Positions 1 through 32,000 of a DNA stretch of 32,000 nucleotides are shown here, in pieces. A program made the translations under genes and the position numbers. Source of the DNA: Candidatus Jordarchaeales archaeon (GTDB lineage: Archaea; Asgardarchaeota; Jordiarchaeia; Jordiarchaeales; Freyrarchaeaceae); the NCBI GenBank assembly GCA_038889235.1, contig JAWAHN010000003.1, positions 263,703 to 295,702 on the forward strand, in the 5' to 3' direction. Each line of letters starts with the position of its first letter. Positions within the stretch are counted from its first letter, which is position 1. Below the pieces are notes generated by a model. It did not search any database. It had not been told where the DNA came from and saw only the letters and a program-made list of their open reading frames with translations.

Positions 1-468
1 ATCAATTCACCCCTCCCAATCAACTCCTCCCCAAAATTAAAGAGGGAGGTCACTCACTTTTAAAAATATAGGTGAGAAAAAGGGTGTTTCATGCGAATTT
101 GTCATTCACCACTATTTAAAATAAGATTTAAGAGGGAAGCGGTAAGTGAGACGTTGTGGAGGTATTTTGTGTGATTGTTTATGCTTCTTTTGAATTAATC
201 TCCTAGTCAACGCGTGCAAAAATTTAAAATTTGTAAATGAAAGATGACTTAAAAAGCTCGGATGAAAGATATGCTAGCTGGTGTTAAAAACCTTGAAAGT
301 TCATTACATGACGTCGTAGACGAGATGATATAAGAAGCCATAATACAGAAAGCCGAGGGTGCTTTTTTTAAGTAGTTTACAGCTTTCTTTCCCAAGATTG
401 TTTAACTCGTTACGTGTAAGGCGCGTTTGGAAATGTTTCCAGTTTTTCGACATAGTAAAAAGAAAAGA

Positions 469-2145
469 TTATAGGAGGTATCCTGCTCCTTCCGATGTCG
501 GCTTAACCATTTTCGAGTACACGCTTAGGACCCCCCTCTTGAATTTTGGTTCGGGTGGCTTCCACTTTTTCAGCCTGCTTTCAAGCTCTTCCCTTGAAAT
601 CTTTACGTCCAACCTGCGCTCGGGTATGTCTATTGATATTACGTCCCCGTCCTTAACTACAGCTATCGGGCCGCCGCTCATGGCTTCTGGGTCTACGTGT
701 CCTATGCAGGGGCCTCTCGTTGCCCCCGAGAATCTTCCATCTGTGACTAGTGCTACTTTGTCTCCGAGCCCTGTGCCTATGAGGGCTGCTGTCGGCTTAA
801 GCATCTCGCGCATCCCTGGACCACCGCGCGGCCCCTCATACCTTATGACGACCACCTCTCCGGGGTTGATCTCTTTTCCCGTGATCGCTTTCAACGCGTC
901 CTCCTCTGAGTCGAAGACCCTCGCCTCACCCTCGAACCTAAGCATTTTCGGGTCGACCGCGGACTGCTTGACCACCGCACCGTTTGGGGCTAGATTCCCC
1001 TTTAGTATGGCTATTCCTCCCTCCTTGTGCACCGGGTTGTCCCGCGGCCTTATGACGCTCCTATCGAGCACCGCGGCGTCCTTTATGTTCTCTCCAAGAG
1101 TTTTCCCTGTGACGGTCAGCACGTCCTTGTGGATGAGCTCGCCAAGCTCTTTCAACACCGCCGGTATACCCCCCGCATCGTCCAGATCCTGAACAGTGTA
1201 AGGACCGCTGGGATCCAGGTCGCACAGGTGCGGTGTCTCCCTGCTAAGCGTGTCAAACAAGTCCAACGTGAGCTTGATGCCCAGCTGCGACGCTATCGCA
1301 GGGAGGTGTAGAACAGTGTTCGTCGAGCCTCCGAGGGCCATGTCAACCCTAATAGCGTTCTCGAACGATTCATATGTCATGACGTCGCTCGGCTTGATCC
1401 CTTCTTCTACGAGCTTCACCGCCCGCATACCGGACTCCTTGGCAGCCCTCAGCCTCCTCGCGTCGACAGCCGGTATTGTTGCCAAGCCTGGGAGGGCCAT
1501 TCCAAGTGCTTCAGCCAGGCAGCACATGGTGTTAGCAGTATACATCCCCTGGCATGAGCCACAGCCGGGGAGAACGCGCTCCGAAAGTGCTCGCGCCCCC
1601 CTCTCTAGCTCCTCCGAGGGGAACATCATGCGGAGAAACTGCATTTCTAGGGCCCTCCTCCCCGTCACCTTCTCCCCCATGAATCTGCCTGGAAGCATGG
1701 GTCCGCCGTTAACGAAAATTGCCGGTATGTCTAGGAGAGCCGCAGCCATGAGCATGCCTGGGACTATTTTGTCGCAGGAGCCTATGAGCACCATGCCGTC
1801 GAGCTGGTGAGCGTTAACCATCATCTCTATGGATGCAGCTATGAGGTCCCTGCTTGGGAGGGAGTAGTGCATGCCTTCATGCCCCATCGCTATCCCGTCG
1901 CATATCGCTATTGTATGGAATTGGAGGGGGGTGCCCCCCGCCATTCTTATTCCGGCCTCCACGGCTTCGGCGATGAGGTTTAGGTGGACGTGTCCCGGCA
2001 CGAGGTTCGTCCAACTGTTGACCACGGCTATGAGCGGTCTATCTAGCTCTTCATCTGTGAAGCCGCATGCTTTCAGCAGGGTTCTCCCCATGTATCCTTC
2101 AATGGAGCCGTAAACTTTCCTACTTCTTAACCCGGTAACCATCAC
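469..2145 (-). CDS. ilvD: Dihydroxy-acid dehydratase
   Basis: 558 aa with family motifs NSW..PGH, CDGIAMGHEGM.YSL.SR, CDK..PG, CGSCQGMYTANTM, GGSTN, GPRGGPGM.EM, TDGRFSG and GHV.PEA. The Fe-S ligand cysteines are present. Confidence 0.96.
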   Translation of the reverse strand: MMVTGLRSRKVYGSIEGYMGRTLLKACGFTDEELDRPLIAVVNSWTNLVPGHVHLNLIAEAVEAGIRMAGGTPLQFHTIAICDGIAMGHEGMHYSLPSRDLIAASIEMMVNAHQLDGMVLIGSCDKIVPGMLMAAALLDIPAIFVNGGPMLPGRFMGEKVTGRRALEMQFLRMMFPSEELERGARALSERVLPGCGSCQGMYTANTMCCLAEALGMALPGLATIPAVDARRLRAAKESGMRAVKLVEEGIKPSDVMTYESFENAIRVDMALGGSTNTVLHLPAIASQLGIKLTLDLFDTLSRETPHLCDLDPSGPYTVQDLDDAGGIPAVLKELGELIHKDVLTVTGKTLGENIKDAAVLDRSVIRPRDNPVHKEGGIAILKGNLAPNGAVVKQSAVDPKMLRFEGEARVFDSEEDALKAITGKEINPGEVVVIRYEGPRGGPGMREMLKPTAALIGTGLGDKVALVTDGRFSGATRGPCIGHVDPEAMSGGPIAVVKDGDVISIDIPERRLDVKISREELESRLKKWKPPEPKFKRGVLSVYSKMVKPTSEGAGYLL

Positions 2146-2299
2146 GAGACCCTCTGAGACGCGTTTAATCAGTTCTACTTAGTTCCGCCGGACAACAAGA
2201 ATTTTTCGTTTAAGTGTGGTGGGGCTCGTTATGGGTTAAGGTTAATTTGCGGTTGACGGTAAAGGAATTGTTGGATAAGAGGAAAGGTGGTGATCGGGT

Positions 2300-3253
2300 T
2301 TGAAGCACTTGGAGCTCTTGGAGGGAGCTGTGTCTGCTTGCAGACAGAACCTTGCGGTTAAGGAAGGCGAGAACGTTGTGGTTGTCGCAGACCCAGATAT
2401 GGTTGTTTACGGTGAGTCCTTCGCATACGCCGCTGAGGTGTTGGGCGCTGAGGTGACGCTCGTCTTGATGAAGGATAGGGGGAGACATGGCGCCGAGCCT
2501 CCTAGGCCCGTTGCGGCAGCCATAGAGGCGGCTGACGTCTTCATACTGACGACCACACACTCTCTGAGCCACACTGAGGCTAGGAGGAGGGCTACCGAGA
2601 GGGGTGGTAGGGGGGCTAGTCTTCCCGGGGTTACGAAGCAGATGTTCCTCGAGCCCATGATGGCGGACTACGGCTACGTTAAGAGGTTAACAGAGGTAGT
2701 TGCGTCGCTGCTTGATAAGGGTAAAGAGGTCAGACTGACTTCTCCTTCCGGAACAGACTTGACCCTCAACTTGGAGGGTAGGATCGCTATGAGGGATGAC
2801 GGGGACTACACCCGTCCAGGGCTCTGGGGGAACCTCCCAGCGGGGGAGGCGTGTATAGCTCCCGTGGAGTCTGAGGGGGAGGGGGTTATCGTGCTGGACT
2901 CCGTTCTCGGGTCTTTCGACGGGTCGAAGATCACTGTTAAGAGTGGTAGGGCTGTTAGTTTTAAGGGAGATGGGGCTAAGCGCATTGAGAACAAGCTTAG
3001 AGAGGTAGGGGACTGCGCTTTTCAGGTTGCCGAGCTTGGAGTAGGCACGAATCCCAAGGCTAGGCTTGTGGGGAATATTTTGGAGGACGAGAAGGTTATG
3101 GGAACGGTTCACGTGGCATTCGGCGACAACACAAGCTTCCCCGGGGGAAGGAACAAGTGCGCGGTCCACATAGATTTAATAATACTTAAGCCAACCCTCA
3201 CAATCGACGGAGAAACCGTGATGAAGGACGGTGTACTCCTGGTTAACGTTTGA
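2300..3253 (+). CDS. Aminopeptidase, M29/AmpS-like (leucyl aminopeptidase family)
   Basis: 317 aa with GTDL, GNLPAGE, AELGVGTNP, EDEK..GT.H.AFG.N and HID motifs typical of archaeal M29-like peptidases. GGTGG RBS precedes the TTG start. Confidence 0.85.
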   Translation: MKHLELLEGAVSACRQNLAVKEGENVVVVADPDMVVYGESFAYAAEVLGAEVTLVLMKDRGRHGAEPPRPVAAAIEAADVFILTTTHSLSHTEARRRATERGGRGASLPGVTKQMFLEPMMADYGYVKRLTEVVASLLDKGKEVRLTSPSGTDLTLNLEGRIAMRDDGDYTRPGLWGNLPAGEACIAPVESEGEGVIVLDSVLGSFDGSKITVKSGRAVSFKGDGAKRIENKLREVGDCAFQVAELGVGTNPKARLVGNILEDEKVMGTVHVAFGDNTSFPGGRNKCAVHIDLIILKPTLTIDGETVMKDGVLLVNV

Positions 3254-3277
3254 CTGCCGTTCGAAAGGTGTTAGGGA

Positions 3278-4267
3278 ATGGGTTCTAGGCCGGTGGTTGA
3301 GCTGCTCGAGGAGCTTAAGGAGGGTGACCCCTCAAAGCTCCCGTCGACACTAAGCGAGCTATGCTCGTACGCTGAGCAGGGTGTCTACGATCCGGACGTC
3401 CTCCCACTGTTGAGGAAAGTGATTGAGCCACAACAGGATAGCGGGGTTCTTGTTTGCGCGCTACGCCTCGCCTCCCTCTACTGCTCGGAGGGCTTATTTC
3501 ACCGCGAAGTAGCTGAAAGCGTGCCCCCCCTCCTGAACCACGAGAGTGACAGCGTTAAGGCTCACGCGCTGTACTTCCTCGCAACCTGCGCCCGCAGAGG
3601 GGTAGTCTGGGAGGAGGTGTTCGAGAGAATGGTTGAACTTATCCGCTCTGACGCTGTTGAAGTCGCACTTATGGCCATCGAGGCACTCATAGCTTACGCT
3701 GAGGAGGGGGTGACTTTTCCAGGCGTTCTAGAAGCGGCGATAGACGTGCTTGAGTGGGGTGACAGCAACCTCCAGGCGTCAGCGTTGAGCTTGTTGAGTG
3801 TCTACGCAGAGAGGGAGATGCTCAACGAAAGGTTCCTTAAGTACGCTCCCTCGCTGCTGAGCTCAGAGGACGAGGCTGTTCGACTGGAGGCGGCGTTATG
3901 CCTTTGGAGGTACGCTGTAAGGGGTTTGGTGAGCGATACGGCTGTGGGGCCCTTGCTAAGGATGCTCGGAAGCGACTCTTTCAGCGTCCAGTCAGCGGCG
4001 GCACGCGCACTCTGGAGGTACGCTAAGTTTGGTGTCGGGGGGCGCAAGGCGGCTGACGAGTTAGCGCTTCTGCTCAGCTCGGAGAACACGTTTGTGAGGA
4101 GGGCTGCAGTCTACGCTTTGCTCCTCTATGCTCAGAGTGGGGTTTTATCTCCCGCCGCCGCGAGCGTCTTTCCATCCCTGCTGGGGGACAAAGATGAGGG
4201 CGTCAGGAGGGTGGCACTCCAAGTAATAGAAGAGTACGAGAAGAGGGGTGGAGGAGTGCTTGACTAA
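3278..4267 (+). CDS. HEAT-like repeat (alpha-solenoid) protein
   Basis: About nine ~36-aa repeats of the form L..LL.S.D..VR..A..AL..YA..G, e.g. LLSSEDEAVRLEAALCLWRYA and LLSSENTFVRRAAVYALLLYA. Confidence 0.8.
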   Translation: MGSRPVVELLEELKEGDPSKLPSTLSELCSYAEQGVYDPDVLPLLRKVIEPQQDSGVLVCALRLASLYCSEGLFHREVAESVPPLLNHESDSVKAHALYFLATCARRGVVWEEVFERMVELIRSDAVEVALMAIEALIAYAEEGVTFPGVLEAAIDVLEWGDSNLQASALSLLSVYAEREMLNERFLKYAPSLLSSEDEAVRLEAALCLWRYAVRGLVSDTAVGPLLRMLGSDSFSVQSAAARALWRYAKFGVGGRKAADELALLLSSENTFVRRAAVYALLLYAQSGVLSPAAASVFPSLLGDKDEGVRRVALQVIEEYEKRGGGVLD

Positions 4268-4275
4268 CCGGTTTT

Positions 4276-7200
4276 TCACTTCTTCCTGACGGTTATCGTC
4301 ATCTTAACGTCGTCGATCTCCCACTCCTTGCTGTAGCCTTCGCCTTCGCCGCGCACTATTTTGTCTGCTAGGGTTTCGCCTTTAATATAGTCCATGTATG
4401 CTTCGATGTCCCTGAATACGGAGTCGTCGCACTTTATCGCCACCTCTATCCGCTGCATGAAGTCAAGGTTCATTTCCTTTCTCATCGCTTGAATTCTTCT
4501 GACGACTTCCCTAGCCAGCGCCTCCCTTCTCAGCTCCTCGGTGACCTCGACGTTTACCAGCACGTAGACTTGCGTCCTCTTCCCGTCCTTGACGTAGGTC
4601 ACCGGTTCTCCCACACCATACCCTTCCTTTGCCTCAACGCAGATCTCGACGTCCTCCTTCGTTACAACGAAAGTTTTCCCGTCAATGTTCAAAGCGTAGT
4701 CTCCTTCCTCGAGGGCAGCTACAAGCTTCTCGGGGTCCTCTTTGGATAGCTGGTCGGCAACCTTCTTCGCCTCACCCTTAAACTTCGGGCCAAGGAACTT
4801 GAAGTTTGGCTTCACCGAGAAAGACAGGTAGTCTTTCGGGTTCGTCGAGTAGTTGACCTCTTTTACGTTCAGCTCGTCCCTGAGGTACTCTTCGAGAGGA
4901 GCTATGTCGCGTATGACCTCTTCTCGGGCCACTACCACTGCCTCCTTCAATGGGTGCCTAAGCTTTATCCCCTTGCTAGCTCTAGCCGACCTTCCGGAAG
5001 CTGCAAGCCTTATGACTAAGTCCATTTTTCTCTCGAGGTCTGGGTCAATCTCGTCTTCGACCGGCATGGGGAAGTCTGTGAGGTGGACGCTTTCAACCGC
5101 CTTCTCGTCCCCCCTTGAAAGGTTCTGGTACATGGCTTCAGCGGTGAATGGTATGAAAGGCGCGAGGAGCCTTGTCAGCGTCTCCAGCGTCCTGTAGAGG
5201 GCGAAGTAGGCGCTCCTCTTGTCCTCGTCCATCTCGTTTCTCCAGAAGCGCCTGCGGGAGCGGCGCAGGTACCAGTTGCTGAGCTCCTCGACGACGAATT
5301 CGTCGAGCAGCCTGGCAGCCTTGTGAACCATGTAGTTCTCCATCTCCCTTCTAACGGTCTTAGTGACAGTTGACAACCTGCTGAGGAGCCACCTGTCAAG
5401 CTCACTGGTAACCTTCGGCCTCCCGCCCACATGAGGGTTGAACTCGTCTATGTTGGCGTTCGTGACATAGAAGAAGTACACGTTCCAAAGGGTGTTGAGA
5501 AACCTGTTCCTCGTCTCGACGACCATCTTCTCGCTAAACCGTTTCGGAACCCACGGCGGGCTTGAAACGAAGAAGTACCACCTCATGGCGTCGGCGCCCA
5601 CGTTCCTGAATATCACGTTCGGGTCGACGACGTTCCCACGCGACTTGCTCATCTTCCTGCCATGCTCGTCTAAGACGTGGCCCAGGGAGAGAACGTTTTC
5701 GTATGCGTGGCTTCCGAAGACCGCCGTCGCGACGGCGTGTAGCGTGTAGAACCAGCCTCTACACTGGTCCACGGCCTCAGTTATGAAGGTCACTGGGAAC
5801 GTTTCCTTGAACAGCTCAACGTTCTCGAACGGGTAGTGGTACTGGGCGAACGGGGCGGCGCCGGAGTCGTACCAGCAGTCTATGACGTAGGGCTCCCTTT
5901 TCATAGTCTCCCCGCACTCGGGGCACGGGAAGGTTATCGAGTCAATCTGCGGCTTGTGTGGGTCGAAGTTCTCCGGAAGCTTGCCGGCGTATCTTTCAAG
6001 CTCCTCGTAGCTCCCGACGCACACGTGGTGACCTTTTGTACATGTCCATATTGGGAGCGGGGTCCCCCAGAACCTGTTCCTGCTGAGGGCCCAGTCCTTC
6101 GCCTCCTCTATGAACTTCCCAAACCGCCCCCTCTTCAAGTATGGTGGGTACCAGTTTATCTTGTTGTTGTTTTCTACAAGCTTGTCCCTCAACGCGCTCA
6201 TCTTGATGTACCATGTTTCTATGGCGTAGTATAGGAGTGGGGTGTCGCACCGCCAGCAGTGGGGGTATGGGTGGACTATGGTTCCAGACTTGTAGATGAG
6301 ACCCCTCCTCTTAAGGTCCTTTATTATCTCTTTGTCGGCGTCCTTTATGTAGAGTCCTTTGAACGGGGCTGCTTCTTCTTTCACGCGGCCTGCCTCGTCC
6401 ACCAGCTGGATTATCGGCAGCTTGTACTTCTTGGCGACCTCGAAGTCTTCCGGGCCAAAGGCTGGGGCGATGTGCACTATCCCTGTCCCCTCGGTCTCGG
6501 TCACGAAGTCGCCGAGCACGACGTACCACGCCTTCTTGTCGGGCTTCACGAAAGAGTAGAGTGGCTCGTATTCGAGCCCTTCAAGCTCCCTCCCCTTGAA
6601 GGTCTTCAGCACTTTGTAGTTCCCTTCGAGGAGCATTTGGAGCGCCTTCGCGACAATGTACCTTTCGCCCCCTTGCTCCACTAGTATGTACTCGAGGTCT
6701 GGGTGTACTGCGAGCGCAACGTTTGAGAGGAGCGTCCACGGTGTAGTAGTCCAGACGAGGAAGTAGGTGTTCTCCTCGCCTTTAACCTTGAACTTTACGT
6801 GTATAGACGGGTCTGCGGTGTCCTTGTACCCGCCGAGGGCGACCTCGTGGGAGCTGAGAGGAGTCCCACACCTCGGACAGTAAAGGACAACGTAGTAGTC
6901 CTTGTAGAGCATCCTCCCCCTTTCGCCGTCCTTCTCCCACGTCTTCTCCCATAACTGCTTCAGAGACCACCACACGGATTCAATGTACTCCTTGCTCATG
7001 GTCACATATGGGCGATCCATGTCGAGCCACGTACCCACACGCTCGGTCATCTTAACCCATTCACGCTCATACTTGAAGACGCTCATTCTGCACATCTCGT
7101 TGAAGCGCTCAACACCGAAAACCTCGATGTCACGCTTACTGTTAAGCCTAAGCTCCTTCTCAACCTCTATCTCCACGGGCAACCCATGGCAGTCCCAGCC

Positions 7201-7458
7201 CGCGATGCGGGGGACAACATCTTCCCCTATCATTGTCCTAAACCTGAGAAAAACGTCCTTCATGCACCTCGTCAACACGTGGCCGACGTGCGGCAAACCG
7301 TTAGCGGTCGGCGGCCCCTCAAGAAAGACAAACTTGCGTTTTCCCTTCCTCAACTTCCTCACTTTGCCGAATATGTCGCGCTCCTTCCAGAAGCGAAGTA
7401 TCTCCTCTTCCAGCCTAGGAAAGTCTGGAGTGGTCTCAACACTACTGTATAGCCCCAA
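4276..7458 (-). CDS. ileS: Isoleucine--tRNA ligase (archaeal/eukaryotic type)
   Basis: 1060 aa with GPPTANGLPHVGH (HIGH), GWDCHGLPVE, WTTTPWTL, GTGIVHIAPAFG, WALSRNRFWGTP, DQCRGWFYTL and KMSKS. GGTGGTGAG RBS. Confidence 0.97.
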   Translation of the reverse strand: MGLYSSVETTPDFPRLEEEILRFWKERDIFGKVRKLRKGKRKFVFLEGPPTANGLPHVGHVLTRCMKDVFLRFRTMIGEDVVPRIAGWDCHGLPVEIEVEKELRLNSKRDIEVFGVERFNEMCRMSVFKYEREWVKMTERVGTWLDMDRPYVTMSKEYIESVWWSLKQLWEKTWEKDGERGRMLYKDYYVVLYCPRCGTPLSSHEVALGGYKDTADPSIHVKFKVKGEENTYFLVWTTTPWTLLSNVALAVHPDLEYILVEQGGERYIVAKALQMLLEGNYKVLKTFKGRELEGLEYEPLYSFVKPDKKAWYVVLGDFVTETEGTGIVHIAPAFGPEDFEVAKKYKLPIIQLVDEAGRVKEEAAPFKGLYIKDADKEIIKDLKRRGLIYKSGTIVHPYPHCWRCDTPLLYYAIETWYIKMSALRDKLVENNNKINWYPPYLKRGRFGKFIEEAKDWALSRNRFWGTPLPIWTCTKGHHVCVGSYEELERYAGKLPENFDPHKPQIDSITFPCPECGETMKREPYVIDCWYDSGAAPFAQYHYPFENVELFKETFPVTFITEAVDQCRGWFYTLHAVATAVFGSHAYENVLSLGHVLDEHGRKMSKSRGNVVDPNVIFRNVGADAMRWYFFVSSPPWVPKRFSEKMVVETRNRFLNTLWNVYFFYVTNANIDEFNPHVGGRPKVTSELDRWLLSRLSTVTKTVRREMENYMVHKAARLLDEFVVEELSNWYLRRSRRRFWRNEMDEDKRSAYFALYRTLETLTRLLAPFIPFTAEAMYQNLSRGDEKAVESVHLTDFPMPVEDEIDPDLERKMDLVIRLAASGRSARASKGIKLRHPLKEAVVVAREEVIRDIAPLEEYLRDELNVKEVNYSTNPKDYLSFSVKPNFKFLGPKFKGEAKKVADQLSKEDPEKLVAALEEGDYALNIDGKTFVVTKEDVEICVEAKEGYGVGEPVTYVKDGKRTQVYVLVNVEVTEELRREALAREVVRRIQAMRKEMNLDFMQRIEVAIKCDDSVFRDIEAYMDYIKGETLADKIVRGEGEGYSKEWEIDDVKMTITVRKK

Positions 7459-7890
7459 AGCTCACCACCTTCAAAACATGGTCAAATACCAGGAGGGGAG
7501 AATAAGCCTTCAAGGGCGAGTGCAGGGACATTAAATTTGGCGCTCGGTCAACCCTGCAACCTCCATCAGCAAAAACGATAGAGAAAAAAGTATTTTTTAA
7601 ATTTTCTCTCGAAAACGCGACGGACACATGACAACAAAGGCTGTTACACTACGCCACAGACAAACCCTTTAAAAGACAAAAAAATCGGGGAACTAGCAGT
7701 CTTCCTATGCTCTAACGGTGTTGGTGTGGACGCAACAAAAATTCGAGTTGGTAGGAGCACGGGTGCTAAAGCATGGGTTGACATGTGTACGCATTTTCAA
7801 CAAACATCCAGCAGAACGTAGACTGGGCGGATTGTTTGAAGTGTACGTGAGAGAAAAAGTTGGGGTTAGTGGGTGCTATTTCTGTTCTCC

Positions 7891-10800
7891 TCAGGTGTCC
7901 TCTTCCTTCTTTTCCTCCGCTCTGACTTCTCCTCCCTCATCAATCTTGGCAGCTTCTTCTTTTTGCTCTTCTCCCCCAGTCTCTTCTTTCTCCGCCTCTT
8001 CTTCTTTCACTTCCTTCTTTGAAAGCGTTCGCTCCTCTTCTTTTTCTAATTCTTGCAGTATTGCTGCCGATATGTCTGGTGGAACTCCAAGAGTTTCGAG
8101 AAGCTTTTCCCTATCTGTCGGCGAAGCCGCTCTCAGTTCTGCTAGTATTACACGCGCCTCACTTTCGCTCTTACCTATCTCGACCAGCAACGGGACAAGC
8201 TTGTCCATAACCTCCGGAGTGACGTAAGTAGGCGGTTTAGGTTCAACTCCTATAAGCGACAATTCCTCCGCGAGTATTGCTGTTATGACGCTTTCCCTCG
8301 TCTTAGGTTTGCCGACCTCAACGGGCAGCCCCTTGTATATTCTATCAATCAAGTAGTCTATCCTTCTAATTATTGGCGGTATCCTAGCTCTCTGCAAGTA
8401 GACATGGAAGGCGAAAGCTGAAGATGGCAAAAGTATGCTTGCAAGAAGCGCTAGGAAGAACTTGTAAGGCAAGTTTACCAGTGGAACGCTCCACTCTTTC
8501 ACGTTAAGCAAGATGACGGTTGAAGCAGACTGGTAGTATGCCTTTTCGGCTTTGACTGACAGTGGAAACGCGACGTCGGAAAGCCCTGAAACAGGGATCA
8601 ACGTGAGGTAGACGCCGGGTGAAACCTCCCACACAGGTAAGCTGAGAAGCGTAATGTTCGCTCCCGTCACAGGTCTTCCCAAATCGTCTTTGAGCGTGAA
8701 GATTAGAGGCACAAAGGGAACGTTGCTCTCAGCCATGATGTATTGCCCGACGATAAACTTGCTCGATAAAGGCAACGTAATGGGCGTAAACGTGACTGGA
8801 ATCCCTGAAATGGAGAGAGACAGCGTAATCTCCTGGAATTGGTAGTTCTGCTTGGAGGCAATTACATGCAGGACATAGAGCCCGGGCTCTGGAGATCCTA
8901 AAGATAATTCGCTGAGATTTAAAGCCGCCACGTAAACTCCACTATCTTTCTCAACCATATTCCCTGAGTACTCTGTCCCGCCAATGAACCAAACGACCGT
9001 AGCGCCAGTAACAGGATTACCTCCTACATCTCTTAGTTCAACAGAGAACGTTAAAGTCCTATTGTAGATCACTAACACATACCCGTCATGGAGGAGCTCG
9101 GAGGAGAATCTGGCAGAAGTTGGAACGGGGTTTATCACCAGCGTAATCTTAACTGGGTTAATAGAGTAGTTCTGCGCTATAGGAGCAACCTCGATAGTAT
9201 AAACTCCACTAGTTAAGTTGCTCAGTACATCAACTGGAACCGCATAGTATCCTCCCCCGACATTGTTCATGATTCCACTATATGGCGTGCCCAGGATCGA
9301 GTAGCTCACAACAGCGTTCTCAACGGGCATGTTGCGCCTCGTATCATTCAAGTACACGCTGATATTGAACGACGGAGGCGAGCTCCAAGTGACATTTATG
9401 AAGGACTCGTAGCCTACGGTCACCGGCAACTCCTTCACAACCAAGTACACGGTTACAGGCACAGGGTAAGCATAGCTGTCAGTGTCCAATGGCTCCCCGT
9501 AAAATGTAACAAGATATATGTATCCTCCAACGAGTCCCGTAGTGTTTAGCGTAACGTACCATTGCCCGATGGCCGACGTGTTTTCAGTCATTACTGTTTG
9601 CGGCACGACCACCGTACCATTAAGGTGTGATATCGTGTAGTTGACCCATGAAGCGTTTATGCCTACGTTTGGCCCAATCCGCTCTATCCACACCGAGAAG
9701 TTTACCTCGTCACTCCAGTATACGGTGAAGAAGCTGCCGCCCTCGCACCTAAGTTGAGTTTGCCTCAAGTATAATGTGCGGTCAAGCTCTACACGAATAT
9801 TCGCCGGTCCATTCAGAGTAAGAGGCTGGCTGAGCACGCTACCATCACTCATATTGTAAAGTTTAATTTGCTCATTCGGGTAAGCTTGCGTTGAAATGTT
9901 CACATAGAAACTTGCGCCAACCTTAACGTAAAGGCAAATATTAGCATAGTACGGATCAACCGACTGGTTAACGATGTTCTGTGGGAAACCAGACGTGTAG
10001 TTTATAGTAACGTTAGCATTCTGGACGCGGCTACCCAGCTTATCGTAAACTTCAATATAAAGCCTCGTAGCGTTAAGCACTATTGTTACTGACGACGAGT
10101 TCACCCCCGGCGTCCACCTCCCTGTCCGATTTACGTACTGGTCTCCGGGTGGAAGGTATGGTAGGGATAGGTTAGCTTGCAGGTAGTAGCCTCCTTCACA
10201 ATAGTAGAGGAAGAATGTGCACTTTCCATTCTCGTCTGTCAACTTGGACACATTAAGTTGAGTGTAGTCTTCATCGTTGAATATGCTGACGTTAGCGCCC
10301 GGTATCGGGGCTCCTGAAGGATCTGTCACCGTTACTTCCAGCTTGTAGAAGACGTCTTCAGGTGTCCCCACGCTCACCGTGAGGCTTGCCTTCATGCCCT
10401 CAGCGAACGCCTGGAAAGGAGCATACCCTCGGGATCCGTCCCAAATGTATACTGCAAACTTCTCGTAAATCCACCCGCCAGCACTAAAGTCGACTATACC
10501 CCAGTACCTGTCCCAGAACTCGTAGTAGGAAGTTACATACCAAAACACGCGGTAGTACCAGTAGCCTTGCCTAACTGTGGCGCCGCTCACCTGTGGGGAG
10601 ACAAGGTCGAATGTGCCAACAGCTTCGCGATCACCTTGATCCCACAAGCAGAACCATAATACATTGCTGTACAAGTTTTCTTGCCGACTGGTTTCGCCGA
10701 AAGTCACCGTGGTTGGCGTCCCATATTGATATCTGTAGGTTAAATTGCGCATTATCCCTGGGTTAAAAACCCATTCATTATTTCTGTATACTTGTCCACT

Positions 10801-10953
10801 CGCCGAGCTGTTGAACGTGGAGTTTGTTTCGCATATCCATCCCCACCTGAAGAATCTATAGGTGATGTTGCAGTAAGCGTTATAGTCTCCGTGCTTGGCT
10901 AGCGTGGTGTAAGTTATGAAAAGCGGCCCGGACTCAATCACTTGATGAGCCAA
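7891..10953 (-). CDS. C-terminal 1020-aa open fragment of the surface glycoprotein
   Basis: Beta-rich Y/T/N/V composition with more than 25 N-x-S/T sequons and a carboxypeptidase-regulatory-like segment (VTVTDPSGAPIPGANVSIF). About four ~100-aa Ig-like repeats, TM helix FFLALLASILLPSSAFAFHVYL, then a Glu/Lys-rich tail. Confidence 0.8.
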   Translation of the reverse strand: MAHQVIESGPLFITYTTLAKHGDYNAYCNITYRFFRWGWICETNSTFNSSASGQVYRNNEWVFNPGIMRNLTYRYQYGTPTTVTFGETSRQENLYSNVLWFCLWDQGDREAVGTFDLVSPQVSGATVRQGYWYYRVFWYVTSYYEFWDRYWGIVDFSAGGWIYEKFAVYIWDGSRGYAPFQAFAEGMKASLTVSVGTPEDVFYKLEVTVTDPSGAPIPGANVSIFNDEDYTQLNVSKLTDENGKCTFFLYYCEGGYYLQANLSLPYLPPGDQYVNRTGRWTPGVNSSSVTIVLNATRLYIEVYDKLGSRVQNANVTINYTSGFPQNIVNQSVDPYYANICLYVKVGASFYVNISTQAYPNEQIKLYNMSDGSVLSQPLTLNGPANIRVELDRTLYLRQTQLRCEGGSFFTVYWSDEVNFSVWIERIGPNVGINASWVNYTISHLNGTVVVPQTVMTENTSAIGQWYVTLNTTGLVGGYIYLVTFYGEPLDTDSYAYPVPVTVYLVVKELPVTVGYESFINVTWSSPPSFNISVYLNDTRRNMPVENAVVSYSILGTPYSGIMNNVGGGYYAVPVDVLSNLTSGVYTIEVAPIAQNYSINPVKITLVINPVPTSARFSSELLHDGYVLVIYNRTLTFSVELRDVGGNPVTGATVVWFIGGTEYSGNMVEKDSGVYVAALNLSELSLGSPEPGLYVLHVIASKQNYQFQEITLSLSISGIPVTFTPITLPLSSKFIVGQYIMAESNVPFVPLIFTLKDDLGRPVTGANITLLSLPVWEVSPGVYLTLIPVSGLSDVAFPLSVKAEKAYYQSASTVILLNVKEWSVPLVNLPYKFFLALLASILLPSSAFAFHVYLQRARIPPIIRRIDYLIDRIYKGLPVEVGKPKTRESVITAILAEELSLIGVEPKPPTYVTPEVMDKLVPLLVEIGKSESEARVILAELRAASPTDREKLLETLGVPPDISAAILQELEKEEERTLSKKEVKEEEAEKEETGGEEQKEEAAKIDEGGEVRAEEKKEEDT

Positions 10954-11662
10954 TGGAGCATATCTAGACGTGGTTCCGGTGTTATATGCGTAGTCTGGGT
11001 TCCAGTGGAAGCCCCAGTTCCCCAGGGGGGTCGTTTATTGTTCTACTCGTCCAGTATGTTCCGGATATTTTGTTGTAACAATCCTCTATTTTTCCGCCTC
11101 TAGCTGTGGTCGAGCAGTTGGCCCTGTAAATGCTGCTCTCGAAAGTGTAGTGTGTCCCGTTGAAGCTCCACCACACCTCGTTCGTGTATGTTTCGACTCC
11201 ACTATCTGTGTCGTTGTAGTAGACGTAGTAAGTTTTCGTGGAATTAGCGTTGAGGTTGATGTAGAAGGTTAGTGTGAGGGATTTGTAGTAACTTGTCCCA
11301 TCCCAGTATGTTTCGTTCCAAACTTGGCATGGTACTAGTTGCCAGCTGTTTCCATCGTAGTACCGTACTCTTATGCTGTTATTGTAGCATGTTCCACTGC
11401 TAAAAGTGAGGTAGACGTCTACGGGTTGATCCACGTGGTCTACGTTTGATGTGTCCGTGAAGTTGATTTGGAGCCTATACCTGAAGGAATAGTTCCATCA
11501 TGGTGGGTTGAACTGTTTGGCTGTAATTGCTTGTTCGCCGGCGTTTGATGGAGGAGGGAATGGAAAGGCTGGCTGGGGGGAGGGGGTTACCGCTGCAACT
11601 AGTGGAAGAATTACTGTTACTAGTAGTAAGACACTTAGAAGGTGCTTGAGGCGCACGCCCAT
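7891..11662 (-). pseudogene. Disrupted large membrane-anchored surface glycoprotein (signal peptide, DUF2341-like N-terminus, Ig-like repeats, one TM helix, acidic cytoplasmic tail); ~1256 aa if repaired
   Basis: ATG at 11662 opens a signal peptide (MGVRLKHLLSVLLLVTVILPLVAA). An in-frame TGA at 11498-11500 falls in P-P-*-W-N-Y-S-F-R-Y-R. The frame then continues into the 150-aa ORF. Removing one base in the C6/G4 tract at 11020-11030 joins it to the 1020-aa ORF (..N-D-P-L-G-N-W-G-F-H-W-N-P-D-Y..). Confidence 0.8.
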
Positions 11663-11733
11663 TTTCGATTACTCTCCCAGAAACTTGTTGACGCTCACTT
11701 TTTCTGGGAAAAGTTGTAAGATTAACATTTACT

Positions 11734-11750
11734 TATTAATTTTTTCGTAA
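11734..11750 (-). promoter_or_regulatory. Putative BRE/TATA promoter of the surface protein gene
   Basis: The minus strand reads ACGAAAAAATTAATAAG about 75-90 nt upstream of the ATG at 11662, in an AT-rich tract. Confidence 0.4.
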
Positions 11751-12719
11751 AATGCTACCAAAATATGACGAAAATATATTGTTGTTTATTGATTTTCCGT
11801 TAAGGTAATTTTTTAGTTTTGAAACTATCGCTTTATGCAGCTGAAATTAGAAGTTACGTCTTGCCTTAGTTTTCGGTAATTCCCGGGTTTTTGGCATTCT
11901 GGTTTTAGTGCTTGGATTCTGGAGGAGTACTCTTGCGTTTCGCTTGTGTTTCAATGTTAGACCTCAATGTTCCTTTTAGATTTTGGTTTGGCCACCTTTA
12001 CGCACGCCGGCTCTAAAATCCAGCACAAACAAGTGTTGCAAGTAATTCTTACGCCAAGCACGTCTACACCAATCTGGTAAGGAGACACACTAAACCCGGG
12101 AAACGGTGCGATCCTGCTAGGGGGTTTTGGAGGAATTCTGGGATTTATGTGTCTTAATAAGTGTGTTGTTCTAGAGGAATTCGTATCTTGACGCGTGCTG
12201 GATGCTTAACGTTCTGTTTTGATAGCTTTTAGTTCACGTTATTTGAGCCCACCGAGGACTTGTTTCTCTAACCTCCTAGGATTCCATGGTCGTATTGCAC
12301 TTCAACCCTTACCTGACTCCTCCGCTATTTCATTAGTTTAACTTACGAACAAAGCCCCGGCTTACCCTAAGTGCCTAGAATGTTTTTGACAGTTTTCCGA
12401 TACTTTAGGCTTAATCCCCCTTTGATCTTTTTGTTTTACCGAAGCTTCCTGGGTGAGGCTTAGCAATCTGATAGAGTTCTTTTCTCTTGCCGCTTCGGAG
12501 CTTAATTGGAGTGTAAGCATTTCTGTGTGTTTCTTGGCTTTAGTGGTTTCAGTGACTTTATGCGGTTAAGAGGGGGTGCGTGTAGCTGGCAGGTGTTCAG
12601 TACACCTATTCTTAGAGATTGTTGAAAGGAGGTGACTGCTGGGGTTTTGCTTCTTCGGGAGAAAGTTTGACTTGTTATTTTTTGAGCAGGAATGGTGCAT
12701 TGGATTAGTGAAGGGTGGT

Positions 12720-13538
12720 TCAAGTTTTAGCGGCTGGTGACGAAGGGTTTATGGTTTTTCTTTTTTCGGGTTGTCCTTTGAAGATTATTATGTCGCTTAT
12801 TGTTGGTAGTTTTCTGGCTATTGTGTCTAGTGTGTTTAGTATGGTGTCTGCGGCCTTCTTCGGCATCTTGCCGAGCAGCTTCCCCCAATGTGGAAAGCTC
12901 CAGAAGAGAGATAGCCCTTCGATGTGGTTGGCTTTTAACGCGCCTTGCGTGTATGCTTTGAGGGTTTTGTAGTCGACTCTCAGTGTGTGGTCCTCTGGCA
13001 TGTCCCAGGGTCTCCTCTCGCCCTCTCTCAGCCCCGAGAGTCCTAAGGCGTCTACTAGTCTCGCTAGCTTGAAGCCTAGGCTCTCCATGTTCGCGACAGA
13101 TATCACCGCTCTTCCTTCCGGTTTGAGGACACGGGCGAATTCGAGTATCGAGCGGCGCGGGTAGTGGAAGTGGTCTAGGGCACCTTTGCATATGAGCGCG
13201 TCGACCGCGTTATCCCTGAATGGCAAGCATTCGCTGGCACCCTGAACTATGTCCGCCTCGACGCCACATCCAGCCACATAGCGCTTAGCCTTCATAACCA
13301 TTATTTTTGAAACGTCCACTCCAACCACCCTGGCGCCCTGCTTAGCCATTCCGACCACTTCTATTCCCAGTCCGCAGGCGACGTCGAGCACTACGTCTCT
13401 GGGTGAGAGTGAGAGGGCTTTTATCGTCCTCGGCCCCATCATCCTAAAAACGAAGTCCGAGTCGGCGTTCCACTCGGGGGGTATAGCTCCCTCGTCACAC
13501 CACTCGACAACCTTCTTCCTCTCATATGTGTGCTTCAA
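12720..13538 (-). CDS. Class I SAM-dependent methyltransferase (Methyltransf_11-like)
   Basis: VLDVACGLG motif I, GVDVS, LPFRD..VD, LDHF and ARVLKPEG. Confidence 0.88.
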   Translation of the reverse strand: MKHTYERKKVVEWCDEGAIPPEWNADSDFVFRMMGPRTIKALSLSPRDVVLDVACGLGIEVVGMAKQGARVVGVDVSKIMVMKAKRYVAGCGVEADIVQGASECLPFRDNAVDALICKGALDHFHYPRRSILEFARVLKPEGRAVISVANMESLGFKLARLVDALGLSGLREGERRPWDMPEDHTLRVDYKTLKAYTQGALKANHIEGLSLFWSFPHWGKLLGKMPKKAADTILNTLDTIARKLPTISDIIIFKGQPEKRKTINPSSPAAKT

Positions 13539-13587
13539 GGTGAGCCCACCTGAGAGTGCTGCAAGGCGTTAATAAAAGAAAAAGATA

Positions 13588-14214
13588 TTATTTTTTCCTG
13601 CGCGAAGTCAGAGGCTTCCTAAACACCGCGGTTATGTTCATCCCGACATAAGATGAAACACGGGATTCCTCCACTTTTGCCCAGTTTTTCTCGAAGAGTT
13701 TTAGTAAGCCTTCGGGTATGCGGAGCCAGCGGAGCTTCTTGATACCGGTTGCAGATATAGGCCACGAGCCCCACCCGGTTGTCTTCACGAGTTCTAGGTT
13801 GTAGCGCTTGGCGATCCTCTTCATGTCGAACACGCTGCAGCTCCGCTCCCATCCCATGGGCCAGCAGCCCAACGCCACTAAGAACGATTTGTAGATGTGG
13901 TAGAGGGAATACTTTTGGGGGGCGTCGATCACTATGAAGCCTCCACGCCTGGTGACGCGGATCTTCTCGCGAAGCAAGTTGTCCGGGTTTTTGAAGTGTT
14001 CTATTAGACCTTGGGAGAAAACCACGTCGAAGGACTCGTCTCTAAATGGGAGCAATTCACCGTCAGCCTGTTGGACATCTACCTCACTCCACTTGGATGC
14101 TATGATGTTTGAGGTCGCGTAGTCGACGGCGCATACGCGTGCGCCAAGCCTGGCAAGGTAGCCGCTGTCAACTCCGCTTCCGGCTCCAACCTCGAGCACC
14201 CTTAATCCCTTCAA
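13588..14214 (-). CDS. Class I SAM-dependent methyltransferase; start codon uncertain
   Basis: VLEVGAGSG, AVDY, LPFRDESFDVVFSQGLIEHF and RVTRRGG. No clear RBS before the TTG at 14214. Confidence 0.85.
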   Translation of the reverse strand: MKGLRVLEVGAGSGVDSGYLARLGARVCAVDYATSNIIASKWSEVDVQQADGELLPFRDESFDVVFSQGLIEHFKNPDNLLREKIRVTRRGGFIVIDAPQKYSLYHIYKSFLVALGCWPMGWERSCSVFDMKRIAKRYNLELVKTTGWGSWPISATGIKKLRWLRIPEGLLKLFEKNWAKVEESRVSSYVGMNITAVFRKPLTSRRKK

Positions 14215-14328
14215 CTTGTAGTTGAAGAGTGGCAGTATTTGCCTTAAAATGTGGGTGTGCGGCTTGTCATTTGGCTTAGCAAGTAGGAAGAAAAAATGCC
14301 CAGTAGTCTTTGAGGCGGCGCCTGTAGC

Positions 14329-15948
14329 TTAGTTGTGCTTGTTCTTCTGCGCCTCTACTAGTGGGGCATACTTTCTCCTCAGTTCCTCGTTGGAGGCCCA
14401 ATTCCAGACTGCCACCCCGTTTTCTAACTTATAGCCTAGCAGACCCATGTCCATGTAGTATTTTATAAACGAGTGTACGAGCTCTAGCGGGATCTTCCCC
14501 TCTAGTCGGGCGACATCGAAGATCCTTTCCGCTAGGCGGAGCGCTGGGTCTGTTCCGTCATATTGTATTCGTCCGTAGCGCTCGATTAGGTCCCATTTGA
14601 GGAGGTGCCATGCAAGCTTCTGTTTGCGTCTTACTTTGAGCGCCTCCACTTCTTCTGGTGGTAGGAGCCCTTGGTCTGCCATCCTAAACCTCTTTTTCAG
14701 CTCCTGCATTATCGCCTTGTTGAACTCTCTGACCACCTTGTTCAGGTACTCCGCGCTTACCGCTTGTGTGTGCGCCACAGCCCTGTTAGCATCGTACTTT
14801 AACCAATTGTCTGTGAGTATGATTATTCCAAGCTCGTTCGCCCTCTCCCTCACCTCTGTCCCGGGGAATGGTGCTAAGAGGTGGAAGCCGTAGAACGGCC
14901 CGAGCTCTTCGGCGAACTTCATTGTCTGAGCTATGGTTTCCTTTGTTTCGCCGGGTAGCCCGAGTATGAACGAGGAGAGCACACCTATTCCGAGCTCCTT
15001 CGTCATCTTTACGGCTTCCCTGATCTCCTCCACGGTTATCCTCTTCTTGCACTTATCGAGGATGTCTTGGTTTCCGCTCTCGGTGCCGAACATTATGAAG
15101 TGACACCCGGCTTCCTTCATCTTCTCCAGTAGCTCCCTTGTCACTGTGTCGACTCTGGCGTTAGCACACCACTTGAACTTGAGACCCCTACTGATTATCT
15201 CGTCGCATATGGCGAAGGCGTGCTTGTGATTCAAAGTGAACGTGTCGTCCTCGAAAATTATCTCGTTAAACCCGTAGCCTAAAACCTCCTCTATCTCGTC
15301 TACGACGAGCTTCGGGTTCCTGAGCCTAACCCTTCTCCCCATCATCTTGGAGCCAACGCAGAATATGCACCTGTGGGGGCATCCTCTCCCGGTGATGAGA
15401 CTGCAGCCAGAGTGGTACGCGATGTACTTTGAGAGGGGGAGGAGGTGGCGTGCCGGGAACGGGAGCTCGTCTAGGTTCTCTATAAGCTTCCTGTCTCTGT
15501 TCCTCACTATTTCGCCATCCTCTCTGTAGGTTATCCCGTCGATGTCCTTGAAATCCCTCCCCTTAACTATGTCTAGCATGGTGTACTCTCCCTCTCCCCT
15601 AACCACGACGTCTATCCACGGCGACTCCTCAAGCGTTCGGACGTCGCTAAAAGTCACGTGCGGGCCGCCTATAACCGTTATAATGTCCTCGTTTACCTTC
15701 TTCACTAGCTTGAGTATTTTGGAGGCTATGGGGTAGTTCATTGTGACGGAATTGACGCCGACAACCTCCGGCTTGTATTCCTCGACCTTCCGGGTGACTT
15801 TATCATCAGAATACATTGAGACAAGGAGGTCTAGCACTTCAACCTCAAACCCGTTCTTCTCGATGACGGCGGCAATGTAAGTTAATCCCAGGGGGATTGT
15901 TGGGCACTCGGAGAACTTGTAAGGAGTGTTTATTAGTAGAGTTCTCAT
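14329..15948 (-). CDS. Cobalamin-binding radical SAM protein (class B-like) with a ~150-aa C-terminal extension
   Basis: N-terminal B12-binding domain (PLGLTYIAA, GGPHVT, VVRGEGE), CPHRCIFC at 15358-15381, FEDDTF, FGTESG, GLPGET and PFPGT. Likely start is ATG 15948 after GGTGG; the ORF is open to 15987. Confidence 0.92.
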   Translation of the reverse strand: MRTLLINTPYKFSECPTIPLGLTYIAAVIEKNGFEVEVLDLLVSMYSDDKVTRKVEEYKPEVVGVNSVTMNYPIASKILKLVKKVNEDIITVIGGPHVTFSDVRTLEESPWIDVVVRGEGEYTMLDIVKGRDFKDIDGITYREDGEIVRNRDRKLIENLDELPFPARHLLPLSKYIAYHSGCSLITGRGCPHRCIFCVGSKMMGRRVRLRNPKLVVDEIEEVLGYGFNEIIFEDDTFTLNHKHAFAICDEIISRGLKFKWCANARVDTVTRELLEKMKEAGCHFIMFGTESGNQDILDKCKKRITVEEIREAVKMTKELGIGVLSSFILGLPGETKETIAQTMKFAEELGPFYGFHLLAPFPGTEVRERANELGIIILTDNWLKYDANRAVAHTQAVSAEYLNKVVREFNKAIMQELKKRFRMADQGLLPPEEVEALKVRRKQKLAWHLLKWDLIERYGRIQYDGTDPALRLAERIFDVARLEGKIPLELVHSFIKYYMDMGLLGYKLENGVAVWNWASNEELRRKYAPLVEAQKNKHN

Positions 15949-15994
15949 CAGACCACCCTTATCACTATTAAGGTCTCTTTTTCCCACATTTCAC

Positions 15995-16717
15995 TTAAAA
16001 TGTTTGCTGTCCATTGCCCCGTATTTTTTTGAGATAAAAGACCACGCTTTTCGGAAAAACATGGTTGAAAAGCTTTTCTATGAGCCTCAGCGGCTTAACA
16101 TGCGGGGAGTATATGAGGAGCACCCTCCAAAGGGAGGGGATTAATGCCTTCTCGTTGTCGAGCCCTGCCAAGCATCTTAGCAGCCAGTACACTGTGTGGA
16201 GAGCGTGCTCGTAGCACTTCCTTGCGAGGCTCAGCCCTCCATCCTCAAGTTTCTCCAGCAACCTCTCCTCCCTGTATATCTTTATGTGTCCTCCTGGGCT
16301 CCTAAAGTACTTCGCCGATAGTCTGCCGTACAGCCTTTCAGACGACCTCGTGGGCACGCTTACGGCGACTATCCCCTTGTCATCTAAAACGCGCACAAGC
16401 TCACGTATAGCCTCCCTGTCCTCCCTTATGTGCTCCAGCACCTCCGTGCATATCACCTTGGTGAAGGACTGCTCCTTGAACGGTAGCTTGCGCACGTCAC
16501 CCCGCACTATGTCCGCGTGCGCCCTCAGCTCCCCTTTATGATTCATTAGTTTCACGACGAAAAGTACTTTCAACAAGTCTATGCGTGAGACGTCCAGAGC
16601 AACTATGCGGCACGGCATCTTGGCTATTGAGAGAGTGTGCCTCCCGTCTCCGCAGCCGGCGTCGAGCACAGTGTCCTTCTCTCTTATCCTGAATATGTTA
16701 AGGTCTATGGTCAGCAT
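15995..16717 (-). CDS. Class I SAM-dependent methyltransferase
   Basis: VLDAGCGDGRH, LPF...SF.KVICTEVLEHI, AVSVP and GGHIKIY. Overlaps the upstream GT4 gene by 20 nt. Confidence 0.9.
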   Translation of the reverse strand: MLTIDLNIFRIREKDTVLDAGCGDGRHTLSIAKMPCRIVALDVSRIDLLKVLFVVKLMNHKGELRAHADIVRGDVRKLPFKEQSFTKVICTEVLEHIREDREAIRELVRVLDDKGIVAVSVPTRSSERLYGRLSAKYFRSPGGHIKIYREERLLEKLEDGGLSLARKCYEHALHTVYWLLRCLAGLDNEKALIPSLWRVLLIYSPHVKPLRLIEKLFNHVFPKSVVFYLKKIRGNGQQTF

Positions 16718-17942
16718 CTAGAACCTCCATGTAGACTTTCTCCAGCTCTTTAGCTGCTTTCTCCCATGTGAAGAGGCGCTCAACTCTCTCCCTTCCCTTC
16801 GCGCCCATGCGTGCCCTCAGCTCCTCGTCTTCTAGGAGCCGAGCAGCGGCTTCAGCTAGCTTCTTCCAGTTTCCCGGCTCCACGAGTATCCCGGTAACAC
16901 CGTCCTCGACGACTTCAGGGAGCGCGCCCACCCTGAAGCCTACGACCGGCTTCCCGCAAGCCATTGCCTCGACCGCTACAAAGCAGAATCCTTCGAACAT
17001 CGATGACAGCATGACGAGGTCTGAGCTGGCGTACTGCCGGGCTAGCTCCTCTATCGTGAGGAAGCCTGTGAAGGAAACGTCATCCTGCAAGCCGTACTCT
17101 TTTATGAATGGAGGGGCGATCCCTTCCTCCTTGAACTTGTCGACAATGGTGAGCTTCACGTTGAGCCCCAGCTCTTCCTTCATATACTTGACAGCTCTCA
17201 GCAGGAGTCCTATGCCCTTAACCCTGTTGTCTGTGTTCCCCACGAAGAGCAACTTGTAGTAGTCTCCGTCCCTGCTACCTCCATCCATTGGCCTGAAAAC
17301 GTTTACGTCTACACCGTTGTATATGACCTTTATCTTTCTCTCTGGAACCTTGAAGTACTTTGTGATGCTTCTCGCCGACGTCTTAGAGACGGTTATCACT
17401 TTGTCCATGAAGTTGGCGACTATCGTCTGCATGAACATCGGGTAGAATATGATCTGCTTGAATCGCTCCTTAGTCGTCCTTGCAAGTCTCATCGCCATTA
17501 TCCTGTCTATGGGCAGGGGGTGGTGGATTGTCGCGAGCACCGGGGTGTTTAGAGCCTTCATGAGGATCAAGCCGTACCCAAGGCACTGGTTGTCGTGTAT
17601 TAAGTCAAACTTTTCCTTCCTTATCAGCTCCTTAACCTTGAAGAACGACCTTATGCTGAAGCTGAACATCTCAGGGAATATACCTATTCTAGCCAGCGTG
17701 TACTCGTAAGCTGAGAGAAGAGAGAAGTTTTCCGTGGTCAGCCGCTCCCCGCTGAACTCGCTAAACTGTGGAGTCTTGATTTTGTGCACCACGGCCCAGT
17801 CCATCTCGAACGGGTAGGGTGGGCCGACAATCACGTGAACTTCGTGTCCAAGCCTTGCAAGCTCGCGGGAAACGTAGTAGAGGTATACTCCCTGCCCGCC
17901 GCAGCTCATACTACCCCTGTAGCTCAGGAGGCAGATCTTCAT
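16698..17942 (-). CDS. Glycosyltransferase family 4 (GT-B, retaining)
   Basis: LLSYRG..CGGQGVY, GHEVHV, HDNQ.LGYG, TIHHP, YNGVD and EGFCFVAVEAMACGKPVV (E-x7-E). ATGA overlap with the upstream GT4. Confidence 0.92.
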   Translation of the reverse strand: MKICLLSYRGSMSCGGQGVYLYYVSRELARLGHEVHVIVGPPYPFEMDWAVVHKIKTPQFSEFSGERLTTENFSLLSAYEYTLARIGIFPEMFSFSIRSFFKVKELIRKEKFDLIHDNQCLGYGLILMKALNTPVLATIHHPLPIDRIMAMRLARTTKERFKQIIFYPMFMQTIVANFMDKVITVSKTSARSITKYFKVPERKIKVIYNGVDVNVFRPMDGGSRDGDYYKLLFVGNTDNRVKGIGLLLRAVKYMKEELGLNVKLTIVDKFKEEGIAPPFIKEYGLQDDVSFTGFLTIEELARQYASSDLVMLSSMFEGFCFVAVEAMACGKPVVGFRVGALPEVVEDGVTGILVEPGNWKKLAEAAARLLEDEELRARMGAKGRERVERLFTWEKAAKELEKVYMEVLDADHRP

Positions 17943-19207
17943 TTTCGCCTCTCCATAGCCTCTTTAAAGATGTTTAGGTACTTTTTCACAGCTATCTTGA
18001 CATTAAACTTTTCCTCCGCGATTCTCCTGGCTGCGAGCCCCATGCGGCTTCTGAGCGCCTTGTTTGACAAGAGGCGTATTATCCTGTCTGCGAACGCCTC
18101 TACGTCACCGGGCGGGACCAGAAACCCGTTAACACCGTCCTCTATTTGGACGCTGACCCCGCCGACGTTATAGGCGACGACCGGTCTCCCGGAGGCCATG
18201 GCTTCTGTTATGGCCAGCCCGAAGCCCTCCATCTTCGACGGTAAAACCACCACGTCAGCCATCTTGTACGCTTTAGGGAGCAGCTCGGGCGGCAGGTATC
18301 CTGTGAATATGACGTCCTCCTTCAACCCCAACTCCTCAACGAGATTGAAAATCTTCTCTTTGCGTTCATCCCTAATGCCTAGCACGTTCTCGCTCAGGGA
18401 GCCGTTGCCGACGCATACTAGGTTAGCCCACCTCCTCGCCTCCTTGACTATGGTGAAGGCTTTTAGGAGGTCGTCGTGGCTCTTGACGGGGTCTATGCGG
18501 GCGACGCAGAGCACGACCTCGCCGTCGGCGGGTATTCCCAGTTCCTCCTTGAACTTTTCGCCCTCAGAGTTCGGGATGTTGAAGCGGTCGACGTCAACGA
18601 AAGGGTGAATGCATTTTATCTTCCTTCTCGGAACTCCGAGTCTTTCGGCGTGCTTAACGTAGGCTTGCGTCGAAAACACTACGGCGTCACACTTGCTCAG
18701 CCGCTTGGCCACCATCGACCCCAGTTTTTCCCCCATTTTTTCGGTGAAGGGCACATGCCACGTGTAGACGAGGGGGGCGCCTGCCTGAAGGAAGTCAGGG
18801 ACGAAGAAGACCTGCCAGTCGTGAACGTTGATCACGTCGAACGGATCCAGTTCGTGGAGCTCGTCAATCTTAGAGGCGATAAGCTTAGAGAAGGACTGGA
18901 ATACGTCAAACCCCTCCCAGCTCCACTCCCCCTCAGTTTTCAAGCCGTGAATCTGTTCGTAAAGGTTCTCTTTAAAAAAAGCATACTTTTCCCATTCGGC
19001 GGCTTTATCAAAACCCACCCTGTAAACCTTAATACCCTCGATAACTTCAAAGCTTGGGATGGGGGGTTTTCCCAAGTGTACTTCGGTCACATCAACACCA
19101 TACTTTAAGAGCTCACGTGTGAGGTAGTAAAGGTAGTAGGAGACACCGCCGGCAAAGGGGTAAAACGACTGGCTGCCAATACATATTCTAAGTGCTCCGT
19201 CCAACAT
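17939..19207 (-). CDS. Glycosyltransferase family 4
   Basis: GGVSYY, VHDWQ, TWHVPF, VARIDPVK and EGFGLAITEAMASGRPVV. Likely start is ATG 19207 after GGAG; the ORF is open to 19252. Confidence 0.92.
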   Translation of the reverse strand: MLDGALRICIGSQSFYPFAGGVSYYLYYLTRELLKYGVDVTEVHLGKPPIPSFEVIEGIKVYRVGFDKAAEWEKYAFFKENLYEQIHGLKTEGEWSWEGFDVFQSFSKLIASKIDELHELDPFDVINVHDWQVFFVPDFLQAGAPLVYTWHVPFTEKMGEKLGSMVAKRLSKCDAVVFSTQAYVKHAERLGVPRRKIKCIHPFVDVDRFNIPNSEGEKFKEELGIPADGEVVLCVARIDPVKSHDDLLKAFTIVKEARRWANLVCVGNGSLSENVLGIRDERKEKIFNLVEELGLKEDVIFTGYLPPELLPKAYKMADVVVLPSKMEGFGLAITEAMASGRPVVAYNVGGVSVQIEDGVNGFLVPPGDVEAFADRIIRLLSNKALRSRMGLAARRIAEEKFNVKIAVKKYLNIFKEAMERRK

Positions 19208-19585
19208 AAGCTCTCCATCCTTTTCCGCGACAACGGCAAAAATAAAATCCACTACCTTAAATTTAAGAATTACCGTTCCACAAAGTGCCCGGTCCCTCTG
19301 AGACTAGCGGCAGCTCTAGAGAAGGTGGCCAGTTAGGCTGCGTGAGACGTGAAAGCCAGCGCAGTTTCCTGAACAAGTTAAAGTGTAAGGGTGACCAGAG
19401 GAGATGGGAACTCACCGAGGGGCTTTGTCTAGACAAAGAGTAACTTTAAGTCGCTTGAAACAAGGAAGTTAAGACCGCTTCTGTAATTGGACGGGTACAA
19501 GGAAGTTGGCTTCCCGGTAGGGCTTCAGTGAAACTATCACTCGTTTAAAAATTTGAGAGAGCGGTGAAATTTTTCTCGTGTAGGG

Positions 19586-20254
19586 GTGGGATGCTTGAAC
19601 CAAGATGAGGTGAAGGGGGCTCTGGCGGCTATAGAGAGACTTTACGGCGGTCCTGAAGAGTGGTGGAGGGGGCTTTCAGCTTTCGAAATACTCGTCGCGA
19701 CGATAATATCGCAGAACACTAATAGCAAGAACACGAGCGCCGCCTTCAAAAGGCTTAGAGGACGCTTCAACGTGAGCCCGGAAGTGTTAGCAGTCGCCCC
19801 CCTTGAGGAGCTTGAGGAGTGCTTGAGGCCAGCTGGCCTCTATAAAGTGAAGGCTAAGAGGATTAAGGAGGTTTCAACACTTCTTTCAGCGAGGGAGGGG
19901 GGACTAGAGGCCATTCTAGAGAAGCCGCTGGATGAGGCTCGAAGAGAGCTTATGAGCCTACCGGGAGTTGGGTGGAAGACAGCAGACGTTGTCCTGAGCT
20001 TCGCTGCGGGTAGGGCGACCTTCCCAGTGGATACGCACATTGCAAGGATAGCGAAGAGGTGGGGGATTGTCAGCGAGAAAGCAGGCTACGAGGAGATAAG
20101 CGAAGCATTTAAGAAAGTCGTGGGTGAGGGAGAGAGGAAAAAGATCCACCTTATGCTGATAAGGTTCGGGAGAGAGTACTGTACAGCCAGATCCCCGAAG
20201 TGCGACAAGTGCCCCGTTAAGCCACCGTGCAAGGGCGTGGCAACAAGAGCATGA
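19586..20254 (+). CDS. nth: Endonuclease III (HhH-GPD, 4Fe-4S)
   Basis: FEILVATIISQNT, LPGVGWKTADVVL (HhH, catalytic K), FPVDTHI (catalytic D) and C-x6-C-x2-C-x5-C. Confidence 0.93.
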   Translation: MGCLNQDEVKGALAAIERLYGGPEEWWRGLSAFEILVATIISQNTNSKNTSAAFKRLRGRFNVSPEVLAVAPLEELEECLRPAGLYKVKAKRIKEVSTLLSAREGGLEAILEKPLDEARRELMSLPGVGWKTADVVLSFAAGRATFPVDTHIARIAKRWGIVSEKAGYEEISEAFKKVVGEGERKKIHLMLIRFGREYCTARSPKCDKCPVKPPCKGVATRA

Positions 20255-20450
20255 AGTCGCGAGAAATGACGAAAGCCAACTTAATGATGGCGAAAAGTTC
20301 AAACAAAACCCGTATCTTTTAACGTAGAACATAATTTATATTACAAAAAATACAATTATCAATAAATATTTACCAAAAGATATATAACGAAGCATGCACT
20401 TGGTGTATTGCAACGCCCTAGGTGGGGCGTTAACACCGGCGGTGGATCTG

Positions 20451-20912
20451 ATGTCCCTAATAAACCCGCTTTACAATGCGATATGCTTTGGCACTCTCAT
20501 GAGCGCTATAGACAAGATAGGAATTCCACTCCCACTAGTGGCAAGGCAGGCTTCGGAGATACTAGCCCCGATAGTCAAAGACCTTGCAAAGACCATTTTG
20601 GGAAATGAAAAACTTCCGGAAAAATTGAGTGAGTTAATGAGTTTTGCAAAGGAAGTCTTGGAGCGCAACGGTGTAGCAGAAAAAATAGAAATGAGAATTA
20701 CTGAAAGCCAGGTTAAAATGAGAATTTTAAGGTGTATGTATCTTGACGTCGCCGGTTTCAGTAAGACTTTGGGTTATAGTGCATGTCCGATCTGCCTTTA
20801 CGTGTTAATGTTTGCTGCAGCTCTTAGCGCAATAAAACTGGCAGAAGTCTCTAAAGCAACGTTCGAAAATAACGGCAGCGAGTGCAACATAGAGCTAACC
20901 CTACTAGTTTGA
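20451..20912 (+). CDS. Hypothetical protein, V4R/hydrocarbon-binding-like fold
   Basis: Helical N-terminus followed by beta strands with C-M-Y, A-C-P-I-C and terminal E-C-N-I-E-L, the cysteine pattern of V4R-like domains. ATG 20451 follows GGCGGTGG, with a TATA-like AAAGATATATAAC upstream. Confidence 0.55.
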   Translation: MSLINPLYNAICFGTLMSAIDKIGIPLPLVARQASEILAPIVKDLAKTILGNEKLPEKLSELMSFAKEVLERNGVAEKIEMRITESQVKMRILRCMYLDVAGFSKTLGYSACPICLYVLMFAAALSAIKLAEVSKATFENNGSECNIELTLLV

Positions 20913-20935
20913 AAGTATCTTGGAGGTGGAGTGTT

Positions 20936-21316
20936 TTGTCTAAGAGGTGGCGTGAGGAGTTGGAGAAAATCCTTAAGGAGATGGAGGCGGGCGACCCGGA
21001 TGTTGAGGCTTCGGCTATTGTTAGGACTGATGGGCTCGTTATGGCTTCAGCCCTACCGAAGAGTGCAGACGAAGGACTAATAGCGGCGATGAGCGCAGCA
21101 ATACTAAACATAGGCTCAAGAGCACTAAGCGAACTAGCAAAAGGAGAACTAGAAAAAATAATCGTCAGCGGAAACAAAGGAGACATAACAATAATAGGAG
21201 TCGGAAAAGAGGCCGTTCTCTCGGCCATAACGAGGCCGGGGGCAAACATAGGACTACTGCTCGTCGAAATGGCGAGGGCAAAGGAGAAAGTGCAATCCTT
21301 ACTAAAATCAATGTAA
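20936..21316 (+). CDS. Roadblock/LC7 domain protein
   Basis: DVEASAIVRTDGLVMASALP, IAAMSAAIL.IG.R...EL.KG.L and GLLLVEM. TTG start follows a strong GGAGGTGG RBS; the upstream part of the tracked ORF overlaps the previous gene. Confidence 0.9.
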   Translation: MSKRWREELEKILKEMEAGDPDVEASAIVRTDGLVMASALPKSADEGLIAAMSAAILNIGSRALSELAKGELEKIIVSGNKGDITIIGVGKEAVLSAITRPGANIGLLLVEMARAKEKVQSLLKSM

Positions 21317-21350
21317 GGCAGAAAGAGGGAGCCCGCAAACGTGTTCATTT

Positions 21351-21377
21351 CCCTTCAGCTTCTTTCCCTCTTTTTTA
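21351..21377 (+). terminator. Putative oligo(T) archaeal terminator after the V4R-roadblock pair
   Basis: Pyrimidine tract TTCTTTCCCTCTTTTTT about 45-60 nt downstream of the roadblock stop. Confidence 0.4.
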
Positions 21378-21491
21378 AATTAAAAAGTTGCTGCTGTTCT
21401 CTTTTTGTGCTGTAAGTGTCATGGTGCCCCCTGGGTTTTCCTCAACCTTTTTATTGTTGTTGTATGCCACTTGTAAGTGGGAGGTGGGTGC

Positions 21492-22136
21492 TTGGTTAGG
21501 GTTAAATGGTGGGGTCACGCGTGTTTCGAGATAAAGGGGAGTAGCGTCACTGTTGTCACTGACCCTCACGGTGGCACTGTTGGTTTACCTGAGCCTGAAG
21601 CTAAGGGCGACTTAGTTTTGGCCTCCCACGACCACTTCGACCACGCTACTGGGATAGACAGGGTGAAAGCAAAGGGGGGCGAGGCGCTCATAGGCTTCAC
21701 GGGGGAGAAAGTTGTTAAGGGTGTTCCCGTTAAGGGGATAGCTTCGTACCATGATCCCAGGAAGGGCTCCCTTAGGGGGAAGAACAGCATATATGTGTTT
21801 ACAGTTGACAATGTGCGTTTCTGCCACTTGGGAGACCTGGGACATGTGCCGACCGACGACCAGGTTAGGGAGATCGGCGAGGTGGACGTCCTATTTATAC
21901 CGGTTGGCGGCGTCTACACGATAGACGCTAAGGAGGCTAGTGAGACAATCAAGAAGGTGAAAGCAAAGGTTGTTGTGCCGATGCATTACAAGGTGCCGAA
22001 GCTCAACCTCAACATAGGAGGAGTCGAGGAGTTCATTAGGGACAAGAAGAACGTGAAGAGGATAGGCGGGCCCGAGTTCGAGGTTGAAGCCGGAAAACTG
22101 CCCGCGGAACAGGAGATATGGGTCTTAAGCTTCTAA
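21492..22136 (+). CDS. MBL-fold metallo-hydrolase (Lactamase_B_3-like)
   Basis: WWGHACF, TDPH, SHDHFDH, CHLGDLGH, IPVGG.YT and PMHY. TTG follows a GGAGGTG RBS. Confidence 0.9.
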   Translation: MVRVKWWGHACFEIKGSSVTVVTDPHGGTVGLPEPEAKGDLVLASHDHFDHATGIDRVKAKGGEALIGFTGEKVVKGVPVKGIASYHDPRKGSLRGKNSIYVFTVDNVRFCHLGDLGHVPTDDQVREIGEVDVLFIPVGGVYTIDAKEASETIKKVKAKVVVPMHYKVPKLNLNIGGVEEFIRDKKNVKRIGGPEFEVEAGKLPAEQEIWVLSF

Positions 22137-22165
22137 ACCCCCCTTTTTCCGTGGGCTCATCTAGG

Positions 22166-22423
22166 CTATTTTGGTAGAAGTTTTTCGAGAACCGTTCTCC
22201 CCTTATTTGACAGGGTTATTTTTCCTTCGTCTTCCTCGACGAGCCCCAATTCCTTTAGCGTGTTAAACTTGGATTTAGCCACACGCTCGTTTAGGCCGGA
22301 GACTCTCACCACTTCCTCTATAGTCGTGGCGCCCATGTGTATTGCGATGAGCAGCTTGACGCCACCTTCTCCTATCAGGATTGCGGCTTCGACGCCATAC
22401 AGGCGTTTACCCATCAACATCAC
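22166..22423 (-). CDS. Small winged-helix DNA-binding protein
   Basis: TIEEVVRVSGLNERVAKSKFNTLKELGLVEE..G.ITLSNKG is a wHTH pattern. It begins 2 nt after the stop of the upstream wHTH gene. Confidence 0.65.
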   Translation of the reverse strand: MMLMGKRLYGVEAAILIGEGGVKLLIAIHMGATTIEEVVRVSGLNERVAKSKFNTLKELGLVEEDEGKITLSNKGRTVLEKLLPK

Positions 22424-22425
22424 TT

Positions 22426-23115
22426 CTACACGCGTATCTTCGAGAGGTCTATCGTGAGCACCCTTTCACTCTCATAGGGCCCTGTTGGTTTAAGCTTTAT
22501 CGTGAGGGAGCTTGCTTGGATCGATTTGAGTTCGGGGCTTAGCCTCTCACTGTGAAGCCTATCCATGAGAAAGTCGACAAAGCTGGGGGAGATCTTTTTA
22601 ACTTCGCCACTCACTATGGCTTCCCCGGCTTCGCCCAAGTAGTACTTGTTCCGCCTTCCCTCCTTTTTAACCTGGATTAAGCCCGCCTTAATCATTCTCT
22701 TAATATGCCACCTCATCGTGTCCTGGTGGAGGCCGAAACGCTCCACTATCTCCGACGGGCTTATCCCCGGGTTTGAAACCACGATGTCAAATATCCTTCG
22801 GACGTTTTCGTTCCTTAGAAGAAGGAGGGCTTTCTCTATCTTAGCGCTTCTAAGGTGCTTGGGGAAGAATATGACTCGGCCCCCGAACTTCACTTTCTCG
22901 AGAAGCCCTTCAGCCTCTAGTACTCTGAGATGCCAGGTGAGCGTCCCTGTCGGGATCGAGAGGGCGTTGGCGATCTCGAAGAAGTACGCTCCGGGGTTTT
23001 CGCAAATCCAACGGTAGACCTCTTGCCTCACCGGATGTTCAAGGCACCCGAACCGTTTACTAAGCAGCGTTAAACCCTCCCGCAAACATTTCTTAATAAT
23101 ATTTGGGAAGTTCAA
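22426..23115 (-). CDS. Tandem winged-helix transcriptional regulator (COG3398/ArsR-like)
   Basis: Two wHTH units: HPVRQEVY..I..NPG.YF.EI...L....GTLTWHL..LE and R.IF..V..NPGIS..EI..........WHI..M...GLI...KEGR...Y. Exact start uncertain. Confidence 0.85.
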   Translation of the reverse strand: MNFPNIIKKCLREGLTLLSKRFGCLEHPVRQEVYRWICENPGAYFFEIANALSIPTGTLTWHLRVLEAEGLLEKVKFGGRVIFFPKHLRSAKIEKALLLLRNENVRRIFDIVVSNPGISPSEIVERFGLHQDTMRWHIKRMIKAGLIQVKKEGRRNKYYLGEAGEAIVSGEVKKISPSFVDFLMDRLHSERLSPELKSIQASSLTIKLKPTGPYESERVLTIDLSKIRV

Positions 23116-23287
23116 AATTAAAAGATTTATGCATTACAAAAAGTACAATCAATGGTTCCAGAGTGGGCAACCTGCTCGAGATTGTTTCGGTCGGATGGTT
23201 GAAAAGGGGCCCAGCGGGGTAAAGATTTATAGTTGCTGGTCGACTTAAATGCTATCGGCTTTCCTCTCTCGAGGAAGGGTGTGCGGG

Positions 23288-24208
23288 ATGCGGTCGGTGT
23301 CCGTTGTCATATGCACATTTAACCGCAGGGACGACGCCATTAAGTGCCTTGAAAGCGTTTTGGCACAAGACTACCAGAACTTCGACGTTTGGGTGATCGA
23401 CGACGCGTCTACCGATGGGACTTACGAAGCCATACTGGACTACTTTGGGAGGGAAAAGAGACTTCACGTTTTGAGGAATGAGGTTGAGCTGGGAAACACC
23501 GCGTCTAGGAATATCGCCATGCGCATGTCTAAGGGTGAGATCATAGCATCCACAGACGACGACTGTGTCGTAGCTGAGGATTGGCTTTCAAACCTCGTGA
23601 GGGTGTTCGACGAAGGGGAGGATATAGGTCTGGTGACGGGCAGGGTTCTGCCGATATTCTACACTCCTATGCCGAAGTGGCTTAAGCCCCCCATATACCC
23701 GATCATAGCGGTGAGAACGGAGAAGGAGAGGGCGGAGCACCTTCCACCTCACGGCTGCAACATGGCTGTGAGGAGGGACGTCATGGAAAAGGTGAACTAT
23801 CTCAACGAGAACATAACGAGAAAGTACGGTTCACTTTACTCCGGGGAGGACACCGACCTTGGAAGGCGTGTGAGAGCGGCAGGGTACAGAGTGGTGTACA
23901 CTCCCGACGCCGTGGTCTGGCACAGAGTGTACCCGTACAGGCTTACGAGGAGACACTTCATCAGGAGAGCTCTCTATTTTGGAATGTCCGAGGTGATCTT
24001 CTCTGGTAAGACGACGTGGGGTATTCTTGACGCGGCGGCAAACATAACAGCGTACTTCGTAAGGTACATTATTAGGCCAAGATTCTACAACCTGACGCTC
24101 ATAGCTTATAAGCTTGGATGGCTGATTAAGGCGCTCGGGGGAGGAGAGGAGGAGGCCGCGAAGGCCGAGGAGTGGTTCATGAGATTTGCTCAAAAAGCAA
24201 AGGAGTAG
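23288..24208 (+). CDS. Glycosyltransferase family 2
   Basis: SVVICTFNR, IDDASTDGT, SRN.A, TDDD (DxD), GCNMAVRR and GEDTDL..R. Likely start is ATG 23288. Confidence 0.92.
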   Translation: MRSVSVVICTFNRRDDAIKCLESVLAQDYQNFDVWVIDDASTDGTYEAILDYFGREKRLHVLRNEVELGNTASRNIAMRMSKGEIIASTDDDCVVAEDWLSNLVRVFDEGEDIGLVTGRVLPIFYTPMPKWLKPPIYPIIAVRTEKERAEHLPPHGCNMAVRRDVMEKVNYLNENITRKYGSLYSGEDTDLGRRVRAAGYRVVYTPDAVVWHRVYPYRLTRRHFIRRALYFGMSEVIFSGKTTWGILDAAANITAYFVRYIIRPRFYNLTLIAYKLGWLIKALGGGEEEAAKAEEWFMRFAQKAKE

Positions 24209-24226
24209 ATATTGGAGGAGTAAAGG

Positions 24227-24583
24227 ATGATGAGGGATGTAAACAAGTACTGCGCATCGGAGAAAATGAAGACGCTCTTAATGCTCTCGTCGTCGGCGAT
24301 AATATGGTATCATTCTTGTTCTCAAAGTGGGAAGGAGCCAGACGGGAGAGAGGTGCTCAACTGGTTGATGGACTACATAAGGAGCGAAGCGGACTTGATA
24401 TCGTCTACGAGTAACTCCACCCTTCTAAAGCACGCACTGTGTATTTTTGGGGAGGCCAGCGAGAACGTAGCTGCAGGGAGGCTAGAGGACGCTGTGAGGA
24501 GAATATCTGAGGCGTTGTGCAAGGTAACAACCCAGGCAGACTACTCGATGAGAAGACTTGAAAAAAAGGGTAGTGATAGTTGA
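24227..24583 (+). CDS. Hypothetical all-helical protein (118 aa)
   Basis: GGAGG RBS, co-oriented 18 nt after the GT2 gene, amphipathic helices. No motif recognised. Confidence 0.65.
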   Translation: MMRDVNKYCASEKMKTLLMLSSSAIIWYHSCSQSGKEPDGREVLNWLMDYIRSEADLISSTSNSTLLKHALCIFGEASENVAAGRLEDAVRRISEALCKVTTQADYSMRRLEKKGSDS

Positions 24584-24584
24584 G

Positions 24585-25103
24585 TTACAAGGCTGTAGCC
24601 TTGACACTATAGATTAAGATCATACGGAAGTCTTGGTTGAAGGTTACGGCGTAAGGCATCGACGTAGTATCATCGAAACTTGGAACCATGCCAAAGCATT
24701 GGTCGACTATTCTCCAACCGCTCGGCCAAACGTTCTTCAGAAGGAAAGCGGCTACTATGAGGTAGCCTTTACCCTCAACGTTAATACTGGCCACGGGGTT
24801 AAAGTAGTCTTGGGTTACCGCTGAGGATCCTGCGAAGTGCCACCCCGTTGTCCCATTGCCGAAAGTCACCGCCGCCTTCACGCCAGCTGAATCTACAGCC
24901 AAGAAAACAAACAGTATGACGTCCCCACTCTCCTGAACATAGTAAATTGGAACTGCCAGGTTTAACTTGTAGCTAGGTCTCTGCTCAGCTTCAACGTTCC
25001 CAGCGGCTGTGGGAGACGCCGGCAGCGCTAGAGACGCGGCTGGCAGAAGCGAGGCCAACAGTATCACTAGGATTATTGAAAATGTAACCGCCAGACTTCT
25101 CAA
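24585..25103 (-). CDS. Hypothetical secreted beta-rich protein
   Basis: Signal-peptide-like N-terminus MRSLAVTFSIILVILLASLLPAASLA, GGAGG RBS, and its own TATA-like TTTATA near 25160. Confidence 0.65.
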   Translation of the reverse strand: MRSLAVTFSIILVILLASLLPAASLALPASPTAAGNVEAEQRPSYKLNLAVPIYYVQESGDVILFVFLAVDSAGVKAAVTFGNGTTGWHFAGSSAVTQDYFNPVASINVEGKGYLIVAAFLLKNVWPSGWRIVDQCFGMVPSFDDTTSMPYAVTFNQDFRMILIYSVKATAL

Positions 25104-25178
25104 GGTTTCCGAATCCCTCCACTTACAGCTTGTTTGGGTAAAAGGGAAAGGGCTACTAATATAAATCTTAACGTGCAG

Positions 25179-25775
25179 TCAAAGCGGCCTTAGAGCGCAA
25201 GATGGGCGACGCCTGCCAGTAGCTCCCCTCCTGACGGCTTCCATGAAACGCTTTTTGATTTTATGTGGTGAGAGGGGTATTATTGGGACGTCCGCGTTCC
25301 CCTTCTCCACCTTTGCAACTATGACCGTCGTCCTCCCCTCCGATTCCCTAAACGCCTTTTTAAGCTCCTCGCACGTGCTCACTTCGAAGACGTTTTCCAC
25401 TCCAGCCGCCTTCGCCAACTTCGCCAAGCTCGTTTTACCAGCGGTATAGCTTGGCTGCCCACCAGTCGTGGAGTAGGACTCGTTGTCCAAGACTATGAGC
25501 GTCAGGTTTGGAGGGGACTGGTTTGCTATGGTAACTAGCGAGCCAAGATTCATGAGCAGTGAGCCGTCGCCGTCGAACACTACAACTCTCTTACTAGTTG
25601 AGAGAGCCAAGCCTAAACCGATGGAGGAAGCTAGCCCCATTGAACCCAACATGTAGAAGTTTTCGTCCCTATCTCTGACACTGTAAAGCTCACGCGACGG
25701 GTAACCTATGTTGCAGACGACCAGCTCGCCGTCGAGCTCTTCAACCACGCATTTTATTGCCTCAATCCTCTTCAC
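25179..25775 (-). CDS. comE: Sulfopyruvate decarboxylase beta subunit-like (TPP-binding)
   Basis: CNIGYPSREL, NFYMLGSMGLASSIGLGLA and the TPP motif GDGSLLMNLG...DN. Substrate (sulfo- or phosphonopyruvate) is not resolvable from motifs. Confidence 0.82.
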   Translation of the reverse strand: MKRIEAIKCVVEELDGELVVCNIGYPSRELYSVRDRDENFYMLGSMGLASSIGLGLALSTSKRVVVFDGDGSLLMNLGSLVTIANQSPPNLTLIVLDNESYSTTGGQPSYTAGKTSLAKLAKAAGVENVFEVSTCEELKKAFRESEGRTTVIVAKVEKGNADVPIIPLSPHKIKKRFMEAVRRGATGRRRPSCALRPL

Positions 25776-26262
25776 AGAGCTCCCTCCTTAATATGACAGC
25801 GACTGGAAGTTCATCCTTCCACGAGCGCTCAGCCGCTTCAACAATATGGCTCTCAAGCTGCTGAAGGGACTCTGGAACATAGAACGGTATGCAGGCAGCC
25901 TTTAGAATTGGGATCGTGGCCTCACCCATAGGTATCTGGGCAACTATCTTTTCCCCCCTACCCCCCCTCTGAGATATGAGCATTAACAATGGTATGCCGA
26001 AAGTCTTGTTAAGTGAAAGCAGGGCATTCAGGCAGTTGCCTAGGCCACTGTTTTGCATCAATATTACGGGCCTCCTCCCACCCAGGTAGGCTCCAGCGGC
26101 GACTCCAACACCCTCCTCCTCCCTGGTAACTGGGATGTGCGTTATTCCGACGCTCTCAAGCTTCTCGAGCACCTCTGCAAACAAGGCGTCGGGAACGGAG
26201 ACTGCGAAATCGATTCTAGCCTTAAGGAGGGATTGAAGTATCGTCCAAGTCAGGGGTTTCAT
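25762..26262 (-). CDS. comD: Sulfopyruvate decarboxylase alpha subunit-like
   Basis: SVPD, TREEEGVGVAAGAYLGG, LMQNSGLGN..NAL, P.LMLISQRG and Q.PMG. 14-nt overlap with comE. Confidence 0.82.
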   Translation of the reverse strand: MKPLTWTILQSLLKARIDFAVSVPDALFAEVLEKLESVGITHIPVTREEEGVGVAAGAYLGGRRPVILMQNSGLGNCLNALLSLNKTFGIPLLMLISQRGGRGEKIVAQIPMGEATIPILKAACIPFYVPESLQQLESHIVEAAERSWKDELPVAVILRRELCEED

Positions 26263-26272
26263 GCTTCAGCCC

Positions 26273-26896
26273 TCAGCTAACATCACAAGTAGGTGCGCTT
26301 TTTAACTTGACGAGGCCAACGGCAACCCTGTAGGCGGCTGTAAGGTGAGAGGCAACGCAACACACGACTAGCCCAACCATGGGGGTGTAAGGGTGAACCG
26401 GGTAGAGGAGTGAGGAGATCGAAAGAATGAGGAGTCTCTCGGACCTCGCAGCTAAACCGACGTCAAGCTGCACCCCCTCAACCTCACCCCTAGCCCTAAC
26501 ATAGCTCACCATTAGGAAGCCGGCGGCGGCCAGCACAGCCCAGACGTCAGTTGGAAGCACCAAGTGGAAGCCGTCAGCCTCGCGCCAGAAAACGAAGCCT
26601 ATCACAGCTACTACGTCCGAGTACCTGTCTGCCAGTGAGTCGAAGAGGCCGCCGAAGATCGTGACTTTCCCCGTCAGCCGGGCAAGGGCCCCGTCAACTC
26701 CATCCAAGAAACCCGAGAGGAAAACAAGTAAACCGTAGACAACCGGGTGCCCTAATGCCAGCAGAAGCGATGCGAGGAGGGACGAGAGCAGAGATGCGAG
26801 AGTCACTTGGTTTGGGCTCAGCCCGGCGTTGGCGCACACGCCCGCTACCCAGTAGACGGCGGGCCGAAAAAACCTCCTAACTCTATACTTGCTCAA
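26273..26896 (-). CDS. CDP-alcohol phosphatidyltransferase (PgsA / archaetidylinositol-phosphate synthase-like)
   Basis: PN.VT and the signature DG.DG.LAR.......G...D...DR..D, plus SYVRAR.E and R.ERL; hydrophobic. TTG start overlaps the upstream stop (TTGA, 26893-26896). Confidence 0.9.
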   Translation of the reverse strand: MSKYRVRRFFRPAVYWVAGVCANAGLSPNQVTLASLLSSLLASLLLALGHPVVYGLLVFLSGFLDGVDGALARLTGKVTIFGGLFDSLADRYSDVVAVIGFVFWREADGFHLVLPTDVWAVLAAAGFLMVSYVRARGEVEGVQLDVGLAARSERLLILSISSLLYPVHPYTPMVGLVVCCVASHLTAAYRVAVGLVKLKSAPTCDVS

Positions 26897-27882
26897 TGCC
26901 CAACACACCTCGCCGGGAACTGTACGCCGCCGAAAACTGCAACGTCCTTCGCGACGCCAGTGACCTCTCCGCCGCCGAACACAACAGCGTTGGACACCAC
27001 AGCCCTCTTACACTTGACACCGCCTGAGAGCGAGACGTTTGGCCCAAGCATAGAGCTCTCAACCTGGTTCTCTAATCCAACTAGGACGGGGCCTACTAGG
27101 AGCGAGCCTCGTATGTTCTTTTCCATGCTCCGCGAAACCTCACCCGGGGGAACATATATGCCTCCCTTAGCTAAGCCGGCGTTCAAGATGTACCTGTTCG
27201 CGTCTAGGACGTCTGGAAGCGTATCGACGTCAAACCACACTTTGCCGGGGAAGTCGACGAAGCCCAACGTGTTTCCCTCGTCGACGTAAAGCCTCAAAGC
27301 CGAAACAACGCTTCCTTCCCCCCTAGCCAGCGACCTCTTCAAGTATGTGAAGAACGAGGAGTCGAGGGCTACTACGCCTATGCACACCCTTCCACCAGCA
27401 CCTCCGCCTATCTGGATCACTTCTCCACACTTGTCGCCCTCAGCTAAGACGGCAGTTCCACCCCTGCTGCTCCTCCCGGTTGCAATGACTGGAGCTCCGA
27501 GCTTCCTCATACCCTTCACCGTGCCTATGACAACCTCGTGGTCTGTTATGAGGTCGGCTGGGCACAGTATGAAGCTCCCTGGAACATGCTCCTCGGCTGC
27601 GAGGAGCGAGTAGCCTGCACCCTTAAAGTAGTCCTTTGCTTGGACGCATTGGACGTCTAGCGTGCTCCATGTGGCTTCAACGTGCCGCCTAACTTCCTCC
27701 CCCTTGTAGCCCACGACGACAACAAGGCGGCTGACCCCTGCCTTCGAGAGAGAGTCAATCACCCAGTCGATGAGAGACTTACATGCTACTGGTATGAGTG
27801 GTTTAGGGCAGAGGTGGGAGAGGGGGGCCATGCGTTTTCCCATGCCGGCAGCCAGAACCACTGCATCCATCAACTTGACCAC
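26893..27882 (-). CDS. Sugar-phosphate/alcohol-phosphate nucleotidyltransferase (NTP_transferase) with C-terminal left-handed-beta-helix-like region
   Basis: AVVLAAGMGKRM.PL...PKPL.PV, VVGYKGE, G.GYSL and WFDVDT..D. The C-terminus is Gly/Val-rich and hexapeptide-like. Confidence 0.85.
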   Translation of the reverse strand: MVKLMDAVVLAAGMGKRMAPLSHLCPKPLIPVACKSLIDWVIDSLSKAGVSRLVVVVGYKGEEVRRHVEATWSTLDVQCVQAKDYFKGAGYSLLAAEEHVPGSFILCPADLITDHEVVIGTVKGMRKLGAPVIATGRSSRGGTAVLAEGDKCGEVIQIGGGAGGRVCIGVVALDSSFFTYLKRSLARGEGSVVSALRLYVDEGNTLGFVDFPGKVWFDVDTLPDVLDANRYILNAGLAKGGIYVPPGEVSRSMEKNIRGSLLVGPVLVGLENQVESSMLGPNVSLSGGVKCKRAVVSNAVVFGGGEVTGVAKDVAVFGGVQFPARCVGH

Positions 27883-27961
27883 ACACGGGGAACCTATCGA
27901 GAAACAAAGTTTAAAAACTTACTTCCCTTACAAGCTCTAGAGACCTCCTTGGTGAAGGACC

Positions 27962-28597
27962 TTGAGGGGTGTGAGGGTCATCAGGGTCACCCGGGAGAAC
28001 ATTGCTGACGTGGCGAGGGAGGCTGCTGAGGTAATACTTGGAGGGGGGGTTGTTGCTTACCCTACGGACACACTTTACGGCCTCGGAGTAAACCCGTTCG
28101 TCAGAGAGTGCGTTGATAAACTTTTGCAAGTAAAGCGGAGGCCCGTGGAAAAGGGCATCCCGCTGCTCGTCGGAAGCTTAGAGGACGCTGAAAGACTGGT
28201 TTATTTCACCCCGGAGGCGCGGATCCTAGCTAAAACGTTCTGGCCTGGCCCCTTAACCATCGTGCTCGTCCAGCGTGCATATTTGCCGGACGAGATTTCG
28301 GGGGGTAGGGGGATCGTTGGTGTAAGGTTACCCGACCACCCCCTTCCCCAGCAGATTGCCAAGATAACTGGTGGAGCTATAACGGGAACTAGCGCGAACA
28401 TTTCTGGGCGTGAGCCTGCGAGAACCGCGAGGGAAGTGGTTGAGCAGTTAGGGGACGGAGTGGACCTGGTGCTTGATGGCGGTGAGACCGGTGGAACTCC
28501 GTCCACAGTTATAGACTTGACGCAAAAACCGCCAGTCATAATTAGAGAGGGGGTCATTCCCAGGGAAAAGATATTCAGAGTTCTCGGCTTTACCTAG
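27962..28597 (+). CDS. tsaC: Threonylcarbamoyl-AMP synthase (Sua5/YrdC domain only)
   Basis: VAYPTDTLYGLG, KRRP..K, FWPGPLTIVL, GVRLP.HP, TSANISG and PSTVID. No C-terminal SUA5 domain. Confidence 0.92.
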   Translation: MRGVRVIRVTRENIADVAREAAEVILGGGVVAYPTDTLYGLGVNPFVRECVDKLLQVKRRPVEKGIPLLVGSLEDAERLVYFTPEARILAKTFWPGPLTIVLVQRAYLPDEISGGRGIVGVRLPDHPLPQQIAKITGGAITGTSANISGREPARTAREVVEQLGDGVDLVLDGGETGGTPSTVIDLTQKPPVIIREGVIPREKIFRVLGFT

Positions 28598-28612
28598 CTG
28601 GCCCCTTCGATG

Positions 28613-29173
28613 TTAGGATTCCAGTGTTAGGAGCGCGCCTCTTTCTATGCAGCATTTAACAAGTGCTTCGAACTCGTCTCTAGCTTGCACGGATTCCAGC
28701 TCAACGCTTTCTATGCCGAAAGCCTTCTTTATTCGCTCAGCCTTTTCGCCGTCAAGCTCGAGGACGCCGTCGTCTTCCAGTGCGCCGAGCGCTTCAATAA
28801 CGTAGCGGGCTGCCTCCTCAACCCTGCCCCCCTTCGCGCCGACAGCCACGAGGCCGAGCCTCTCGCACCCTTCCTTCACCCCGAACATTTCGAGGGCCAC
28901 ATTTATCTGCCTTTGCCCCGAAAGCCTGACCAGGATTTCCATTCCGAGACTTCGGGCTATGCGCCTTCCGGCATCACTAGCCTTGACCGCGTTCAGCGTG
29001 CTGAAAAAGACGTGTTCCCACGTAGCGACAAGCGACGCGTCGAAGATCTGCACGACAACCCCGAACTTCGCTTCGGCCTCCCGGGTGAGATGCAAGGCTT
29101 CTTCGATGCCGACAAGACCCCTTAAACCGCATATGCATGCGACGCGGTCACCGTTCAGCTCGACAACCTTCAC
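28613..29173 (-). CDS. cgi121: KEOPS complex subunit Cgi121
   Basis: QIFDA.LV...EH.......A, ARSL.MEILVRLSGQRQI..AL..FG.KEG, I.K.FGI...EL and terminal ER.ALL. Confidence 0.88.
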   Translation of the reverse strand: MKVVELNGDRVACICGLRGLVGIEEALHLTREAEAKFGVVVQIFDASLVATWEHVFFSTLNAVKASDAGRRIARSLGMEILVRLSGQRQINVALEMFGVKEGCERLGLVAVGAKGGRVEEAARYVIEALGALEDDGVLELDGEKAERIKKAFGIESVELESVQARDEFEALVKCCIERGALLTLES

Positions 29174-29783
29174 CCATAACCCCCCTAAACTTCTCCCTCC
29201 ACTTGAGGAGGGGGTCTAGGTATTTAAGCGGGATCGGTATGTTTGCCAGGAACTGTTTTATCTCATGTTCCTCCCGCCCCTCAGCTTTAAGCCTCCCATA
29301 AACGCTCTCTATGCTCTCGAAAAGTTCCCAGGGGTAGATCACCCACGCGTCAGTGACCTCGCCGTAGTAGTCGGGGGTAACTATGCTCCACGGCTTAAAG
29401 TGCAGAGTGGCAACTTTGAGGAGGCTTGCCCCCCTCTCCCTAATGTGGCCGATGACGGCGCGCAGGCTGTGCCCGCTGTCTGCGACGTCGTCGCACAGGA
29501 GCACGCGCTTCCCGGAGACGTCGACTGATAGCGGCTGCGTTATCACGGGCTCCCTCATATGCCTCCCGACGTCAGAGTAAAATTCGACCACGACGGATCC
29601 AACGCATCTAACCGAGAGAAGGTCCGACATGATCCGCGCTACAACCCAGCCTCCGCGCGCGATACCAACTATGACGTCAAACGATAAACCGTCACGTAGG
29701 ATCATGTCGGCCACTTTCATGGCGAGAAAGTAGATTTCATCCCACGTTGGAGCAATAAACTTTAACGATGACGACAAACGCAA
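29148..29783 (-). CDS. Type I phosphoribosyltransferase (archaeal hypoxanthine/guanine/xanthine PRT-like)
   Basis: TWDEIY, IVGIARGG, VLLCDDVADSG.SL (PRPP loop) and W.IYPWE. True start is TTG 29783 or 29777 next to GGGGGT; the tracked extension to 29936 overlaps the tRNA. Confidence 0.88.
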   Translation of the reverse strand: MRLSSSLKFIAPTWDEIYFLAMKVADMILRDGLSFDVIVGIARGGWVVARIMSDLLSVRCVGSVVVEFYSDVGRHMREPVITQPLSVDVSGKRVLLCDDVADSGHSLRAVIGHIRERGASLLKVATLHFKPWSIVTPDYYGEVTDAWVIYPWELFESIESVYGRLKAEGREEHEIKQFLANIPIPLKYLDPLLKWREKFRGVMGEGCRAER

Positions 29784-29836
29784 ACCCCCAATCCACGAAG
29801 AGACAACAAGCCATGAAGAATTCAGGGAAGGGAGTA

Positions 29837-29993
29837 TGGTGGGCGGGCCAGGAGTCACACGCGCACACACGTGCATGCGCGCTTTGAACCCGGGGCCTCC
29901 GGCTCCCGAAGCCGGTTGCATGCGGTGAACCTTCATCGTTCACCGAGTCATACCATGTTCCCCGCTTCATCCGAAGCTCTAGACTACCCGCCC
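29837..29993 (-). tRNA. tRNA-Pro(CGG) with three non-canonical introns (15/16, 25/26, 59/60) and encoded CCA
   Basis: Exons 29993-29979, 29957-29947, 29916-29883 and 29853-29837 join to the 77-nt GGGCGGGTAGTCTAGCATGGTATGACACCGGCTTCGGGAGCCGGAGGCCCCGGGTTCAAATCCTGGCCCGCCCACCA. It has a perfect 7-bp acceptor stem, a CCGGC/GCCGG anticodon stem with CGG at 29908-29906, and a TTCAAAT T-loop. Confidence 0.9.
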
Positions 29994-30009
29994 TTTTCCT
30001 AGAGATAGC

Positions 30010-30035
30010 AATTAAAAACGCTTAATTAAATTTTC
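30010..30035 (-). promoter_or_regulatory. Putative TATA/BRE region for the tRNA-Pro gene
   Basis: The minus strand reads GGAAAATTTAATTAAGCGTTTTTAAT 17-42 nt upstream of the mature 5' end. Confidence 0.4.
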
Positions 30036-30185
30036 CCTCTAAAATGGGAAGGATTAAGTGACTCCAGCTAGCTTTTGCAACCCGAACACGGCGGCATCCA
30101 GCTGGTGGGGACACCTTTAACTTCGGGCAAGCATTTAATAATTAAGTGCCCGCGGTTTCGACTAGTGTGAAACGGATACATCAGT

Positions 30186-30938
30186 CTACCTGACAAATAT
30201 ATCCTTCGTCTTCTTTTCCATGTCTCTAAGTATGCCCTTGTCAAGACTCTTTGGGTTATAGTACTTGGCCCTCGAGCAGTCGGGAAGCCAGTTTTCAGGT
30301 ACTCTGAAGGTTTTTGCCTCGCTTTGCTGGGTTCTGGGTGACTCAAGGTAACCGTGGCTCTCCGGGGCCACAGGGGCAACCTGGCGTCTCTCGCGTGGAG
30401 TGACGGGAATTCTATCGCTTCTCATGTTTTCCAGCACGCTTGAAATCTGTAGGCGGAGGCTAGATTGAGGGGGTAAGTGGGATTGTGACGAGGGAGTGAG
30501 TGTTTCAATTTCGCTCAACTTTCTCAGGAAAGCTGAAGGTTTAACAAACTGTTCTTCAACTATTCCACCCCCCCTCCCTCCCCCCGCTTCCCGAGCACTT
30601 TTGGGACGCTCCTCGAACTGGGGTACTCGCCTTAAGGTTGGAGCAGGTTCTACCGCCATCTCCCTGTAACCTTGCAGGGTGACGCCGCCTACTCTAGGCT
30701 CATCGGTGCAGGCTTTTCCGCTGGCCGCCTCACCCACATTTTCCTCGCCGGTGAGCTCAACCATTTGAGGCCAGAAGTCCATTCTATCAATCCTACTTTC
30801 AAGCTCGGAGACTTTCTGGTTGATGAAAGCTATCTCCTGTCTTAAAGTATCGATGGAAGACTCAACGAAGAACATGACTTTTTGTATGCCTTCCTCCAGG
30901 TTCTTTATAGAATTCATTATTTCATCTATTTTCTTCAA
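30186..30938 (-). CDS. Hypothetical protein: N-terminal coiled coil plus Pro/Ser/Arg-rich disordered region
   Basis: Heptad pattern over the first ~55 aa, then low complexity. GGAGGAGG RBS before TTG. Confidence 0.65.
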   Translation of the reverse strand: MKKIDEIMNSIKNLEEGIQKVMFFVESSIDTLRQEIAFINQKVSELESRIDRMDFWPQMVELTGEENVGEAASGKACTDEPRVGGVTLQGYREMAVEPAPTLRRVPQFEERPKSAREAGGGRGGGIVEEQFVKPSAFLRKLSEIETLTPSSQSHLPPQSSLRLQISSVLENMRSDRIPVTPRERRQVAPVAPESHGYLESPRTQQSEAKTFRVPENWLPDCSRAKYYNPKSLDKGILRDMEKKTKDIFVR

Positions 30939-31155
30939 TAATCCTCCTCCCCACCTTGTAGCTCAATTTATTTGGGGAAGGAGGGAGAATAATAATTTTT
31001 CGTCTAACCACTTTTACTGAGAAAAAGCATGCTTGGATGAGCGTGCACTGCTGCAGTTTTAAGGACTTTTAGTGCCCCCGGCAAACTATGCTTTCGCGTA
31101 CATGAGACTGGGAGCGGTGTCAGGGTTAGGGTTAAATATGTGTGAGGGTTTGTTT

Positions 31156-32000
31156 TCAGAATAGCTCGTACTTTTTCTCGATAAACCCTTTCCATATTGT
31201 TGGCATTTCGTCCATTACTTCGCTCGCTATGTTCTCGGCTGTTGTTTTAATGACGTTGAGCGGCGCGTCCGTGTACACTTCTATGTTTATTGCTTGAGGC
31301 TGATTTATCGGTTTGCCTATCCTGCTGACTATGTAGCATGAGGCTTGCTCGACCGACGGCTCCTCCTTTATGAGTTGTTCGACTATTTTCCGCGCGGCAA
31401 TGTTGTAGGTTTTTCCTACGTGGCTGACCGGGTTCTTACCCGCGGTCGCCTCGAGCGTCATAGGCCTGTACGGTGTTATTAGCCCGTTCGCCCTGTTACC
31501 TCTTCCAACCTGCCCGTCGTCACCGTGCTCAGCCGAGGTTCCAGTCACTGTTAAGTAGTAGACGTTGTTTTCAGGGTCGTCGGCCGTGTTTACGTGGACT
31601 ACAACTTCTTTATCGGTTATATCGGAAGCGAGCTTGTAAACTACCTCCTTCACTTCCTCCTTGACGCTCATATAGTGGTCTGGGTCAGGTATTAGACTGG
31701 ATATCATGGCGCACGCTATGGTTAAGTCTATCTTGTCTTTCACCCTGACCCCCATCACTTTGATGTCTTCTCCGACCTCGGGGAGCTTCTTCTTAACCTC
31801 GGGTGAGTTAAGCTTCTTCTCAGTCATATAAACAAGCTTTTCCGTCTCGGTCAGCGGGGCGAAAGCCACACCGAAGCTGGTGTCGTTCGCCCTTGGGACG
31901 TCCACGCCGAGCTCGAACGTCTCTACCAGGTCCACGCTCCCCGGCTTTATCCTGTAATCTACGATTATGTCCGTTGAGGGGTTTAGGAAGCGAAACTCCT
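31156..32000 (-). CDS. mat: Archaeal S-adenosylmethionine synthetase (5' end beyond the window)
   Basis: [67 protein letters not shown]. The frame is open to the window edge. Confidence 0.95.

Follow-up and report, generated by a model that had tools for sequence, protein, structure and literature searches.

Six adjacent minus-strand genes at 12720-19252 of the window (the whole 32,000-nucleotide stretch of DNA that we analyzed) probably form an operon-like, cytoplasmic pathway for an O-methylated α-glycan. This pathway would be an archaeal variant of the methylmannose polysaccharide (MMP) system of mycobacteria with an undescribed radical modification, and we infer both its product and its chemistry from the encoded proteins. 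In the sense of transcription the genes are GT4a, GT4b, MT1, a B12-radical SAM enzyme (rSAM), MT2, and MT3 (Table 1). In the proposed route, GT4a, which is related to glycoside synthases of the compatible-solute type, would make a small primer glycoside, to which GT4b would add α-linked hexoses; homology would predict mannose from GDP-Man, with the donor uncertain. MT1 would O-methylate each added unit, at the 3-O position by analogy with MMP, and MT3 and MT2 would supply further or terminal methyl groups. Lastly, the class B rSAM would carry out a radical modification, most likely by methylating an unactivated carbon, either of a sugar or of an O-methyl group. If this last step holds true, the polymer would be more hydrophobic and chemically novel. 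Mycobacteria use the MMP system to build a small intracellular polymer of methylated mannose; compared with this system, the Asgard block adds a second glycosyltransferase (GT4a), two methyltransferases, and a B12-rSAM.

Table 1. Features of the six-gene block and its upstream region (coordinates of the window)
Feature	Position	Strand	ORF	Description
GT4a	17939..19207	-	17939-19252	GT-B family 4 glycosyltransferase, 422 aa from ATG 19207; farthest canonical start GTG 19252
GT4b	16698..17942	-	16698-17942	ManT-family GT4, 414 aa; start overlaps GT4a stop (ATGA)
MT1	15995..16717	-	15995-16717	Class I SAM methyltransferase, 240 aa; 20-nt overlap with GT4b 3′ end
B12-rSAM	14329..15948	-	14329-15987	Cobalamin-binding class B radical SAM enzyme, 539 aa from ATG 15948; ORF reaches 15987
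MT2 N-terminal coding segment, remnant or recoded	14215..14340	-		Split over two frames
MT2	13588..14214	-	13588-14214	Class I SAM methyltransferase core, 208 aa from TTG 14214; N-terminally truncated relative to its family
MT3	12720..13538	-	12720-13538	Class I SAM methyltransferase, 272 aa, TTG start
Intergenic region upstream of GT4a	19208..19585	.		No ORF; divergent, common to plus-strand HhH-GPD glycosylase gene

Organization and conservation of the block

The ORF coordinates and Pfam searches bore out the initial annotation, which had described six minus-strand transferase genes with overlaps at 17939-17942 (4 nt, GT4a/GT4b) and 16698-16717 (20 nt, GT4b/MT1). Pfam upheld the domain calls for all six proteins, namely two GT4 enzymes, one protein with B12-binding and Radical_SAM domains, and three class I methyltransferases, each of which contains Methyltransf_11 (65-78 bits; MT1 65, MT2 76, and MT3 78). 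The gene-free segments claimed for both sides were found as well, with ∼1.05 kb downstream (11663-12719) and ∼0.33 kb upstream of the farthest start of the GT4a ORF (19253-19585).

The synteny that had been proposed as a check was observed in two sister genomes of the same genus, where gene order is preserved across the six genes and both flanks, with 76-89% amino-acid identity. MT3-MT2-rSAM is also colinear in a second genus, as far as the contig end, and we therefore conclude that the arrangement is not due to chance. All six genes are covered by contigs of one RNA library from a different study (most of these 95-99% alike), some of which run across the MT2/rSAM, MT1/GT4b, and GT4b/GT4a junctions; DNA carry-over in the library is possible. 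Together with the synteny and the overlaps, this coverage supports the earlier view of a single functional block for glycosyl and methyl transfer. A cytoplasmic location is suggested by the lack of TM-like segments in any of the six proteins and by domain annotation, in which no flippase, oligosaccharyltransferase, polyprenyl-phosphate glycosyltransferase, or transporter was found within or beside the block. The source of the organism is hot-spring metagenomes.

Homology of GT4b and MT1 to ManT and pMeT3

GT4b has the Pfam domains Glyco_transf_4 and Glycos_transf_1 (the two GT4 enzymes of the block scored 134 and 163 bits) and matched PDB 7QSG over its full length (8.6e-68, 232 bits), with the second-best match at 106 bits. 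The 7QSG structure is that of ManT, the α-(1->4)-mannosyltransferase of the mycobacterial MMP cluster (PMC9883506). Upon alignment, G15, K242, E317, and E325 of GT4b correspond to the catalytic and phosphate-binding residues G15, K240, E313, and E321 of ManT. However, D293 of ManT, the proposed guanine contact for GDP-Man, is replaced by Ile in GT4b, at a site that varies within the GT4b subclade, and the donor and sugar may therefore differ from those of ManT. Phylogenetic analysis placed GT4b in a 23-member clade (SH-aLRT 99) that includes the Kibdelosporangium ManT orthologue and every GT4 with MT1 after it; the subclade of GT4b consists of Chloroflexota, Methanomicrobia, and Asgard sequences, and its sister subclade has the characterized-type ManT. 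By homology, GT4b is a member of the ManT family, and we predict it to be a chain-elongating α-hexosyl transferase, mannosyl by the same criterion but with an uncertain donor.

MT1 shares 40% identity (168 bits) with a Kibdelosporangium methyltransferase whose gene follows that of the ManT orthologue (319 bits to 7QSG) and precedes that of the MmpH orthologue (315 bits to 7QSJ). An MT1 homologue was found directly downstream in 13 of 15 ManT-family GT4 loci, a set made up of named genomes, versus 0 of 65 generic GT4 loci, and the MT1 family motifs are kept in 18 members. A homopolymer at 16024-16030 reads A6 or A7 depending on the assembly, which affects only the last ∼9 codons of MT1. Judged by homology and gene order, MT1 is the counterpart of pMeT3, the neighbor of ManT and a putative 3-O-methyltransferase of the MMP cluster (PMC9883506). 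It counts against the MMP-like reading, whose chemistry is predicted by homology, that pMeT3 itself is only putative in the literature and that GT4b belongs to a different subclade from the characterized-type ManT.

The GT4b-MT1 pair is kept in Actinomycetota, Desulfobacterota, Proteobacteria, Chloroflexota, Methanomicrobia, and Asgard archaea. What had been listed as an unknown pathway thus has at its core the ManT-pMeT3 pair of mycobacteria. The initial annotation had likened the pair, a GT4 starting with MKICLLSYRG..CGGQGVY beside a methyltransferase with MLT.D and GGH..IY, to one in Actinobacteria and anaerobic Deltaproteobacteria, and it is indeed conserved in Actinomycetota, anaerobic Deltaproteobacteria, and several more phyla; the rSAM and GT4 phylogenies are consistent with the inter-domain exchange at which this resemblance hinted. 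Two queries did not find the MmpH hydrolase in this 95%-complete genome, so the "self-recycling" step that this endo-hydrolase performs in MMP metabolism would be missing.

GT4a as a candidate primer-forming enzyme

Alignments of GT4a with its orthologues begin at residue 15, which makes ATG 19207 its most likely start. GT4a matched Glycos_transf_1 (163 bits), Glyco_transf_4 (63 bits), and TreT_GT1 (30 bits), and its top PDB matches, BshA, MshA, and TreT, reached only ∼77-94 bits. Its relatives are 57-69% identical in Jordarchaeia and 32-42% in other archaea, and it falls outside the ManT clade. Three lineages tie these relatives to sugar-phosphate phosphatases: through a neighboring trehalose-phosphatase-type gene, through overlap with an S6PP-type HAD gene, or through fusion to a HAD phosphatase. 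Among the loci examined, GT4a and MT2 were seen with the module in Jordarchaeia-type loci only. These comparisons put GT4a into an archaea-only clade, that of a small-glycoside(-phosphate) synthase type, and make it a candidate for the enzyme that forms the primer. The initial annotation had argued that the block holds no scaffold-building gene and that the acceptor is a core cell component; this argument falls away, since ManT-type GT4s elongate chains themselves and GT4a resembles a primer synthase.

Mannosylglucosylglycerate-type solutes occur in thermophiles, and the block could conceivably make a methylated small-molecule glycoside of this compatible-solute kind, a reading that we regard as quite improbable. 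GT4a and GT4b would then each add one sugar, and the three methyltransferases and the rSAM would decorate a di- or trisaccharide, with no polymer formed. Such a product would suit the ties of the GT4a family to sugar-phosphate phosphatases, as in two-step compatible-solute pathways, the hot-spring origin of the organism, and the many methyl-adding enzymes (three methyltransferases and the rSAM) relative to glycosyltransferases; it would also have no need of the endo-hydrolase MmpH. However, the block lacks a phosphatase gene, and in Dehalococcoidia, Deltaproteobacteria, and Actinomycetota GT4b-MT1 is accompanied by MmpH, a polymer hydrolase. Moreover, the closest characterized relative of GT4b, ManT, has tri- to pentasaccharides as its acceptors of choice and acts in chain elongation (PMC9883506).

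The B12-radical SAM enzyme and MT3

The rSAM (called protein P0122) most likely starts at ATG 15948, behind GGGTGG. It scored 92 bits for B12-binding and 106 bits for Radical_SAM and carries the motif CPHRCIFC, and it reached none of the NCBIfam cut-offs (HpnJ, 253 versus 577 bits; BchE, 223 versus 481 bits; lipid B12-rSAM model, 161 versus 360 bits). Phylogenetic analysis placed it in one clade (SH-aLRT 100) with Dehalococcoidia rSAMs and a deltaproteobacterial rSAM, some of which adjoin MMP-like modules, and left a second Asgard paralogue group outside. No link was seen to the tailoring of tetraether lipids, which the initial annotation had named for some archaeal members of this enzyme class: the score against the lipid model falls short, and the protein groups instead with rSAMs that accompany MMP-like modules in bacteria. 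From its sequence relationships, we predict a radical modification of the methylated glycan, most likely C-methylation.

Physical linkage of the rSAM to the module was found in three phyla, first of all in the family of this archaeon. The deltaproteobacterial locus has the order ManT-pMeT3-MmpH-acyltransferase-rSAM, and in three Dehalococcoidia loci (L108, L116, and L117) the rSAM always lies directly behind MT3. MT3 of the block is 36-39% identical to the methyltransferase directly upstream of the rSAM in these three loci and to the one encoded by the convergent third gene beside GT4b-MT1 in Chloroflexota-type and Methanomicrobia loci. Against the PDB, MT3 gave generic class I matches only, and no MeT1 equivalent was established. 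These gene orders show MT3 and the rSAM to be an accessory pair that recurs with the module in Dehalococcoidia, the rSAM also in Deltaproteobacteria, and point to MT3 as the conserved third partner of GT4b-MT1.

We consider it very unlikely that the rSAM, possibly with MT2, was merely inserted into GT4a-GT4b-MT1 by rearrangement and serves a separate pathway, for example one that methylates lipids, cofactors, or peptides, leaving the block with no single product. The sister Asgard family does have a GT4a-GT4b-MT1-MT2 block without the rSAM and has its rSAM paralogues apart from it, in tandem arrays that neighbor ilvD and a HEAT-repeat gene. The rSAM adjoins the module in just 2 of the 14 sampled rSAM-positive Dehalococcoidia genomes, most of which keep both apart, and the N-terminus of MT2 is disturbed where the rSAM joins. 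Yet in three phyla the rSAM and the module independently came to lie, or have stayed, side by side, the rSAMs concerned form a single well-supported clade, rSAM-MT2-like fusions are found, and one RNA-library contig spans the MT2/rSAM junction. Across 151 sampled Dehalococcoidia genomes, MT1 was present in 13 of 14 with the rSAM versus 14 of 137 without it, a genome-level co-occurrence inflated by the common ancestry of the sampled genomes.

The split N-terminus of MT2

The Methyltransf_11 domain of MT2 begins at residue 7, and the protein shares 49% identity with its counterpart, the fourth gene product, in the GT4a-GT4b-MT1-MT2 block of the Jordarchaeaceae type. An exhaustive search at E<=1e-30 returned only 18 representatives, and nearly all relatives have ∼40 further N-terminal residues. 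MT2-like domains elsewhere are fused to B12-rSAM or GT4 domains, and one natural fusion with a B12-rSAM, encoded in a Wzt/GT4 polysaccharide locus, supports a role in glycan modification for an rSAM together with an MT2-type enzyme. When we compared frame translations of the segment upstream of MT2 with L013, L014, L015, L026, and P0362, the N-terminal coding sequence proved to be split. Its first part (..AQLSYRRRLKDYWAFF), which overlaps the stop of the rSAM gene, is read in the -1 frame with respect to that gene, and its second part (FFFLLAKPNDKPHTHILRQILPLFNYK) is in the frame of the rSAM; a single additional base in the T-run GCATTTTTTCTTCC separates the two. No indel was present at this segment in two DNA runs and one RNA-library contig, and a canonical start codon for full-length MT2 is absent from it both here and in the sister genomes. 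A pN/pS of 0.23 between the sister genomes indicates that the segment evolves under purifying selection. With its N-terminus split between frames, MT2 may be impaired in this organism.

Flanking regions and a neighboring surface protein gene

The downstream gene-free segment is not conserved in the sister genomes and gave no credible Rfam match. Beyond it, ∼1 kb from the block and on the same strand, lies a gene for a sequon-rich surface protein (>1000 aa, many N-x-S/T sites) that combines Ig-like/CarboxypepD_reg domains with a C-terminal TM segment. This gene is syntenic in the genus and makes a surface-glycan or glycolipid role conceivable, much as the initial annotation had proposed. On the cytoplasmic side of the membrane, a lipid carrier would then receive a methylated oligosaccharide, which would be moved to this sequon-rich, S-layer-like glycoprotein or kept as a glycolipid headgroup, the rSAM modifying glycan or lipid. 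GT4 enzymes often assemble lipid-linked oligosaccharides, weak NCBIfam matches included Agl16 and PglJ, and one natural B12-rSAM-MT2-like fusion sits in a Wzt/GT4 locus for an exported, Wzt-type polysaccharide. Nonetheless, we hold this role to be unlikely: besides the missing TM segments and membrane-transfer genes described above, the 1-kb spacer before the surface protein gene is not conserved, and the GT4b-MT1(-MT3) module of bacteria and other archaea is compact and occurs in unrelated housekeeping contexts, in some cases with the cytoplasmic MMP hydrolase MmpH.

The region upstream of GT4a probably holds the promoter of the block. A promoter scan with a bacterial-type model was uninformative for the block of this archaeon. 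By eye, an A/T-rich, TATA-like element, CTTAAATTTAAGG, can be seen ∼55-65 nt 5′ of ATG 19207, with GGATGGAG just upstream of it.

Organization and conservation of the six-gene block

The initial annotation described six consecutive minus-strand genes in which GT4a and GT4b overlap by ATGA and GT4b and MT1 by 20 nt, and these features follow directly from the coordinates of our ORF list (table). Its functional calls, namely two glycosyltransferase family 4 enzymes (GT4a and GT4b), three class I SAM methyltransferases (MT1, MT2, and MT3), and one B12-radical SAM enzyme (rSAM), were borne out by strong Pfam scores throughout, and the flanks that it read as gene-free are free of ORFs. Pfam matches gave the two-domain GT-B architecture for both GT4 proteins, which carry EX7E-type motifs (the glutamates of FEGF..VEAM in GT4b; EGFG..TEAM in GT4a). 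The three methyltransferases matched Methyltransf_11 with 65-78 bits, and motif I is spelled LDAGCGDG in MT1, LEVGAGSG in MT2, and LDVACGLG in MT3. None of the six proteins reached a curated NCBIfam equivalog family. The true start codons of GT4a and rSAM are likely ATG 19207 and ATG 15948, respectively. No RNA genes were found in or beside the block by ARAGORN, by Rfam at the gathering threshold over the whole window, or by Rfam in E-value mode over 11400-12800, where there was no credible match.

Genes of the block and their positions in the window
Gene	Position	Strand	Source
GT4a	17939-19252	minus	ORF list
GT4b	16698-17942	minus	ORF list
MT1	15995-16717	minus	ORF list
B12-radical SAM	14329-15987	minus	ORF list
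MT2	13588-14214	minus	ORF list
MT3	12720-13538	minus	ORF list

The window is part of contig 3 in a 2.14 Mb genome assembled into 8 contigs (95 % complete), and the same stretch is present in hot-spring metagenome runs. The nearest named relatives of the window proteins belong to 'Candidatus Freyarchaeota', Jordarchaeaceae, and Freyarchaeum MAGs, placing them in the Jordarchaeia lineage of the Asgard archaea. Conserved synteny, proposed beforehand as a check on the block, was observed in two genomes of the same genus, where the six genes and both flanking genes occur in the same order with 76-89 % amino acid identity. One genome from a second genus of the family carries MT3-MT2-rSAM up to the end of its contig. 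In addition, contigs from a sediment metatranscriptome of another study, most of them 95-99 % alike, cover all six genes and span the MT2/rSAM, MT1/GT4b, and GT4b/GT4a junctions; being assembled, they show presence in an RNA library but cannot reveal where a transcript ends, which strand it comes from, or whether there is just one, and carry-over of DNA is possible. The non-coding flanks had little or no cover in these contigs, in which missing cover carries no weight, and a second RNA run (X8) returned one spurious 33-nt piece and nothing else. A promoter and terminator scan found fewer sites than in shuffled sequence, with a bacterial model that is not applicable to archaea. We also considered a conserved noncoding RNA in the 1-kb spacer at 11663-12719 and dropped it, as neither the spacer nor the upstream intergenic region has nucleotide conservation in the sister genomes.

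A TM-like segment was found in none of the six proteins, and this is the sole, indirect indication that their product may be a cytoplasmic polymer of alpha-(1->4)-linked 3-O-methylmannose. It counts against the possibility that the block tailors a surface glycan or glycolipid, a reading that we retain mainly for the neighboring surface glycoprotein gene and judge unlikely.

GT4b and MT1 resemble the ManT-pMeT3 pair

Our PDB search with GT4b returned 7QSG as a full-length match (8.6e-68, 232 bits), with the next PDB match at 106 bits. This structure is of ManT, which serves as the alpha-(1->4)-mannosyltransferase in the mycobacterial gene cluster for 3-O-methylmannose polysaccharide (MMP). The cluster, manT-pmeT3-mmpH-meT1, is seen in M. 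hassiacum and M. smegmatis and also encodes a putative 3-O-methyltransferase (pMeT3) and an endo-mannosidase of the alpha/alpha-toroid type (MmpH, 7QSJ) (PMC9883506). MeT1 is a 1-O-methyltransferase. Upon alignment to 7QSG, residues G15, K242, E317, and E325 of GT4b fell on Gly15, Lys240, Glu313, and Glu321 of ManT, which are catalytic or phosphate-binding residues with a shown or proposed essential role, and all four are invariant in 15 family members. The residue that would read the guanine of GDP-Man is not conserved. The guanine is contacted in ManT by Leu291 and Asp293, the Asp contact being proposed; the Leu291 position is kept in GT4b, whereas the Asp293 position is Ile and is variable in the subclade.

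A scan of named genomes with an alignment of the GT4b family yielded 80 loci. Among the 15 loci with a GT4 score of at least 187 bits, 13 had an MT1 homologue directly downstream, often overlapping; none of the other 65, with generic GT4s, had one downstream. The paired loci come from Chloroflexota, Dehalococcoidia, Deltaproteobacteria/Desulfobacterales, Parvibaculum, Congregibacter, Robiginitomaculum, Kibdelosporangium, and Pseudomonadales. Such a pairing of GT4 and methyltransferase genes had been suggested in the initial annotation, and the motifs named there are among those shared by 18 members of the MT1 family (LD.GCG.GRH, LPF, E..EH, VP, and GH). The suggestion was thus verified, and through it the candidate pathway was identified. 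In Kibdelosporangium, the gene order is a ManT orthologue (319 bits to 7QSG), an MT1 homologue, and an MmpH orthologue (315 bits to 7QSJ), and MT1 is 40 % identical to the methyltransferase lying between the two orthologues. This locus anchors the predicted equivalence of GT4b-MT1 with ManT-pMeT3. Our maximum-likelihood tree gathered every MT1-associated GT4, together with local paralogues and the Kibdelosporangium ManT orthologue, into one clade (SH-aLRT 99). Within it, GT4b falls in a Chloroflexota/Dehalococcoidia/Methanomicrobia/Spirochaetota/Asgard subclade, the sister of which is made up of Actinomycetota and Proteobacteria. MmpH itself was not found in the window genome, as actinobacterial and deltaproteobacterial MmpH queries gave no match at E<=1, which is not proof of absence at 95 % completeness.

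Two side observations concern this region of the genome. The homopolymer at window 16024-16030 is A7 in the window and A6 in contigs of two DNA runs, a difference whose effect is confined to the final ~9 codons of MT1 and its stop. About 4.3-6.5 kb past the window end, at G000:C3:~300013-302208 (locus L132 on the same contig), lies an ORF of at least 734 aa for a fused sugar-1-phosphate nucleotidyltransferase/phosphohexomutase. The best match of its N-terminal half was a mannose-1-phosphate guanylyltransferase (280 bits vs a cut-off of 440), and its C-terminal half matched an archaeal GlmM/PMM-type mutase.

GT4a is a plausible primer-forming enzyme

GT4a is unrelated to the ManT clade, outside which it was placed by the same tree, and belongs to an archaea-only group with relatives in Bathyarchaeia, in Methanomethylicia, and on one further contig. 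These relatives occur in three arrangements: two genes away from a trehalose-phosphatase-type gene, overlapped by an S6PP-type HAD gene, or fused to a HAD phosphatase. Since this layout is that of two-step small-glycoside synthesis, GT4a is a plausible primer-forming enzyme by analogy. The same layout would suit a block that makes a methylated small glycoside and nothing longer; with a ManT-type GT4b encoded alongside, we regard that outcome as quite improbable.

The B12-radical SAM enzyme is an accessory of the module

By its architecture, rSAM is a class B (cobalamin-dependent) radical SAM enzyme with predicted cobalamin binding. It matched the B12-binding family PF02310 over residues 30-139 (92 bits) and PF04055 over residues 198-359 (106 bits), and its CX3CX2C core reads CPHRCIFC. 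The enzyme scored below every curated NCBIfam cut-off, including those of the best profiles, HpnJ (253 vs 577) and BchE (223 vs 481), and those of TIGR04072 (lipid B12-rSAM, 161 vs 360) and HpnR (144 vs 650). Relatives with solved structures reached at most 95 bits in the PDB. The nearest relatives outside the Asgard archaea are from Dehalococcoidia/Chloroflexota, at 55-57 % identity.

In several bacteria, rSAMs of the clade described below sit beside the GT4b-MT1 module. A deltaproteobacterial locus (L031) encodes ManT-like, pMeT3-like, and MmpH-like proteins, a hexapeptide acyltransferase, and rSAM, its MmpH-like protein being 50 % identical to actinobacterial MmpH. In one Dehalococcoidia genome (G179), the ManT-like, pMeT3-like, and MmpH-like genes converge on MT3 followed by rSAM; another (G125) has MT3 followed by rSAM, and on the complete Dehalococcoidia chromosome CP070667.1 (L108) the same two genes converge on MT1 and a GT4b remnant. 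The remnant (12254-12427 of L108) is a 58-residue C-terminal fragment of a ManT-family GT4 beside intact MT1, rSAM, and MT3; this lineage seems to have kept the methylation genes and lost the glycosyltransferase. MT3 also occurs as a convergent third gene beside GT4b-MT1 on Chloroflexota-type and Methanomicrobia contigs (36-39 % identity). It sits at the position of an extra methyltransferase, and its PDB matches, searched to E = 0.01, were generic class I methyltransferases only.

In our tree, the module-adjacent bacterial rSAMs and the Jordarchaeia rSAMs form one clade (SH-aLRT 100) on a long stem, within which the Jordarchaeia branch nests among bacterial sequences; the clade excludes a second group of Asgard paralogues. 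Among 151 sampled Dehalococcoidia genomes, the rSAM clade was present in 14 and MT1 in 27. MT1 occurred in 13 of the 14 rSAM-positive genomes vs 14 of the 137 others (Fisher p = 1.3e-10, a figure that exaggerates the association, since related genomes are not independent). Physical adjacency of rSAM to the module was confined to two of those 14. Because the Chloroflexota-type contig L109 has rSAM alone and the genomes G041 and G042, which carry GT4b-MT1, contain no close rSAM, the enzyme is accessory and not obligatory, and we concluded that it is an accessory enzyme of the module and not part of its core. Such scattered loci are also what a functionally unlinked rSAM would give; in view of the shared clade and the co-occurrence with MT1, we hold this to be very unlikely.

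The orthologue of rSAM in the sister Asgard family ('Freyarchaeum'-type) sits with four to five paralogues in tandem arrays, away from a GT4a-GT4b-MT1-MT2 block. The arrays (L016, at G006:C1:3149629-3157652; L017, at G005:C389; and L110) hold paralogues that are 49-61 % identical. Their neighbors are ilvD, a PEP-utilizer-domain gene, a DUF7065/7064 gene, and a HEAT-repeat gene, and one array has a TnpB-like insertion. In the window, ilvD (469-2145) and a HEAT-repeat gene (3278-4267) persist at a distance of ~10 kb from the block, suggesting a remnant of regional synteny with these arrays. No paper tying Jordarchaeia radical SAM genes to glycans was found in the literature searched.

A proposed pathway to a methylated glycan

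We consider it probable that the block is a pathway for an MMP-like, methylated cytoplasmic glycan. The family memberships, conserved pairings, co-occurrence, and solubility of the proteins are observed, and from these we infer the remaining steps. GT4a would first supply a primer glycoside, from which GT4b would elongate an alpha-linked hexose chain; mannose is expected by homology, although the absence of the guanine-reading Asp makes the donor uncertain. The fused nucleotidyltransferase/phosphohexomutase noted above, with its sub-threshold match to mannose-1-phosphate guanylyltransferase, is encoded in this genome. Each added unit would then be O-methylated by MT1, and MT3 and MT2 may provide other or terminal methyl groups. 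Lastly, rSAM would carry out a radical modification, most likely the addition of a C-methyl group.

The block works like the MMP cluster and is partly homologous to it. Both have a ManT-family GT4 with conserved catalytic residues followed directly, with a coupling-type overlap, by a class I methyltransferase homologue in the pMeT3 position, and both are compact, self-contained sets of soluble enzymes with no export genes. Unlike the MMP cluster, the block has no MmpH found, no recognizable MeT1 (the only PDB matches of MT3 to E = 0.01 being generic), and no conserved guanine-reading residue. Its GT4b belongs to the sister subclade, its host is an Asgard archaeon, and it has GT4a of the archaeal primer type, MT2, MT3, and rSAM in addition. 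Since MmpH was not found and the donor-reading Asp is not conserved, we regard the block as a variant and not a member of the MMP cluster.

Also comparable are the anaerobe MMP-like clusters with a B12-rSAM, namely L031 and the Dehalococcoidia locus L116 (ManT-pMeT3-MmpH ... MT3-rSAM), which have the GT4b, MT1, MT3, and rSAM families in common with the block and are not described in the literature searched. MT3 and rSAM travel together in them, and their rSAMs are in one clade with that of the block. These bacterial clusters keep MmpH, and the deltaproteobacterial one also an acyltransferase, whereas GT4a and MT2 are lacking; in the window, MT1 and MT2 flank rSAM, which directly follows MT3 in the Dehalococcoidia loci.

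The mycobacterial methylglucose lipopolysaccharide (MGLP) provides a second comparison. Its primer is made by GpgS/GpgP, elongated by the GT4 Rv3032, and methylated by Rv3030/Rv3037c. As judged from the pathway description, the logic is alike: a small-glycoside primer synthase (the role of GT4a), an alpha-1,4 GT4 elongase, and SAM methyltransferases lead to a cytoplasmic polymethylated glycan. The block differs in that GT4a is a GT4 and not a GT81, in having no phosphatase or acyltransferase, and in a GT4b far nearer to ManT than to glycogen-type GT4s.

As for rSAM, the N-terminal B12-binding domain and CX3CX2C core are those of class B enzymes such as HpnJ and BchE, the best profiles, and AprD4, MgmA, TsrM, TokK, OxsB, and CysS, for which structures are solved. 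The HpnJ model, whose annotation goes no further than a hopanoid-biosynthesis-associated radical SAM protein, was matched over nearly the whole length. HpnJ acts on a sugar moiety. The block enzyme differs from all of these in its scores, which are below the curated cut-offs and at most 95 bits against the PDB; its reaction may be a methylation, a ring contraction, or some other change.

Polymethylated polysaccharides outside mycobacteria and related actinobacteria are not described in the literature searched, where MMP and MGLP are regarded as peculiar to mycobacteria and their close relatives. A role in fatty-acyl chain buffering has been proposed for both. That an Asgard archaeon, along with several phyla of bacteria and archaea, has a bona fide ManT/pMeT3-type module implies that such hydrophobic cytoplasmic glycans may be widespread among anaerobes and may have been exchanged between domains. 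A Chloroflexota-type source would fit the trees, which do not prove it. For Asgard biology, the block would represent a candidate cytoplasmic glycan/lipid-handling system acquired together with bacterial partners. New here are the Asgard/archaeal form of the module, with its primer-type GT4a, MT2, and no MmpH found; the single rSAM clade common to both domains; the MT3-rSAM pairing; the rSAM-methyltransferase fusions; and the anomaly at the MT2 junction. The rSAM clade offers a tractable place to seek new carbohydrate radical chemistry. The genes are small, with soluble products, and suited to heterologous expression.

The MT2 junction and its fused relatives

MT2 is the fourth gene in the Jordarchaeaceae-type GT4a-GT4b-MT1-MT2 block, which has neither rSAM nor MT3, and its close relatives are few (18 representatives at E<=1e-30). 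Full-length relatives begin ~40 residues before motif I (e.g., MKAQLDRRRLKDYWAF... in P0362), and the canonical MT2 ORF is without these N-terminal ~40 residues. In two same-genus genomes, the corresponding segment is open and indel-free and under purifying selection (pN/pS 0.23 vs 0.15 for the MT2 core), and no ATG, GTG, or TTG lies ahead of it. Its 5' part overlaps the 3' end of rSAM in the -1 frame. In the window, the segment is moreover broken up, with one extra base in a T-run near 14287-14300 putting its two parts in different frames. No indel relative to the window was seen at this run in two DNA runs or in the RNA-library contig, so the extra base is not an error of this one assembly. 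No X XXY YYZ slippery heptamer is conserved at the junction in three genus-level genomes, nor, by eye, are near-cognate start codons.

Three readings can be set out. MT2 may be truncated in the window, starting at TTG 14214 near LKGLRVLE; it may be made by non-canonical initiation or frameshifting, in which case it would span '...RRRLKDYWAFFFLLAK...'; or the gene may be decaying.

Some MT2 relatives are themselves fusions. P0503 and P0509 are single chains with B12-binding, radical SAM, and MT2-like methyltransferase parts, and others are fused to GT4 domains; the P0503 gene belongs to a Wzt-type ABC-transporter polysaccharide locus that also contains four GT4 genes. As the rSAM halves of P0503 and P0509 are only 33-34 % identical to the window rSAM and are not in the same rSAM clade, they support the theme that a B12-rSAM and this kind of methyltransferase act together on glycans, and not orthology. 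A bolder proposal, which we put forward tentatively and think improbable, is that polymethylated glycans made by Asgard archaea and by many anaerobic bacteria carry a modification known on no polysaccharide, installed by the dedicated B12-rSAM clade (e.g., C-methyl branched sugars, or O-ethyl/O-isopropyl ethers via methylation of O-methyl groups). It would extend in this genus to rSAM-MT2 as one fused protein or to MT2 made by non-canonical initiation or frameshifting, which we consider because the N-terminal segment is selected, has no start codon ahead of it, and shares its 5' part with the end of rSAM in the -1 frame.

Some further features of the locus were recorded. The last ~54 codons of MT3 (window 12752-12913) are duplicated with 99 % identity ~35 kb away on the same contig (G000:C3:240814-240975; L112:1466-1666), where the copy is a stand-alone 66-aa ORF adjoining a nucleotidyltransferase/HEPN-like gene pair, and the duplication produces an assembly-graph branch in two DNA runs. 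The leader of the surface glycoprotein gene has a minus-strand, in-frame TGA at 11498-11500. The RNA-library strain has C at 11498, and since this related strain therefore reads TGG (Trp), the TGA is strain-specific or recoded; it touches a separate remark of the initial annotation on lesions in that gene. On the far side of a divergent HhH-GPD glycosylase gene lie a double winged-helix (HVO_0163-type/MarR) regulator gene (22426-23115) and a 172-aa ORF (20394-20912) that matches no Pfam family and is hydrophobic in its C-terminal part.

Follow-up and report, generated by a model that had tools for sequence, protein, structure and literature searches.

Phosphonolipid clusters pair phosphonopyruvate decarboxylase (Ppd) with cytidylyltransferases of the LicC/PntC type. 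In the IPCT/DIPPS system of Archaeoglobus fulgidus, which serves di-myo-inositol-phosphate synthesis, a nucleotidyltransferase (NTase) is coupled to a CDP-alcohol phosphotransferase. A putative alternative inositol-lipid cluster of the Bacteroides vulgatus type, whose function is unconfirmed, combines an NTP transferase with a CDP-alcohol phosphatidyltransferase and a HAD hydrolase (Heaver et al, 2022; PMC9246714), and a CDP-inositol lipid pathway is ascribed to Jorge et al (2015), as cited in PMC9246714. As for coenzyme M (CoM), MMP16 is CoM synthase (PMC12068725), and CoM synthesis without MCR has already been published for the order Freyarchaeia/Jordarchaeia (PMC11291895; PMC9723677). Here we describe a locus of this order in which genes of both kinds stand side by side. 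It lies in a stretch of 32,000 nucleotides from a Candidatus Jordarchaeales archaeon, referred to as the window. An initial annotation had suggested that the locus builds a sulfonate- or phosphonate-derived headgroup rather than CoM.

Four intact genes on one strand

Read along the minus strand, the locus consists of a nucleotidyltransferase, a CDP-alcohol transferase, ComD and ComE, all four intact. The features of the locus and its surroundings are as follows.

26893-27882, minus strand: NTP-transferase (PF12804, E 7e-17; PF00483, E 8e-16)
26273-26896, minus strand: CDP-alcohol phosphotransferase of the AIPS/PIPS clade, 207 aa (PF01066, E 1.4e-14)
25762-26262, minus strand: comD, sulfopyruvate decarboxylase alpha subunit, 166 aa (TIGR03845, PF02776)
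25179-25775, minus strand: comE, sulfopyruvate decarboxylase beta subunit, 198 aa (TIGR03846, PF02775)
27910-27917, minus strand: TATA-like box TTTTTAAA, candidate promoter of the unit (sequence inspection)
26299-26305, minus strand: TATA-like TTAAAAA, candidate separate comDE promoter (sequence inspection)
27962-28597, plus strand: Sua5/YrdC (t6A synthesis), divergent from the NTase (PF01300, E 2.4e-55)
28613-29173, minus strand: Cgi121 (PF08617)
29148-29936, minus strand: phosphoribosyltransferase, PRTase (PF00156)

The TTG start of the transferase overlaps the TGA stop of the NTase (TTGA, read cat-TGA / TTG-agc), a 10-nt gap (gggctgaagc) separates the transferase from the ATG of comD, and comD and comE overlap by 14 nt. 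Coordinates and junctions match the initial annotation exactly, and the Pfam and NCBIfam matches support the identities it gave to all four genes. The longest ORF of the transferase spans 26273-26908, the gene on record starting at TTG 26896 to give 207 aa, while that of the NTase runs for 329 aa from GTG 27882, with ATG 27870 as an alternative start. The four ORFs span their family models in full without interruption and have counterparts of 46-88% identity in relatives, which marks them as genes rather than chance open reading frames.

The box TTTTTAAA sits in the divergent spacer between Sua5 and the NTase, about 28 nt upstream of the NTase GTG, and relatives have A/T-rich boxes at the same place; judged by sequence and position, it may be the promoter of the unit. 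A second element, TTAAAAA, precedes the comD ATG by 37 nt and falls inside the transferase gene, at its 3' end. It is kept in the genus and in genome G070 (family f1), and family f2 has at this position an A/T-rich spacer of 88-115 nt instead. This element could be a separate promoter for comDE. The tight spacing on a single strand throughout the order, including the short gap before comD, may reflect co-transcription and some functional coupling of the four genes.

ComD and ComE resemble canonical sulfopyruvate decarboxylase

Both subunits, alpha with the TPP_enzyme_N fold and beta with the TPP_enzyme_C fold, exceed the cut-offs of their sulfopyruvate decarboxylase models: ComD scores 172.2 bits against TIGR03845 (cut-off 147.95) and ComE 250.5 bits against TIGR03846 (cut-off 221.5). 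Against the phosphonopyruvate decarboxylase model TIGR03297, with a cut-off of 312.5, ComE reaches 161.6 bits and ComD 102 bits. When ComDE is thus checked against Ppd, the two proteins group by score with canonical sulfopyruvate decarboxylase.

Other genes of the CoM route are present in the same genome. ComA (296 bits) and ComB (171 bits) are encoded by overlapping genes about 133 kb from comDE on the same contig; pepM and comA-C are indeed absent from the window, as had been noted. MMP16/ComF scores 502.8 bits against a cut-off of 364. ComC (Ldh_2, PF02615), to which one step of the CoM route would fall, was not found in this genome, which is 95% complete, nor was mcrA. PEP mutase (TIGR02320) gave no match either, in this genome or elsewhere among the 11 of the order, which include a closed one. 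On the strength of these family matches, comDE is most likely an ordinary sulfopyruvate decarboxylase making sulfoacetaldehyde for CoM. The comDE part of the locus is ordinary, and CoM synthesis in the order was known before.

These results run counter to the suggestion of a product other than CoM: ComA, ComB and MMP16/ComF are encoded elsewhere in the genome, and ComD and ComE both pass their equivalog cut-offs. A phosphonate-derived headgroup fares no better, as PEP mutase was missing from 11/11 genomes of the order and the Ppd cut-off was not reached. Of three findings that the initial annotation had named as speaking against a sulfonate or phosphonate headgroup, two are what we obtained, namely a canonical ComDE, and ComA, ComB and MMP16/ComF elsewhere.

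The transferase probably belongs with inositol-phosphate enzymes

The transferase scores 143.6 bits against the AIPS model NF040950, under the cut-off of 180, and 61.5 bits against the IPCT/DIPPS model NF041135, for which the cut-off is 580; the PDB match to DIPPS has an E-value of 6.6e-8. By family model and by PDB match alike, it resembles AIPS/PIPS better than DIPPS. It carries the full motif D69-x2-DG-x2-AR-x8-G-x3-D-x3-D94 (residues 69-94), and its R158 and R194 align to R155 and R195 of Mycobacterium tuberculosis PIPS, two residues that bind inositol phosphate through its phosphate. Across 26 transferase orthologues, neither the catalytic motif nor the two arginines vary, and bacterial relatives lie in MIPS-GT4-PIPS clusters.

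A second AIPS-like copy on another contig of the genome scores 173.6 bits against NF040950, better than the copy at the locus, and the latter is thus not the only AIP-synthase-like gene of the genome. The genome also encodes two MIPS-like genes and CarS. With CarS, a CDP-archaeol donor exists in the genome, and AIPS-type use of this donor by the transferase is a candidate activity. No MIPS gene stood beside the NTase and transferase in any locus fetched. A fused NTase-transferase protein was not found among longer proteins, which is weak evidence.

The NTase is of the sugar-phosphate/IPCT-like kind and ends in a short C-terminal left-handed beta-helix, of the GMPPB_C type in orthologues. Its best NCBIfam match is Arch_glmU, at 110 bits under the cut-off of 292, and against NF041135 it scores 72.4 bits (cut-off 580). 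PDB matches are ST0452 (1e-18) and A. fulgidus IPCT (4mnd, 1e-13, spanning the whole catalytic domain; 2xme, 4e-12), and, with weak E-values, include LicC (1jyk) and a PntC-type fusion (6pd1). A protein-cluster search with the NTase returned only generic 'sugar phosphate nucleotidyltransferase' clusters, and complex prediction for NTase and transferase, each as a 26-row alignment, gave no verdict for or against (score 0.02). The idea that the NTase replaces CDP-archaeol synthase was dropped because CarS is present in 11/11 genomes of the order.

NTase and transferase occur together across Asgard archaea, with or without CoM genes

NTase and transferase adjoin in 18/20 loci sampled from other Asgard families, a count drawn from related genomes of one phylum, so that, as with the other locus and genome counts given here, independence is overstated. 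The pair usually falls within a conserved block, PRTase-Cgi121-(THUMP)-Sua5-NTase-transferase, that recurs in many Asgard families, and by synteny the Sua5, Cgi121 and PRTase genes of the window are members of this block. By comparison, among the matches listed, the 11 genomes of the order are the only ones in which ComE is no more than 3 kb from the NTase. Since the pair is present in many other Asgard families without ComDE, its function cannot depend on the ComDE product.

These distributions uphold the IPCT/DIPPS-like logic earlier proposed for NTase and transferase, as the two genes are coupled and regularly adjacent. They also bear out the caveat that the linkage to comDE may be incidental, comDE being beside the pair in one order only, among the matches listed. 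The four-gene order itself is kept within the order but not beyond it, where the pair occurs without ComDE.

A ComB-family phosphatase follows the pair in families in which ComA was not found

The arrangement NTase-transferase-ComB (PF04029) was seen in families f12, f13 and f28 and at one further locus (L049). ComA was not found in these three families, in which the ComB-family gene directly follows the pair; f13 includes closed genomes without ComA. Across 301 Asgard genomes, ComA was found in 15/301 and ComB in 79/301. In family f2 (represented by Ca. Freyarchaeum deiterrae, G028) and in G070, the genes run pair-ComD-ComE-(ThrC-like)-ComA-ComB along a single strand, with ComB at the end of the cluster. 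In the window no ComB stands directly downstream of the transferase, comB being 133 kb off beside comA. Our literature search found no report of the pair followed by a ComB-family phosphatase in families without ComA, nor of the order pair-ComD-ComE-(ThrC-like)-ComA-ComB.

Taken together, the pair-ComB arrangement in families without ComA and the pair-ComDE-ComA-ComB arrangement in relatives of the window suggest that the CoM genes probably gathered around the ComB-family phosphatase of the pair. A tree built from 66 ComB rows is a long-branched, unresolved polytomy that includes no named sequence from a methanogen, and it can therefore neither date nor root the history of ComB; in this tree the ComB of the order is not shown to descend from the pair-linked ComB.

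Discussion

We favour, with reasonable though far from full confidence, an explanation in which the four genes form two functional units brought together by their history, the CoM genes having gathered at the ComB-family gene. A simpler account would be that the comDE genes for CoM came to lie next to an unrelated pair by ordinary rearrangement, with the ComB-family gene uninvolved and the ComB beside the pair elsewhere a separate coincidence or story. Indeed, the neighbourhood of PRTase, Cgi121 and Sua5 is syntenic across the order, so that simple inheritance could account for the four-gene order; in the ComB tree, the ComB of the order is not joined with pair-linked ComBs, and comAB is placed elsewhere in the genome of the window. 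However, the same pair is directly followed by members of a single small pathway family in five families or more (ComB in f12, f13 and f28; ComDE-ComA-ComB in f2 and in G070 of f1), for which chance is an unlikely cause, and we consider this account unlikely as a whole.

A new sulfonate or phosphonate lipid from the locus is also unlikely. It is quite improbable that, in this order, a product of the ComA/B/DE route (isethionate or taurine derived from sulfoacetaldehyde, or sulfolactate) is what the pair builds into a sulfonated headgroup or solute. The cluster is tight and co-directional, f2 and G070 hold the whole route to sulfoacetaldehyde right behind the transferase, and two arginines in the acceptor pocket bind an anionic group, so that a sulfonate could mimic phosphate. 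Yet many families in which neither ComA nor an adjacent ComDE was found have the orthologous pair with its invariant pocket residues unchanged, the presence of MMP16/ComF points to CoM as the end product, and the cluster holds no reductase, aminotransferase or kinase to convert sulfoacetaldehyde to an alcohol or phosphate ester that could be used. As for a ComDE that acts as phosphonopyruvate decarboxylase and feeds a CMP-aminoethylphosphonate/phosphonolipid route through the NTase and transferase, we give it practically no credence. The ComDE family is homologous to Ppd, and the NTase has the weak PDB matches to LicC and a PntC-type fusion noted above, but PEP mutase was not found in any of the 11 genomes, closed one included, both sulfopyruvate models are passed where the Ppd model is not, and ComA and ComB are present in the genome.

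If the locus does join two functional units, the first would comprise the NTase and a six-helix transferase of the AIPS/PIPS type, with a ComB-family phosphatase as third gene in several families. Most likely, the transferase would join a CDP-activated group to a phosphate-bearing alcohol, the acceptor probably being L-myo-inositol-1-phosphate, and the ComB-family phosphatase would then take the phosphate off the transferase product. The substrates of all three enzymes are predicted from sequence. The product could quite plausibly be an archaetidylinositol-type lipid, with the NTase supplying a later sugar donor; somewhat less plausibly, it may be a phosphodiester derived from CDP-inositol or a CDP-alcohol and made in the IPCT/DIPPS way, and the remaining chance falls to something else. 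The second unit would be comDE, working with ComA, ComB and MMP16/ComF encoded elsewhere in the genome. A single long cluster would have arisen in the ancestor of the order (Jordarchaeales/Freyarchaeia), where comD-comE-(ThrC-like)-comA ended up between the transferase and the ComB-family gene of the module; in the genus of the window, comA-comB may later have moved beside mvhADG/hdrA, leaving comDE behind.

More tentatively, and with doubt prevailing, the widespread Asgard trio of beta-helix (LbH)-bearing NTase, AIPS/PIPS-clade transferase and ComB-family phosphatase might be an undescribed three-step inositol-phosphodiester pathway for a lipid headgroup or solute. The ComB-family enzyme might then be the long-sought phosphatase for archaetidylinositol phosphate or a DIPP-like intermediate, and Jordarchaeales might have recruited the same phosphatase for CoM, which would account for the gathering of comDE-comA at this site.

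Had the locus made such a headgroup, archaeal lipids would have gained a new class, sulfonated or phosphonated; the evidence points the other way. What remains of value is a module of NTase and inositol-phosphate-type transferase kept across much of the Asgard phylum, with a ComB-family phosphatase in families without ComA. Once characterised, this module could show which enzyme is the missing phosphatase in the two-step inositol-lipid route of prokaryotes, and it would caution against annotating every Asgard PF04029 gene as a CoM gene (ComB 79/301, ComA only 15/301).

Comparison with known systems

Phosphonolipid and phosphonoglycan clusters (PepM-Ppd-aminotransferase-PntC/LicC-type cytidylyltransferase) share with this locus a Ppd-family decarboxylase adjoining an NTase, but here the search for PEP mutase across the order was negative, the Ppd cut-off was missed and the cluster has no aminotransferase. 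The resemblance to methanogen ComDE of the Methanocaldococcus jannaschii type extends to the split alpha and beta thiamine-diphosphate subunits, the overlapping genes, the equivalog cut-offs passed, and ComA, ComB and MMP16/ComF in the same genome. Unlike in methanogens, the host is an Asgard archaeon in which mcrA and ComC were not found, and the genes lie directly behind an NTase/CDP-alcohol transferase pair.

Among family models and PDB entries, the transferase matches AIPS (NF040950) and bacterial PIP synthase (M. tuberculosis PgsA1, 6h53; R. salmoninarum, 5d92) best. It shares with them the complete catalytic motif, the RxxR arginine and the C-terminal arginine, and its bacterial relatives adjoin MIPS. 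In contrast to AIPS, it falls under the model cut-off (143.6 versus 180) in a genome with a higher-scoring second copy (173.6), and it is translationally coupled to an NTase, of which AIPS has no need as CarS supplies CDP-archaeol.

With A. fulgidus IPCT/DIPPS (4mnd, 2xme), the module has in common the coupling of an NTase to a six-helix CDP-alcohol phosphotransferase, a phosphate-bearing acceptor and a phosphatase step next. It differs in being two separate genes, in the extra C-terminal beta-helix domain of the NTase, in a transferase that matches DIPPS weakly and AIPS/PIPS better, and in its occurrence in many Asgard families. To our knowledge, most Asgard families carrying the module are not hyperthermophiles. 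Finally, compared with the Bacteroides vulgatus-type cluster, the hydrolase in Asgard archaea is of the ComB (2-phosphosulfolactate phosphatase) family and not HAD, MIPS is not adjacent and the host is an archaeon, but the logic is the same: an NTase, a CDP-alcohol transferase and a phosphatase-type hydrolase.

Arrangement of the four genes

The row of four co-directional genes that the initial annotation had described on the minus strand was borne out, with intact ORFs and with coordinates and junctions that match.

Genes and candidate promoter elements in the window
26893-27882, minus strand, nucleotidyltransferase (NTase; PF12804, PF00483)
26273-26908 as ORF, minus strand, CDP-alcohol phosphatidyltransferase (PF01066)
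25762-26262, minus strand, ComD (TIGR03845, 172.2 bits)
25179-25775, minus strand, ComE (TIGR03846, 250.5 bits)
27910-27917, upstream of the NTase, candidate TATA-like box TTTTTAAA, read from sequence
26299-26305, inside the transferase 3' end and 37 nt before the comD ATG, candidate TATA-like TTAAAAA

The TGA stop of the NTase is overlapped by the TTG start of the transferase gene, which on record begins at 26896 and encodes 207 aa; a gap of 10 nt separates it from comD, which in turn shares 14 nt with comE. Each of the four ORFs matches its family model from end to end, and all have conserved counterparts in relatives. The TTAAAAA box is kept in the genus and in G070, another genome of the order (Jordarchaeales/Freyarchaeia), and its position in family f2 holds an A/T-rich spacer of 88-115 nt, so that comDE may have its own promoter, separate from the NTase-transferase pair. 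Just downstream of comE lie two ORFs without a Pfam match, one of 172 aa (24585-25103, minus strand; 71% identity within the genus) and one of 118 aa (24227-24583, plus strand; 66%). No counterparts of either were seen at three other loci compared from the order (G070, G028 and G056).

The pair persists without ComDE

The deciding evidence on the relation of the pair to ComDE was synteny. Transferase-ComD-ComE is kept in all 10 other genomes sampled from the order, and the longer arrangement PRTase-Cgi121-Sua5 / NTase-transferase-ComD-ComE in the 5 genomes with a readable upstream flank. At 18 of the 20 loci fetched around the best NTase matches from families outside the order, the transferase lies directly downstream of the NTase, usually inside PRTase-Cgi121-THUMP-Sua5, and Helarchaeota-type contigs show the same arrangement without ComDE. 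Among the matches listed, proximity of ComE to the NTase is confined to the order, where all 11 genomes show it. Since the pair persists without ComDE elsewhere, its function cannot depend on the ComDE product.

comDE and the route to coenzyme M

ComD and ComE both pass the curated sulfopyruvate decarboxylase cut-offs (147.95 and 221.5 bits, respectively), and both fail the phosphonopyruvate decarboxylase model (102 and 161.6 bits; cut-off 312.5). Overlapping genes for ComA (296 bits) and ComB (171 bits) lie about 133 kb from the window genes, directly adjoining mvhA/G/D and hdrA, and this genome also encodes an orthologue of methanogenesis marker 16 (MMP16; 502.8 bits against a curated cut-off of 364), identified as the coenzyme M synthase ComF in a 2025 genetic study (PMC12068725). 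Freyarchaeia are known to carry genes for coenzyme M (CoM) synthesis though without MCR (PMC11291895), and CoM-linked Hdr/Mvh and MtrAH chemistry has been proposed for Jordarchaeia (PMC9723677). Given these scores, the presence of ComA, ComB and MMP16 and the published CoM synthesis, comDE is most plausibly an ordinary CoM gene, and this part of the row is already known biology. The route would run from ComA through ComB, a putative dehydrogenase and ComDE to MMP16 and end in CoM. Neither ComC (Ldh_2) nor mcrA was found in this assembly (2.14 Mb in 8 contigs, 95% complete), of which the window is C3:263703-295702; the names carried by near-identical proteins assign it to Jordarchaeales/Freyarchaeota, within the Asgard archaea.

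Several details of these loci were recorded. The comA-comB region (C3:426805-434213, outside the window; L005:4552-15214) has a 4-nt overlap between the two genes, with mvhA, mvhG and mvhD on their strand and hdrA and an HdrC-like gene on the other. On the far side of comA-comB are a gene for a 348-aa hexapeptide-repeat protein and one for a GlcD-like FAD oxidase, which one might speculate to be a stand-in for the missing ComC. The MMP16/ComF gene lies at about C3:66420-67680 (L054:1456-2718), and a second COG1900 protein, on contig C1 (L053:1366-2940), has CBS domains and looks like an L-aspartate-semialdehyde sulfurtransferase.

The four genes had been proposed to form an operon for a sulfonate- or phosphonate-derived C2 headgroup rather than CoM. 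This idea is largely unsupported, because comDE scores as a CoM gene, PEP mutase was not found and the pair persists without ComDE. The phosphonate version is close to refuted, since no PEP mutase was found in this genome or in any other of the 11 searched in the order, one of them closed. The accompanying caveat, that the linkage of comDE to the pair may be incidental, holds.

A link through ComB

The pair is nevertheless linked to CoM genes through ComB. A gene for a ComB-family phosphatase (PF04029) comes after the transferase gene in families f12 (G117, G109 and G067 by sequence; G085, G113 and G095 by coordinates), f13 (G012, G023 and G034) and f28 (G239) and on contig L049; it follows directly in all of these except f13, where a small ORF intervenes and the distance is about 0.5 kb. 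This ORF of about 145 aa, conserved in f13 only, has no Pfam match (L065:5801-6235, L057:5879-6322). In G004 a ComB gene adjoins Sua5, the usual place of the pair. ComA was found in only 15 of the 301 sampled Asgard genomes but ComB in 79, and ComA was not found in the f13 genomes (two closed), which have ComB beside the pair. Within the order, in f2 (G028, Ca. Freyarchaeum deiterrae), NTase-transferase-ComD-ComE-ComA-ComB share one strand, and in G056 and G070 a ThrC-like PLP enzyme stands between ComE and ComA.

The simplest history would have three steps: an old NTase-transferase-ComB trio; the gathering of comDE, the ThrC-like gene and comA next to ComB in the Jordarchaeales ancestor; and a later relocation of comAB beside mvh/hdr in the genus of the window. 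The ComB tree is polytomous and speaks neither for nor against it.

The ThrC-like enzyme (424 aa; L040:10604-11878 in G056, L038:10600-11872 in G070) scores below the cut-offs for threonine synthase and cysteate synthase, and its relatives in the genome of the window are only 32% identical. In G070 the gene is split into ORFs of 253 and 156 aa, which could reflect a frameshift or a tRNA-type intron. More broadly, ComE-like genes were found in 145 of the 301 genomes, the three ComDE-type genes scored from other families all come up to, or close to, the curated cut-offs for sulfopyruvate decarboxylase, and in G258 a cysteate synthase (532 bits) adjoins a fused ComDE. Synthesis of sulfoacetaldehyde or CoM in MCR-less Asgard archaea may be far commoner than the ComA route suggests.

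Predicted function of the pair

The transferase comes closest to the archaetidylinositol-phosphate synthase (AIPS) model, below its cut-off (143.6 against 180), and is much further from DIPPS (61.5 against 580). Among solved structures, mycobacterial PIP synthases match it best (E 3.5e-15; DIPPS, 6.6e-8), and bacterial relatives of the family are located in MIPS-GT4-PIPS clusters. A complete DxxDGxxAR-x8-GxxxDxxxD signature spans residues 69-94, and R158 and R194 align to R155 and R195 of M. tuberculosis PIPS, which bind the phosphate of inositol phosphate (Clarke et al., PMC4634129); neither the signature nor the two arginines vary among 26 orthologues drawn from many Asgard families. At 207 aa the transferase is of a size consistent with the six-helix form, linked to soluble acceptors (PMC4634129). 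The genome has two MIPS-like genes and two CDP-alcohol transferases in total, of which the second scores higher for AIPS (173.6 bits), and closed Asgard genomes have one or two such transferases besides the pair's copy. This better AIP-synthase candidate (C1:975951-976589; L006:7952-8590) lies between the class I lysyl-tRNA synthetase gene and a Vps4/ESCRT-II gene pair.

The NTase carries a beta-helix at its C-terminus and is otherwise a generic enzyme of the sugar-phosphate/IPCT-like type. In the PDB it matches ST0452 best (1e-18) and A. fulgidus IPCT next (1e-13 and 4e-12), and it passes none of the NCBIfam cut-offs. All 11 genomes of the order encode CarS, so CDP-archaeol can be made without the NTase. 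In each of them the CarS match (PF01864) is broken into two segments of a single open frame of about 245 aa (e.g. C1:731095-731757), which suggests an insertion in mid-protein relative to the model.

The IPCT/DIPPS-like logic that had been suggested for the two enzymes holds. The NTase would activate a phosphate ester, the six-helix transferase would act on a phosphate-bearing alcohol, probably inositol-1-phosphate, and the ComB-family enzyme, where present, would remove the phosphate. The donor could be CDP-archaeol, in which case the product would be a lipid and the NTase would serve a later glycosylation, as in PIM clusters; alternatively, it could be a CDP-alcohol made by the NTase, as in the IPCT/DIPPS scheme. 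Many Asgard families have the module, and most of these are not known to be hyperthermophiles, which speaks somewhat against classical DIP, a heat solute, as the product.

No description of this widespread NTase-transferase(-ComB) module turned up in the literature searched. The closest described analogue is the Bacteroides vulgatus-type cluster of an NTP transferase, a CDP-alcohol transferase and a HAD hydrolase, itself unconfirmed (PMC9246714). The module appears to be a variant of known inositol-phosphate pathways.

Follow-up and report, generated by a model that had tools for sequence, protein, structure and literature searches.

A tRNA-Pro(CGG) gene with three introns outside the canonical position in a Jordarchaeia (Asgard) archaeon

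The locus and its surroundings

The window, meaning the whole 32,000-nt stretch of DNA that was analysed, carries on its minus strand, from 29993 to 29837, four exons of 15, 11, 34 and 17 nt that join into a tRNA-Pro(CGG) of 77 nt. Introns of 21, 30 and 29 nt are taken out, all on the minus strand and colinear with the coordinates below. The features, listed from the upstream side in the direction of transcription, are as follows.

30021..30035, minus strand: BRE/TATA-like box GAAAATTTAATTAAG, 28-42 nt upstream of the mature 5' end, by direct reading
29979..29993, minus strand: exon 1, 15 nt; acceptor 5' strand, U8, A9, D-stem 5' strand, A14 and G15; part of the ARAGORN cloverleaf
29958..29978, minus strand: intron 1, 21 nt; D-loop, 15/16 (or 16/17); relaxed HBh' motif
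29947..29957, minus strand: exon 2, 11 nt; remainder of the D-loop with G18 G19, and the D-stem 3' strand
29917..29946, minus strand: intron 2, 30 nt; 25/26, between D-stem and anticodon stem; canonical bulge-helix-bulge (BHB) motif
29883..29916, minus strand: exon 3, 34 nt; A26, anticodon arm, variable loop, T-stem 5' strand, T-loop to A59
29908-29906, minus strand: anticodon CGG, inside exon 3
29854..29882, minus strand: intron 3, 29 nt; T-loop, 59/60; hBHBh' motif
29837..29853, minus strand: exon 4, 17 nt; U60, T-stem 3' strand, acceptor 3' strand, discriminator A73 and CCA (29839-29837)

ARAGORN calls the joined 77-mer tRNA-Pro(cgg); in its call the acceptor stem has 7 bp, the anticodon loop reads UUCGGGA and the T-loop UUCAAAU, and discriminator A is followed by an encoded CCA. 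The minimum-energy fold of the 77-mer is the cloverleaf. The D arm, the anticodon arm, the T arm and the 7-bp acceptor stem are complete once the introns are removed; D-stem pair 13-22 of the spliced tRNA is a U-U mismatch. Direct reading of the spliced 77-mer finds U8, A14, G18 G19, U33, G37, G53 T54 T55 C56, A58, C61, A73 and CCA. Universally conserved tRNA bases were enforced or scored by the solver described below, and its top solution has 0 violations. The first-pass annotation of this DNA had proposed a hidden tRNA-Pro(CGG) here, with a 77-nt cloverleaf ending in CCA, an exon 2 of only 11 nt and no intron at the canonical 37/38 site. Its coordinates and strings prove exact: ARAGORN accepts the spliced form, exon 2 occupies 29957-29947, and the introns fall at 15/16 (or 16/17), 25/26 and 59/60. 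A split or permuted tRNA gene was also considered and was rejected, as the four exons are colinear on one strand and lie within 157 nt.

The anticodon arm of tRNA-Pro(CGG) has a single exact occurrence in the whole genome, and the assembly contains no intron-free tRNA-Pro(CGG). The codon CCG makes up about 24% of the Pro codons in long open frames. We regard the gene and its exon and intron layout as established, as we do the conservation, the motifs and the enzyme genes presented below, and we hold with high confidence that 29993-29837 on the minus strand is the sole tRNA-Pro(CGG) gene of this Jordarchaeia (Asgard) archaeon, with three introns that are spliced by proteins.

The box upstream of exon 1 is a putative BRE/TATA promoter. 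Its core, AAAATTTAATTA, stands at the same distance from the gene in the orthologues of three genomes of the same genus; in a fourth genome, of the same family (G004), a box resembling it is found a little more upstream. Before the Pro(UGG) paralogues there is an A/T box at a comparable distance. Directly upstream of the tRNA promoter region, a 250-aa ORF (30186-30938, minus strand) has no Pfam match at E <= 0.001. On the other side, a 262-aa ORF (29148-29936, minus strand) overlaps the tRNA as an artefact of upstream over-extension. In the frame beginning at 29723, residue 7 marks the start of a phosphoribosyltransferase domain, and 29723 is most likely where the phosphoribosyltransferase gene begins, 113 nt downstream of the tRNA CCA.

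At the unspliced locus ARAGORN finds no tRNA, whether run with or without intron search. Rfam applied to the unspliced DNA returns no tRNA match at the gathering score, nor one at E <= 10 when given a 331-nt slice. The earlier suspicion that standard scans may miss the gene is thus borne out for ARAGORN and for Rfam on unspliced DNA. Our own solver, which was blind to the earlier proposal, anchors on a T-arm (its loop optionally split) together with a complementary 7-bp acceptor stem, then enumerates BHB-like candidate introns and threads a cloverleaf template through them; the genome-wide run was limited to loci of 215 nt or less. The top solution at this locus is the proposed set of three introns, with a score of 18, and the best solution with any other anticodon scores 7. 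The six best solutions include five others, which deviate from the proposed set by 1-2 nt and only at the boundaries of intron 1 or intron 3.

Intron motifs and the boundary of intron 1

Each intron contains a hairpin, GCUUC/GAAGC in intron 1, CGGUGAAC/GUUCACCG in intron 2 and CGCGCAUGC/GUGUGCGCG in intron 3, and all three had been described correctly in the first-pass annotation. The same holds for its account of the three splice motifs, namely a clean BHB for intron 2, a BHB with one U-U mismatch for intron 3, and a relaxed motif for intron 1 whose boundary could shift by a base. Intron 2 is canonical. Its H helix, UAUG/CAUG, forms 4/4 central pairs between 3-nt bulges ACU and CAA (cut after AC and after CA), the inner helix has 8 bp, and the 5' bulge and both helices are seen in the minimum-free-energy (MFE) fold of the precursor. 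Intron 3 is near-canonical: the H helix UUCA/UGUG has one U-U mismatch (3/4 pairs), the bulges are AAG and ACU (cut after AA and after AC), the outer helix is the 5-bp T-stem and the inner helix has 9 bp. In intron 1 the H helix, GUCU/GGGG, has 3/4 pairs, two of them G-U, and a G-G mismatch; there is an inner hairpin of 5 bp and no outer helix, and in the precursor MFE fold the GGGG pairs elsewhere. All three cuts, each after the second base of a bulge, give the cloverleaf, and every intron has at least one flanking helix. The pre-tRNA folds at -80 kcal/mol, with z = -4.46 against shuffles.

A boundary check that is free of the motif comes from compact genes of other Asgard families, aligned pairwise with low gap extension. 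The tRNA-Pro(CGG) genes of G026 and G036 have the D-loop intron alone and lack introns 2 and 3; that of G021 has the 25/26 intron alone and lacks introns 1 and 3; and the tRNA-Pro(UGG) of G019 lacks all three. In the alignments to the compact genes of G026 and G036, one gap coincides exactly with the 29 nt of intron 3, and at intron 2 the compact relatives give gaps totalling 30 nt. The gap at intron 1, in the alignment to G021, is 21 nt long and lies one base to the right. These alignments therefore fix the boundaries of introns 2 and 3 and leave that of intron 1 ambiguous by one base.

It is possible, if rather unlikely, that the gene is the same and intron 1 another one, with exon 1 ending at A16 (D-loop AGAAUGGUA) or with an intron of 19 nt and a D-loop of 11 nt; either change would alter the mature tRNA by 1-2 bases relative to the proposed version. 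For the solver, the 19-nt and the 21-nt versions tie at 18 each, and the shifted register appears in its best solutions for most of the Pro(UGG) paralogues. The rightward gap against compact G021, which itself has A16, points the same way. The proposed register, on the other hand, stacks the 5-bp inner helix directly on the H helix and yields a 9-nt D-loop, AGCAUGGUA, with a pyrimidine at 16 as in the compact Pro(UGG) of G019, whereas an 11-nt D-loop with AGAACAUGG is unmatched among the compact relatives seen. We retain the 21-nt intron at 15/16. Because its motif is relaxed, the exact boundary rests on the compact relatives, with a 1-nt ambiguity (C16 or A16). The motif by itself is weak for this intron, and the case for it therefore rests on conservation, on two compensatory pairs in its hairpin and on its absence from G021.

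The sequence GAUGA occurs in introns 1 and 2, and a C/D-box guide RNA within the introns was considered. This candidate was rejected: the D box is absent, and the GAUGA of intron 2, which lies in the loop, is not kept in relatives.

Conservation across Asgard genomes

The class is represented by 11 genomes in our collection. Orthologues were identified in three genomes of the same genus (G001-G003) and one of the same family (G004), in each of which the exact anticodon arm occurs once. All four are tRNA-Pro(CGG) genes with the same three intron sites and with intron lengths of 20-22, 30-32 and 25-30 nt. Identity to this genome is 100% in exons and 82.5% in introns for G002, 100% and 76.8% for G001, 98.7% and 72.8% for G003, and 93.5% and 54.9% for G004. 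Exons 1 and 4 are invariant in 5/5 orthologues, and exon 2 shows one change, in G004. Exon conservation in close relatives, which the first-pass annotation had named as a point on which its proposal could fail, is thus found at 93.5-100% identity in four related genomes.

The pairing of the introns is conserved as well. RNAalifold reports 53 consensus pairs, of which 7 have compensatory changes on both sides; all 7 lie in intron helices, including two in the inner hairpin of intron 1 and four in the inner helix of intron 2. In 5/5 genomes the H helix of intron 2 persists through one-sided changes, the exon strand UAUG being invariant against CAUG, CGUA, CAUA or CGUG. In intron 3 of G004, a change of exon A57 to G is matched by intron changes to give UUCG/CGAG, with 4/4 pairs. 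For introns 1 and 3, RNAalifold places the central helix in a register one to two bases off the BHB register. The covariation in G004 favours the BHB register for intron 3 over the shifted one; for intron 1 the data do not decide between the two.

Introns at the same D-loop site of tRNA-Pro are also observed beyond the family, in G006 (L014, minus strand, 1501-1648), G026 (L010:1441-1549) and G036 (L025:1484-1590, minus strand). The first of these genomes belongs to the sister family, and G026 and G036 are two genomes of a distant Asgard family. The ends of the D-loop intron are conserved (AGC ... GCGGRRAA), and its middle varies in sequence and length. The 25/26 intron is found in the family of this genome and, with a different sequence, in G021. 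The D-loop intron may conceivably be ancient, pre-dating the split of the families and kept for a function, rather than a recent gain, though we consider this doubtful; an ancient intron might, for example, guide modification of the D-arm or serve in quality control of the precursor. Alternatively, the conserved ends may reflect no more than the need to pair with the invariant exon bases G10-U13.

Very little speaks for a tRNA pseudogene in decay, or for a tRNA-like relic, in which insertions have accumulated and processing to a working tRNA has ceased. Such a relic would fit the blindness of standard finders to the locus and the U-U mismatch at D-stem pair 13-22, but the exons are 93.5-100% identical over five genomes while the introns drift to 55%, compensatory changes keep the intron helices paired, no other gene in the genome has this anticodon arm, and a conserved promoter-like box stands upstream. 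Moreover, about 33/34 of the solved tRNA loci in the genome are interrupted, so that interruption is the normal state here. Least credible of all, to the point of being negligible, is chance resemblance, by which three freely chosen deletions could make a cloverleaf from many sequences: relaxed BHB criteria are indeed highly permissive, at roughly one candidate per position by our own estimate, with which the preprint of Goswami et al. (2026) agrees, but the reversed, uncomplemented genome passed through the same pipeline gave 9 anchor loci, where the real genome has 40 (of 215 nt or less), and a single solution, with a score of -3 against 18 at the real locus, and relatives show conservation and covariation, with the same exons shared by the compact relatives. 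Exact-pattern scans of metagenome contigs for spliced junctions 1 and 2 together, and for junction 2 by itself, gave 0 matches; these empty scans carry little weight because mature tRNAs seldom assemble.

The tRNA set, the splicing enzymes and known systems

In this 95%-complete genome ARAGORN reports 14 tRNA genes and Rfam 12 over its cut-off. Our own census solved 34 loci, 33 of them with introns, and ARAGORN accepted 32 after in-silico splicing. The census is rough, since the motif guides intron placement and the anticodons of several low-scoring solutions are implausible. Three introns are seen in 11 of the 27 better-scoring solutions, and four in 6. The commonest sites among these 27 loci are 59/60 (12 loci) and then 37/38 (10 loci), and at 59/60 the T-stem is always the outer helix of the motif. 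The first-pass annotation had surmised that other tRNAs might be hidden in the same way and had called for a survey of the genome; the count of 33 interrupted loci among 34 solved, against 14 ARAGORN genes, agrees with it. Both other proline genes are of this kind: Pro(UGG) at C1:741603-741744 has inserts at the three places of Pro(CGG), and for Pro(GGG), at C1:772863-773029, the best solution of the solver contains four introns.

Several further loci deserve mention. In the sister genus, a tRNA-Pro(UGG) at L023:1501-1683 (G004:C31) apparently has five introns, in the D-loop, at 25/26, at 34/35, in the variable loop at 45/46, and at 58/59. The sole intron-free tRNA gene found in the present genome is a tRNA-Arg(CCG), outside the window at G000:C6:391-465 (plus strand), and its anticodon is also that of an Arg(CCG) gene with three introns at C1:487347-487194. 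Its contig, C6, is 5.7 kb long with a G+C of 0.42, against 0.47-0.51 for the main contigs, and may be foreign, derived from a mobile element or a contamination. Two loci that ARAGORN calls tRNA-Leu(taa), at C1:481105-481197 and C1:1088321-1088413, become tRNA-Ala(CGC) and tRNA-Ala(UGC) when a 16-nt BHB intron at 22/23 is removed, so standard tools mis-type interrupted tRNAs as well as miss them. A tRNA-Thr(ggt) with a 1333-nt intron, reported by ARAGORN at G000:C3:113954-115379, is probably spurious or consists of two unrelated halves; the census puts the Thr(GGU) gene at C2:40673-40551 instead.

The genome encodes two proteins of the EndA family, of 196 and 195 aa, each with PF01974 plus PF02778. 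Paralogue 1 has its closest counterparts in the catalytic subunits of the A. pernix, P. aerophilum and S. tokodaii enzymes (E = 4e-47 to 3P1Z_B), and in the alignment to 3P1Z_B it keeps the catalytic Tyr, His and Lys. Its segment GQPLGIRKPKTPQF aligns ungapped to GQPLDVEKPRGADF of the A. pernix (APE) protein through the Crenarchaea-specific loop, with K51 and K53 in line with loop residues K44 and R46. That loop and its lysine confer cleavage of D-loop introns and relaxed introns (Hirata et al. 2011, PMC3241643). Paralogue 2, encoded at L002:1477-2061 on the minus strand (G000:C3), about 150 kb from the window, is full length and has Val at the column of the catalytic His. It is nearer to the M. 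kandleri, M. jannaschii and ARMAN-type chains than to crenarchaeal beta subunits, and this resemblance suggests an origin of the two-subunit enzyme apart from that of its crenarchaeal equivalent. Candidatus Jordarchaeales and Jordarchaeia MAGs contain the nearest EndA genes (94-95% identity), which confirms the placement of this genome in Jordarchaeia. RtcB is also encoded (600 bits). A set of two paralogues is the arrangement linked to broad specificity. The first-pass annotation had argued that relaxed motifs need a broad-specificity endonuclease and that the EndA of the genome should be typed; a catalytic paralogue together with one that lacks the catalytic His accords with that argument, and from these sequences we would predict an (alpha-beta)2 EndA heterotetramer able to cut relaxed motifs.

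From the gene and the enzymes we infer a course of transcription, of cleavage at exactly these bonds by an EndA of that quaternary structure, and of ligation. The gene's own BRE/TATA-like promoter would drive a precursor of about 157 nt, interrupted at 15/16 (21 nt), 25/26 (30 nt) and 59/60 (29 nt), in which every intron would fold with neighbouring exon bases into a motif of the bulge-helix-bulge type. EndA, probably a heterotetramer of a catalytic subunit with the 'crenarchaeal' loop and a paralogue without the catalytic His, would cut after the second base of each 3-nt bulge. Ligation of the four exons by RtcB would then yield the 77-nt tRNA, its CCA already in place.

For annotation, the outcome is that the only tRNA-Pro(CGG) of the genome is restored. 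Counts of tRNA genes, completeness estimates and estimates of codon capacity made for Jordarchaeia MAGs with standard tools are unreliable, because ARAGORN and Rfam detect roughly one third of the tRNA set here and mis-type some genes. Beyond this correction the gene serves as a clean worked example, well documented by covariation and by a motif-free boundary check, of a phenomenon that is already published and whose picture it does not change; its novelty is low, the kind being known in Jordarchaeia.

Three known systems offer comparison. The pre-tRNA-Thr of A. pernix has a D-loop BHB intron that is cut by an alpha2beta2 EndA and hardly cut by a narrow-specificity EndA (PMC3241643). Here too there is a D-loop intron, and the catalytic paralogue aligns through the loop with Lys at the K44 position. 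Cleavage was demonstrated biochemically in A. pernix, whereas here it is expected by homology. Thermoproteales likewise have up to three introns per tRNA, of BHB, HBh' or hBH type (Sugahara et al. 2007, 2008; PMC4090602), and 25/26 and 59/60 are known non-canonical intron sites of archaea (PMC4090602). The multi-intron tRNAs of Thermoproteales depend on a broad-specificity two-subunit EndA, and two EndA paralogues are present here. The differences are that the host phylum is Asgard and not Thermoproteota, and that the second EndA paralogue is not nearest to crenarchaeal beta subunits.

The closest comparison is within the lineage itself. Asgard archaea had been taken in the first-pass annotation for an unusual lineage for such a gene, a view that does not hold: the genome belongs to Jordarchaeia, published as the most intron-rich for tRNA genes. 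Jordarchaeia is the later name for Freyarchaeia (Valentin-Alvarado et al. 2024, PMC11291895), and in Atabeyarchaeia and Freyarchaeia 92-95% of tRNA genes have introns, often at non-canonical sites, with more than half having several (PMC11291895). In Jordiarchaeaceae and Freyrarchaeaceae there are about 2.0-2.4 intervening sequences per tRNA gene, with a maximum of five in one gene; 30% of intervening sequences, mostly in the D-arm, are missed by tRNAscan-SE, and most genomes have two full-length EndA paralogues (Goswami et al. 2026, preprint, 10.64898/2026.10.13.758758). The gene described here resembles the published Freyarchaeia and Atabeyarchaeia genes in having several introns, mostly non-canonical, with a D-arm intron that escapes annotation and a T-arm intron at a good BHB. 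In view of these two reports it is an ordinary member of a class already known in its lineage; nothing essential separates it from the published multi-intron tRNA genes of Jordarchaeia, and it is one more of that kind.
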